From assembly GCA_001179505.1 (NCBI GenBank), contig CDMY01000973.1, positions 124,001-188,000 on the forward strand: DNA of 64,000 bases, written 5' to 3'. Shown here piece by piece: positions 1 to 64,000 of the stretch; the first letter of the stretch is position 1; each line of letters starts with the position of its first letter. This stretch comes from Vitrella brassicaformis CCMP3155. Taxonomy: Eukaryota; Protista; Chromerida. The position numbers and the translations under genes were made by a program. The notes beneath the pieces are model-generated. The model searched no databases. It saw only the letters and a list, made by a program, of their open reading frames with translations, and was not told the DNA's origin.

Positions 1-637
1 GTGTGTTGGTTGGTAGCGCACCAGCAGCAGCCATTCCTCCCTCTTCCCTTCCTGCCATAGCTGTGTGTGTGTCTATGTGTGTCTCGTCCTGTGTGCTCCT
101 CTGGCCGTGAGTGTTTTAACTGTCTGCCATCTCTCCACACGTACCCACCTACTCTAATGATACGCTCATGGACGAAGAAAATGATGGATGCCGCTGCGGG
201 CCGCCAAGGCCATATGAATGCTGCCTGTCTGTCTGTCTGTCTGTCTTGGCTGGCCCAGTGCAGTGCGATTCATGCAATGCTCACTGCCCTTGTGCAGCCA
301 GCCACAGAGTTGTGTGTCCGCCTTTGTGTGTGTGGATCGGCGCGACGAACCTGAGACACACACAGCAGCCCATCCCACATACACAGATGATCGTAACGAA
401 AGCAGCGTGTGGTGACCCTCGTCACTGCAGATTCACAAAATCCCTGCGTGGTTGATCTGGCCGTCCTCAGTCGACGAGGGCACGTCACAGTGTAGCCCCT
501 TAACACCGCGAGCTTTTTGGAAACCCTGCGAGCCAGCCCGGAGAGAGGAAAGAGGAAAAAAGCCCGCGCGTAAAGGGATGGCTGAAGACCGCATCCTTAG
601 TCGATGCCTCATCGTGAGGCCACTGGTCTCATCATCA

Positions 638-2485
638 ATGGCACTGCTGATCTATCAGCTGATCTGCACTGCTGCTGCATTCCAACCACCGCCCTCATAC
701 AGCAGACTGAGCGGCCTGCGGATGTCTTCACAGCGCGCAGACGCAGTAGCTGAAGCCAACACAGACAGGAGGAGTCTCGTCAAGGGCATTGCTGCTGCTG
801 GTGTTGGTCTGGGGCTGGTGGGCGGCAAGCGGGTGATTGACGGGCCCGTCTACAGCAACGTCGTCGACTTGAGTGGGGAGAACATCGTTATCACTGGGGT
901 GGGTGAGCACAGGACGGTGGTGATGAATCGCCTGCTGACCGGGGCGCACTTCGTTTGGTGTTGGTTGGTGCAGGGCAACACTGGGCTTGGGAAGGCCGCT
1001 GCTGTCCGCCTTGCAGCTCTCGGTGAGAAGCGATGGACCCCTCACTTCACACGATGTGTCGTGCTGTGCTGTGTGTGGATGTGCTGCCGGTGTTGTCACG
1101 TGCAGGTGCTGCGGTTACGATAGCCTGTCGGTCTCCATCCAAGGCCGAGGCGGCTGTCAAGGACATCCAGCAGGCCAGCGGGTCATCAGCTGTCGATGCC
1201 GTCCCCCTGGACCTCACGTAAGCATCAGCCACACCGCTCTGCTGCCGACTAGGATGCCATCAGGGCAGGGCTTCCCCCCTGTTTGTGGGTGTGCAGTGAT
1301 TCCTCGTCGATTGCGTCCTGTGCGAGAGAACTGTCTGGCCGTCTGGGCAAGATTGACGTGCTGATGAACAACGCTGGCGTGATGGCCATTCCCAACAGAG
1401 AGACCACCGCAGACGGATACGAGAAACAAATGGGGGTGAGTGAGTGAGTCTGTCAGCAAGGAGGCGACGCATAGCATCCGGCGTCATTGCATATTCTCTC
1501 TTGCCCGTCTGTCCGTCCGTTTTGAACAGATCAACCATCTGGGTCACTTTCGCCTCACCAGCCTGGTGCTGCCCCTGCTGGCCGCCGCCTCCACACCACG
1601 AGTCGTCAACGTGTCCTCCAAGGCACACACTCTCGTAAGCACCATGCCTGACCTGACAGACTGACGCATGGGCGAGCCACCGGGTGAGAATTCGGTCTCC
1701 CCTTTCCCCTTTCTCTCTATCAGGCCAAGCTTGACTTCAGCGACTTTTTTCTGACGAAGGACTATGACCCCTGGGTGGCTTACGGCAACAGTAAGCTGGC
1801 CAATATATTGTTTACCAAGCAGCTCAACCAATGGGCCGCAGAGGGCAGCCTCGGCAACGCCGCGGGCAACCTCCGGCAGCTCACGGCCGTGAGCTGCCAC
1901 CCTGGGCTGGTGAGAACTGAGCTGGGGCGGTACTTCTTCAACACGGACAACATTCCCCTGTTCCCGTTCGGCTGGCTGCTCACCCCACTGCTCATCCCTG
2001 GGTGGGAAATCAAGCTAGAAAGGGCAATGGATGGGTGTGGGCGGTGTGTTGGTTCCATTCCATCTCTGTGCACACTGTGTGTGTGTGCGGTCTGCGTGGA
2101 ATCAGGATCTACGCGAGTCGGTCGCCCGAACGCGGTGCGCAGACGCAGATCTACTGTGCGGCTGAGCCCACACTGCAGGTCACTTCAGTGACAATGAAGC
2201 AAATGAGTGTCTCTCGTTGATCAACCGAGTACCTGCTTCTGGTGCGCGTGTGTGTAGGGAACAGCTGGGGGCGAGTATTTCGAGGACTGCCACATCAGTA
2301 CTCCGTCAAAAGACGCAAGGGATCGACAGGTGCGGAGAACGGACTGGTGCGTTCCCTGTCACTTGTGTGTGTTGATGGAATGGCCTGCTGTGTGTGATGT
2401 GATATGTTGTGTTGTTGTTGTCAAGATGGCGGCGCGGCTGTGGGAGGTGAGCGAGAAGCTGACAGGGGCCTCATGGAACGCATGA
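638..2485 (+). CDS. Short-chain dehydrogenase/reductase (retinol dehydrogenase-like SDR), probably plastid-targeted; multi-exon
   Basis: Spliced translation gives TG|GNTGLG (TGxxxGxG), NNAG, HLGHF, YGNSK (YxxxK), CHPGLVRTEL and terminal ARLWEVSEKLTGASWNA*. Leader MALLIYQLICTAAAF|QPP is a signal peptide plus a Phe-starting transit-like segment. An in-frame upstream ATG lies at 578. Confidence 0.9.
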
Positions 2486-3279
2486 CTGACACGACAGAGC
2501 GATGCTGCGATGGATGGATGGATGGATAGATGAGATACTGAGAGGTCGCTGAGAAGAGGAGTGTCAGAGAGATATCGTTTTGGGTGGGTCAGCCATACTT
2601 GTGCAGCACTTGTGAGGGGTGGTTTGTGAATGAAGACCTACACTGTAGGTGGAAGAAAATCTCAGGGTGCGGTCTGCACGTGATGTCAGAGACTTGACAC
2701 CAGAGAGAGGTGAATTCACCGCTTCATTCGTCGGCTCAGCAGTCTGTCTGTCGCGTCACGACAGAAAAGCACGCATCCGTCCACCCACCCGCATACAGAG
2801 CCTCACTCTTCAGACAGACAGTCTGCTTTGTTTACACCGATATGTGTCTTTCGGCTGATAGCACCACATCGACCAACCCTAGGCCTCAAGGTGATCGGTG
2901 AGTTGCAGCAGCCGAAAGGCACATGCTGGTGCACAACAGCACGTATATGGTCCGACAGACTGGGTCATGAGAAGAAAGAAACACCCATCTCTCTCCGCGA
3001 GCATTTCTCAAGCCAAATGTCCCCCTCCCACACAAGCAGCGGCCCACACACATGGCATGGCATCAACAACACTTGCTGTCACACTTGTGCAGCGAGCTCT
3101 TCATCATGCGCACGAGAAGGGAAGACAAGTGGCTGCAGACCCAAGTCACGGCCTGCCGCCTCTTTCCTCTCCATCTCGTCCGCATGATGGAGAGCTCGCT
3201 GAAAGAGCACAACAGCATGTGAGCATGAAGGGAAACAAACGCCGATCTCTCATACTCGCTCCAGTCGCGGGCAGCATCG

Positions 3280-4158
3280 TCACCATCTCGGGCGGTGGTT
3301 GCAGTACCCGAATGGGTTCTTGAAGAGGTACATCTGGTGGTAAATCTCTGCCCGCCAGAAGTCGTCAGGCTTGGCGCTGACGATCTCGGTCACGATGGGG
3401 CTGCTCCACCTGGCCTGCATCTCCTCCTTGACCTTCTCGGCCGCCGCCTTCTGCTCGTCGGAATGCACAAAGATGGCCGACCGATACTGCGGACCAACGT
3501 CGTTCCCCTGACACACAGGAAGTAAGAGAAGACACACATGGCTCTTTCCCTGTGTGTCCGTGTGTTGTGGTGGTCAGCCGCCCAACTCACCTGTCTGTTG
3601 GGTGTGGTAGGGTCATGGATGCGGAAGAGGTACTCGCACAGCTGCGCGTAGCTGACCTTGTCGGGGAAGTACTCGATCTGCAGGGCCTCGGCGTGGCCGG
3701 TGGTCTTGGAGCACACCTCCTCATAGGTGGGGTCGGGCTTGCTGCCGCCCATGTACCCCACCGATGTGCTCTTCAGCGCTGCCCCAAACTCATTGCGGAA
3801 GAACCTACACATCACGTCCCATCACATCACATCACATCACACGGGGAGGCTATGGCTCCTGCGCTCAGATCACTGACTTTTCGATGCCCCAGAAGCAGCC
3901 GCCAGCGAAAGACGCGTACTCCGAAGGCGCATCCTTGTCAGCGCCCTCCACATAGTTTGGCGCGGTGGCAGGCTTGCGCTCGTCGACTCCCAGGAAGGCC
4001 GCCATCAGGGGTGTGGTCGTGAGTGCTCGCCTGAACGGGCGGAGTGCGGCAGGGGACTGCTGCACGAGCCGCTGCAGCGACTGTGAGGAGGGAAGGGTGA
4101 AGGAGAAAGATGGGCTGAGTGCGACGGACAGGGCTACGCAGATCTTCAACGAACTCAT
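3280..4158 (-). CDS. msrA: Peptide methionine sulfoxide reductase A with signal + transit peptide
   Basis: Motifs FAGGCFWGIE, VGYMGG, PTYEEVCSKTTGHAE, HDPTTPNR|QGNDVGPQYRSAIF, AEIYHQMYL..GYC. Leader MSSLKICVALSVALSPSFSF then an S/R-rich segment. Confidence 0.95.
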
Positions 4159-4415
4159 CGCATTCCTTCCTGTTGCCGTGTTGGTAGTCTTTTGCAGCCG
4201 CGACGGTTCGTGTCTTTGCCTCGCAGAGTTACGGGCTAAAGTCCGTTTCGCCTTCTTAAAACGGAAGTCCATGCGGCTGAGGACTGAAGCGGCTTCTGTT
4301 CGCTATCGTGGCCTTCCCTTCCCATAGGCCGGCCTCGAGCACGATGCATTGTTGATAGCCATCGGCAGTCTTAGCTACCGCGCAACTTGTGGTTCCGCTT
4401 CCCTCGGCCTCTACA

Positions 4416-5899
4416 ATGACCGACAGGATGGCTCAAGTTGCGGGAGAGATACAGTGGGGCGTCCCGGCGTACCCCCTTCATCCCATTCCCACCTCCAGCC
4501 ACCAACCTGAACCCAACGGGGTTCTTTCGCAGCCCCCCGCCATTTCGCGTGCCATCTACGAGCAGTACGCTAGCTACCAGGCCCTTGCTGACCTCTACGG
4601 TGGCCTGCCCGTCCCGCAGAATCCCCCCCACCTCCTCCCCAGCCCCCAACCGCACACACGCAGCTCCCCGGCCAGTGACGCCATCGGCACGGCGAGTTCG
4701 TCCTCGTCTGCACACCAGCAGCAGGTGTGGCGGATGCCTAGCGGGCATGAGATCGCTGCGGCGCACAGCTTCCACCGCGCTGTGGAGGCCATGCAGGCGG
4801 GAGCCGGGGAGGGCAGCAGCGCACTTCTGCAGACGGACCATCCGGCTCCCGGCCGTCATCTGCAGCTGGTGTCGGCCATCCAGCAGCGAGAGATGGCCGA
4901 CGAGCCACACCCACACCCACCCCAGGCTGCGTCCGATGACCACCAAAACCACCACACCGGTGCCGGCAGTAGCAACGGTAGCAACAAGCGCCCCCTCACC
5001 GAAGAGGAGGTGCCCGAGTCGTCGATGGCGGTGCAGCCGTACGAGATGCCGGCGTTCAAGCCGTTTGACGGCGAGGCGCCGGTGCTGGTGCAGGGGGTGC
5101 TGCGCAACAAGCGGATCGAGATCCGCAAGGCATACCTGCAGCTGGAGGAGGAGGTGATAGCCAAGTACATGTCGGATGCGGAGCCGGCGCAGCTCGTGTC
5201 GCGACTGGTGCGGGAGAACCGGGATTGGGTGTTCGGGCTGTACAGTAGGAGCTTCCCAGGCTGGAGATCTGGCGGCGATAAGGCCAGAAAGTAAGAAGAG
5301 AACCACGGACGGGCCCTCAGATGTGTGTGGGTGGACACGTGTGTGTGTGTGTGTGTGTGTGCAGGTTGCGTCCGGTGTGGTGCCGTCACGTGGAGATCAA
5401 CACCACGTACGCGGTGGTGGACAACTCGAGCGGCGGCATCATCAAGGCCCACAGCAGCCTCAAGTACCTCCCCACTCCGCCAACCGCCCACACCTTCGTC
5501 TGCGTCAAGCACATCGAGTGCAAGCCCATCCAGGACAGTCAGATGGAGGAGGCCCGCGAGAAGGGCATGCAGGTGCTGCAGCCCAACCCGATGGTCAAGA
5601 TGGCCATCGTCGTGGTCCCACACGAGGAGCGGAAGCCCAACCACAACTTCGCCGTCACGGTAGCGACGCTCAACCAGGAGATCGCCATGAAGCAGGCCAA
5701 GAAGCGATACGGCACGGCCAAGAAGCTGGCGGGGTCATCGGGAGGGAGCAGCAAGGGGGAGGGTGGTGGAGAGGACCAGGGCATCGAGCACCCCATCACA
5801 GTGCCCCACCCGTCCCTCTCCCTCCTGGCCGGCCTCCCGCCCCTCGCACCCCCGCTCAACCTCCCAGGTGTGGGCGGCTTCGCAGAGCTCGCCATGATC

Positions 5900-5933
<34 letters not shown>

Positions 5934-6112
5934 AGGAACAGCCCACCACCGGCAGCAGCAAGCGGCGCCGGAAGGGTGGGGGCAGCGGGAGCAAGCGCGA
6001 GGCGGCGTTGGCGGAGTTGGCGCAGGAGGTGAACGTAGCTGAAGCGATTGGCGGCGTGAAGGTGGAGCAGGCGGATGCTGCCGCCAATGGGGAGGAGGGG
6101 CAAAACACTTAG
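4416..6112 (+). CDS. Hypothetical protein with P/Q/H-rich N-terminus, central globular region, polyQ and NLS-like motif
   Basis: Two long ORFs joined in frame by intron 5291-5364 (GTAAGA...TGCAG). GC3-biased codons, Q12 tract and SSKRRRK. Confidence 0.8.
5900..5935 (+). repeat. Coding CAG/CAA repeat (Q12)
   Basis: cagcagcagcagcagcagcaacagcagcagcaacag in frame in the 4416-6112 gene. Confidence 0.9.
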
Positions 6113-7052
6113 GATAAGGTTGACGAGAGGCGGGGTGCGGTGGTGTGGGGTGTGGGTATTGTAGAGATGGGGTGGGGTAGATGCGTCCATTGCCTGAGAG
6201 AAAAAGGGACTGACTGCCTGCCTGGCTGGCTGGCTGGCTGAGGAGTGGCGTCATGTCGTGTCATGACTGGTGAGGAGGTGTCATGACTGCCTGCTGCATG
6301 CAGATACACCTGTATGATCGATATGCCATACCATGCTTGCCTGGATGTATGGATGGATGGATGGATGGTTTTTTGAATGCCGCTGTCTGTCTAATTATTG
6401 GTTGACTGACTGAGTGGCTGCATACCATATGGTATACGCTGGTGTCACTCACTTGTGCAGACGTGCGGGGCGTGCGCTTGATGATTTGTTTGGCCGACTG
6501 ACTGACTGACTGACCGACTGGAAGGAACCGCTTGGGTGTTGAGATGAAAACCAATGCATCGCACAGACGCGGGATCAAGCTGATGGGGTGGGTGGTGTTC
6601 ACACGCTTGTCTTTCACCTTCACCTACTAGCCCACACACCGATTCCCCCCACTTTTAGGAAGGCTAGCGACACACATAAATGCATAAATGCGCTCACTCA
6701 TTGACACACACACACACACACACACTCGGGCGTATATACACATGGGGCTGTGGGTATGCAGTCGATCAGCAAAAACGCGACTCTACAATCCACAAAGGGA
6801 TGGAAAACTCACACAACACTGCGCATACACGTGTACGCACCTCTCTCGGTCTGCAGTGAGCGCCTCTTCGAGGCCTCACGCACACTCCGCCCCCTCTGTG
6901 TGCACACAGCACACTGACACACACACAGAGGGGGCACAGATGAATGTCTCCCCAATCGACTCGACCCCCAGGAAGCACAAAAAGCCCTCCCTCCAGGTAG
7001 CAAAAAGCAAGTTTTGAGCAAAAGAGAAGAGCTCATCGAGATCTCCTCCATG

Positions 7053-10000
7053 TTAGCCGAATCTGAAGACCTCGAGCATGAGGTGCATCCTGCCGTTGCA
7101 CCAGCCGTCCGCCTGCGTGAAGCGCCACGCCTCCTGCGCCATCGCCTCGGGGCCGCACACAAACACACCTACGCACACACACACAGACAAACACGCCGAC
7201 CATCCACACACAAAGGGGTGTGGTGTCGCCAGCTCACCGATGTGTTTTGGTGGGTGAGGTGAGGTCTGCAGCTTCTCGGCTGCCTGTGTGAGGAAGTCCG
7301 TGAGATTCCCCCTCCCCCGCTGCACACGCGCGTCGCCCTCGCCGTTGAGCGCGATCAGGTCGCTGTCGGTCGCTTCTTTGTTGGTCAGAAAAAAGCCGCA
7401 CCTGACACAGACAGACAGACAGACAGGCAGACAGACAGGCAGACAGACAAGGAGGATGGGTACTAAATGTGGTTGTGTCGTGTTTGCTGTGTGGCTGGCT
7501 GGCTGGCATACTTGTCTGTGGGGATGTGCCTGAAATGGTTGGCCATCACGTCGAACATGCCGGCGTCACGGAATGACCAGTACGCACAGCCCACCTGACA
7601 ATCATACACACACACACACACACACACACATGGGGGGGCGAGCTTGACTCATCCACCATTTATTCTCTCTCTGCGTTCACCAACGCCCTGACCACCGACC
7701 GACCTTCTGTGCGTTCAGCGTCGCGACAACGGATGCAACAGCCGTGACACCAGAGCCGCCCGCAACGAACAATATCGCGTCATAGTGCTTCATCTTCTGC
7801 TCAAAGCTGTGGCCATACGGCCCCCCGATGGCAACGAACGGCATCTCCACCCCTTTTGCCTCTCCCCCTCCCAATCCCCCGGCCCCCTCCCTCGCCCTCT
7901 CCTGCTTGTCCTGCAGCAAGGCCACCTTCTCCGCCAGTGCGGGCGTGAAGGCCTTGTACAGGCCGAGACGCTTCTTGGGGTCCATGACCTTGACGAGGAG
8001 AGCGAACCTGCCGTCGACAGTGGGTGGCGGGAAACCCTCCCCCTCTCCCTTTCTGTGTGCTGCCGCTGTCGTCTCGTCGAGGACAGGGACGATGCTGAAG
8101 GGGTGAGAGATGTTGCTGATGGATGGCATGAAGAGGGAGCACCACTGGCCCGGCCTGTGGACGAAGCCGCGCTTCTCGATCTGCAGGTAGACGGAGCCGT
8201 CGACCACTCGTGGGGGGCAGGAGGGGTCCAGCTGAGATCTCTGGTAGGTGACCGACATGATCGCCTCATACAGGTAATCGAGGACCACCAACGCCGTCGC
8301 GGCTGACATGGAGAGAGAGAGCAAGCCATCCTTCTCGCATCTGCCTGTCTGCCTGTCTGCCTGAGTGTGTGTGTGTGTTGCCTACCCAGTACGAGGTAGG
8401 AGAGGTTCCTAGCGTCTTCCCTCCAGGTGTCGCCGCCAACGTCTAGATGGAGGGCGATGAAGATGCCCGCTAGAGGCATCAAAGAGTGGAACTGCCGGAA
8501 CACGGCATACGCCGGCACCCGCATGAAGCCCGTCAGCACAGCCACCCACAGAATCGCACCTGCGCCACACACACACACACACACACACACACAAGAGAGA
8601 GAGAGAGAGGGACAGAGAGAGAGAGACGAATCGGTGAGATGAGCGATGGGGAGCGGTGGCAAAGGGACTGACACACCGGCAATGATGCCCCACAGGAAGT
8701 TCTGATCCAGTTCCTCGATCAGGATGATGATGAAGTGGACGACGGTGAAGTAGGCGGCGATCAGGGAGAAGAAAATGTGGTACTTGAGCGATCGCTCGAA
8801 CCCAAGACCAAACGCCACGGGATTCAACGTCATCTACACACACACGAGGTACTGGATGGTGTGTGTGTGTGTCTATGTGTGTATGTTGCCAACGGACCTT
8901 TCTCGGTGTGAGGAGCAGAGCCGTCGTGAGTGCGAGTGCCGTCCCATGCTGAATCGCGAAGCCGATCGACTGAACAAGACACGCAGGCCACGCACAGGCG
9001 AGGTGGGATGAAAGTGGGTGAAGGTCGGGCGGGTGTGTGGTGCTGAGCTGGGCTGAGCTGAGCTGAGCCACCGACCCTTCTGGCTGTGAGGGCGTCCCTG
9101 AGCTCGTTGTACTGGTGAACCACCATATAGACGATGCAGGCCGAGATGCCGCCGACCACAAACACACCTGATGATTGATGCGATGCCACACACGCACACG
9201 TCGCCCACCGGACATTCGCTGGCTGGTGCGTGGCTGCATCCGTCCCGCGCTGTCCTTCCTCACTTGTGAGAGACATGGAGCCAAACGTCTCCAGATACTC
9301 GTAGCCAGATCTGAGTCCACACACAAACGTGCTTGCGCGCGCCCTCCCACAGGTGACTCACTTGGGCGGTGCGAAGAGTGGCCTGGTGAGGATGGCCCGG
9401 AGCCTGTTGGTGGGCGGCAGGAGGTGCAGCAGCACCCCCAGCACCAGCACCGAAACCAACACGATCAGGTACACCCACAGCGGCCAATTGGTCGACTCCT
9501 CCACCTACGATTGTGCGGGGACGGGACGGACACAGCAGGCCATATATCATCTGTTTGCACCGCATAGGTCAATGAATGGTCTCTCCGTGGTGCTCGCTTC
9601 GCTTACGGCTGGGGCGTCAGTGACGGTGAAGCCCTCACCGACAGACGGCGGGAGGGTGTCAATGGTGGGGTCATCTTTCGCAAGGGCAAAGTCTGTCACG
9701 GGCGCCTGAGCCGAGATGCCCTTGCGGTTCCTGAACACACACGCACGCACAATCCATCCACCCATTGTGGTGTGTGTGTGTGTGTGTGTGGTGGGTGCAG
9801 GGGCTGTGCCTGCCATCCATTGTCTGTGTGAAGCTCACTGGAATGCTGGTCTCACGAAGATGCGCGTGGCGTTCTCGACGGGCATCGATTCTCCCTGCAG
9901 CGGCAGCACAAAGAAGCTCTTGTCGCGGCCAATCTAAGAAGCACAAGAGGGCAGAAACAAGAATCTAAGGAGCACAGGAGCCCAGGAGGACAAAGCCGTC

Positions 10001-10923
10001 CCGTTGACCTACCGAGAAAGTGAATCGGTCCGACTCTCCACTGTCAAGCTCGAAGTAGACCTCGAACCGCCCGAAGCACACACACGTGTTGTCCCAGGAA
10101 GGATAAGCACCCAGATTCACCCGGGCCTGCACCAACCTGCACACAATTATCCCAACAATCAGTGGTGCAGCGAAGCGCGACTGGCCAGTCTGTCTGCAGA
10201 CCCACACATCGCACACGTGCACCCACCCTGAGTCGACGGAGGTGACGAGTCCACCACCAGGGACGGCCGGGTCATCGAAGGTGCACGACGGCTTGGGGGT
10301 GGTGTCGTCGCGCTCCGAGGGATGAGAAATGTCGTCAGTTGCGTCCCTGTGAGTGAGGAGATAGAGGTGCGGCGTGTGTGTTGTTGGTTGATCTGATTGC
10401 CTGCCTGACGGGCTGCTGACAGACCTGATGTAGGCTGGGTTTCGGCCACCATTGCTCTGGAACACACAGCACGGGTCGCCCAACTCATCGCCGTTCGTCT
10501 TCAAGTCGCCGTCGGTGTCTTTCTGTCAATCCACAAGCAAACCACACACAGGCACCGTATCTTCTCCTTGCCTGGAGTGGTGTATGGTCCTACTTCGCAC
10601 AGTGCAGTGGTCCATGAGGGAACGCAGCTCAGCGGCTCCACGTCACCACAGCTCAACGACACCACATCATTGCCAAACTGATCGATGAGCAAACCAAAGC
10701 AAACAGACAGACAGACACATGACGAGGTCCAACCAGTGCTTGTTTCGCTTACATCGTTGAAGTTCGGTCCACTGCCGCAGCTGGGGTGCGTGATGCCACG
10801 GCAGCCAGGTGGGTATCTGGGCACAATTCTGGTCTCGTAACCGGTATACCCCTCACACCTCCAACACCTCAGCAGCGGCAAAACCAGAAGACTCCCAACC
10901 CACGAGCCAAGTGCACGAGCCAT
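7053..10923 (-). CDS. Ferric reductase/NADPH-oxidase superfamily flavocytochrome with a signal peptide and an extracellular temptin-like domain
   Basis: Four heme His (LKYH..VVH; RQFH..ALH), FAD motif PGQW..SHPFS, NADPH motifs IGGPYG and FVAGGSGVT, and C-terminal VFVCGP..EVF. The N-terminus has a signal peptide and WTTALCE|KDTDGDLKTNGDELGDPCCVF..SHP. Exons were traced through GT-AG introns; one or two middle junctions near 10000-10230 are ambiguous. Confidence 0.88.
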
Positions 10924-11108
10924 TCTTCTCGGGAGCTTAGGGCTCCAGCTGCAACAGCTTCAAAAGCACCTCGCCAAGCGTCAATCTTGGTGCGAATATC
11001 AATGCTTTCAGGCCTCCGTCTTTCGGCTAAGCTCGCAGTTTCGAGCTCGCACGCTAATTGGAAAGCTTCTCGAGAACGCCACATCACAGCTAGATTCACG
11101 TTGTCCCG

Positions 11109-12206
11109 ATGGCCGCAGTGGCGATGAGTCCCATGAGGACAACGCTGCCATATGACTCGCTGCCTGAGGACCTCGTGACGATGATGCTGGCCTTCCTGGA
11201 CGTGGACTCGCTGATGCGCACCCGCAAGACGGACCGCCACCACCGCATGCTGCTCGGCGTGGCCTACCTGCAGCTCCGGCTGTCCCTCGTGGTCAGCAGC
11301 CTCACTCTTGCACTCGGCCACACATTGGACATCCCTCTGCCGCAGCTGCCACTCCCTCTTGCACTGAGCGCCGTCTCTGCAACGACCATGGTGATCCGCG
11401 GGCTGGCGCGGCGACTCTGGATGCTCGAGAAGGGCGGTCGTTGGGCTCGGTGGAAGGCCATTCTCGAGATGGTCTTCTTCATGCGGGGTCGGAAGGTTGT
11501 GGTGCTGGGCGATGAGAGCTTTGGGGTGTTCAGCCGGCGGGAGGCCTTCCTGCGGGCCCCGGAGGCGGTCAGGCAGTGGAAGATGCTCAGCAGAGAGACG
11601 TGTGTGTACCATGCGACGAGCGATAGCACCAGGCCACTGATGAGCGGCGACGGGATCATGCGCTTTTACACCGACCCCTACCGACAGCCCACTGTGCGCG
11701 CCACTGCCAGCCCTATGTTCCCTTGCGGCTTTGACCGCACCGATCCCACCTCTGAGATCGACGGCCGCACGTACGTCACATACTCCAACCTGATCGCCTT
11801 CAACCTCATGCTGTGCATCATGCGCCTTCGCCCCGCCGTCTACCGCCACCAGTGGACCACAACCGCCACTGAGTCGGCCGCTTTCCAGCGGGCGACCACA
11901 ATGATGCGCGAGGGGTTCGAGTCGACCGACACGCTGCTCCCGGGAGTGCACCAGATCTCCTACAACATGAAGCGCGTGATGCTGACAAATGGGATCGAGG
12001 ACGGGTTCATGGCGTTTGTGCAGATGATGCAGTGGACGTCGATGATCGGCAGGTCGATCCAGGTGGACGTGCTGACCAGCGAGGGCGCGCCGTACGCCGT
12101 CACACGCGGTAGGCTGGATCGCGTGATGGGCGACGTGTTGGGGGATGAGGTTTGGGTGAAGGGCAAGAAGTACAGGGAGCGCAGGTTCTGGGAGGAGGTC
12201 GGGTGA
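11109..12206 (+). CDS. Intronless F-box-like protein (resembles a lineage-expanded Vitrella family)
   Basis: Single 365-aa ORF. N-terminal DSLPEDLVTMMLAFLDVDSLMRTRKTDRHHR fits the F-box consensus LP.E....I...L. Confidence 0.75.
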   Translation: MAAVAMSPMRTTLPYDSLPEDLVTMMLAFLDVDSLMRTRKTDRHHRMLLGVAYLQLRLSLVVSSLTLALGHTLDIPLPQLPLPLALSAVSATTMVIRGLARRLWMLEKGGRWARWKAILEMVFFMRGRKVVVLGDESFGVFSRREAFLRAPEAVRQWKMLSRETCVYHATSDSTRPLMSGDGIMRFYTDPYRQPTVRATASPMFPCGFDRTDPTSEIDGRTYVTYSNLIAFNLMLCIMRLRPAVYRHQWTTTATESAAFQRATTMMREGFESTDTLLPGVHQISYNMKRVMLTNGIEDGFMAFVQMMQWTSMIGRSIQVDVLTSEGAPYAVTRGRLDRVMGDVLGDEVWVKGKKYRERRFWEEVG

Positions 12207-13140
12207 GTAGTGAGGTAGTTGTGTAGCTGTGTCTGTCTAAGTTGCTTAAGGGGAGAAAGAGGGCGAGAGCTTGACGGTCTTTTGTTGACGCGTTGGATGT
12301 TGCGTCCACTTGGGCGTGTATGTGATGTGTGCGACCATTCAGTATGAAGTGAAGCGTGTCACCATTCACTCAGACACACCAGACACAACACATTAGATGC
12401 ACATCATAGCATGGTGGTCACGCAGAAGAGAAAGTGTCAAACCTCGTCCGTGGATCCATCCATCCATCCGTCCGTCGATGACTGACGGAATGGGTGCATC
12501 CTGAATGACGTGTGTCTTCTCGCAAGAGCGGCGCACGTCCAGCTTTCCCAACCGAATGCGTCGGGAATACTGTCCCTGCACTGCCGAAGGAGGACACACG
12601 CCATGAGCATATCACCCACCCCGTGTGCGGATGGATGGATGAGCGAAGCGGTGCTCTAAATCTGCAATCTCGCCAGAGAGATGGGCGAGATGGGCGTCTG
12701 TGAGGTCTCCCAGCTTCTTCAAGGGAACAAAAACTGACCCTTGTCAGCCAGCCAGCCAGCCAGCCAGCCAGCAACACACACATACATACAAACATGCCAC
12801 GGTCAATCTCTCTCTCTCTCTGCCTGCCTGCTGGACGCAGGCGACTCGACTTGACTTGACTTGACTCACGTGACTCCACTACACTGCCAGCATATTCACC
12901 ATCCCTTTCCCCTTGCGAGTGAGAGTGAGTGTGGCCGTGGACAGTAGTCCAGGCAACTCAATACGCACACAAACACACAGAGCCAGCAATTGAGTATGCG
13001 GACGGCCACACCACACCACACCACACGCACACACCCGACCCCGGCACGCACCCCAACGCAAAAAGGTACATAGATAAGACTACGCGAGCGAAAAAAGAAA
13101 CCGCCCGCCAGCGGCCGATAGATGGATGATGGGCAGGCCC

Positions 13141-14977
13141 TCACGCCTTTTTCTCCTTGGCGAGCTTGCGCAGCACGTACTGCAGGATGCCGCCGTGCTT
13201 GAAGTAAACAACCTGCACACACACACACACACACAGACACACAGGGAGAGGGGCCTCACGGGTGCATCTCTGCAGTCTGCAGTATCTGTGTGTGCAAGTT
13301 TGTGTGGCTGCTGAGCTGACCTCTACGTCTGTGTCGATTCTGCATTTGACTTTGAATGAGGTGCCGTTGGAGACCTTGACCTCGATGAGCTCGCCGGGGG
13401 TGAAGTCGCCGCCCTTCATGGCGATCGAGAAGCGCTCGCTGCCACTCAGACCCAACGACTCGCCCGTCTGGCCGTCCACAAACTGCAGCGGCAACACACC
13501 CATACCTGGCACCATCACACAGACACACACACAGAGAGAGAGAGAGAGAGGGGGAGAGGTGCCACGGTCCTGGGTGTGGTTTTTCTATGTGGTGTGGCGC
13601 TTACGCACCGACGAGGTTGCTCCTGTGGATGCGCTCGAAGGACTCGGCAATGATGGCCTTCACGCCCTGCAGCTGCACACCCCTGGTAAGGTAACACAAC
13701 ACAGGATAACACGATGCCACAAATGGCCGTCATCTAAGTGTGTGTGTTACTTGGCCGCCCAGTCTCGCGAGGATCCGCTGCCGTACTCGGCACCCGCCAG
13801 GATAATCGACGGGGCGCCCTCAGACGCATAACGCTGAGATGCACACACACACACACACACACATATAGCGACAGAATGCCATCCACAGTGCCTTCTGAGG
13901 TTGGGCCTTTTGTGTGCCGTCACCTCAGCGACGGTCCAGACGGGCAGGAGGTCGCCTGACGGGTGATGAAGGGTCTTCGGACCTGCACAACACACACATC
14001 ATTGAGCGCTTCTCTCTCCCCCTCTCTGTGCGTGTGCGTGTGTGTGTGTGTGTCTCTGCTAGGCAGGTGGCTGACCAGACTGTGGTGCCATTTTGTTGAT
14101 CAGACGGATGTTGGCGAAGGTGCCCCGAACCATGCACTGAGGAATGACACCAACCACATGAAATGACGCCCGTCCCATCCACCACTGACTAGGTCAGTCA
14201 CCTCGAAGTTTCCTCTTCTGGCGCCGTAGGTGTTGAAGTCCTTTCGCTCGACGCCGTAGCTGTTGAGGTACTCAGCCGCCGGGCTGTCCTTGGAGATGTT
14301 GCCGGCTGGCGAGATGTGGTCGGTGGTGATGGAGTGACCCACGTTCAGCAGGCAGTAGGCGTCCTTGATGTCCTCTACCTGGTGGCATGGCAACACACGG
14401 GAGAGAGAGATTGTGTCTTTGTGTGGGTGCGTTGGGTGGGAGGGGGGAAGGGGGGAGGGGGGGAGGGTTACTTACCTTTGGGGGCTCCATGGTCATGTCC
14501 TGGAAGAATGGCGGGTTGCGGATGTAGGTCGACTGCTCGTCCCAGGCGTACAGCTTGCCCGGCGGCACCTGATGCGATGAACAGTAAGCACAGCTCAGCT
14601 CCTCGTTGCTCTCTCCCTCTCTCTGTCTCTTTCTGTGTCATGGTGGACCTGCAGTGAGTTCCAGTCGTCAGTTCCATTTCTGATGGTCTCGTATATCTTG
14701 GAGAACATCTCGCCCTTGATGTACTTCTCCTCCAAGGCCTGGACCTCACTGCAGTGCACCCATCACAATGAACACAATATGGCAGTGACAATCGCCCGCT
14801 GTGTGTTGGTGCTGTGTGTGGGTCTCGTCTGCACCCACCTGAGTGTGGGCCAGATGTCTTTGAGGAAGACGGGCGAGCCGTCCTTGCCAGTGCCGACCGG
14901 CTCCTTGTCGAAGTCGATGTCAACGCGACCTGCATCGCACCCACCATGCCCATGACCACACACATGTGTGTCCATCC

Positions 14978-15008
<31 letters not shown>

Positions 15009-17407
15009 TGTCTGCTGGGATTTTTCCGACCGGCGAGCGCATGCGCGACGACCAGCGGTGGCGATGCGAGGTAGTTGGCACGGGTCTGGGGGTGCACACG
15101 GCCCTCGAAGTTGCGGTTGCCTGACACACAAACACATACACATACACACACAAAGAAAGAGATGGGGCCGGCTGCCTCACTGGTCGCCTTATTCGTGTGT
15201 ATGTGTGTGTGTGTGTGACCAGAGAGGACGGCGGCGACGACGAGGTCCTTCTGTGTGATGGCATCCGACACCTCGGGGTCGAGGTCGCCGCTGTTGCCGA
15301 TGCACGTCATGCAGCCATAGCCGGCATGGTAGAAACCCAGCTGCTCACACGAGAAAAAGAGAGAGAGAGAGATCCACATGGAGGGAGGGATGGGTGTGTG
15401 TAATATGACCTCCTCCAGGTCCTTATCGAGGCCGCTCAGCCGCAGGTACTCAGACACCTGACAGGCGCACCCCATGTGTGTGTGTGTGTGTCTGTCTGTC
15501 TGCATGCCTGTGTTGTCATGTGTGTGTGTCGCAGCGACATACCGCCTTAGATCCGGGTGAGAGTGAAGTCTTGATGTACGGCTGGACCTTGAGGCCCTTC
15601 GCGAGCGCCTTCCTCGCCACCAGACCCGCACCCAACATGACCGAAGGGTTGCTGCACACACACAGAGGGAGGAGGACACACAGCGAGTCGGGCAGATGTG
15701 ATGTGGCCGTCTTGCTGCCATGTGCCTGATTGAGGGACCTGGTGTTGGTGCACGAGGTGATGGCCGTGATGACCACAGAGCCGTGCTTCAACTCATACTC
15801 TGCACAAGACACACACACCAGCCATACGGGTGCTTACGCCTCATCATCTCTGTGTGTGCGCGTGTGTGTGTGTGCGGCTCGCTCACTTTGTCCCTGGTAC
15901 TCGAAGGACACGGTGTCAGCTCGCTTGTCGGCGGGGACGTTGTAGCCCTTGAACCCAACAGGGCTCTCCAGGCAACTCTACACACACAAACCGAGACACA
16001 ACAAGGCACACACGCATCGCTTCTCTCTGTCTGTGCGGTGGGGCTGGTGTGTGTGTGTGTGTGTGTTGCCTGCAGCACCCACCAGGAAGTCCTGCTTCAT
16101 GTCCTTGAGAGGGACGTGGTCGTGCGGACGCTTCGGACCAGACATGCACGGCTGACATCGACATCCACATACAGATACACAGGAGAGAGGCCTGTCTGCC
16201 TGTCTGTCTGTCTGTCACTGTGTGTGTCTGCCCTCCCCTGGTCTGCTGTGCTCACCTCGACGGTGCTAAGGTCGAGCTTCATGGTGTCCGTGTAGACGCA
16301 AGGGGGCGAGCCCGCCTCACGGAACATACCCTGGACGAGCGACAAGCGCCCACACCCACGCACACATCACACACATGGCATGCACTGCACTCTCAAGTCA
16401 AGCGGGTGCTGCTGTGCTGTGGTGATGTGACCCACCATTGCTTTGAGGTACCCCTCGACCAGGTCTAGTTTCTCCTTGGGCCGGCCGGTCTGCGACAGGT
16501 ACTTGATCGACTGCGAATCAACAGGGAAGAACCCCATCGTCGCTCTGACAGACAGACAGAAAGGCACCACACACATACCGCTCATGAGCGAGGGACAGAG
16601 AGAGCCCTTCTGCACACCCACCCACACACCCACCCACCCGTATTCCGGCGACATGTTGGCGATGGTGGCGCGGTCAGCCAGGCTCAGGTTGGCGCAACCT
16701 GCACACACACGCAATCGGACAGACAGGTATGGTATGCAGGCAGCCACCACATGTCGTGCCGACCGCCCGAGCGCGGCTATGCAGGTCGCTCACCGTCTCC
16801 GAAGAACTCGACGAACTTGCCAACCACACCGCGCTTGCGCAACATCTGACACACACAACACAACACAACACAACACAAAACAGCACAGCACAGCACAGCA
16901 CAACAGACAAGAAGTGACGACACACACAGGAGGATTGGCAAAAGTGGATGTGTGTGTAGCTTATTACCTTTGTGACGGTGAGGACGAGGTCAGTGGCGTT
17001 GGCCCTCTCGGGGAGGGTCCCCGTCAACTCGAACCCTATCACCTCGGGCAACACCATCGATATCGGCTGAAAAATGGAGAGAATAAAAAGAGGGACACAC
17101 ACCCATTGCTGCTGGGGGGAGGTCTGGTGATGGACGCACCTGTCCGAGCATGACGGCTTCGGCCTCGATGCCGCCCACGCCCCAGCCGACAACGCCCAGC
17201 CCGTCTATCATGGTCGTGTGCGAATCCGTCCCAACCAACGAGTCTGAACACACACACACACACACACACTCACTGGGTGAGCAAGCACACCCACCCCCTC
17301 TCCCTCTCCCTCTGTCCCTAACACAGATACACACTGACATACTGACACACTGACATACTGACATACCAGGGTAGAGGACGTTGTTGCTGTCGAAGACCAC
17401 ACGGGCG

Positions 17408-17440
<33 letters not shown>

Positions 17441-18305
17441 CTGCCCGGCGGGACGATGAGCATGTTGTCGAAGGCCGTGGCGCCCCACTTGAGGAAGGCG
17501 AACCGCTCGGCATTGCGCTGGAACTCGATCTTCTGGTTCTTCTCCAGGGCGTCGGGCGAGCGGCTGAAGTCCACCTGCACACTGTGGTCGATGACCAGGT
17601 CTACCGGCACCAGGGGGTTCACCGCTGAGGGGTCGCCGCCCAGGTCCTTCATGGCGTCGCGCATCGCCGCGAGATCGACCACGGCTGGCACGCCACTGAA
17701 CAGACACACACACACACACGGACGATGGCATTGTGTGTTTGTGGGTGTGGTGTGGTGTGTGGTGTGTGGCGGTCGGTTACGTGAAGTCCTGTAGGAGGAC
17801 GCGCGCCGGCATGAATGGGATCTCCTTCTGCTGCGCGCTGCTCTTCTTCCAGTCCAGGATGGTCTCAACGTCCTTCTCCTGAATGCTGCACACACACACC
17901 ACACCACATACCGCAGTGACAACACACACTCCCCGGCTGCTGCGGCTTGCCCACCGACCTGAGTCCATCGCAGTTTCGCACAGCCGACTCGAGCAGCACC
18001 CGGATGGAGTAGGGCAGCTCAGACACACGGGGGTCGCCCAACGCTACGTGAGCCAACAAACACACACACCCATCTTCCTCTCATCATTCTGCCTGTCCAC
18101 CCACCCACCCACCTGTGATGTCGTAATACTTCTTGCCGGTGTTGCCGAGGGTCTTGCACACTTTGGCGTCGAACGGGTTGGAGTAGTGTCGCTTCTGACC
18201 CGCCCCTGCCCCAGTCCCGTTGGCCACCACAGACATCCTGCCTAAGCTGCTAATCGAGGTGCTAATTCCGCTAAATCGACTCAACGACAGGAACCCTCTG
18301 AGCAT
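13141..18305 (-). CDS. ACO: Aconitate hydratase, AcnA/IRP1-type, with mitochondrial-like presequence; about 20 exons
   Basis: [27 protein letters not shown]|[56 protein letters not shown]|[60 protein letters not shown]-terminus [13 protein letters not shown] is R/S-rich and lacks acidic residues. Confidence 0.97.
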
Positions 18306-18771
18306 CGATACTGCCGCAGAGGGACCTGCACACACATAGCACACGCCAGACACTCGAAACCATGAACAGGGGCAGGATTGGCTGCCATCTTTGTCTGTGC
18401 GCACCTTCTGGCAAAATCGGCGGGTGAGGCTGCCGACGGTGCTCTCAATGGACGAAGGAGCAGGTTGCTTGGTGCGTGAGCGGCAAAAACACGAAGCGCG
18501 GAGAAGAGCGGCTTTCGGGCTAGAGACGGGACAATTGGAGACGGGCGAGGAGAGGTCGCGGAGAGAAGCGCATTGTCGTGTCTACGAGCTTTGCGTCACT
18601 TCACAGTATCCTGTTTGTCCCAGCATCTCTCACTTGCGTCATCAGGACTCCCACCCATCTCGGTTACCTTCTTGAGGGATGCCGTCGTGTTCTTCGGACT
18701 GCGAGTCGCCATATGGCGTGGTTTATCGGCGTATGTGTAGTCTGGAGGAAGAGCGGCGTCCGCCACTGTGC

Positions 18772-19614
18772 ATGAGGATCAGCACCTGGTGCTTCGCCTT
18801 CTTCGCTGGTATGCTCTGCGTCATCGGTCTGGTGACGGCCGGGCCCGTCCTCCAGGTGCGTACGGGCACACAGACGGAGAACACAACACACGCTGATGAC
18901 AACTGGAAGATGCTTGTTGGATCTGCAATGCAGGAGGGTGGCCAGCGACCGATGACGCCAATGACAGAGGCCGATGACGCCGACCACACAGCGACGACGA
19001 GTGACGGCACCAGACACACACGGTCAGCCACGGGCGGCTATGAGGACCTCGCCCTCCTCTCCCTCCATGTGCCACCGCCATGCCGCCATCGAGTGGCATT
19101 GCTGTCGTGTCCGCACCAGCCGGGCGAGCGATACGTTGCCTTCAAGCCGCCCGAAGAGCCGACCATGGGCGCGGTGATGGCGGACAGAGATGCTCGCGGC
19201 ACCACGGAGACTGCCTGTCTGGTTCCCCAAGAAAACCAAGACGGGCAGCTGACACACGGGGAGGTGGTGGCCATCAGGTCGTCGAGCGGCATGTATGTGG
19301 CGGTCACTGCCAGTGGAACCGTGGAGGCTATTAGCGATGCAGTGGGCCCTTCGGAGCGGTTCAAGGTTATCAACGAGTGTATGGCGGCCAAAGAAGGGAT
19401 GGCCGATGGCCTTGCAGCAAGTGGCCTTGCAAGTGGGTTGGGGCGGAAGTGCGTGATCCGGAAGAATGGCGGCCGGATCAGCGATGGCGACGTGATCGCG
19501 TTGAAGAGCACTGCTTCCGGACACTACTTGACTGCCGAGGGCTGCAACTGGCGCGTCAACGCCAGTGGGCCCGCCATTGGTGTCGAGGAAAGGTTCATGG
19601 TCCGGTTCGTGTGA
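18772..19614 (+). CDS. Secreted fascin-like (beta-trefoil) repeat protein
   Basis: Signal peptide MRISTWCFAFFAGMLCVIGLVTA; probable intron after GPVLQ. Three repeats of the fascin-type pattern, e.g. VAIRSSSGMYVAVTASGTVEAISDAVGPSERFKV and IALKSTASGHYLTAEGCNWRVNASGPAIGVEERFMV. Confidence 0.7.
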   Translation: MRISTWCFAFFAGMLCVIGLVTAGPVLQVRTGTQTENTTHADDNWKMLVGSAMQEGGQRPMTPMTEADDADHTATTSDGTRHTRSATGGYEDLALLSLHVPPPCRHRVALLSCPHQPGERYVAFKPPEEPTMGAVMADRDARGTTETACLVPQENQDGQLTHGEVVAIRSSSGMYVAVTASGTVEAISDAVGPSERFKVINECMAAKEGMADGLAASGLASGLGRKCVIRKNGGRISDGDVIALKSTASGHYLTAEGCNWRVNASGPAIGVEERFMVRFV

Positions 19615-21771
19615 GGTGAGTGGTGGATGGACGGCTGGATGTCGTGCGGTGTACAGTATGGGGAGGGGTCTATCGCTTTTTGCTGCAAAAGTACAGACAA
19701 ACTGCGGAGAAGTCTTCGGGTGCCCGTGATGGGTTGGTTGTTGGGGATTGACTGACTGGCTGGCTGGTTGCTGGGTGCAACAGCGCTGGCTGGTGAGTCC
19801 AGTCCGTGCCGTGTGTGGTTTTAATTGAATGCCATGTGTGGTGGGTGGGTGCATCAACACGTGTGCGACCGACCGACCGAGTGGGTCGCAATCAGCGATA
19901 CGGCGCGTACGCGATCGTACATGTGTTTTTCCCCACCTCATGAGGGCATGGGGGCAGGGCGTTGTGGCCAATTTTGTACGTATGGCTGCTGCGTCTGTGT
20001 GGTGTGACGTGATGTGATATGATATGATATGGTGTGCGGTCTCTCTTTTTGTTCCCTAGTTGGGGACAGTAAAGGAAATAAAGGGAGTATTGCTCATAGG
20101 GTGGGCTGATGGGGTAAGGGAAGAGACCCCGAGGGTGCATAATCGAAAAGGGATTGACGTGATCGGACTGGACTGGACTAGTCCACTCGCACTCGTGCAG
20201 CAGAAAGCTCATTCAGACCACTCACACAGACAGCAGCACTAGGGAAGGGAAGAGCCGTCCCATCCGTCCACACCACTCGACACACACACACACACCACAC
20301 GCAATAGGACTGTACATCTACCGCACGCGAATGCGCTCATTTTCAGAGCATCGGTCGACGATCGATCGCATACCAAAATCTGTCCATCCTTCTGCGATAC
20401 ATACGAGCACATCACGTCAAAGTATCCCTTGACCCCTCCCCCCCTCTCCCCACAAGACACGCCACGCTCCCGTGCCTGCCATCCATTCATCCATCTAGCC
20501 CACACACACATGCATCAAAACCATGGGCGCGCTTGAAAAACCAACCACAAGAAGCGCACACAGGCAGGCAGGCAGGCAGGATGGCCATTCAGGTACTCAG
20601 GCAGGTGGGCATGCAGGATGCAGGACTCCCCCCCATTGGAGGGTGCAGACTCGCGCGTTGGTAGTGTTAGCTGACACGTGTGTGTGTGAACACTGTCTAT
20701 GGTGCCTCGTGCACCGCTGCTGCAGCGTAAAAATCGTCATTGCGGTCGTCTGCAGATTGGTGCGTCTGTCTGTCTGTCTGTCTGTGTGTCTCTCTCTCTC
20801 TCTCTGTATGTCTGTACAGGAAGGAAAACGATGACCGACCGACGACAGAGGGACGGACTTACGGACAAGGAGAGCGGTCTTGTCTTCTCCTCCATGTGAG
20901 CTGAGCGTTGAAAGCGACGCGACCGAGCTAGTCGAGAGGACCACGGACGCACCTTTCCTGTCTCTTCTCTGCCTACTTTCTCGTTCTTTCTTTGTTTCTT
21001 TCTCCCTTTGTCCTCCTCAAAATCTAGCAGACGAGTGAGTGCCCTCTCTCTGTTTCTGTCGCCCTCCCTCCCTCCCTCCCTCCCTCTACCTGTCCGAGGA
21101 AGTGAGTACTCAGGTGGGGTAAGCAGGCAATGCAGGTGGCCAACCTGAGTGAAAATATGTGACTGAGTGAGAGAGTGTGTGGGTGGGTGGGTGGATGGAT
21201 GGGTGGTGGTGGCTACCAGTAGGCACAGGCACATCACACGCTATGTGCAGAAAAAGAAAGTGGCGCGTTGATGCGCGCGCCATGCCCGCCCATCGGGACA
21301 AAGGCAACTTCACTGCGGACGGACAAGTGTGTGTATATGTGAGAGTGTGTGTGTGTGTGTGCCCCCATCCATCCATCCATCCATGTGTCCGTGTGTGGTG
21401 TTCTCACATCTCCCATAGGTGAGCACCGGTCACTTCATTCGCAGACAGGCAGGCAGGCAGGCAGGCACCACACACACGCACATCAATCAATCCATGCTGT
21501 AAAACCAACAGCGAGCAGCACCGCTGGCACATATGTGACCATTGGCCTGCATTTCTTCACACCGCCCACCGCACCCACCGCACGCACCCTCAGCCCCCTG
21601 AAAAAGCTTGACCCTGCCTGGCTGTGTCTTCTAGCCTTAAATTCCCCCACTCGCACACAAACACAGAAAGAAAACCCCAACCGGCCGCCGCGCAAGGGAA
21701 AAACAAAGCGCGCCAGGGAGAGAGAGGGATAGATCGGCAAAGGCAGACAGCAGACGCAATCGAGTAGACCG

Positions 21772-24623
21772 TCATTCATCCCCCCCTCTCGGCTCCTGCC
21801 GGTTTCTATGTCGCCGTATTGACGGCGACCGGTCGGTCATGGTGTCGTGAAAGCCGGGTGGGAGGGGGTGATGCCGTTGCTGTTGCTGGGGTGTATGTGG
21901 GTGCCTCTCACTGTCGTTTGTGGGGCCACAGGGGGTGGATGTAGTGGGGGTGGGGGGCGATGATGCCTCGTCGCTGCTGCTGGTGGCGGCATCGCTTGCA
22001 TCGTCAGGTATGGCGATGCCGTACTCGGTCTCGATCCTGTAGCAGATGAGGTCCTCGATAGTCGTCATCACCAAACCGTGACGCCTCGCAAAATCCTGAC
22101 ATACACACACACAACATACGTGCACGAATAGCTGTTGTGTGTGTGTTCTGCTCACCTTTAGCTCATCCATCCTGGCCATGTCCGTGGGATCCCTCGCAGA
22201 GACGATCTCTCCGATGACCGACACGGGCTGCAGGCCAGCCAGCCGCGTGAGGTCCACCGACGCCTCCGTGTGGCCGCCCCTCGTGAACACACCGCCGTCT
22301 CTATATCTCAGAGGGAACACGTGGCCCGGCCGGATGAAGTCGCCCGCATCTGCCGACGGGTCGGCGAGCCGCCGGATCGTCAGGGCTCGGTCGCGTGACG
22401 AGATGCCTGCAGAGGGAGAAGACACGGCCGACACATTTGGTTCATGTGTCTGTAGTATGTCTGTGTGGGTACATGGGGGCACTCACTGACCTGTTGATCC
22501 GTTGTCTATGTCGCACGAGAGTGAGAAGGCGGTCTGTCGTGGGTCCTGGTTGTGCGTCCGCATTGGGGGGAGGTTGAGGGCGTCCAGCCGGCTGCCCTCC
22601 ATCGGCACGCACAACACTCCACTCGTGTGACGAACCTGAGAAGAACCACACGCACGCCCACATGACATGAGCGTTGCAGTGCCATGGGTGTGTGCAGCAC
22701 TGGCCGTCTCACCCACCATGAATGCTATGTCCTCGGGCGTGGCTTTCTCCGCCGCCATAATGAGGTCCCCCTCGTTCTCGCGCTTCTCGTCGTCAGTGAC
22801 GATCACCATGCCACCCTCCCGCAGCGCCCGTATCGCCTCCTCGACCGACGTCCTGCCGAGTCGCCACCTCTTGGTGCTCAGGTCAAGATCCACGCCGTGG
22901 TACACCTGCACCGTCATTCGCGGCGCTGCTGATGGTGCTACTGATGCTGCAGCTGGGCTGGAGCAGGGGAGGCCCGGCTTGTCGCCGCTTTGGGGGTCGT
23001 CTGGGCACTTGCGTGATGGGGGTCGCTTGTTGGGCACGATGGAGGGGTCTGTCAGCTGGATGAAGGACGATCCTCCTGTGGTGCTTGGCGGCCTGTCGTC
23101 ATCGGCGTCTTGTTCGGGCTCGTGGTGGTTGCTGAGCTGCCTGTCCTCGCTGTCGTCGGGTGGTGACTTGTGGTTGTTGACTTGCTTGAGTTGGATGCCC
23201 TCCGCGGCGAGGTCCAGCTCCTCTGCGATGTCTAGCTTGGCCTTTTTGGTCTGGTAGAGGAGATCCTCCCAGTCCTCGAGAGGCAGCACGTGCATCATCC
23301 GCTGAGACTTGGTCTCCAGGTACTTCCGATTGAAGTCGTTGGGCGACACCTGACACACACACACAGACGTGTCGCAAGTGAATGTGTGTGTGTGGCGAGG
23401 AGAGGGAGGGTGTCTGTGTCTGTGTCTGTATCTCACCCGCAGCGGGATGATGCCTTCGATGTTGACGCCCAGCTGTATGAGGTGCTTGACCTTGCGGGGG
23501 TTGTTGGTCATCAGCACAATCGACTCCACACCGATGTCACGCAAGATGAACGGCACCGACTCGTATGAACGCGTGTCGTCCTCGAAGCCGAGATGACGGT
23601 TGGCGTCCACCGTATCCATGCCCCTATCTTGCAGTGCATACGCCGCTGCACAAGACAGCACACCACCCACGACACAATGAGCCGCCTTGCTTGCCTTCTC
23701 TCTCCGTGTGTGTTTGTTGTTGCCTCACCGATTTTGTTAGCGAGTCCGATGCCCCGTCCCTCCTGCTGCAAATAGATGACAGCCCCGTTGTTACGCCCCA
23801 CATACTCCATGGCCATGTCGAGCTGGTCCTTGCAGTCGCACCGCTTGGACCCCAGCGCTTCAGACGTCATGCACTGGTCGTGCACACGCACCGGCACATC
23901 CATCCCGCCCTTGAGGTCGCCGTTGATCATCACCACTATGTCGAACTGCTTGTCAGGCGCGATGTGCTGGTAAGACCGGAGGCGGAACACGCCATGGTCG
24001 GTGGGCATCTCGCACTCCGACACGAACTTGGTGTAGATCTTGGGGCCACCATTGGGGAAGACCGCTGGCGGCGGGCAGGGGATTCCTGATTGCGGAGGCT
24101 CGGCCGCTCCATCGAAATTGGAGATCCGCCGACTCACTTCGGGCAGCACTGGTGTGGTGTGGGCGTCGCGCATGCGCAAGGGGACGAACGGCCGACCGAT
24201 GAAGTTGTGGACGGCGCTCGCGCGCCTCTGGTGCAGCCGATGCAGTCCGCCCTTCAGGTCAGGACACGATAGAAAGAGCGATGAGGGGCACTCGCCTGGC
24301 GGCTGAGCGGCTGAGGACAGCAAGCTGTGGCACCACGCCAGCTGGCGAGATGAGAAGCTCCACAGGCAGATGAATAAGATCACCAGCGGCTGCCTCCTGA
24401 CCGCGCCCCTTCCCCTCCTCCTTGGTCGTGCTGGGCAGTCACTCTCTGACGGTCGAGAGATGCTCGAGTGCCGAGCAGGTCGCTCCTTCGCGCTGACGAG
24501 AGGAGGAGACACCCGTGTGGTCGAAGAGGCCGGTGAGCCGTCTGCAGGGGATCCCGGATCCGACCGTGGTGAGGGTGCCGACGTCATAAAACGCACGCGG
24601 AATGCCGATTTCCCCACTTCCAT
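21772..24623 (-). CDS. ribA/ribB: Bifunctional GTP cyclohydrolase II / 3,4-dihydroxy-2-butanone-4-phosphate synthase (GCHII first, DHBPS second)
   Basis: GCHII: VRVHDQCMTSEALGSKRCDCKDQL, YLQQEGRGIGLANKI, DDTRSY, MTNNPRK, NRKYLETK. DHBPS: VTDDEKRENEGDL, RHTSGVLC, TAFSLS, GISSRDRALT, RPGHVFPL, RGGHTEASVDL. The start codon is uncertain (24623 or 24758). Confidence 0.93.
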
Positions 24624-25196
24624 CGCTGCTGCCAGTGCTTCCGCTGCAATCAGCTTTCTCGTCAAAAGCACGCACGCAGCAACACTCTCGGTGCTACGTG
24701 GAACGTCGCGACACTCTCCTGCAAACCCAAAGACAGTGGCGTGCGAGCTCAGCATCATATGCGAGCTAAGCCGATGGGGAGGAGTGCCCGACAAAGATGT
24801 CTGGGGATCCGTCAGTGGGTCAACAACCGCCCATTGGCGGCATTCAGTCTGCCTCCGCGTCCCCCAATTTGCTTCCCCAAATCTGCCCTTCCCGAATTTG
24901 CATCCGACAGCTCGCAGTATCTGGCTCTATCTTCCCTACTTGCTGTTGGTAGTTGACAGGTAGCACAGCAGCCCCCTGCCACCATTCTTCAACTTCACGT
25001 CCCTTCGTTGCTTCCCCGCGTAGTCCCCAGCCTCCTGTAAGCGACCCCATTTCGTCAGTCCGCCCATCGTTTTTGGCGCCGCCAGGTCATTTTCCCGCTC
25101 TGCATGACTGCAGCAGCCTCACGAGCAGCCAGCAAGAAAGTACGTCTCAGTCTGACAAGCCGAGACAATCCGTGAGACTGTGTCAGTGGGTCAAGG

Positions 25197-25780
25197 ATGG
25201 CGAGTGGAGACAGAGCATCAGAGCCCTCCACCTCAGCAGCACCCGAGCAACAGCAGGAGGCCGGTGACGTGCTGGCTCTTCTCAATGAGGTGCGCGTGTT
25301 CTCCTTGCGGCAGCATTTTTCGTATCATGAGCCCCACATGGCTATCTGCCTGTCTGCAGTTTGTGGTGCGGATTCAGGCGAGGGAGTTTGAGCGGGCAAT
25401 GGAGCTGTCGCGGCAAGGTCAGCCGTTCGGACATGCAGCCAGCTATCCGTCTCTTCGTTCTCACTTCTGTGGGTGCAGTTTTGGAAATCGAGCCCGACAA
25501 TCGGCTGATACAGGTGAGATGGATGGGCCACACGACAGCACATTGGGGGGGGGACGGCATGGATGTATGGGCGTGTGTGCCACACATGGTGGGATGGGTG
25601 CAGCGCTATCAGCCGATCTTGGAGCAGTTTCTGAAGGACCGTGAGATGCTCGATATGCTGAATGACAGCGACGGCGATGAAGAAGAGGATGGTGGAGACG
25701 AGGAGGAGGAGGAAGACGAAGAAGGAGGGGAAGAGATCAACGGCGAGAGAGAGGAAAGCAAGACGGACAGGGCGGGGTAG
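25197..25780 (+). CDS. Small helical (TPR-like) protein with acidic tail, ERICH2-like; 4 exons
   Basis: Spliced: ..VLALLNE|FVVRIQAREFERAMELSRQ|VLEIEPDNRLIQ|RYQPILEQFLKDRE..DEEEEEDEE. This resembles the glutamate-rich protein 2 core (recalled as EF..A.M..DY..A.KLCQMILIYEPEN). Confidence 0.65.
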
Positions 25781-26603
25781 CGTCGTACATGGCCCAAGAT
25801 TGTCCTCTTCTATCTCTACTGCTACGTCTTTGTATGTGGCGGGTCATTTTGTTCAATGTGGGCTGTAAGGGCGGTGCATGTCTTTTGTCATCCATCATCC
25901 ATCCACTAATGTGTCCCAGCCCTTACAGCGTGTCAAGAGAAGACATGTATGTGTCCGAGCCAAGTTCATGAGCCCTCCCTGACGAAAAACAAGACAGAAG
26001 GGAAGGAATAGACTGCATGCATTGTGTGCACTGGAAAATGAGGCACTCACTCACGCACACACGCACAACTACAAAACGACACACGACAAGCAGACAATGT
26101 TCGCCGACACACGATTTCTCTCTCACACCGCTGTTGTGTGAGTCGCAAAACGAGCGTCCGTCACTTTCTTGGCGTGTCGGTCTGTGTGTGCATCTGTGTC
26201 GACTTCCGACACTCCTCCAACAGCTGCACCAGAGGCCAATCAGTGGATGACTCCTGGTTCAGCTGATGGAGAGGGGTGGCAAGACAACATAGATGCGCAC
26301 GGACCGGCACGACACGCAGACCGATAAGAGAAAGTGCTGACTGACTGACACGAAGGCACGTACGAAGGCCATCACGAGAAAGGGACAACTAGCACCAGGC
26401 TGCCATCCATCATTCTACCCACTACAAAACCACCCAGTTCTCTGCACCCCCCACCAAATACTATCAAATGCACTCGCCGCCACACCAACACGCAGCTGGC
26501 TGTTCATGCATCAGTCCATCCATCCATCCATCCATCCATCCATCCACACACACACGCACACTCCGCTTCCCTCCGTCTGCTGTGGCTCGGTCGCACGTAT
26601 CGT

Positions 26604-27924
26604 TCACAGCAGCCTGCTGTTGACGAAATCCTCCACCCCCTGCTTGCCGATGTCTGGGTGGTCGACGAAGACCCCGTCGATGCCCGCCTCGAGGAACAGC
26701 TCCATCTCGCCAATCATGTCGCCGATAGCCGTCTCGTCGGTCCCATTGCGGAAGTTGAGAGGAAGGAACTCGTTCTCCGCTCTGAAGGTGAAGGGGTGGA
26801 CGACCAAACCGGCGGCGTGGGCGTCATCCACGAAGGTCGTCTTGGTGTCGGCCGAGAGTGTGTCGTCGTCAGCCCGCGGCATGATGAAATGGTATTTCTC
26901 AGGACCGACCCCACTAGCATACTCCGCGATGGCTTTGAGCCCGTCTGCTGTGGCCATTTCGTCGTAGGTGAGCGTGCCGTTGCTGAGGACCTGGTCGAAG
27001 GGCTGGCCGGACGAGTCGAGCAGCTGCACCAGGGGGATCTCGGTCATGCCGGCGAGCTTCTGCAGGTTGGCCACCTCGAAGGACTGGATGAAGACGGGCG
27101 CGTCGGGGCCGGAATAGCCGTTCTCGGTGAGGACGGCGAACAGGGGCTCCTCCATCTGTAGATCCAGCGAGGCGAAGTGGGAGGGGTGCTTGGTCTCGGG
27201 ATAGACGCCGATGGTGCGGTTGACCACGCTCTCCATGGCCTGGACGAGCGAGACGATCTCCTCCAGCGTCGGCACCTCGAACATGCGATCGAACCGGGTG
27301 TTGGCAGGGCGCGTTTCAGGAATCCGCTCAATTGCTCGCAGGGTCTTGATCTCTGCACATGGACGATACATCAACAGAGTCACAACACACAGAGAACGGT
27401 TCACGAGTGGCTGGACGTCGGCAGTGCACGTACCCTCCAGAGTAAAGTCCTCACTGAACCAGCCCTCGCTCTCCTTGCCGTCGACAGACTTGGTCGTCTT
27501 CCGGTCAGCAAACTCAGCTCTCTCAGCGATGTCTGTCGTCAGGTCGAGGACGTTGTCGTGTCGCCTGCACAGAGAGAACAACACCGCACAAATGAGACCT
27601 TGGGTGCACCCGAACAACCCCAAATCGACAGATGCACTCACGCGATGAGGTGGCCGTCTTTCGTCATGACAAGATCTGGCTCAACATAGTCGCTCCCCTG
27701 AAGAATGGCGATGGCATAGGCGGCGAGGGTGTGCTCAGGGATGTAGCCGGACGCTCCCCTGCGACGGCAGCAGGGCCAGCAGGCATGATCATGTGTGTCG
27801 ATTCGTGCATGCATCTCTGCGCGGCGTACCGATGTGCGATGACGAGGGGATACTCCACCTGGCAGAAGGCGATGGTCGCCAGAGAGGCTATCGAGAGGAG
27901 GATGCTGACGGTGTGACATGACAT
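26604..27924 (-). CDS. glpQ: Secreted glycerophosphodiester phosphodiesterase (GlpQ-like GDPD)
   Basis: Signal peptide, IAHR|[30 protein letters not shown]|[36 protein letters not shown]. Confidence 0.95.
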
Positions 27925-27964
27925 GGCGATGATTCAAAACAAAGCAGATCTACGAGGTTGAGAG

Positions 27965-30900
27965 ATGACAGAGCAGATCTACGCAGGGAAGGCGAGAAGC
28001 GAAGATACGAAGGCTGGGGAGAAGATCCAGCCGTCGGACTTTGGGCTTGGCCGATCGCTTTCACAGGTGAGACTGGGGGCACAAACACAAAGGTGGAGGA
28101 AGGAGACGATGGCGCTTATCCAGACGCCTCAGTTCTTCATGACGCCACAGACGCGTCGGAAGACCCTCGATGCAACCATCAGGAGGCAGAACACACACAG
28201 GAAATCCATTCTCCACAAGATGGGTGGGTGCCTGGCTTCAACGATCGCACGAACATACAAAGGACAACCACACAAAGACGCGGTTCTGCGCGTGCATGTG
28301 TGTGTTTGTAGGATTCGGCGAGGACTCATCCTCCAAGGCCTCCCCAAAGCCCTCGCCGCGAGGTTCCAAGAGGTACAGCAAGAAGTCATCTGCTCTCGGA
28401 GCGGCAGCCTTCGCCGCCATCAACGTCGGCGAGCGGGGACAGGAGAACAACACCAACGGCTCGCCTCGCACGTCCACGGTGGCTAACAGGGCGTCCTTCA
28501 TCAGGGCCGGTACGCAGTCGGGGTTCGTCCAGAAGGTAGACAACTTCATCAAGCGTCAGGACCTGGGTGCGTCCATCGGTGTGCGGGTGGGCATGTCCCG
28601 CCCGCCTGGGCAGCGCAACGCGGAGGAGGTGCAGGCCATTCTCGCCTTTATGAAGAGCGTTGAGTTCTTCCGCAGCTTGGCGGAGAGTCAGCAGCTGCAT
28701 CTGTGCCAGCGCGTCACGTGCATCACCTTCCCCAAGGGCGGTGTGCTCTTCAAGAGGGGGGACAAGGGAGACGCCTTTTATATCGTCCTGTCGGGACGGG
28801 CAAACATCTTTGTGCCATCGGAGAACTGCCCGAACACGTGAGCCCACGAGACACCATAGGACAAGAGAGAGAGAGAGAGACAGCGCGGGCACTGTTCCTT
28901 ATCTCTCTGTGGCGGGCAGGGTTGTTCCGTGTCGGCCGGGTCAGTGCACTTGTGAGAGAGAGTCCATCTGTGTGGCCAAGCTGGGCGCAGCCCAGGGGTT
29001 TGGAGAGCTCGCCCTTTTCTCGGAAGACAATCAACGAGCGGCGACCGTCGTGTGCAGTGATGCGACCGACCTCGTCAAGATCTCCAAGCAAGACTACCTG
29101 GACACAATGGCTGAAGTGCATCGCGGCGTGCTCTCAGAGCGACTGGACTTCCTGAGGTCGCTTCCATTCTTGGCACATATCGATCAAAACGAGCTGCAAC
29201 AGGTGCAATCGACAGCACACCTTCCCGCGTGTCTTTCGATGGCCTTCGATGGTCTGCCTGCCTGTGTGCTTCTGCAGATGGCCAATCTTCTGGAGAAGAA
29301 GTTCCGCATTGGTACCGAGGACCTCCTCGCTGTTCAGGGCAAAGTGGCCGACCGCCTAATTCTCGTCTCCCAAGGCTGCTGTCGCGTCATCAAGGCCGTC
29401 CTGGTCAGCCCACAAGGCCGCGTTGTCACCGACGCCGACCGCAAGCCAAAGAAGCCGCCCAAGATTACCTTCAACGCCCAGGAAGAGGAGTCGGCGATTC
29501 CGCGGCGGAAGAGCTCGATGGAGACGCTGAGGACGCTGAAGCAGCAGGGCCTCATCAAGAGCCGCTCGCGGAAGCTGAGTCGACTGACCTCGGCTGTGAC
29601 ACCCAACAGGGGCCAGACCACGCGGCCAAAGGTACATACGCACGGATAACCAGGTCCAAGGCAGACTATATACGGTCAGCTATCGGGTTTGGTTACTTGC
29701 CTGTCTGATCAGCTGGTGCAAGTTGGCACATTGCGGCGGGGTGGCGTTTTCGGGCTGCACGAGGCCCTCAACAACCTGTCATTCTACTCATACAGCCTGG
29801 CGGCCGATCCCTACTGCGAGACCCTTGAGATATCGCGAAGAGCATTCGTCAAGCGGCTCAGCAGGGTGGGTTGGCGGGCAGTCTGTGTCTCCATCTGTGC
29901 CGGCTGGCTGACAATTGTGTGTGTTGTGTCTGCAGAACGTCGTACGTGCGTTCGCTGAGCACACCGACGACCTTGCATTGCCGACAGTTGCCCAAATCGC
30001 AGACGAAGTGCGTCGAGCGGATAAGTAAGTGGGCAGAAAAGGTGACTTGTGACTGGTGCTTGCCTAGATGCGCTTCTTCAGGTGGCAGGCCTTCTGTAAT
30101 GACATGACTGAGAATGTTGTGGTGGATAGGATCTATAAGCGGGCGCTGCAGGCCACAGCAGGCACACAAGCGGTGCGAGATATGCGTCTCTTGTGCATTC
30201 AATGGATATGTGCGCTTTTCTGTAGGTGACTCGTGGCGTCCCTCTCATTGATGCGGCCCTCCGCAGTTTGAAAGACCCTGTTCTGGCGCAGGCCTCTCGA
30301 AAACGGCCCCTTCTCCCCAAATCTCGTGCTGGCGAACGCGCAGAGCCTGCGTCCGCTCCAGAGACGGCGCCAGATACCATCCTGCCCATCGACATGGGAG
30401 CCCTCGAGGATGAGAATGGGCCGAAGAAGTCGGCCAAGACCTCCTGGCCCCAGTCCCACCGACCGCCTTCTGTGGCTGCCCCTGAGTCATTCGCCGCCCG
30501 CATCGACGCCATCATACTGGAGAAGATGAGGGAGAAGGAGGGCCTTGAGGACGTGGAGACCTACCCTTCGTATAGAAAGCGAAGGGCGTCAGTGTCGTCC
30601 ATGAGCGACCCCTGGCACCGAGGCAGCCCCAGAAAACCGCCGGCAGCACGAGACACGACCAATGCTGATCAGGGGGCTAAGGTGAAGCAGGTCGCCGGAT
30701 GGTCATTCGGTAAGGAGAGCGGCTGCGCACGGGGTCTCGTGGGGCGGGTGGATGAGCGGCTGTTGAAGAGAATAGCCCTGCTACCACTTACGGAGGTAAA
30801 GTTCAACGAAAAGGTGAGATGAAAACGGACAACCGTCACGCACAGGGCATGTGAAGTATGATGCTTCGGTCGGTTTTGTGTCTAGGATCTGTACCAGTTC

Positions 30901-31196
30901 GGGGTGACAACCAGCCGCTATCTCCAGGAGATGGAGAACAACAGCTTGTATATCCCCTCCACGTAAGTGCCTGCCTGCCCGCCAACAGACACAAGCATGA
31001 AGAGCACATTGGGTGTCGCGAGGAGACACATGTCTTCTCTCTTTCGTTTGTGCCGGTGCTGGGCGGTTTCAGTGAGATCCAGACAATGAACAAGTCTGCG
31101 GGCCCTCTGCAGCTGCTGGCGCACGATGACGCTCTTGCTGCAGGTCGATCGAGCGTACTTAAGCTACCTAGTCAGGTCATCAGGCAGAAACTATAG
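27965..31196 (+). CDS. Protein with two cyclic-nucleotide-binding domains (CNBD2-like)
   Basis: Domain 1: LFKRGDKGDAFYIVLSG..FGELAL..QRAATV. Domain 2: LAVQGKVADRLILVSQG..GVFGLHEA. The start (27965 or 28109) and last exons are less certain. Confidence 0.8.
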
Positions 31197-31454
31197 GCTG
31201 GCAATAGGGGACGAGTCGTGCGGGCCAACTGGGTGAAGTAGATCTGGGTAATATATTTTTCCTCGCGCGAACGGAGACAGATGGTGTGTGTTGTAGCAGT
31301 GTAGGGCGCTTTGCTGACGCATGGGACATTCAGCCAATGTCGCAATGTCTAAATGCTCACACGTCTCATACCACAAATCGCACCCTGCACATGTAACCAC
31401 GATTCAACTCTTCCGCCCGATTCATCCATCCATCCACCGATCGCCTCTAGTCAC

Positions 31455-34420
31455 TCACTTTCCTGGCTCCTTGTAGCACTTGACCGTATCAGGCTTCCCG
31501 AATTTTCCACCACAGTCCGTGGATTTCAGACACTGACGGCTGCCATCCGTTTTTTCACAGCAGCTGAGAGACAGACGAACGCAGATGGAGAATGCGGCTC
31601 TTTTCATGTGGTGTCCCATTTGTCTATGTCCCTTACCAGATGCCCCGGTTCTCCCCGGCACATGGCCCCGCCTCGGGTTTGCCGCACTTGATCCCCTTTT
31701 CAGGAACCGCTGCCGCTGTCGCCGGCTTCAAAGGTGCCGTGGTCGCCGGGTTGGGCACAGCGGCGGGCTGTGAGCAGGAGCCTTTGGCGGCGCCGCAGGC
31801 TGCGGAGCAGGAGTTGGCTGTGGCGAAGGGGCCGCAGTTGGCTTCGGTGAAGCTGGCTGTGGCGAAGGAGTTGCCGGCGGCGTTGGTGCGGAAACCTTCA
31901 CTGGTGCCTTCGTTTCTTGCTCTTCTTTTGATGGCGGCTTTTTCTCTTCTGGTGGCGGGTTGTCCTTTGAAGCTTCAAGGGCTCGCCGGTCACTCTCGGG
32001 GGTGGCGGCTGTCACCTTGTCTCCAGTGAAAGCCGATAATGTCAGATCGGTGATAAATGTCTCAATGGCGTCGCTGACATCCTTCCACGAGTCAGCATTT
32101 TGCAACGAGTCGATGACTGTATCTGACAGAAGGAAGCCATGACGTGTATCGAAGCTCATGTCACTTTCTTTCCTCCCGCACCTTTCACAAAGCACCAGCT
32201 GTCCCCAATATAGTGTTTCTTTCTCCAATCGACCACTTCCTTGTCGGTCGCAGGGAACGGATAATGCGACCGGTTGAACGCCTGGATTTGCAGCCTATCC
32301 ATCTTCTTTGCGTCATCCCTCGGAGTCACCACCTCGGTCAGTCGATCGCAGAAGAGCCGATCGACGTCGGCCCAGTCCTCCGAGTCAACCTTCTTACCGA
32401 GGGGTTTGGTTCGTCGGTAGTAGTGGATTGCGGCCGCGGCGTATTTGCCGATGGCGTCTCCCCAGACAGGTATGCAGATGCCGGGATAAAAGTCATCTGT
32501 CGTCACTTCAGCCGCTGCGCTTGCTTCCTTGCCAACTTCTTCCTTGTCTTGCTTCTCCTTCGAGCCTTCCTCAGACTTGGGCTGATCTTTGTCATCCTTG
32601 GCCGTCTCATCCGACGAGTCGCTCTTCTCACCCTTGTCTGGCTGGCCTGAATCATCTTTCTTGTCTGGGTGGTCTGGATTTGTTCTTCGTGGATGGTCAG
32701 ATAATTCCAATTGAGCACTCGCTGGCTTGTTGGGTGTCCGATTCACCGGTGTCTCCACAGAAAAATTCATCGTTACTTGCTGCGTTTCATACTCCCGCGG
32801 CTTCTTCTCTGCTGAGCTCGGCTGACTAGTCCGCTGCGTGGTTGTGGCTGGCTGTATAGGCTGTGCTGGTGTTGTTCCACGAGTAGCAGCTGTGGCTGGC
32901 AGTGTCTTGAGCATAGCTGCGCTCTGGCTGGCCGTTGTTGCAGACGCCTGAGGAGGGACATTCTGTTGCTTTCTGCCGACAGCCTGCTGCCCAATCGTTG
33001 TTGGCTGCCCAGATGCTATCGGTGTACCTCCAGGAGCTGTAGGATTGGTCTTCATAGCTTTCGCATCCTTCAGTTGGCTTTTTGGGTTTTCTTGCTGCTC
33101 CTGAACTCCCTTTTCCTCTCCTGGAGGGGCCTCCTCAACGACCTTCCTTTTGCTGTACCACTCTTTCGTCTGGAATTCCTGCTCCCTCTCTCTGTTAAGG
33201 TCTTCAGCCTTTTTCTTTAAGTCGTCCATCTCAGCCTGAGAGTCGCTGCCGTCCGTCTCCTTCTGCCCCTCCTTCATGTCTCTTGCCTTGTCTTCTGCAG
33301 CGCGATAGTCTCCGACCTCTTTGGCGGCTTTCTTGGCTTTCTCTGGACCGTTGGCAATGGCGTCTTCGATTGCTTTCAAGAGCCCCTTCCTCTTGTGCTG
33401 TTTCAGGTACTTGCTGAGTGTGTCCTTTGGAACAGCTGCACAGATAGAGTAGTGGCCCTTCTCGGAGGGCTCTTTGCAGCTGTAGGTTTGGTCGATGAAT
33501 GGCTCCGTAGTCCCCTTTTGGATGACGCACCAGCCGAAATGCTTGTCTTTCTGAGCAGAGGCCACCTTTGCGAAGTCCAGGCATTGAATGACAGTGATGA
33601 TTGCCTTGTAAGGGTCCTTGGTGATGTCTTCCACTGGGGGCAGAGTGCAATTGAACTCGGGCTTTGTTTTCTCTTCTTCAGCCGCTTTCTCCTTGCTGTC
33701 GCTCGCTTTCTCTCCTTCAGTGCTCTCGCTTTCCTTCTTGTCCTCTCCCTCTTTTGAGCTTTCCTCAGGCGGCGTCTTGGTGGTGTCCTCCTTGGTGTCA
33801 TCCGTCTCGTGGCTCTTCGTTTCCTCAGCTTTCGCTGGCGCCTCATCCGTCTCCGATGAGGCGCCCTTTCCGGGCTCCTCCTTTGGTGTTTCCTTCGTGT
33901 CCTCAGCAGGCGCTTCCGTTGTGTCCTTGTCTCCATTTTTCGGCGCCTCGCTGAGCTGAATCATCGTTGCCGGTGTCTCTGATGGCCAGTGACGGAATGC
34001 CACAACTGCAGTGATTGAAAGGAAAGCACGATTTCGTGTGATGGTATGTACGGGAGCGGACCTTGCAGAAAGGAAGCCGTTGAACGCTTCAATCGTTGCC
34101 TTTGCAGTGAGTCGTGCAGTTTGCCGAGATGAATCCTGACACCTGGGAGCGGAATGCACACGGCGTCGTCTCTTCCTTCCAAACCGACACACGCTTGTGA
34201 GGAAGTACCTCTGCGAAGGCGATACGTGTCAGCCTCATCAGCAGGCGTGGCATGATGACTCCTCCTGCAAAGAGAAACGGTGGGACGAAACGGAACTTCA
34301 AGAGCCATTGCCTCCTCGTCAGTCCTACATTTGCCAAGACCTTTGCAAGGGGGGCAGGGCTCTTCGGTTTTGGACGAATGAAAGCATGAAGAGGACCATC
34401 AGAAGGCAGGATGCTCTCAT
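31455..34420 (-). CDS. Secreted orphan protein with propeptide, E/K-rich linkers, Cys-containing modules, P/A/T-rich stalk and Cys-rich C-terminus; apparent 1-nt frameshift near 31772
   Basis: Signal peptide MRASCLLMVLFMLSFVQNRRA. Three short phase-compatible 5' introns, a 1.8-kb exon, intron 32123-32181, then an intron from 31636 into exon CCEKTDGSRQCLKSTDCGGKFGKPDTVKCYKEPGK*. Confidence 0.72.
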
Positions 34421-34516
34421 CGCATTGATTTGTGGTGGGGGGCCGCGTGAAACTGATTGCGCGCTCAAGTCACGATCGGGAAAGATCTGCGCGAGGCGAG
34501 ATCTCGCAACGTGCCA

Positions 34517-35870
34517 ATGAGTCGTGGCGATGAATGCATTCCCTCTACGATGTGCGCACAAGTGCTCGTCGGCCACGGCGGCGCTGACAAACTGGTTTTC
34601 CACGACGACTGGCCAACACCTCGACCGAAATCAGATGAAGTGCTCATCAAGGTCGGCGCATGTGGGCTGAACCCGACTGACATCAACACGCGGACGGCGT
34701 GGTACTCCAAGAAGGTCAAGGAGGGGCTGACCACCGATGGCGGCAGAGGCGGTTTCGGTGCCGCGGATGCACAAGACGCCAGCTGGAGGGGCCTGTCCAT
34801 CAATTTCCCGCGAATACAGGTCAGCACACACGAACACGGGGTGGCGCACGTGCAACAGCAGCATGCAGTGAATGGATGTGTCTTCAGGGAGCAGATGTCG
34901 TCGGCCGTGTCGTCGCCGTCGGCTCGTCCGTGCCGCCATCCCGCCTCAACGAGCGCGTGTTGGTCGACCCATGGATCAAGACGCATCCAGAGGACCCTAC
35001 GCAATGTGAGTATCTCGGATCTGAGTGCGATGGCGGAGCTTGTGAGTACACCGCTGTGCCATCGACACACGCACTCGCCATCGACAGTGACCTGACTGAT
35101 AGCGAGCTGGCGACTTTCCCCTGCACTCTTCATACGGCGGAGACGCTCGCGCTGCGGCTGGATGTGCAGCCTGGCGAGACCGTGGTCATCTCGGGCGCCT
35201 CAGGTAGGTCAGCCAGTGCACAGACATACGCTACTCGAACCACTGTTACATGGTGCGCTGGTTTGCGTCTGTTCTGCTATGCAGGGGGTGTCGGCAGTGC
35301 GGCCGTCCAGCTCTGCCATGTGCGCGGCGCCCGCGTGATCGCCATCGCCTCAAAGAGCAAGCACGACTTGGTCAGGTCCCTGGGAGCAGCTGCCGTGGTC
35401 GACCGCAACCAGCCACAGCTGGCGGCTGCCATCCTCAAAGCCGCCTCCAATCAGCCGATCGATGCCGCAATCGACGTCGTCGGTGGGACACTTTTCCCCC
35501 ACCTGCTCGAGGTGCTGCGCAGGGGCGGCCGATACGCAGCCAGCGGTGCCATTGCTGGTCCGATCTGTGAGATGGACCTGCGGTCGCTATACCTCAAGGT
35601 GACTGGGGGGAAGGGGCTAACATGACTGGGGGGTGAAGATGGACTGATTGCGAGTGCATCTTTTTTTTCCTGCAGGATTTGCGCTTGCTGGGCGCGACGG
35701 TCACTCCTGTGGGGACGATGAGGCGGCTGGTGAAGCTGATAGAGGAGAGGAGGGTGCGGCCTGTGCTTGCCAAGACATTCCCTTTGCGGCAGCTGCGTGA
35801 AGCCCAGGAGATGCTGATGGAGAAGAAGCATGTCGGCAACATTGTGGTGACCATGGAGGAGGAGGAGTGA
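34517..35870 (+). CDS. Medium-chain dehydrogenase/quinone oxidoreductase-like protein (bacterial MDR9-like), 3 introns
   Basis: GHGGADKL..EVLIKVGACGLNPTDINTR..WY, FPRIQ|GADVVGRVVAVG, ERVLVDP, LATFPC, VISGAS|GGVGSAAVQL, GAIAGP..DLRSLYLK|DL, KKHVGNIV. Confidence 0.92.
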
Positions 35871-36371
35871 GTGAGAGTGACCAAGGGGCGCCTCTTTTTG
35901 CGCCGGGGCGTTCTTGGCCCTTGCCTGTTGCATGCGTGTAAGCTGCAGAGTAACTGTCCTCTGCCTTTTTTTCACCTGAGTGCGCTATGTGGCCATGAGT
36001 GGATAGCCTGCTCGCTATTTGGGTCGTCGCGACTTCGTGTCAGCTGGTGTCGAGCCTGACATGAGACCGTGACGACTGGTGGGTGAGCAGACGAACACTG
36101 TTGGTTCAACGGGAACTGCATCGAGATCGATTGGGACATTTATCGGTGTGTTGCATGATCCACGCATGAAGGGTGAAGGTGTCTCATGAGGGTGTCTGTA
36201 TATCTTGGAGCCATCAAGATACTGCGGGGCACACCACACAGTAATACTGACTAGCGTCTAGGGGCAGCAGCAGCAGCAGCAGCAGCTGGCAGCTAGCAGC
36301 TACAGTACAAATCCTCCCTCCCCCCTCCCCACCTCACACCCACACCCCCACACACCCACTCCACCATCCAG

Positions 36372-39300
36372 TCATGCGAACACCCCCGGCCCTCCCCTGC
36401 CTCTGGGCGACACACCATCAGGCACACACCGCCCCTCCCATGGCAGCGGCCGGCCGATCGGCGGGCCCCTCTCCACATCCTTCAACCCCACAGGGACTCT
36501 CGCCTTCCTCGGTGACCGGCCCCCGTTAGTGAGAGAGTACATCCCAAGCGGATCGCTCTGCCGCCTCGGAGAAGACATGCTCGTCCCGGGGCGGGTCCGC
36601 GGCGAGACGGGCTGAGGGTGGTAGGACGGTCTGTGGCTCCCTTCTGCTGTCTTCGGGCGAGCCGATCGCCGGACGGCCGCGAGAGGGACGAAGAGCGGCG
36701 GCCAGGGTGGTCTGGGGGGTGGGGCTGGCTTGGCCAGAGGGCCGTCGATCGACGCAGCCGAGACGCCATAGGCCTTACGGCACTGGGCGGCCAGAGAGGG
36801 GAGTGCCACGGCCGTGGATGGGGCGTTGTCCTGGGGAAGGATGATTGGCAGGGGCTCGCGATATCGCACAGCTGGTCGGTCAGGCTCACTTGTGTCGGTG
36901 GCCATAGTGTCCCTAGTGTCTTGGACAGACAGGCTCGGCTGACTTGGCTGACCCTGCTGACGGTCGACAGAGTGATGGTCCTTGGCAGAAGGGCCGACCG
37001 GGGCTGCTGCTGCTGCTGCTATTGCTGGTTCTTGTCGTTGCTTGATGATGGGTGTGTCGTCTTCACGAGTGTCGCTATTCACACGGGGGGTAGGGGCAGG
37101 GGTGGGGGCGGAAGGTCCCTCTCCATCCGCCGTCAGGGGGTGACGCAGCTCTTCCAGGGCCAGTGTAGGTGCCGCAGGGACCGCAGCCACACCTTCCTTG
37201 ACGCTCCCTCTGGGGCTGCGAATCGCACCCACACGCGTCAGGAGGTCCTTCATCTTGCTCTCCTTCTCCGCCCGGTCCCTCTCCCGCGCCCTCTCCCTCT
37301 CCCGTTGCTTCTCCCTCTCACGCGCACGACCGCTCTCGCCCCTTTGCAGGTAGGCCACACGCGGCAACGGGCTCCTCACCCCCCCGTCCGATGCAGCCGA
37401 TGCACGCCGCCTGGCTCGCATGGCGTAGCTCGGCTCCTGGCAGTATGGTGAGGTTGCGAGGGATTTGGCGATTGATCCACCGCTGATGTCGCGCCGCATG
37501 AGCTGGGGGGACTGGGAGGGCGGGGAGAGGCCGGACGAGGTGTGCCTGACGGGGTGGTGGCGGGGCGAGGGGGGCAGAACCGTCAGGGCACGACGGTACC
37601 TGCACCAACACAAAACAACAACAACAACAACACAGAGAGATCCCACCCATCTAAGTACTCTAATTGGTCCCTTCTCTCATTCCCACGGCTCACCGCTCGA
37701 CGGTGCGTCGTGCCCGTTCGATTCTGTCGTCACTGGTTGGGAAGCTGGGAGACGAGAGCCGATCGTGCAAGGGGGAGGGAGGGGGCGGGACTGGACACGA
37801 CGGCCGCAGGGGCGAGGGTGGGCTGGCCACCCTCTCCCTCGGGGCAGGGGACCGGGGTGCCTGTGGTGGCTGTGGCTGTGATGGTGAGGGCGCTAGCCGG
37901 GGGGAGAGGTCGAATGGCGGCCGTGGTGGTGGGCAGCGTGGCTGCACTGGTGGGTGCGGACTCGTCCCAAAGAGAACTGAATACACACACCGCACACACA
38001 GACAGACAGACAGAGGGCAGACAGGGGGATGATGGGCTTTAAAGGCGGTTGCGTGTGCAGTAAAGGCGGTTGCGAGTGTTTGTGCGTGTGTGTGTGTGTG
38101 TGTTTGTGTGTGTGTGCTGGCTGGTGTCCGTCTGGCTGGTTGGCCAGTTGTGTTCGTACGAGTGAGTGGTGCTGCCTGTCTCCTGTCTGGTTGCCTTGTC
38201 TGTATGTCTGTCTGTCTGTCTGTTCTACTCTACCTCTCGGTGTGGTCGTTCGCATCAGTCTGCTGTCGGCCAGGTCGCCCTATCACTGAACCATACCATG
38301 CATTCAGCCAGCCAGCCAGCCGGTCAGAGACACCTCAGTCATCACCCCCTCTCTCCCTCGTGTGCACAGCACGAGTGTGGGTGTCTGTGTGTGTGAGTGC
38401 TGCCCTGCCTCTCTTGTGTTTATTGGCTTACTGAGGTGTGGCGCGGCGATGTAGGTGCTGGACCGGTCGATTCTCTGCCCCTGGTGGAGCAACTCAAAAC
38501 CGCCGGTGTCGATTTCACGACGCTAAACACGACACAGCACACAGACAAATGGCAATGGCTGGCTGGCTGGCTGGATGGATGGATGGGCTCTTGTTCCGTT
38601 CCTCTCGCTCACTTGGTGTGGCGGCGCGTCAGCCCAATCGACCACGACCTGAGTGAGGTGAGTGAGACCAGCCACACACACAAGGGAAGGGGACGTCATG
38701 TCATGTGGATGCCATCCATCTACAGCTGGCTGCAAGAAAGACCTTGATGAGGTCGTGGAGGCACTTGCGTACTAAATACTCGGTCGTGGGCTGCACTCAC
38801 TCACAGCCGGGGGAGGAAGCAGGCAACAGTGCAGACACACAGACACAGACACAGATAAAGCTGCCCTCGCTTTCNNNNNNNNNNNNNNNNNNNNNNNNNN
38901 NNNNNNNNNNNNNNNNNNNNNNNNNNNNNNNNNNNNNNNNNNNNNNNNNNNNNNNNNNNNNNNNNNNNNNNNNNNNNNNNNNNNNNNNNNNNNNNNNNNN
39001 NNNNNNNNNNNNNNNNNNNNNNNNNNNNNNNNNNNNNNNNNNNNNNNNNNNNNNNNNNNNNNNNNNNNNNNNNNNNNNNNNNNNNNNNNNNNNNNNNNNN
39101 NNNNNNNNNNNNNNNNNNNNNNNNNNNNNNNNNNNNNNNNNNNNNNNNNNNNNNNNNNNNNNNNNNNNNNNNNNTTCCCCCCCCCCCCCCTCTCTCTGCG
39201 CACCGTGGTATAGTCCAGATCAGGGCAGGAGTTCACTTCCAGCAGCCACACGTTGAACCCCTCGTCCACCTGCAAGCAACACAAAGCAACACACACACAA

Positions 39301-42300
39301 CAACCGTCTGTCTCTCTTGTCCGTGCAGTGAGTGCGACGACTGCGCCTGTGCAACCGCCCGCTGACCATACCATAAAGTCGTAGCCGAAGATCTCGTGGC
39401 TGTTGCGCCTGTTCTCGATGGCCTGCTGCACGCACTGCAGTGAGGCGCGGACGATGCGGCGAATGGCTGGCTGCACAGATTCGCCCCAAACGTCACGCCC
39501 AAATGCGTCCTGACACACACCACACGGGGAGAGAGACGGCATATAGCATGTGTGTGTGTGTGTTGTCGGTGTGTGGAATGCACCAGTAGGTAGCTCTTGA
39601 ACTCATCAGAGCTCCACATGTTGCCCTGAAGACACATGAGTGGATGGATGGATGGGTGGCTTTCCCTGTGTGTGTGTGCAGAAGGATACCTCACCTCGAT
39701 CTCTGTGCTGTAGAACTGGGCGGAGTTCTTGGAGATCGAGTAGTTGGTCAGGTGCTTGAAACTGCAACGAGGCACAACACAGGACAACACATGATGTGGG
39801 TGGACATCGATCTGCGTCAGCTCCTGCCTGTGTCCGAAGGTACCGGCTTACCGGTTCTCGATAGAGAAAAGATCGAAGTCCTCGACGCTGAACCGCACGT
39901 AAGCGTCACGGTAGAACCACACTGCACACATGCCATCATATTCAACACACACACACACACACAGACACACACAGGCAGAGGACATTTGTGTGTGGGACGG
40001 ACAAGGCGTGCGCACCGGTGAGAGGGTTCCAATCGGTGACGACGACCCACTGGCGGATGTCAAACTTCTTGCGCTTGATGATCAGCGGACGCTCGATGTA
40101 CTTCTGGGTGATCCACTGACACATGACGCAACACCACACAACACAAGACAGCATATGCACCTCCCATGTGTGTGTGTGTGTGTGTGTGTGTGATGGTTCA
40201 CCAGTGAGCCTTCCTTGCGCGTGGCAAAGTCGGCAATCGCATCTGGAAGGCGCCCGCCCATCCATCCATCCATCCATCCACTCACGGCCGCCCTGTCGCC
40301 TCTGTGGTGTGTGTGCCTGTGCGTGTGTGTGTGCGCGTGTGTGTCGTTCGTGTGTTGCTTACTGAGGTGTCTGTAGAGCTCCACCCCCCTGCCCCGCGAC
40401 TTGGACGCAGGCTTGACGATCCACGTGTTGCTCACGCCGTTGAGGTACTTCTGACAAGCGTGACTCGACTCGAGCGCACGCAGCACCACACACGCCTACA
40501 CACACACACGCCATCCACTTCTGCTGTAGGTCATCCCTCTCGCGCCGCACCTCTTTGGCGATTTGCAGCTCCTCGTCTCTTTCCGCCACCTCGGCGAGCG
40601 GCACTTTGCTGTCGGGAGGAGATAACGCACTCACGCCATTAGTAGTAGTCAGGGTGCTGCCGTGGCCGTGGTGGTCCCCCTGGTGTTGTGGGTGCCATTC
40701 GAAGAGCCAGTGGAGTGCGTGCGGGTCCTGCAGGGCCCAGTTGATGTCCCAGTAGGGCGACAGGTCCACCTGACGTGATGTGTCATGCCATGCAGGGTGA
40801 GGGTGAGCTGGGAGGTTGGGTGAGGGAGTTGGGGGATTCTCTCTCTCTCTCTCTCTTTTCACCTGTGAGATCTGTGCCCACTCATCGTCCGTTGCGACAG
40901 CCTCGTTCGAGTAGCCATCCTGACCAGACAAGACCAGAAACACACACACACACCGACTGTGGCTGGCAGGCTGGCATGGCTGTGCTGGCTGGCGGACCCA
41001 CCTACCGGGCGATCGATGTCTTCGTCTGGGTTCTTGGCCGCCTCTCGCTGGCACACCCTCAGCGCACTCTTGACCACCTCCACAGGTATCTGTGCAGCCC
41101 ATTCAAGCGCACACACAACGCCGTGCAGTGGTGCACCCCGGCGGACGGACCTTTTGCAGCTGCTGCAGCTTGAGCGAGACGGCCGTGTCATTTGGCGTGG
41201 GCGAGGGCGTGGGCGGGGTCTTTGTCGACGTCTCGCCATTGGTGGTGGTGGCGTCATCGCCGCCGCTGCTGGTGCTGGTGGCTCCCACGCCGTTGGGGGT
41301 CTCCTCCTGTCCATCTGCCGGCTGCTGCTGCTGTTCTTCTGCTTCTTCTTGTGACGATTGTGGTGAGGCCGCCCTGTGCAAGTGTGTGAAGTAGAGGCGG
41401 TAGAGGAACAGCTGCAGAATGGCGTGCGCTTGCAGCAGCTGCGGTGCAGGGAGGGAGGAGAATGCAAGGAGGTACGTATGGTTCGCTCACAGACGTGGAT
41501 GGATTTAAGGGATCTCGCTGACCTTGAATTGCTGTGTGAAGGCCTCGACGTCGCTCGGGTCGTCCAAGTCGTAACACCTGTGTGGCCACACACACACACA
41601 CACACACAGACACAGAGAGAGAGAGAGAGATGTGCAAGGGTGTGAAGGGGTGGACTGGCTGGGCTGGCTAACCCACCTTGGGAAGATGGCATCGATGTCG
41701 ATGTCTTCCGCAAAGCGCAGATTGTTGCGCAGATTGTGCAGCAAACCAACCTGACACCCCAAATTCCTTGGGGGTGTGTGTGTGTGTGTGTGTGTGTGCA
41801 TGAGCGCATCCTTCCCTCTGTGTGACCTTTGTGGTGAGCTCTGCGCTTCTGAGGAAGTGGTTGACCTTCTGGTGCTCCAACAGGGTCAGCCGCTCGCTCG
41901 GCCAACCTGCACCCACACATCACTCACACACGCACACACGTCATTCGCCGATTCCGCGCCCAGACGGACCCACATACTTACCTTGTTTCGGGTAGACAAG
42001 CTGCCTGGGCGACCTCGGCGACCTGGGCGAGTTGGCCCTCGGCTGGTGTATGTTGAGGACGTCGCGGCCGGACGCAATCCACCGGAGGTCGAAGAAGGCG
42101 CTGCTCTTGTCGGGGTTCTCCACCCACCCTGGCAACACACACACACACACAGCAGAGATGGAGTAATGGCGCGTGTGCCATGTGGCTGAGTGGGGGGGAA
42201 GGGGGGGTGGGGGGTGGAGGGGGCGACCTCTTTCTACGAGTGCCTCTCGAATGGCGGGGAAACTGCCGCTGATGATGAACACCTTTTGGTCCGGCTCCAC

Positions 42301-43117
42301 GCCCTTGAGCGACTTCCACTGGGCGAAATCGCTCCACCAATCTGCACACACACAGACACGACCAAACACGTGGACACTTCACGGGCACCCTCCCTCCCTT
42401 GTTGTGTACCCGACACGAATGCGGTCGACAGGTGCCTGCTCATGCAGGGCGGAGGCGTGGCGCTCCGCAACGGACTCACACCGTCTGCAAACACACACAC
42501 ACACACACATACACGGATGGTTCCTACCCGACCGCATGCACCCTTCCGTCCGGTTCTCACCAGCCAACGATCGCCTGGCGCTCATGGCACCGTTGCTGCC
42601 CGTCCTGAGGGCACTCCGGGGCGACGGCGATGGCGATGGCGACCCCGTTCCGACCGGTAGCCGAGGCAGCACGCTGCCGCGCTGGTGGTCGTAGGGGCTG
42701 GCCTCCCTGCCATTGGCCCTCTGCCTCTCCCGCCGTGGGTTGACCAGCGGGGGAGGGCGTCTTCTCGGCCCGGGCGTCGCGCTGCAGCTGCGCTCCAGCC
42801 TGCATGACCAACCAACCAACCAACCAGCCACACGAAAAAACCACATGCACAAGCACATGCAGATGCATGTGAAGGGCGAGGCGGGTGGGGCTCCTGAAGT
42901 AGTCTGACCTGTTGGCGGGCGCCTCCTCAGGGTCATCCCAGAAGGACGGCAGCACCGCGTTGGACCCGCGAAGCCGCTGCTTGTCCCTCAGCGCCTTGAG
43001 CATCTCGATGTTACGCTGGTGCTGCTGCTGGTCGTCCTCCTCTGCAGCCGCGGGCTGGCCGCCCAGGGAGGCCAGAGGCAGCCGAGGGATCAGCACGTTG
43101 GACCCGTTCGCGGCCAT
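36372..43117 (-). CDS. TTLL3: Tubulin-tyrosine-ligase-like protein, TTLL3/TTLL8-type monoglycylase; spans an assembly gap
   Basis: [12 protein letters not shown]|[15 protein letters not shown]|VGL, IFPR|[67 protein letters not shown]. Exon structure of the low-complexity C-terminal region (36372-38030) is uncertain. Confidence 0.85.
38875..39174. other. Assembly gap (300 N) in a TTLL intron
   Basis: N run flanked by a poly-C tract. Confidence 1.
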
Positions 43118-43304
43118 CCTGCAGGCCGTGAGCGTGCCGAACTTAAGAATCGATTTCTTTTCTTTGTCTGGAAGCAGGAGCTGCTGAAACGCTGAGGGGA
43201 AGGGGAGGGGGAGGGAGGGGAGAGTTTGTTGGGGGCACTTCTAAGCTCGCAAAGATTGCGAGCTGCCGGTAGGAAATCCAGCCGGCCGTGATGGGAAGGA
43301 TGTG

Positions 43305-43359
43305 ACGGCTTCCAAGTGGCTATGAGCTGGAAGGAAGGTCATAGCCACTTGGAAGCCGT
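43305..43359. repeat. Perfect 21-bp inverted repeat with 13-nt loop
   Basis: ACGGCTTCCAAGTGGCTATGA (43305-43325) is the exact reverse complement of TCATAGCCACTTGGAAGCCGT (43339-43359). It lies between two divergent genes. Confidence 0.95.
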
Positions 43360-43473
43360 GACCTCGGCTACGCAGCCCCCGGGCGCGGCTCGCGGACGGC
43401 TGTCAGTCTAGGCTGTCAGCGTGCGGCTACGCCGCATTCGTCGACTAGATCATCTCTTAGATCCAAGACGGCC

Positions 43474-45062
43474 ATGGCAGAGGTGCACCAGCAGCCTCCC
43501 CAGCCGGAGCCGCCGGTCATCGACCTCTGTGGTGACGATGATGAGCAACCAAACCCGCCGGTCCCTCTCCCCAGTGCGGCACCCGTCGTGCCAGCCGCTC
43601 ACCCTCCTGCTGTCCCCCCCGTCCCACCCCCTCCAGCACATCAGCAGGATGTCGGTGACCTGGCCATCGTTGCTGTCGTTCCAGTTCCGTGGCAGCAGGC
43701 ACCACCACCACAGGAACCTCAGCAGCCGGCACCACAGGCGCCACCACAGGCGCCACCACAGGCACCAGCACCAGCGGCTCCTCCCCAGCAGGGAGGAGGT
43801 GGCCCGCCGGTTGTCGTTGACCTGAGACATTCGCCGACGCATCGGCCGTTTGTGATGCCTCAGCTGCCGCGGTCCCCCATAGACCTGACGGAGGGAGAGG
43901 AAGGAGAGGCAGGACAGGGCGGCAACGGCCAGGCTCCCGCTCCTCCTCCAGCAGCGGCAGCAGCTGCAGCTGCTGCCGCTGGTGGTGGCGACGGACCCAG
44001 GCCGGTTGCCGTTCGTGTCGCTGGGGTCCGTCGAGGGCGCGAGGAGAGGGAGGGGCAGGGAGGGCCAGCAGCTGCGGCAGCTGCAGCAGCTGCTGAGGTG
44101 CCACGCGCACCTATGCCACCGATGGGTGCCATGGGTTCGCTTCCTCCCCTGATCAACCTAGAGGTCAGCGACACAACCACACACACAGAGAGAGCACAGC
44201 CCCTACCCCGATTCGAATCAATCGTGTGCTGTGCTCCTTCAGGACGACGATGAGGACCTTCCGCCGCCCCCCAAGATGCCTCGCATGGAGCAGCCTGCAG
44301 CAGCAGCAGCTGCAGCAGCGGCAGCGGCAGCCCCGGCGGTGCCTCCTGCGCCCCCCGTCGACCCTTTGGCGGCCCTTTTCGCCCAGGCGGAGTGCCCCAT
44401 CTGCATGGAGCCCCTCCGGCGGCGCAGAGACCCCCACCGGGAGGCCAGGCAGAAGGAGATCGAGATGGAGGGCAAGAACGACGCCAATGAGGAGGAAGAC
44501 AAAGACAAGGACAAGGAGGCGGCGGGCGAGGCGAGTGAGCCCGCCCCTGCCGCAGCTGCAGCGGCGGCTGCTGCTGCTGTTCCTGGTGGTGGTCGTGGGA
44601 GGGGGGCCAAGAGAGCGGGGGGCGCTAGAGGGAAGGCGAAAGGCCGGGGGCGGGGCAAGTTGGCGGGTGCCGCTGCTGTGGCGGCGATTAAGAAGGAAAT
44701 CGAGGAGACCGAGGAGGTGCGCTTGAAAAGCACAGCCCTCCCAGGAGGGGGATGCCAGTGTGTCTGATTTCTCTTCTCTGTCTGCCGTGTGGTGTGTGCA
44801 GAAGTCTGGCCGCCTCGCATCCACCACGTGCGGCCACGTCTTCTGCGAGGTGAGACTGACCCGACCACTGTCAGTCAGTCAGTCAGTCACCATCCTGAAT
44901 AGGTACCCTTCTGTCTGTGTGCGTGTGTGTATGTCTGTCTGTCTGTGTCTGTGTGTGTGTGTCGATTAGGAGTGCATCCAGCGGCAGATCAAGGAGAACC
45001 GCATGTGTCCTGTGTGCCGCAAAAAACTGGCCCTCAAGGACATGCACCCGCTCTTCCTCTGA
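43474..45062 (+). CDS. RNF4: RNF4-like SUMO-targeted ubiquitin ligase (multiple SIMs + C-terminal C3HC4 RING)
   Basis: SIM-like motifs PVIDLCGDDD, PVVVDL, PIDLTEGEE, LINLE|DDDED. RING: CPICMEPL...KSGRLASTTCGHVFCE|ECI..CPVCRKKL..HPLFL*. Confidence 0.85.
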
Positions 45063-45845
45063 GCGACTCAAGCAAGGCACCCAGGCAGGCACGGTCGCAG
45101 CACGGCACACACGTGCATGCGTCAGAGTGCGGCCACCCTAGCAGCAGTAGCAGCGGGCTTTTTGGTGCAGTGGTTGGTGGGCAGGCCTGCTTTGGCTTGG
45201 TTAAACGGTTTGGCAGGTGGTGCATGTGTGTGCGCCGGCAGATAGCTGCTAGGCACGATGGTGTAGTTGTGTACCGACTTGATTAACTCGTGTGGGTGCA
45301 GGGGTGCGTCTCCTTGCGTCTGCACGGTGGGTGGGTAGCTGTGTGTCTGCTGCGTAAATGTGCACGTCTGAGTGTCTAACTGACTAAGTGAGTGGGAGAT
45401 GCACCGCCCCCACCCCACCCGTGGCAGAGAGGTTGCTCCATCTTCCATCGATGGGCGTTTTTGGACAGGTGGATGGATTGGTTGATGGACGGTTGGTTGG
45501 TTTGTGTGCCATGCATGTCTTTCATGTGTGTCGTGCACCAAGTGGGGAAATTTAAACCATTCATTCACCATCCATTTGAACAATCTGCTTGTTTCCGCGT
45601 CAATCAAGATGGATGTCTCCTTTAGGCATCATGTCATGTCATGCACACACCCCACCAGCCACATGGGGAGACCAAGTGAGTGGCCCACACCAACAGGGAA
45701 ACGCGCGTCACTCATTCAGTCAGTCAGTCTGCTCATTCACCCACTCACGCCCACCAGCCCACCACACACCTACCCCCACATAACCACCCACCCCACCTTC
45801 TCTCTGCCCGCAGCTCCGAGCCGCCTGACTGACCAATCCGCGCAC

Positions 45846-46808
45846 TCAGGGGTAGAAGGGCCCGGGCGGTCTCGCTCCTGGCTGCTGATAGGGGGCCATG
45901 TGTCGCGGCGGGGGCGGCATGTGCACCGGGGGATAGACATTCTGAGGGTTGTAGGGCTCGTCATACTCGAACGGCTGGTTGCCCTGGCCCATGGTGCTGC
46001 TCATGACGGGCGGTGGGCGGGGGGGGGTGAGGAGCGGGGGTCGGTGGGAGAAGGGGGAGGGGCCGGGAGGGTACATGGGGGGCGGAAACATCGGCCGATG
46101 CGGCGCGGGCTGCAGCCGGAGTCGGGGCTGCTGGTATTGCTGCTGCTGGGGGTTGCTGTTGTTCAGGTGCTGTGGGTTGCTGGTGCGGTGCTCCACCTGT
46201 GTCTTGACCTGCTTCATGTGCTGCATGATGATCGACATCAGGACGCTCGGCTGCTGCCGCATCACCGACGCCGACGGGCCAATCGCCGGCGGCTTGACCT
46301 TCATGCCCTCCTCGAACGGCACCAAGTAGCTGCGGCCGTCCGTCACGCTCCACACCTTCTTGTCGGTCTCCTTGAGCTTCAGCCCCAGCGGCTCCAGGGT
46401 CTTCTGGATGACGTTGAGCGTCTCCACCGTCCGGAACCCTCCCGAGTTGAGGACGATGTCGCCCTTCCCCTTGCTGACCTTGACCACCTCGGTGTCGTAG
46501 AGCTTGACGATCAGGTCACCCTCCACGTTGTAGAAGCACTCGCTGTGCATGACGCCCCGGTCCTCGTGAGACTTCTTGCCAGGCCGCTGCGGCGCTCTGC
46601 CGCCTCCCGCGTATGGCCCGCTCTGCGCCGAGTAGCGGCTTCTCTGGGAGCGGAGCGGGCGGCCGCTGCCATCTCGGTGTGGGCGAGAGGGGAAGAGGGA
46701 GCGTGGCGGGCCGTTGGACTGGTCCATGGCATGGTGTGCGTCGGTCGGTCCGCCTCCCTCGTCCTTGATGATGTCGTCCAGAGACTTGTCAAGCTTCTCG
46801 CTTCCCAT
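45846..46808 (-). CDS. Intronless protein with N-terminal UAP56-binding motif, R/G-rich segment, unknown central domain and P/Q-rich tail
   Basis: Begins MGSEKLDKSLDDIIK, matching the ALYREF/Yra1/UIF UBM consensus (recalled as KLDMSLDDII). No RRM seen. Strong GC3 coding bias. Confidence 0.75.
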   Translation of the reverse strand: MGSEKLDKSLDDIIKDEGGGPTDAHHAMDQSNGPPRSLFPSRPHRDGSGRPLRSQRSRYSAQSGPYAGGGRAPQRPGKKSHEDRGVMHSECFYNVEGDLIVKLYDTEVVKVSKGKGDIVLNSGGFRTVETLNVIQKTLEPLGLKLKETDKKVWSVTDGRSYLVPFEEGMKVKPPAIGPSASVMRQQPSVLMSIIMQHMKQVKTQVEHRTSNPQHLNNSNPQQQQYQQPRLRLQPAPHRPMFPPPMYPPGPSPFSHRPPLLTPPRPPPVMSSTMGQGNQPFEYDEPYNPQNVYPPVHMPPPPRHMAPYQQPGARPPGPFYP

Positions 46809-46934
46809 GGCGATGACGGCAACGAGATGAACCAGGAACCAACAGACAGGAGAATCGGTCCACGCCTCGGAGCAAGCCAAGAAGCTCGCAAAAGTTGAAG
46901 TTTCGCTTCTCTCGTTCGTCGGCTCGGCTGCATA

Positions 46935-53705
<6,771 letters not shown>

Positions 53706-55281
53706 CAGACAGGCGGTCGGTCGGTCGGCCGGTCAATCCCATGGTTTTTTGGGACACCCACCCACCCATTCGCACGACGATTTGTCCGTCTGCATCTACA
53801 CATACCGCCGATCTACATCATCAGTCAGTCAGTCAGTCAGTTTCTATCGATCCTTCCGTCCATTGAGCTTTTCTTTCCCCGCTGTGTGTCCTCTCCGCTC
53901 GTCACTTTTGCCTGGCAGTGCTGCGACCCTGAATCACACACTATCATGCGCATGACCACCCATCCATCCATCCACTGCACATACCTGTGTTGAACGTGCA
54001 ACGACCGACAGACGCGAAAGCCAGGCAGCTGCCGTGTGTGGCACGATGTCGACTGAGTACAGTGGGTACGTTCATGAGTGCGCGCGTGTGTTTCGTAAGT
54101 GCGTGCGGGCGTCTGTGGCTGCCGGCAGTTATGCAGGCAGGACGGCAGGCCGTGTGTGTCCATCGGCACACGAACGAACGAGTATGCGTGTTGTCGTGAT
54201 GTGTGTGTGTGTGTGCGGACCCCCCCCGTCGGTGTGTCAAGGTTGTGGGTGTGTGTTTTGCGCAGACACGAAGGGAATTGGTGACCGGTAGCTAGTTTTG
54301 GTGCTGCTGGACCCGACTCGACCTGACAGACAGGCAGGCAGGCAGGTCACAAAGAAGGAAGTTCTGTTTTTGGTGTGTCGCGTAAGTGGATGGCGTGCAG
54401 TTGACGGTCTTTTTCTAGTGCCTCTACATACAGACACACACCCAGCTGGTCGGCAAGCGGCGTCGACCGACCTTCACGCGACCTGTCTGTCTGTCTGCCC
54501 AATGCGTGTGTGCATGTGTGTGTGTCGATCGGTCTTCTGTGCTTGCGTACTAGTCACGATGTTATGTTATGTCATGTGCTGTGTCGTGTTGTGTTGTCAT
54601 GTGATGTGATGGCTCTCGCCACGCCTCCCCAAGCGCCAGCCACGTGTGCCTGCCTGCCACAGGACGTCACCGGTCTGTTTTTTGCCGAGTGACCGGCAGG
54701 CCGGAAGGCAGGAGCGGCCCGGCCGTGCATGTGCACTGTGTGTTTGTGGATGTGCGTATGTGCGTGTCTGTTCTGGCCCTAGCCTTTTTTTTTCACAAGC
54801 ATCACAGGGCGCCCACGGGTGCGGGACCGATGCTTGCTTAAGCTTCCTTTCCTCTCTCGTCACCTTTTTACTCACTCACGTGACCCTCTGCTGACCTGAC
54901 GTGCGCACATATGTACCTCCTGGTGTCCGTCCGTCCGGCTGTGTACGTGTGGTGTGTGCGCTTTTTGACGCGCACACACGGATGTCGGAGAGAGAGCTTG
55001 GTTTTTAAGAGAGATGCAGTGTGTGTGTGTGTGTACGAAGCTAGTGGGCCGGTAAGGCAGTGCAGTCCGTCAGTCAGTCGGTCCGTCAGCACGCACATGT
55101 CGATCAGCTGTTTATCCAGATACGACAGGTGCACTTGTGTATGTCTGGTACAGCGCACATCCAAACAACCCGGACACTCTCCTAGCCAATCCGATCTTGG
55201 CCAGCAGGACGGCGCACTCGCCCGTTCCTTGCTCTTTTTTCTTCCCCCAGCGGTTTCCGCGTACCCATAGCAAGAGTAGAA

Positions 55282-57483
55282 ATGGATTTGGTGGATACCA
55301 CGACGCAGCACCCGGCTGAGCAGCGGCCTCTCTCCGAGTCGCCCCAGGGCGCATCGGCCAACGCGTCGGCGTTGCTGGATTCCATCCGCACGAAGGACGG
55401 CTATGACCAGGCGGTGGCCGAACGAGGTCTTCAAGCCGTGGAGGCCGAGATCTCTGCCGTCATGACCCAGATCTCCACCAGCATCGCCACAGCTTCCGAC
55501 AGCACTTCGCAGCTGCTGCAGCCACTCGTCCAGCTGGTTTCCCTCAGGCATGTGCCGTGCATCTCCCAGAAGGCCATCGATGCAGACATCCTGCCGCTGC
55601 TGGTGGAGCAGCTGGGCGACGACCACCCTCCCGACCACCAGCAACAGGCGGCATCCGCACTGGACGACATCGCATCCCCGCCTACACTTGGCGTCGGGCC
55701 AGAGGTGCAGGCCGTCATCAACGCGGGTGTCGTTCCGCCCCTCGTGCAGCTGGTGTCGTCACCCGATGACGGCGTGTGTGTGGCGGCCATGAAGGCACTG
55801 GCCAATCTCGCCAACCCGATGCTCCTGGGCGAGCAGCGCGGCCACATGCTGCAGCTGGGCGTCCTCGCACGACTGCAGACGACGATGCGCGAGAGGACAG
55901 CCTTCGAGGTGCTCCGCTGCGGTGTAGACCTGCTGCGCGGACTGTTCCTCCTGAACTACGACCCACCCGCATTCCACGAGATCGGGCCCTTCGTGCCCGT
56001 CCTGGCCAACATCATCCGCACCCACACGCCCAACCAAGATGACCATCTCCTGCATGGAGCCATGTGGGCGCTGGCGGCCATCAGTGACGGCAGGGACGAG
56101 GATGAGCATCGCGAAGCCGTGGTGGCGACCGGGGTGTGTGAGCAGCTGGTGGGGCTGCTGGCGGAGAAGTGGGGTCTCATTCCAGAGAACGCGTTAACTG
56201 TGTTAGCCAACATTGCACAAGGTCAGTTGCCCTGACGCAGAGAGGGAGGGGAAGGAGGCCCATCGCTTGGTTGTGTGTCCATGGTGGTGTCCATGCAGGT
56301 ACCGATGCCCATCGAGATATGCTGGTTGGGTATGGTGTCAACCAGCGGCTCAGCCAGCTGCTGCAGCCACCGGCGACCAACGAGATCATGCAAGAGCAGA
56401 GGCATCCGCGCGCTGCGTCTGGCGCAAGCGCACGACGCTGCCTGTCGTGTCCTCCTGATCATCGTCTGTTTGGGTGAGAACGAATGCATACCAGCAATTG
56501 TCCCTGACAGATGGCATTCGTGTGTGTGTGTGTGTGTTTCTGCGAGTGAAGGGACGAGTGGTTACGTCCAGACGGTCATCGATAATGGAGTCATGCCGCA
56601 CCTGCTCGACATCATTACGGCGGACAACATGTACGCCGAGAGCGGCCTGACCATGAACATCGAGTACATCGTCTGTGGAGGGCTGCCACGCATCAAGCAG
56701 GCTGCAACACAGGCCATAGCCAACCTGGCAAACAAGGCATCGCAGCAACAGGTAGGTAGCTGCGGGATGCGAGAACGGATCGTATTTCTTCTTCTGCCAT
56801 GACTCATCCATGTGTCCAGGGCCAGTGTTTGGTCGAGTATGGGTGTGTGCAGCGCCTCTGCGGCCTCCTGGACACCACGGATGACCCAAACGTCCTCGTG
56901 GTGCTCAGCAACATACTCGCGTAAGCAGACCACTCACAGGAGCACGGCAGGATATGTGTGCATGTGGATGTGTCTTCAGCCATGGCAGGGACAAGCAGGT
57001 AGCCGAGGGCCTTCCCCACAACCCCTTCAGCCAGCTCATTCGAGAAGTGAGTGACATAGCGACAGACAGACGCACAGTGTGATGGTGGGCTCTCCCCCTG
57101 AGGTCATGTTTGTTTGCACACGCAGGCTGACGTTAGCAGGTTGGTGGCGCTGCAGACACACGACAAGGAGGACGTCGCATTTGAGGTAGGGATGCAGAAG
57201 CAAGAAGAGACATCGACCACAAAGTGCCTGCCTGTTGTTGTGTTATGCGTTGATTGACGCAAATCAGGCAATGAGGATTCTTTACTACAACTTTCCCGAC
57301 CGTGGTGACACGGATCGCTACGAGGCCGCTCGGGCCGCCCGCCAGCAAGGCCAGCAAGGCGAGAATGACGACAGTGATGGGGTGGCCGATCTCGACACCG
57401 ACGTGGACGACGACGATAGCGAGGAAGAGGGGGAGGGAGGTGTGGAGGGGAATGGAGGGGCAGACGGCCGAGCGGAGGGGTAG
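55282..57483 (+). CDS. Importin-alpha-like armadillo-repeat protein without an IBB domain; possible frameshift
   Basis: ARM repeats AVINAGVVPPLVQLV, AMWALAAISDG, ALTVLANIAQG, TVIDNGVMPHLLDII, LVEYGCVQRLCGLL, NPFSQLIRE, and an acidic tail. There is a frame inconsistency at about 56390-56430. Confidence 0.75.
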
Positions 57484-57499
57484 TCAGTTAGCCGACTTC

Positions 57500-58332
57500 A
57501 TGCCATTGCAGCAGAGCCATAGATGGATGGATGACAGAGGGGAGGGAGAGACGTGTAGCGTAGCTGACGGCCGGACTCATCGTGTGTAGAAATGACTGCT
57601 CGCTGATGTGTCAAATGTTCATGGTCACGAAGCGGGCGTGCACGTGTCTGAGTCGGGCAAGAATAATGACACAGCGAGGAGACAGAACCCGACCTTGACA
57701 AGGATGCAAACGCCTGAGATCATATTTGCGTCAGTCGGCCTCCGTGTGAGGGATTTATCTGGGGTGTGCCTCTCGGGCGTGCACGAGAGCTGCAAAAGCA
57801 TATATGGATCGGCTGAATCAATCCATATATCGGTCCGCCACGCGCAGACAGAGAGACACCACGCACACGCATCCATCCATCGATCCATCCATCAGTCACT
57901 CTCTCTCACACTCTATCACGCACGGGCAGGACAACACGGCAGTCAGTCGACGGACGGAGCGATAGTAATCAACACACACACACACAGACACACATGCAGA
58001 TGGACAGACAGACGGAGACAGACAGCATAGCACACGGGGATCGGCAAGGGAGACGGCCAGACAGACGGGGAGACAACATCACACACGATGGGGGGCAAGA
58101 GGGGGAAGGGCACGGCACAAGGCATGTAGACATGTAGACAGATAGACGATTAGTTAGATAGACAGGCATCGACACATCATCGATCGCATCGCTTTAGACG
58201 CCTGCGTGGGTGCATGGGGGCCCATGCACACACACACACACATATACACATATACACATCTACACGGGTAGGGGTGCATGGCATGGCATATGGGCGGACG
58301 AAAGGATGAAGATTACCCTCGCAGAGAGAGAG

Positions 58333-58363
<31 letters not shown>

Positions 58364-60700
58364 TGGACAGAATGACCGGCGTGCGATGCTGGCATGCAGG
58401 CAGCGAGAGCCTGCCATAGCAAAACGGAGCATACAGGCAGGCAGGCAGGCAGGCAGGGAGGGAGCGAGACGTGGAGAGACCTACCCGCAACTAGAGAGAA
58501 CACAGAGAGACGTACACGCACGCACTAGAGCCGCCGATCCATCCATCCATCCGGGCAGCCTATGGGCCGTCCGTCGTCCGTTTGGGTAGAGAGGGCGATA
58601 GCATACAGACTGATATGATGGAGAGGGGGAGAGGGTGTGAGTAGGTAGGTAATACTAGAGAGATATGGAGAGGGGGACAGGCAGTCATGGGGAGTGTGTG
58701 CATTGCAATGCAGTCCATGCATCCATCAATCCATCCTAGCAGCGAGAGGGGAGACGACAAAACCTAGTCTAGCCTAGCCAGCACACCACCAGCCCACCGA
58801 TAGCCACACCAAACGATCCACCCATCCATCCATCCATCCAAAGATCCATCCAAAGATCCATCCCATCTACTCAGGCCGCCCCGCCTCCGCCCCTCCTACT
58901 CGCCCATCTACAGTACCAGGGACAACTGTCCACCACCCACACACCAAGCACACATGAGACAGAGAGACACAGAGAGAGAAAGAGAACCGCTCACACCTTC
59001 ACTCAAAAAAATGACATCTGCTCATCGACATGACGACGATCACGACACACCGACCGACCGACCGACCCTTTCCCTACTACGCCGACACGGCACACGGCAC
59101 ACGGCACACCAACCAAGCAAACAAGGCCGGAAGGGGTCCCGTGGAAATTCAATGAATGGATGGCATGCCGTGTGTGTGATGGATGGTGGTCAGCATGAAA
59201 AATACATTGAACGATCTTCGAGAAGCGACACGATTATCAACATACATCTGTAGGTAGGAGGCTGTACACAGCGAGACAGACAGACAGACAGACGGGCGAC
59301 GAGAGAGCGATCAGGTAGTGGCGAGACGGATGGACGGACAGGTCGGCAAGTAGGCATACGCGGCGCAAGCTTGCGAAATAGCATGGTGACAGTACCCTTA
59401 AGATGTGTGTCGGATCTGTGTCGGGTGTGTGTGCGTGTGATCAAAAAGTGCCACTCACGCACACATGGGTGCACTCATCATACAGGATGCAATGCCATGT
59501 GTGCCTCTCTCTTACGTGGATGGCGTGAGATGGGTGGCTGGGTGGGTGGAAAGCAGTGGGTGAGTGAGTACGAACATTCTTCTTCTGTCTGAGACCCCCA
59601 GAGCAATCGAATCAGTCTCTCTCTCCCGTGTCGATGGATGCCTGAATGCGTACGCAAGAAGGAGCCGCCAAAAAAAGGAACCACGCAGCTTCACTCACTC
59701 TATCACACGTCGGGCGGGGCGGGGTGGCGTGGGGTGGGGTGGGTGCCATCTATCCATCCGTCACCGTCTGCCATGTCATAGATGCAGACCGATCGATGCA
59801 CGACACGAGCCCGACCACCCATTCNNNNNNNNNNNNNNNNNNNNNNNNNNNNNNNNNNNNNNNNNNNNNNNNNNNNNNNNNNNNNNNNNNNNNNNNNNNN
59901 NNNNNNNNNNNNNNNNNNNNNNNNNNNNNNNNNNNNNNNNNNNNNNNNNNNNNNNNNNNNNNNNNNNNNNNNNNNNNNNNNNNNNNNNNNNNNNNNNNNN
60001 NNNNNNNNNNNNNNNNNNNNNNNNNNNNNNNNNNNNNNNNNNNNNNNNNNNNNNNNNNNNNNNNNNNNNNNNNNNNNNNNNNNNNNNNNNNNNNNNNNNN
60101 NNNNNNNNNNNNNNNNNNNNNNNNCCCCCCCCCCCCCCCCCCCCATCCATCCATCCATCCAGGCAGGCCGGCCGGCCGGCCAGCCGCTCTCCCCCTTTCC
60201 ATCCCTCCCCTCTCCCATGCATACACACCTACATCCATCCATCCATGTACGCAGCCATTGCGAGGTGAAGTAGCGTGCGGGTCATGCGAGTGACATCGCC
60301 ACCTTTTTGCCGCCTGCCGGCCGGCCGGCAGGCGACGCAGCGTGTCTGAGCAGACATACAGGCACACCATCTATCTCACGCGTGCAGGTGCAGGCAGACA
60401 GATGGACGAGTTAGTTGGTGAGGGCAGTGGGCGCATGGCATAGCATATACACACATCAACGAGCATGAGCAACATAGACAGCAACATGTCACGTCACGTC
60501 ATGTACCTACGAGTAAGACACTCAGCCAGTCTGTCTCTGTCTCTGTCCCCGTCTGCGTGGTGCTCCCACCCTCTACCCATCCATCCCTCCCTCCCTCCAT
60601 CCCTCGATCCATCCGCGTACAGACACTATGAAAGAGATGCTATCTGTCGTCTGTCTGTGGCTGAGAGACCTGCGGGAGGGCCACTCGAGTCACTGCGGTC
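57500..60700. repeat. Microsatellite-dense intergenic/UTR region ((CA)n, (ACAG)n, (ATCC)n, (GGCA)n)
   Basis: Many short tandem tracts and no ORF with coding-like composition. Lies between two convergent genes and contains a gap. Confidence 0.7.
59825..60123. other. Assembly gap (299 N)
   Basis: N run flanked by poly-C. Confidence 1.
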
Positions 60701-60702
60701 GG

Positions 60703-63700
60703 TCAAACTGGAAAGGGTGGCGTCGCCCCGATGATGAGGGGGATCTGCAGGCCCTCCGTCACAACCTCAGACTCCCTGCAAGCCAACCAGTCACACGAGT
60801 CACACAGACAGCCATGATTGATCACGTGCATCCACATGTGCGGCTTTATTCGCTCTGTACCAGATGTAGGTGAACTTGCCGACAGTGATGGAGTACAAGA
60901 AGAGCCGATCACCTGATCAAGCAGGACACACAGGAACAAGCGCGGTCGCACAGGGAGGTTCCAATCTGTCTGTCCAAACGAGTGTGTGACGCACCAGCAT
61001 CGTCTATAAAGTCAACCCCGAGACCGAAGTCCTCAGTCTCGACCTCGGCCGACCCCTGTGGGATACCGTCACCTCCCACACCAGCGCCCACTTGCACGTA
61101 CGTCACGCCCAGAACACCGAAACCCACTTGGATGAACACCTCTGTCGAAACCGAGTCGGGGAAATCGCCTGAACGAAGCACAACACACACAATGCAAGAC
61201 AGACAAAGACAGACTCATAGAGAGAGCGCTTTCCTCCCACCGTTGAGCACGAGCTGATAGCCGTCGGCCCAGTTACCTAATCACACACATCACAGGACAC
61301 ACATAGTCGGACAGGCAGACGTGACAAAGGCGGCATCTGTGTGTGTGTGTGTGTGTGTGGTTGTGACCCTGGAAATCGGTTTCTCTCTCGTCGAAGTCTC
61401 TGAGCACTGAGAACTGGTAGCCGAGCACACCAGTACTGACGGCGTATTCTGTGTCGTCGACGTCGGTACCGACGGCCACGGCCACCGACTTGTAGCCGGC
61501 AAACACCTCAGTCGCCAGCTCTTCGTCATCATCCACTGACGGGTCTTGCACATCGTCGAAATCGTGCCTGCAGCAAACATGCATGCCACAATTGATTGTT
61601 CACAATCCGCCACACCGGGGGATGCACGGACGCAGGGGATGCATGTGGTCCTTTTTCTCCCTCTCTCTCTGCCTCTCTCTGTACGTGTGTGTGTGGGGGG
61701 GGGGAGGGGATAAAGAGTGTGGTTCACCCACCTGACGGCGACCTCGGTGTTTCTGACTTTGACTCTTTGACCGTAGTCGCGATCGAGGATATCCACATTG
61801 GTACCTGACTCGACGCCACGGGCAACGACCTCGACGGCCGTCTGCCTGTCGTCCAAATCTTGATCGACCTATCCATCATACACACACAGAGAAGCAGGCA
61901 GCAAATGATTGACTGTGAGTGCGTCTCTCTCTCGTGGCTGGTGCTGTGTGTTTGGTGGGCATACTTACTCGCACACTGTAGGCCCCGTACGAGACACCGA
62001 CACCACCTTCCAGATCGCTCTCATCGGTGGACACCGACACACCGAGCTTGCCCCACCCCGTGTTGACCGATGTCTCTCGGTCAGCAAAACCGATACCAAC
62101 GCCCACGAAGCCAAAGTCGTTGCCGACCTGCACCGCCGTGTCGCCACCCGCCTCAAAATCTCGCCCCCACTAAGTGACGAAAAGAACGACACAAGATGGA
62201 CACAAATGAGATGGGCCGATTGCCTCCTTCCCTCACTCTCTCACCTGTACGGCCCAGTTGTCGTAAACAATCTCATTGGAAAGCTCAGTGATCAGCGTCT
62301 GCTGGTCCAGGTTCCACGGGTTCTGCGCCGTCACACCGAGGGCTGTTGGAAGCGGGCCGACCCTGCCGATGATTTGACCCTCGATCTCACCCACAGCAGC
62401 CGGTTTCCCCACCGCACCTCGCTTGTCAGCAGTAGCGGTAGGCACGGCCACAGCCGCCTTTGGTGGCGGCTTGTAGGGCTGCTGAGACTGCTGCTGCTGC
62501 TGTTGTTTGGCTGCCGATTTGTTGTCCCATGACTGCAGCCGCCGTCTCCTCCTCTGCAGGAACTGCTGGCTCCACGAACACTGCTCGTCCATGGATGTCC
62601 GGTTGGGGAAGGTCGCCATCATGCACTGGATGCTCATGCTGTCATGCTCTTCGAAGGCCATCGGCTTCATCGAAAAGACGATCCGGCCGGGCTCCTGCGT
62701 GTGGACGGTGAAGTTCATGAGCTCCTGGCTGGTGGGGCAGCCGTTGAGCACCAGGTGGTGCACACACGCGGGGTTGCTGCTCTGATAGCCCTCGGGACAT
62801 ACTGATGTCCACAGCAACGAACCAAGCACACCGTATATGGTGTCTGCTGTACCCATCGGATGCACACGTGGCCCAATCCTCACCTGCGTCACACAGCATG
62901 GGCCACGGATGAACGGCGCCGCCAACCACCGTTGACTCGAACACATAAGAACTGCACAGTAATGGAGCAAAGGGAAGACAATGCTCGTCCATCCATCCAT
63001 CCATCCGTCGGCTCACTCACTCGTCCTCATGGGCGATAGCGAGGGTCATGTTCTCGCCAGCCATGAGCTTGCTCGACAGCACGTGCCCCTGCGCCACCGG
63101 CTTGACGTCCTTGCCCAGCGGCTGCTTCCCCTCAAAAGCCCGGATGGCCTGCGCCTTATGCTCCCACTTGGCCGTCGGCGTGCACTTGCCGGTACTCTTC
63201 TTGCAGGCACAAGTCACAATGGCGTTGTTCATGGCGCCGTACACCCGCAACACATTCGAGTGGTAGACGTATTGGTCGGTCTCGGTCTTCGAGGTGGCGC
63301 ACTGCTTGGTTGAGAAATCTGCGGAAGCGATCAGCGCCGAAGCCTTGCCGGAAAAGAAGTCCTCAACAAAGGTCGCCCGGCAGGCCGGGTCGGCGGTGTT
63401 GTTGCGAAAGCCCCCCCGCCTCTCACCCTCCAGCACGGGGTCTCCGTGGACAGGGATGGCCGCAGTCATCTTGATGTCGCTGCACCATGCCACGGGCGGC
63501 AGCGTCTTGGGGACGCCCTTGGCCTTCAGCCACTGCTTAGCCGACCGAGGCTTATGGACACTCTTGCCACTGCCATTGTCGTCCTTTGTTGACGAGGCCG
63601 TCACAGTGCCGTCCCTGTTTTGCCGCCGAGAGCGCCTGTCGTTCCCTGGGAGAGCCTCACAGACGCATAGGAGCAAGAGCACAAGCATCCCCGCAGTGCC

Positions 63701-63736
63701 GGGTGACCGAATGACAGAATGGCGAAAGGGTGCCAT
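60703..63736 (-). CDS. Secreted protein with a ZP-N/ZP-C-like module, furin-like site and acidic beta-rich C-terminal region
   Basis: Signal peptide MLVLLLLCVCEA. Exons 63736-63021, 62951-62884 and 62801 onward splice in phase; further exons end in ..GLQIPLIIGATPPFPV* at 60703. Cys spacing and motifs NGCP, RIVFSMKPMAF, SIQC, RRRRR and VGPL match ZP hallmarks. Confidence 0.75.
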
Positions 63737-64000
63737 TCTGCCCGCCCGCTCCTCTCAATCAGCCAGCCGTCCTTGCGGGTGTGTGGAAGTAGATAGATAG
63801 GTGGGTGAATGAGGAGGGGCCGGGGAGGGAGAAGAACAGATAATCAGACGGACAGGACGTGGGAAGGGAGGGAAGAAGAGGAGAGCCCAGGTGGGGGTGG
63901 CGGTAGCTCTTTGGCCGCTGCCTTCCTTCTCCTCGCAAACTGCGCTGCCCACCTTGGTGGTTTATGCAGCGCCATCAGGCTTCCTTTCCGTACAGTGTAC

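What the first reader, a model, noticed from the sequence alone, without database searches (positions are those of the whole stretch)
7053..10923. Temptin-like domain fused to a ferric reductase/NOX flavocytochrome
Seen: the spliced N-terminus reads signal peptide-YTGYETRIVP..GITHPSCGSGPNFND|FGNDVV..WTTALCE|KDTDGDLKTNGDELGDPCCVF..ISHPS. A beta-rich segment ending IFVRPAFQ|NRKGIS (FN3-like) follows, then the TM bis-heme, FAD and NADPH domains. Knowledge: the signature N.FG.DF..WT..LC..DSDGDG.TNG.ELGDP.C.W..SHPG defines temptin (Aplysia water-borne pheromone) and the related domain found with copper monooxygenases in some animals and stramenopiles. FRE/NOX enzymes move electrons from NADPH to extracellular Fe3+/Cu2+ or O2. 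Inference: an extracellular metal- or ligand-binding module coupled to transmembrane electron transfer. I do not recognise this architecture.
Basis: partly seen in the sequence, partly recalled or inferred. Interest (0 to 1): 0.72.

Follow-up and report, generated by a model that had tools for sequence, protein, structure and literature searches.

The report
Temptin domain fused to membrane reductase
This alga makes one membrane protein that joins an outward-facing, probably calcium-binding "temptin" domain to an NADPH-driven enzyme that carries electrons across the membrane; the same join exists in a few other protists, but I found no paper that describes it.

Summary
On the minus strand, 10923..7053 holds a 17-exon gene. 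All introns are GT..AG and the CDS is 2463 nt (820 aa). Single spliced RNA contigs in two public runs from two studies cover every exon in one open frame, so the temptin and reductase exons belong to one mRNA.

- **Temptin domain:** exon 3 alone passes Pfam's Temptin_C threshold (34 bits, cut-off 27). Exons 1, 2 and 4 supply the rest of the domain.
- **Reductase:** an extra membrane helix (TM0) is followed by a six-helix domain with two heme-binding His pairs, then FAD (HPFS) and NADPH (GGPYG, GGSGVT, CGP) motifs.
- **Not unique:** Temptin_C plus this kind of reductase also occurs in Perkinsus chesapeaki, in several environmental eukaryotes and in a transcript that also carries DOMON domains. 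All are distant relatives; the best match to the FAD/NADPH exon among 1.84 billion representatives scores 45 bits.
- **Literature:** no paper in the library joins temptin to a reductase.
- **Domain core:** the Temptin_C core resembles an EF-hand calcium loop.
- **Domain partners:** elsewhere it sits at the N-terminus of copper monooxygenases, a lipid desaturase and a protein of repeated metal-binding motifs.
- **NOX signature:** the protein lacks two of the four signature residues (His-119, Thr-178), so I favour a metal reductase over an oxidase. This is unproven.
- **FN3-like segment:** not testable here.

Verdict: a new variant of a known kind, of moderate interest.

The parts
10924..11024 (-). 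5' UTR (at least 101 nt), no upstream ATG
   Evidence: RNA contig X6 record 11 reaches 11024; ATG scan
10753..10923 (-). Exon 1: start codon, signal peptide (hydrophobic leader ending ..RCWRCEG), first blocks of Temptin_C (YTGYETRIVP.., GITH, PNFND)
   Evidence: aligned with the mature N-termini FP.YQ..IPNG / VGH / LNPFG of P0011, P0013, P0040; joint 10677/10753 in RNA
10594..10677 (-). Exon 2: Temptin_C middle (FGNDVV .. SWTTALCE) with a Cys-containing insert
   Evidence: joints
10425..10522 (-). Exon 3: Temptin_C core, EF-hand-like loop DTDGDLKTNGDE followed by LGDPCC
   Evidence: Pfam PF24784, 34 bits, E 4.2e-8, profile positions 61-85 of 98; 55-70% identical to the same stretch of P0027, P0043, P0042, P0011; resemblance to calmodulin loops
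10227..10346 (-). Exon 4: end of Temptin_C (DDISHPS) and start of the linker
   Evidence: joints
9607..10136 (-). Exons 5-7 (10136-10013, 9933-9839, 9730-9607): about 115 residues outside the membrane, fold unknown, two Cys, one N-glycosylation sequon (NAT)
   Evidence: no Pfam hit and no similarity to any relative; joints
9362..9504 (-). Exon 8: extra transmembrane helix TM0 (WPLWVYLIVLVSVLVLGVLLHLL) and juxtamembrane TRPLFAPP
   Evidence: Kyte-Doolittle peak 2.86; aligned with TM0 and TRPLFWP of P0011
8898..9310 (-). Exons 9-11 (9310-9264, 9167-9076, 8969-8898): cytosolic loop, TM1, TM2
   Evidence: joints
8677..8833 (-). Exon 12: TM3 with the first heme His pair (model residues 409 and 423, 13 residues between) and the start of TM4
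   Evidence: Pfam Ferric_reduct 23.6 bits; His columns aligned with relatives
8386..8559 (-). Exon 13: TM4, TM5 with the second heme His pair (residues 467 and 480), start of TM6
7704..8302 (-). Exon 14: end of TM6, FAD-binding domain (HPFS) with low-complexity inserts, start of the NADPH domain (GGPYG, GGSGVT)
   Evidence: Pfam FAD_binding_8 and NAD_binding_6; NOX2 and DUOX1 are the best PDB sequences; 38 weak relatives
7053..7594 (-). Exons 15-17 (7594-7512, 7401-7238, 7168-7053): rest of the NADPH domain, VFVCGPEAM motif, C-terminal ..EVFRFG, stop codon
   Evidence: exon 17 matches the C-termini of P0010, P0007, P0011
6600..7052 (-). 3' UTR (at least 453 nt; the RNA contig runs on past 6600)
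   Evidence: pieces 6600-7165

Best explanation
[quoted passage not shown] After a signal peptide come a complete Temptin_C domain and about 115 further residues, which lie outside the membrane (cell surface or lumen). An extra helix (TM0) brings the chain back to the cytosol. Six helices then carry two His pairs of the kind that bind two stacked hemes, and a cytosolic FAD/NADPH domain follows.

What is inferred: electrons go from NADPH to FAD, to the inner heme, to the outer heme, and then to an acceptor on the outer face directly under the ectodomain. The protein lacks two of the four residues that mark oxygen-reducing NOX enzymes (His-119 and Thr-178 equivalents). Temptin_C elsewhere is always the N-terminal partner of metal-dependent redox enzymes. 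The acceptor is therefore most likely a metal ion or metal centre (Cu2+ or Fe3+) and not O2. The Temptin_C domain would act as a calcium-stabilised cap that holds or presents that substrate.
For: - Gene model and single mRNA.
- Temptin_C: (34 bits against a cut-off of 27); collinear blocks.
- Topology: signal peptide plus TM0 plus six helices. The AF2 model of the Perkinsus relative P0027 has seven membrane helices and a confident core (pLDDT above 90) whose best PDB matches are SpNOX, DUOX1, NOX2 and NOX5.
- Cofactor motifs: four heme His in the same columns as relatives, HPFS, GGPYG, GGSGVT, CGP.
- NOX signature as defined by Zhang et al. 2013 (PMC3591440): the window has Ile four residues after the second TM3 His, and Trp-Gly where NOX-type hits P0032, P0016, P0024 and P0019 have Thr-Gly.
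- Temptin_C partners: FRD reductases, Cu2 monooxygenases, Lipid_desat, eight MopE-type metal-binding motifs and DOMON, with Temptin_C always N-terminal.
- EF-hand-like core: the only PDB sequence matches of the Temptin_C profile are calmodulin loops.
Against: - No activity, location or regulation data exist.
- The related chromerid Chromera velia shows no ferric reductase activity and takes up iron without reduction (Sutak 2010, as reviewed in PMC7676907). A role in reductive iron uptake is therefore not expected by default.
- The NOX signature is an empirical rule with known exceptions, and my TM4 alignment rests on fragments.
- The calmodulin matches are below significance (E 0.06 or weaker), and the window has Leu at the loop's Gly-6 position.
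- The Temptin_C structure models were poor (pLDDT 65, and under 50 in the full-length relative), so no metal site could be seen.
- The partner argument is guilt by association from about 13 proteins.
Confidence: 0.5

Rival explanations
1. It is a DUOX-like oxidase. The core reduces O2 to superoxide or H2O2 at the outer heme, and the temptin ectodomain caps the site, shapes the product, or gates activity in response to extracellular calcium or a ligand.
For: - Same layout as DUOX: signal peptide, ectodomain, extra helix, six-helix core (DUOX described in PMC3591440).
- The best solved-structure matches by sequence are NOX2 and DUOX1, and by fold of the Perkinsus relative are SpNOX, DUOX1, NOX2 and NOX5.
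- No solved FRE-type structure appears among these matches, so this ranking cannot separate the two classes.
Against: - The His-119 and Thr-178 equivalents are missing.
- There are no cytosolic EF-hands or other known NOX regulatory parts.
- The loop between TM0 and TM1 is only about 37 residues.
Confidence: 0.2
2. It supplies electrons to a separate extracellular redox enzyme. Temptin_C would serve as a docking module, for example pairing with another Temptin_C-bearing or copper protein. This would parallel MsrQ feeding MsrP, or DOMON/cytochrome b561 systems.
For: - Temptin_C is the N-terminal domain of DBH/PHM-like copper monooxygenases, which need an outside electron donor (P0041, P0043, P0047).
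- P0039 combines Temptin_C, three DOMON domains and the reductase.
- Aplysia temptin is described as the 'glue' of a pheromone protein complex (title of Cummins 2007, cited in PMC3091767).
- Earlier scan notes report a secreted PHM/DBH-like protein and a phytocyanin in this genome (untested).
Against: - No partner has been identified.
- No Temptin_C monooxygenase was seen in this window.
- The argument is purely associative.
Confidence: 0.15
3. The reductase half is inactive and the protein is mainly a surface or adhesion receptor that kept a decayed reductase scaffold.
For: - The FAD/NADPH exon is extremely divergent: best hit 45 bits among 1.84 billion representatives.
- It carries low-complexity inserts.
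- It forms a long unplaced branch in the tree.
Against: - All four heme His and all FAD and NADPH motifs are kept.
- The gene is spliced and expressed.
Confidence: 0.08
4. Two neighbouring genes (a secreted temptin and a reductase) were wrongly read as one.
For: None found. An assembled contig alone cannot exclude a chimeric assembly.
Against: - There is one continuous open frame across 17 exons, with no stop and no room for a second start.
- Every junction between exons 4 and 8 is seen as a splice joint.
- Identical full-length contigs occur in two runs of two studies.
- The same architecture occurs on intronless contigs elsewhere.
Confidence: 0.02

Closest known systems
Perkinsus chesapeaki FOL47_006456 (P0027; UniRef name 'ferric-chelate reductase (NADPH)') and environmental 'predicted ferric reductases' P0011, P0013/P0044, P0045, P0040
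   Same: Same order of parts: signal peptide, N-terminal Temptin_C, linker, extra helix with an LFxP motif after it, six-helix bis-heme domain, FAD and NADPH domains.
   Different: - They are only distant kin: 26-31% identity over the FAD/NADPH exon and 55-70% only in the 20-residue Temptin core.
- The linker region shows no similarity.
- The tree does not place the window's protein with them.
DUOX1/DUOX2 of animals
   Same: Signal peptide, large ectodomain, an additional transmembrane helix, then the NOX-type six-helix core with a cytosolic FAD/NADPH domain (PMC3591440; PDB 6wxr and 7d3e are weak sequence matches).
   Different: - The ectodomain is Temptin_C, not a peroxidase-like domain.
- There are no cytosolic EF-hands.
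- The NOX signature residues His-119 and Thr-178 are absent.
Fungal FRE and plant FRO ferric-chelate reductases
   Same: Bis-heme FRD domain plus FAD_binding_8 and NAD_binding_6, and no His-119.
   Different: They have no N-terminal ectodomain and no extra helix. Sequence similarity to them is too low to show up among the best hits.
Mollusc temptin and Temptin_C-DBH-like copper monooxygenases (Lymnaea P0041; diatom Seminavis P0047)
   Same: The same Pfam domain in the same N-terminal secreted position, with the D-x-D-G-D-G..N-G-x-E-L-G-D-P-x-C core.
   Different: The partner is a soluble copper monooxygenase, or none, and not a membrane reductase. The window's copy has Leu for the loop Gly and extra cysteines.
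DOMON-containing transmembrane electron carriers (DOMON-FRD, cytochrome b561-DOMON)
   Same: An extracytoplasmic accessory domain is coupled to a transmembrane heme electron path. P0039 carries both Temptin_C and DOMON. Zhang 2013 lists DOMON as an FRD module.
   Different: DOMON binds heme or sugar. Temptin_C has no known cofactor and no detectable structural relative.

Membership tests
Temptin_C (Pfam PF24784) | Profile score above Pfam's gathering cut-off (27 bits) | tested here: met
   Exon 3 alone scores 34 bits, E 4.2e-8
Temptin_C (Pfam PF24784) | Full set of conserved blocks in order: aromatic-P-x-Y..IP, G/T-H, LN.FG..F, W..LC, DxDGDG..NG.ELGDP.C, HPG/S | tested here: met
   Exons 1-4 supply each block in order. 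Deviations: IVPRYPPG for IPNG, and Leu for the second Gly of DGDG.
Ferric reductase domain (FRD) superfamily, long form (FRE/NOX) | Four heme-ligating His, two in TM3 and two in TM5 | tested here: met
   His at model residues 409/423 (exon 12) and 467/480 (exon 13), in the His columns of relatives
Ferric reductase domain (FRD) superfamily, long form (FRE/NOX) | Pfam Ferric_reduct, FAD_binding_8 and NAD_binding_6 above their cut-offs | tested here: inconclusive
   Exon pieces score 23.6 (cut-off 28), 18.4 (22) and 13.9 (22.2) bits.
Ferric reductase domain (FRD) superfamily, long form (FRE/NOX) | FAD motif HPF[ST]; NADPH motifs GPYG, G-x-G-x-T and CGP | tested here: met
   HPFS, GGPYG and GGSGVT in exon 14; VFVCGPEAM in exon 17
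NOX (oxygen-reducing) branch, signature of Zhang et al. 2013 | His-119 equivalent, four residues after the second TM3 His | tested here: not met
   The window reads H-F-I-I-I; the NOX-EF hit P0032 reads H-T-I-A-H (definition)
NOX (oxygen-reducing) branch, signature of Zhang et al. 2013 | Thr-178 / Gly-179 dipeptide at the start of TM4 | tested here: not met
   The window has W-G where P0032, P0016, P0024 and P0019 have T-G. The alignment uses exon fragments, so confidence is moderate.
DUOX | Peroxidase-homology ectodomain and cytosolic EF-hands | tested here: not met
   No peroxidase or EF-hand Pfam hit in any exon; the TM0-TM1 loop is about 37 residues
   No profile hit in exons 5-7 taken singly and no similar relative. 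Folding needs the joined sequence, which was left out.

The most novel reading that the evidence does not exclude
Temptin_C is a previously unrecognised extracytoplasmic module of redox metalloenzyme systems. In this protein it would dock a copper or iron centre, or a Temptin_C-bearing copper monooxygenase, onto the outer heme of an NADPH-driven transmembrane wire. That would give protists an ascorbate-independent way to power extracellular monooxygenation, and it would recast mollusc 'temptin' pheromones as derived from such a module.
Probability: 0.12. Interest if true: 0.8.

Novelty: new variant of a known kind. Interest (0 to 1): 0.5.

Why it matters
The ferric reductase/NOX superfamily is known to be modular (peroxidase domain in DUOX, EF-hands, DOMON). 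A Temptin_C ectodomain is not among the modules catalogued by Zhang et al. 2013, and I found no paper that mentions it. Temptin_C itself has no known biochemical function beyond the Aplysia pheromone story. It recurs at the N-terminus of membrane reductases, copper monooxygenases, a di-iron desaturase and a protein of repeated metal-binding motifs. That gives a concrete, testable lead: it may be a calcium-stabilised accessory of extracellular redox and metal chemistry. For chromerid biology, the gene is a candidate cell-surface reductase in a group where the one species tested shows no ferric reductase activity.

Tried and rejected
- **Getting the full protein by reference.** The 1.84-billion representative search with exon 14 found neither the window's own protein nor any close relative. 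Word searches with P0027 and P0013 did not return it either. All work on the window's protein was therefore exon by exon. The joined 820-aa model was never scanned, searched or folded.
- **PDB sequence search with the TM exons 12 and 13.** Nothing usable.
- **AF2 of Temptin_C** (P0013:14-112 with 12 rows): pLDDT 65, and no Foldseek match in the PDB.
- **AF2 of the whole Perkinsus relative.** The core is confident, but the ectodomain (residues 1-309) is below pLDDT 50, so it says nothing about how the ectodomain sits on the hemes or about an FN3-like fold.
- **Tree of the FAD/NADPH region.** The window's exon is a long unplaced branch, so one origin versus several origins of the fusion is unresolved.
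- **TM5 His spacing as a NOX/FRE discriminator.** Spacing (12 or 13 residues between) varies among relatives and in a NOX-EF hit, so I dropped the idea.
- **Weak tblastn hits of relatives elsewhere in the window** (29241, 40557, 48468). No Pfam support, taken as chance.
- **ESM Atlas look-up of P0027.** It returned only generic FRE/NOX clusters.
- **Earlier scan notes.** None mention temptin.
Full report
**Observation.** I translated the minus strand of 6900-11000 in three frames and searched for frame-keeping GT..AG pairs between the coding stretches.
- This gave one model of 17 exons: 10923-10753, 10677-10594, 10522-10425, 10346-10227, 10136-10013, 9933-9839, 9730-9607, 9504-9362, 9310-9264, 9167-9076, 8969-8898, 8833-8677, 8559-8386, 8302-7704, 7594-7512, 7401-7238 and 7168-7053.
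- The CDS is 2463 nt (820 aa), with no internal stop.
- The 5'UTR has no upstream ATG.

**One transcript.** Eight public runs hold the stretch. Three hold 94-99% of its sampled words (genomic DNA) and five hold 40-54%, which is what a spliced RNA would give.
- I laid four of the latter on 6600-11400.
- Run X6 (2013, study P4) has a 3711-nt contig and run X7 (2015, study P2) a 3633-nt contig. Both start in the 5'UTR (11024 and 10946) and pass through all exons to 6600 and beyond.
- Ten introns appear as CT..AC joints at my boundaries.
- The other six lie at microsatellites, where the tool drops joints. The contig's own coordinates leave exactly the lengths of the missing exons: 522 nt between the pieces at 10753 and 9729, 372 nt between 9362 and 8555, and 84 nt between 7702 and 7398.
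- The temptin exons and the reductase exons are therefore on one mRNA with one open frame.
- The tool could not confirm that these runs are RNA, but they hold the intron-less form.

**Domains, exon by exon.** I did so, and I left out every step that needs the joined sequence (Pfam on the whole protein, homology search with it, folding it).
- Exon 3 (32 aa) alone matches Pfam Temptin_C above the curated cut-off: 34 against 27 bits, E 4.2e-8, profile positions 61-85 of 98.
- Aligned with relatives, exons 1, 2 and 4 provide the other conserved blocks in order. These are the mature N-terminus (aromatic-x-x-Y...IP), the G/T-H, LN.FG (the exon 1/2 junction falls inside it), W..LC, and the final HPS.
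- Exon 12 matches Ferric_reduct (23.6 bits), and exon 14 matches FAD_binding_8 and NAD_binding_6 (18.4 and 13.9 bits). These are below the cut-offs, as expected for pieces.
- By sequence, exon 14's best solved relatives are NOX2 and DUOX1.

**Anatomy and topology.**
- The chain starts with a hydrophobic leader. Then come Temptin_C (about residues 26-130) and about 115 residues of unknown fold (exons 5-7) with one NAT sequon.
- Next is a strongly hydrophobic helix TM0 in exon 8 (Kyte-Doolittle 2.86), followed by a loop of about 37 residues and six further helices.
- TM3 carries His 409 and 423. TM5 carries His 467 and 480. Both pairs fall in the His columns of relatives.
- The cytosolic part keeps HPFS (FAD), GGPYG and GGSGVT (NADPH), VFVCGPEAM, and a C-terminal FRFG.
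- Seven helices plus a signal peptide put the temptin domain outside and the NADPH site in the cytosol. This is the DUOX solution to the same topological problem (PMC3591440).
- An AF2 model of the Perkinsus relative P0027 shows the same seven helices and a confident core. Its best PDB matches are SpNOX, DUOX1, NOX2 and NOX5. Its ectodomain was not modelled.

**Relatives.**
- Exon 14 searched with HMMER against 1.84 billion cluster representatives gave only 38 hits. The best was 45 bits, E 9e-7. The reductase half is thus very divergent, and the window's own protein is not in that library.
- Three of the 38 hits carry Temptin_C at their N-terminus: P0013, P0011 and P0027.
- P0027 is Perkinsus chesapeaki FOL47_006456, named 'ferric-chelate reductase (NADPH)' in UniRef.
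- Word searches added three more:
  - P0040;
  - P0045;
  - P0039, an EukProt transcript with three DOMON domains between Temptin_C and the reductase.
- P0013 lies on a 2.8-kb intron-less, mRNA-like contig.
- The fusion is therefore recurrent in protists and already sits in public databases, but it is rare.
- The window's exon 8 shares TM0 and a TRPLF.P juxtamembrane motif with the P0011 group and P0027. This hints at common descent of the whole layout.
- The tree of the FAD/NADPH region leaves the window's protein as a long unplaced branch, so the question of common descent stays open.
- Within the P0011 subfamily, P0001, P0021 and P0029 carry a different Cys-rich ectodomain instead of Temptin_C. 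The ectodomain has been swapped between relatives.

**What Temptin_C may do.**
- In all nine long proteins with Temptin_C re-scanned and in the three scanned, the domain starts between residues 8 and 81. In most it follows directly on the leader. The partners are listed here:
  - FRD reductases;
  - copper type II monooxygenases (Lymnaea P0041, P0043, Seminavis P0047);
  - a lipid desaturase (P0042);
  - eight MopE-type putative metal-binding motifs (P0048);
  - DOMON (P0039).
- A profile of the domain finds no significant PDB relative. All of its sub-threshold matches are calmodulin EF-hand loops, aligned as helix, D-x-D-G-D-G-x-x-x-x-x-E, helix.
- The window reads DTDGDLKTNGDE. It keeps the acidic ligand positions but has Leu at the Gly-6 position.
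- I therefore read the core as an EF-hand-like calcium site. This is an inference from the known DxDxDG motif class. The association with metal redox enzymes is a lead to its role and not a demonstration.

**NOX or metal reductase?**
- Zhang et al. [quoted passage not shown]
- The window has the His-101 and Gly-179 equivalents. It has Ile at the His-119 position and Trp at the Thr-178 position.
- The NOX-EF hit P0032 has H-T-I-A-H, and P0032, P0016, P0024 and P0019 have T-G. None of the Temptin_C fusions has His-119.
- This favours a metal reductase type. However, the rule has exceptions and the TM4 alignment rests on fragments.
- Against a simple iron-uptake role: the chromerid Chromera velia has no ferric reductase activity (Sutak 2010, as reviewed in PMC7676907). 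Vitrella itself has not been tested as far as I found.

**Literature.**
- Whole-word searches for temptin found 45 papers. The search for temptin with reductase returned six, and the search for temptin with monooxygenase and copper returned six. By their titles and abstracts these concern molluscs and other invertebrates or oomycete secretomes.
- None describes a temptin-reductase fusion, and the FRD superfamily survey does not contain the word.

**Organism.** Earlier notes of this scan call the genome Vitrella brassicaformis. I did not verify this independently. The composition (about 58% GC) and the alveolate relative are compatible with it. The earlier notes contain nothing on temptin.

**Verdict.** The gene is a real, expressed, highly divergent member of a rare and undescribed variant of the FRE/NOX flavocytochromes. 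I favour the metal reductase reading with a calcium-binding cap at about even odds.

Noticed in passing
window 3390-4272 (-): A spliced peptide methionine sulfoxide reductase (MsrA) gene. The ORF 3390-3812 hits Pfam PMSR at 81.7 bits. The upstream ORF 3865-4272 ends in the GCFWG active-site motif and begins with a hydrophobic leader.
   Followed up: partly
window 11109-12206 (+): A 365-aa ORF lies head to head with the reductase gene. RNA contigs of the two genes end and start only about 30-75 nt apart (11024 against 11052-11098), which suggests a shared bidirectional promoter. It has no Pfam hit.
   Followed up: partly
window about 5900-7052: The reductase RNA contig runs about 690 nt past 6600. 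Either the 3'UTR exceeds 1.1 kb, or the assembly merges it with the convergent + strand gene (ORFs 4389-6112, with a poly-Q run).
   Followed up: no
window 7169-7237, 7402-7511, 7595-7703, 8560-8676 and other introns: Most introns of this gene are filled with CA/GT and CAGA-type microsatellites. The reads tool skipped joints there.
   Followed up: no
P0001, P0021, P0029 (relatives, not in the window): These belong to the same seven-helix reductase subfamily as P0011 and P0013, but a different Cys-rich N-terminal ectodomain (AWCW..C..C..CTAEC) replaces Temptin_C. The ectodomain has been swapped on a conserved core.
   Followed up: partly
contig of P0040 (JGI sample 3300059473, 4807 nt): The Temptin_C-reductase gene lies among three close-packed, same-strand, intron-less genes. 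The source is a compact genome of unknown kind.
   Followed up: no
P0042 and P0048 (relatives): Temptin_C is also fused to a Lipid_desat (di-iron desaturase) domain, and to eight MopE-type putative metal-binding motifs. I found neither architecture described in the literature.
   Followed up: partly

Follow-up and report, generated by a model that had tools for sequence, protein, structure and literature searches.

The canonical two-part zona pellucida (ZP) module is described in a 2026 review as a metazoan synapomorphy, the ZP-like domains of one choanoflagellate being incomplete; in this species, Salpingoeca rosetta, neither the Cys pattern nor the whole two-part architecture is present (PMC13361971). 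Animal carriers include the polymerising ZP proteins ZP3, uromodulin, ZPD, GP2 and ZP1/ZP2. Betaglycan (TGFBR3) and endoglin, which are TM-helix receptors for TGF-beta-family ligands, offer a precedent for ZP modules that serve in binding and not in filaments. A further point of comparison is provided by the TEXEL substrates of Toxoplasma, for example MYR1, a secreted protein with an internal R-R-L far from its N-terminus, from which the C-terminal part is released as a fragment of about 32 kDa; the protease ASP5 requires R-R-L at P3-P1, and a C-terminal site is possible, as in MYR1 (PMC4764566).

The gene analysed here comes from the chromerid Vitrella brassicaformis CCMP3155, and its product very probably carries a genuine ZP-type fold, as judged from structure prediction. 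Like the animal polymerising ZP proteins, it shows the order signal peptide, ZP-N, linker and ZP-C, with conserved Cys in both halves, N-glycosylation sequons and a basic motif right after ZP-C. It differs from them in having 6+6 Cys where the animal proteins have 4+4 (or more), in the absence of a recognisable EHP and of a TM or GPI anchor, the place of which is taken by a spacer followed by a beta domain of 290 aa, and in the conserved candidate cleavage motif of its family, which is R-R-L. Both the Vitrella module and the S. rosetta domains are non-animal and ZP-like, but the former has both halves, and choanoflagellates are close kin of animals, unlike chromerids. In the literature search, no paper was found that connects ZP domains with Vitrella or chromerids, with apicomplexans or with oocyst walls.

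The window, that is the whole stretch of 64,000 nucleotides that was analysed, contains the gene at one end (Table 1). It corresponds to CEM38220.1 (P0015), which bears the database name "Uncharacterized" and is annotated with 721 aa from the second ATG at 63688.

Table 1. Features of the Vitrella gene and its product (window positions; residues in P0015 numbering)
Feature	Position	Strand	Remarks
Whole coding region, 10 exons	60703..63736	minus	stop included; product 737 aa from first ATG
Exons 1-5	63736-63021, 62951-62884, 62801-62245, 62169-61969, 61868-61732	minus	
Exons 6-10	61567-61368, 61276-61241, 61168-60995, 60912-60861, 60775-60703	minus	
Signal peptide region (MAPFRHSVIRSPGTAG-MLVLLLLCVCEALPG)	63644..63736	minus	candidate, assigned by inspection
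ZP-N-like domain	63164..63505	minus	~62-175; Cys 69, 103, 130, 160, 162, 169
WCSDIKMTAAIP	63487-63452	minus	
DPAC	63391-63380	minus	
KQC...HSNVL	63307-63248	minus	
IVTC	63220-63209	minus	
Interdomain linker	63116..63163	minus	~176-191; pLDDT 47-59
ZP-C-like domain	62551..63115	minus	~192-329; Cys 243, 247, 258, 267, 305, 320
LMAGENMTLAI	63067-63035	minus	
MLCDA	62899-62885	minus	
VCPEGYQSSNPAC	62884-62764	minus	intron 2 falls inside
HHLVLNGCP	62760-62734	minus	
RIVFSMKPMAF	62685-62653	minus	
SIQC	62634-62623	minus	
EQC	62586-62578	minus	
RRRRRL motif	62536..62553	minus	329-334; candidate processing site
RRRRRLQ	62553-62533	minus	
Low-complexity spacer (Q-run, P/A-rich)	62296..62532	minus	pLDDT 22-32; holds IIGRVGPLP
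IIGRVGPLP	62373-62347	minus	
C-terminal domain, ~290 aa	60754..62295	minus	415-705; 24 predicted antiparallel beta strands in hairpins

Expression and splicing of the gene are established, and so is its model. All nine introns begin with GT and end with AG, and introns 1, 2, 4, 5, 6, 7 and 8 are backed by joints or loose ends of RNA contigs; the joints of the first two (63020-62952 and 62883-62802), which split the ZP-C-like domain, were present in contigs of two RNA runs and absent from contigs of two DNA runs. The spliced model was identical (100%) to P0015 from Met17 to residue 714, where the model ended at that stage, and addition of the last exon made the two equal through the stop; identity to the transcript-derived protein P0011 was likewise 100%, over 553 residues. 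The in-phase splicing proposed in the first-pass annotation of this DNA thus agrees with the RNA contigs and with P0011, and every motif string quoted there was found in the translation once the introns were removed. The region given in that annotation stops at 62340, but the gene does not end there; seven further exons run on to 60703. A gene end at the in-frame TGA after ...AVQVRE (62233) was ruled out, the transcript-derived P0011 crossing the intron 62244-62170. The sequence of the RNA-contig loose end at 60860 is not in the window; its translation corresponds to the paralogue P0010, and the RNA contig therefore continues into a paralogue.

Chromerids live with corals, and contamination by animal DNA, or a gene acquired recently from an animal, has to be weighed at this point. 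Nothing was found in favour of such an origin, and it is extremely improbable: the gene stands on a 232-kb Vitrella contig with normal depth in the DNA runs, its GC content and its short GT..AG introns are like those of the rest of the window, there are six paralogues, and in at least five myzozoan lineages the orthologues carry a fused domain that is specific to apicomplexans. The locus is accordingly a genuine expressed chromerid gene for a secreted protein, as had been supposed.

By sequence comparison, the protein belongs to a set of at least six paralogues in Vitrella and has orthologues in early-branching apicomplexans. The ZP-like module was found in Vitrella (six copies), Piridium, Rhytidocystis, Selenidium and the TSA set GHVS01, and in AlphaFold DB the entry A0A023B6M6 contains matches to the module (at residues 27-312) as well as to the C-terminal domain (at 397-701). 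The C-terminal domain occurs without the module in Toxoplasma, Neospora, Besnoitia, Hammondia, Alphamonas and Siedleckia. When exon 1 was used in an exhaustive phmmer search, six true relatives were recovered; P0003, a forkhead-repeat protein, was discarded as a false positive of the same search.

Membership in the ZP family was not confirmed by any sequence profile. Pfam assigned no ZP family to the full-length protein of the window or to ten homologues, the ZP-N family PF23344 did not match the window protein, and nothing relevant was retrieved from PDB sequences by phmmer with the protein or by hmmsearch with the family profile. A profile made from the module alignment, run against 5.8 billion proteins with E up to 10, returned family members only and no animal ZP protein. 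On excised fragments only, sub-threshold matches to the Pfam ZP-C family appeared on the expected region: PF00100 reached 15.1 bits (E 0.025, cutoff 24.6) on the ZP-C fragment of the window protein, and the best family member reached E 0.0075. The Pfam ZP profile check proposed at the outset therefore never attained the threshold on the window protein. The paralogues P0001 and P0009 bear the UniRef label 'ZP domain-containing protein'.

The structure searches used an AlphaFold2 (AF2) model of residues 45-425, built on an input alignment of 12 sequences, with an overall pLDDT of 63 and about 85 for the ZP-N-like domain; the arrangement of the two domains is not fixed in this model (global rmsd 14-48 A). 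With Foldseek, the best 26 PDB matches were all ZP-module proteins, headed by ZP3 (3nk3, E 5.1e-9, 280 columns across both domains) and followed by uromodulin, ZPD, ZP1, endoglin, GP2 and betaglycan, and nearly all named entries among the top 30 AlphaFold DB clusters were ZP proteins. Taken singly in VIA-align, the ZP-N-like domain gave Z 8.8 to the ZP-N of uromodulin and 5.8-6.2 to those of ZP2 and ZP3, while the ZP-C-like domain gave Z 7.3-9.4, with an rmsd of 2.9-3.9 A over 108-132 residues, to betaglycan, ZPD, uromodulin, GP2, ZP3, ZP1, ZP2 and endoglin, the best being betaglycan 4ajv (Z 9.4). Moreover, language-model features (0.87-0.91) and ESMFold-based structure matches in the ESM-Atlas led to PF00100 clusters independently of the AF2 model.

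The twelve Cys residues (6 + 6) are kept, or nearly so, throughout 12 homologous modules that represent at least five lineages, a pattern which, judged from the alignment, exceeds chance, and their positions are compatible with C1-C4 and C5-C8 plus extras. The ZP-N-like domain terminates in a family-invariant C-x-P-T-A-K-W-E motif, of which C169, A173, W175 and E176 are unchanged in 12 of the 12 aligned sequences.

It might be objected that the protein contains a lineage-specific tandem of Cys-rich Ig-like sandwiches, drawn towards ZP by the training data of AlphaFold and Foldseek. The lack of any profile match above threshold and the shallowness of the 12-sequence alignment speak for this view, and, according to the VIA-align notes, Z values below 8 are common for unrelated folds; the identity to ZP proteins in the structural alignments is just 10-16%, a level at which convergence of an Ig-like tandem is possible. 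It is nevertheless very unlikely, as each half aligns with the corresponding ZP domain and the order is correct, at Z 8.8-9.4 per ZP domain against 5.4 or less for antibody and generic Ig domains, the named structural matches are dominated by ZP proteins, the language-model features concur without AF2, and the sub-threshold Pfam matches fall on the correct region. The reading of the Cys-rich region as ZP-N followed by ZP-C, put forward in the first-pass annotation, is in agreement with the predicted fold, for which ZP proteins were the sole strong structural matches; ZP3 and uromodulin, the two proteins singled out there for comparison, are both among the best.

The ZP-type module is followed by a C-terminal half that was overlooked in the first-pass annotation and that occupies the place of the TM or GPI anchor of the animal proteins. 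The AF2 model of its domain (pLDDT 84, pTM 0.61) consists of strands with one hydrophobic and one charged face; Gly amounts to 13%, and Cys is absent from all 17 homologues. Pfam gave nothing consistent on the 17 members, and Foldseek matches in the PDB were weak (E 1e-3 or worse), the belt of ApoB100 among them. Lipid-facing beta sheets ranked highest in the structural comparisons: the MtrB barrel aligned with Z 11.6 over 251 residues, with LptD, porins and VDAC also matching, and the TamB/YdbH beta-tacos gave TM 0.52-0.69. What is shared with all these proteins is a long antiparallel meander of 8-10-residue strands, Gly-rich and Cys-free, with one hydrophobic face; unlike outer-membrane barrels and beta-tacos, the Vitrella protein follows the eukaryotic secretory route, and it has no significant sequence relation to any of the proteins named. 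Either a closed barrel or an open sheet may be compatible with the model.

In a hydrophobicity scan, no TM helix or GPI-like tail was detected on the window protein, which has no hydrophobic segment of helix type other than its N-terminal signal sequence (Kyte-Doolittle 1.92 over 19 residues). This result, together with the alternating strand faces and the matches to lipid-facing sheets, suggests an anchor role for the C-terminal domain; a point against such a role is that no machinery for beta-barrel insertion is known in the eukaryotic secretory pathway.

The reading that we favour, and hold to be somewhat better than evenly supported, is that of a secreted protein composed of a signal peptide, a complete ZP-type module, R-R-L, a spacer and an amphipathic beta domain, which is anchored and cut, and the ZP half of which assembles or binds. 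The precursor would enter the secretory pathway, and the C-terminal beta domain would, with its hydrophobic face, anchor it on a membrane or lipid surface, replacing the animal TM or GPI anchor. A protease of the secretory pathway would then cleave at RRRRR-L, a cut of ASP5/plasmepsin-V type after Leu being slightly likelier than a furin/Kex2-type cut after RR, and the released ZP module would build into, or bind, an extracellular wall or matrix layer. That cleavage takes place at the motif is, on present data, an evenly balanced prospect.

The motif itself is well conserved. Of 16 family members, 13 have R-R-L (residues 332-334 in P0015) ahead of the C-terminal domain, where shuffled sequences would lead one to expect 2.0; an additional fragment, P0033, has the motif as well, and it is absent from Piridium and two other members. 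With its signal peptide, P0015 has the sequence requirement of ASP5/TEXEL processing, and the motif would suit furin no better than it would an ASP5/plasmepsin-V-type (TEXEL-like) protease. The likeness to the Toxoplasma substrates is one of motif, the site here being a candidate, and the residues after Leu differ, Q-S/T/L/F in the Vitrella family versus A/S-E in TEXEL. A published aspartyl-protease tree includes Vitrella sequences (PMC8540915).

The first-pass annotation had read the run of Arg as a furin site and IIGRVGPLP as an EHP, and the corresponding alternative is an animal-style ZP precursor in which a furin-type cut after RRRR(R) frees IIGRVGPLP as a blocking patch and thereby permits polymerisation. 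The position of the motif is in keeping with this proposal, since RRRRRL lies 8 residues past the last conserved ZP-C Cys, where the animal ZP cleavage sits, and the run conforms to R-X-K/R-R in each of the five close Vitrella paralogues; the VGPL element, which resembles animal EHP strings, also counts in its favour. Beyond the close paralogues, however, the site becomes T-R-R-L, S-R-R-L, N-R-R-L or P-R-R-L, the P4 Arg being lost while Leu is constant, and R-R-L occurs in family members without a ZP module as well. The polybasic motif at the animal position stands; its conserved unit is R-R-L. The EHP part was not supported. GPL is kept in 2 of 12 modules (P0015 and P0010), IIGRVGPLP being conserved in the two closest paralogues only; it lies about 55 residues beyond the R-run, in a spacer whose length ranges between about 30 and about 390 aa among homologues, and the model shows it in a disordered state (pLDDT about 25), undocked on ZP-C. 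At the EHP position of ZP-C in the AF2 model no strand docks confidently, though the shallow 12-sequence alignment could mask a real EHP. This animal-style scheme is consequently unlikely. Polymerisation dependent on cleavage, by whatever protease, appears doubtful, falling short of an even prospect.

A rather unlikely, though slightly stronger, alternative is a ZP fold without filaments, namely a binding or adhesion domain like those of endoglin and betaglycan in a protein whose central part is the C-terminal domain, matured at RRL like dense-granule proteins of Toxoplasma. The C-terminal domain is indeed far better conserved than the module (mean column identity 58% versus 32%) and taxonomically wider spread, RRL goes with it rather than with the module, no EHP is detectable in the model, and the ZP-C of betaglycan heads the VIA-align matches, the shared fold being accompanied by no detected sequence relation between the Vitrella protein and betaglycan or endoglin. 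On the other hand, the filament formers ZP3, uromodulin, ZPD and GP2 match equally strongly, and six paralogues in a wall-building alga would fit a structural matrix role.

A complete ZP-type module in a chromerid family with early-apicomplexan orthologues would reopen the origin of ZP matrix assembly, the question being whether it goes back to a deep ancestor, was passed in ancient times between animals and their symbionts or parasites, or arose by convergence. The layout of a passenger followed by a C-terminal beta domain resembles that of autotransporters, and it is tempting to go further and to imagine an 'autotransporter-like' system in which a complete ZP-N/ZP-C module, not an animal invention but one predating the chromerid-apicomplexan split, whether inherited from a deep ancestor or exchanged with animals in either direction long ago, is held by a self-inserting barrel or sheet of 24 beta strands in place of a TM/GPI anchor, is released by a TEXEL-type aspartyl protease and not by furin, and builds the cyst or sporangium wall; taken as a whole, this is improbable. 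The family would also offer a non-animal system for asking which features, among cleavage site, EHP and anchor, polymerisation needs.

The data further define an uncharacterised pan-apicomplexan beta domain (Toxoplasma, Neospora, Besnoitia, Hammondia) linked to a conserved R-R-L. A literature search on its Toxoplasma carrier, TGME49_287490, gave nothing relevant. The tie between this domain and the motif suggests that TEXEL-type processing may be older than parasitism and may extend beyond host-targeted effectors; the orthologues of the domain in Neospora and Besnoitia carry P/L-R-R-L-Q.

The first-pass annotation had read the N-terminal Cys-rich part of P0015 (CEM38220.1, the protein of the studied gene) as a ZP module. 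When residues 45-425 were modelled with AlphaFold2 from a 12-sequence alignment, two beta domains were obtained, with a pLDDT of about 85 over model residues 20-130 and about 75-80 over 180-300. In a Foldseek comparison with the PDB, ranks 1-26 were occupied only by ZP-module proteins (ZP3, uromodulin, ZPD, ZP1, endoglin), the match to ZP3 (E 5.1e-9) covering 280 columns that span both halves; ZP2 ZP-C, GP2 and betaglycan ZP-C followed lower down. Differences in how the two domains are oriented to each other keep global TM scores low; for single-domain chains TM was 0.56-0.61 at 4-5 A. With VIA-align, the ZP-C half scored Z 7.3-9.4; the ZP-N half scored 8.8 with uromodulin and 5.8-6.2 with ZP2/ZP3, while no generic Ig or antibody domain exceeded 5.4. 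Nearly all named matches in the top 30 AlphaFold DB clusters were ZP proteins, and searches of the ESM Atlas by language-model features (0.87-0.91) and by ESMFold-based structure, in which AF2 was not used, returned almost only PF00100 clusters. At the level of the predicted fold, from which its support comes, the ZP reading very probably holds.

At the sequence level, Pfam PF00100 (ZP-C) gave E 0.05 on the raw exon-3 ORF, 0.025 on residues 190-350 of P0015 (its best on this protein, 15.1 bits and below the cutoff of 24.6) and 0.0075 on one homologue. When full-length proteins were scanned Pfam detected no ZP family, nor was there any ZP-N match; no PDB sequence was hit by the protein or by the family profile, and the profile search returned no animal protein. 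The evidence for a ZP module from sequence is weak, and by this measure the protein is not assigned formally to the ZP family. Databases already contain the idea in part: UniRef calls two paralogues "ZP domain-containing protein", a name which we take to derive from an automatic PROSITE rule. The only invariant block of the module, C-x-P-T-A-K-W-E at the end of ZP-N (12/12 sequences), has to our knowledge no counterpart in animal ZP modules and is perhaps an interdomain or assembly element specific to the family.

A 2026 review considers the ZP module in its canonical form to be a synapomorphy of metazoans and admits only ZP-like domains that are incomplete, in Salpingoeca (PMC13361971). Full-text literature searches returned no paper linking ZP domains with Vitrella, chromerids, apicomplexans or oocyst walls. 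What is new here is a non-animal module, predicted to be of ZP type, whose candidate cleavage motif and C-terminal partner both differ from those of animal ZP proteins.

The gene was placed on the minus strand by reading 61000-64000, listing its ORFs and translating all three minus frames. The two in-phase introns proposed earlier are real GT..AG introns, and all the strings quoted with them were found in the spliced product. Contigs of four public runs (two RNA, two DNA) were aligned to 60300-63900. The RNA runs had contigs with the 62801/62884 joint, the joint between exons 1 and 2 and those of four further downstream introns, a fifth being marked by a loose end, and the DNA-run contigs were colinear with the window; the gene is therefore transcribed and spliced as had been read. 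It is, however, longer than the stretch originally flagged: an end at the TGA near 62233 was ruled out, since a 75-nt GT..AG intron leads into seven more exons. Two database proteins bear the model out: P0011, from a 2.5-kb JGI contig, spans this junction with 100% identity over 553 residues, and P0015 (UniRef A0A0G4H3M1, Vitrella brassicaformis CCMP3155, 721 aa, "Uncharacterized protein", 232-kb contig) is identical to the model between the second Met of the latter and the stop. These identities show that the window is Vitrella, its GC content is uniform at about 58%, and animal contamination is excluded.

Coordinates in the window of the gene features and of neighbouring sequence observations
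Feature	Position	Remark
In-phase intron	63020-62952	GT..AG
In-phase intron	62883-62802	GT..AG
Intron leading into seven more exons	62244-62170	GT..AG, 75 nt
Stop codon	60705-60703	
C-x-P-T-A-K-W-E	63184-63161	P0015 169-176
(CAG/CTG)n	62478-62598	encodes Q-run; DNA depth raised
Loose end	62481	common to DNA and RNA runs
Raised DNA-run depth over exon 5	61752-61872	two to three times higher
Differences in second contig	61815, 61827, 61839	G>A, G>C, C>G
Microsatellites (GT)n/(CA)n and (CT)n	61330-61360 and 61650-61715	introns 5 and 6
RNA contig departs from window	60860	
RNA and DNA contigs diverge from window	60554	identical loose end
Run of N (assembly gap)	~59780-60200	just downstream of gene 3' end

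When 1.84 billion representatives were searched exhaustively by phmmer with exon 1 as query, only six true relatives were found, to which word-indexed searches added more. The module occurs in six Vitrella paralogues (P0015, P0010, P0009, P0008, P0001 and P0002), in Piridium sociabile, Rhytidocystis pertsovi and Selenidium serpulae, in TSA GHVS01 and in one Logan contig; AlphaFold DB entry A0A023B6M6, presumably Gregarina from its accession series, matches both protein halves. The C-terminal ~290 aa are much more conserved and more widely spread, and are also seen in module-free proteins of Toxoplasma (TGME49_287490), Hammondia, Neospora, Besnoitia, Alphamonas, Siedleckia and others. The coccidian orthologues of this domain are unnamed hypothetical proteins (P0024-P0028, comprising Toxoplasma TGME49_287490, Hammondia HHA_287490 and Neospora BN1204_012690, and P0022, Besnoitia BESB_047400), the Toxoplasma and Hammondia models (405 aa) looking N-terminally truncated against the 1324-aa Neospora model.

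For the C-terminal domain, AlphaFold2 with a 17-sequence alignment (pLDDT 84, pTM 0.61) gave regular hairpins made of 24 antiparallel strands, each 7-10 residues long, which alternate hydrophobic (V/G/A/F) and charged faces. Cys is absent from 17/17 homologues and Gly amounts to 9-14%. Foldseek matches in the PDB were weak (OspA, VDAC, the ApoB100 belt; E 1e-3 or worse), while VIA-align over 48,161 chains placed a 26-strand MtrB barrel first (Z 11.6, 251 residues, 4.9 A), followed by OspA variants, TCP10 sheets, LptD, TonB-dependent receptors, porins and VDAC, and the ESM-Atlas structure search returned TamB/YdbH/DUF748 beta-tacos (TM 0.52-0.69). The theme common to these matches is a large amphipathic beta sheet facing lipid, which at this pTM may be a barrel or a sheet. 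AFDB contained two clear homologues, one named after the Omp85/D15 barrel. The automatic names of A0A1J4ME39 (AFDB, 'Bacterial surface antigen (D15) domain-containing protein') and of the paralogue P0008 ('Bacterial repeat domain-containing protein') hint at bacterial outer-membrane-like sequence signatures, which Pfam did not reproduce, no consistent match in this domain being found among the 17 members scanned. Neither a TM helix nor a GPI-like tail is present in the protein, so the C-terminal domain takes the place of the anchor of animal ZP proteins; as a mechanism, we infer from this position that it would tether the precursor.

RRRRRL lies 8 residues past the last conserved ZP-C cysteine, where animal ZP proteins carry their furin site, and RRRR-L or RRR-L recurs in all five close Vitrella paralogues. 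The unit conserved in the family, however, is R-R-L (T-R-R-L, S-R-R-L, N-R-R-L, P-R-R-L, L-R-R-L, D-R-R-L), usually followed by Q. It is likewise found upstream of the C-terminal domain where a ZP module is lacking (Alphamonas, Siedleckia, Neospora, Besnoitia). Of 16 members 13 have it, against an expectation of 2.0 when the same regions are shuffled, and it is also seen in a 17th, fragmentary member. Toxoplasma ASP5 (TEXEL) strictly requires R-R-L at P3-P1 and can also cut at sites far from the N-terminus, e.g. in MYR1 (PMC4764566). Given this conservation and requirement, a candidate ASP5/plasmepsin-V-type cut after Leu is judged no less likely than a furin/Kex2-type cut after Arg. In the Neospora and Besnoitia models, P/L-R-R-L-Q stands about 135 residues upstream of the C-terminal domain, and these proteins are therefore candidate unrecognised ASP5 substrates.

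IIGRVGPLP, taken by the first-pass annotation for an external hydrophobic patch (EHP), is present in P0015 about 55 residues past the R-run, but its G-P-L is common only to P0010; it falls within a spacer of ~30 to ~390 aa among homologues, and its pLDDT in the model is ~25, as in disordered sequence, with no ZP-C contact. The EHP claim is not supported, and like the furin detail it is weakened, although a real EHP could be hidden by the shallow alignment. In a few cases, VIA-align alignments with ZP-C structures that contain an EHP reach the last model residues (an N-E-I-V-Y strand), in a region of low confidence.

At exon 5 a second contig shows 3-4 differences from the window, and the RNA contig leaving at 60860 continues into sequence translating as ESEVVPDNLD, the C-terminus of the paralogue P0010. 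Together with the raised depth, these observations indicate that short-read assemblies collapse or chain near-identical paralogue exons here. To judge from the shared divergence at 60554, assembly and reads probably disagree at this point, and the loose end within the Q-run repeat shows that similar repeat-flanked sequence exists elsewhere in the genome.
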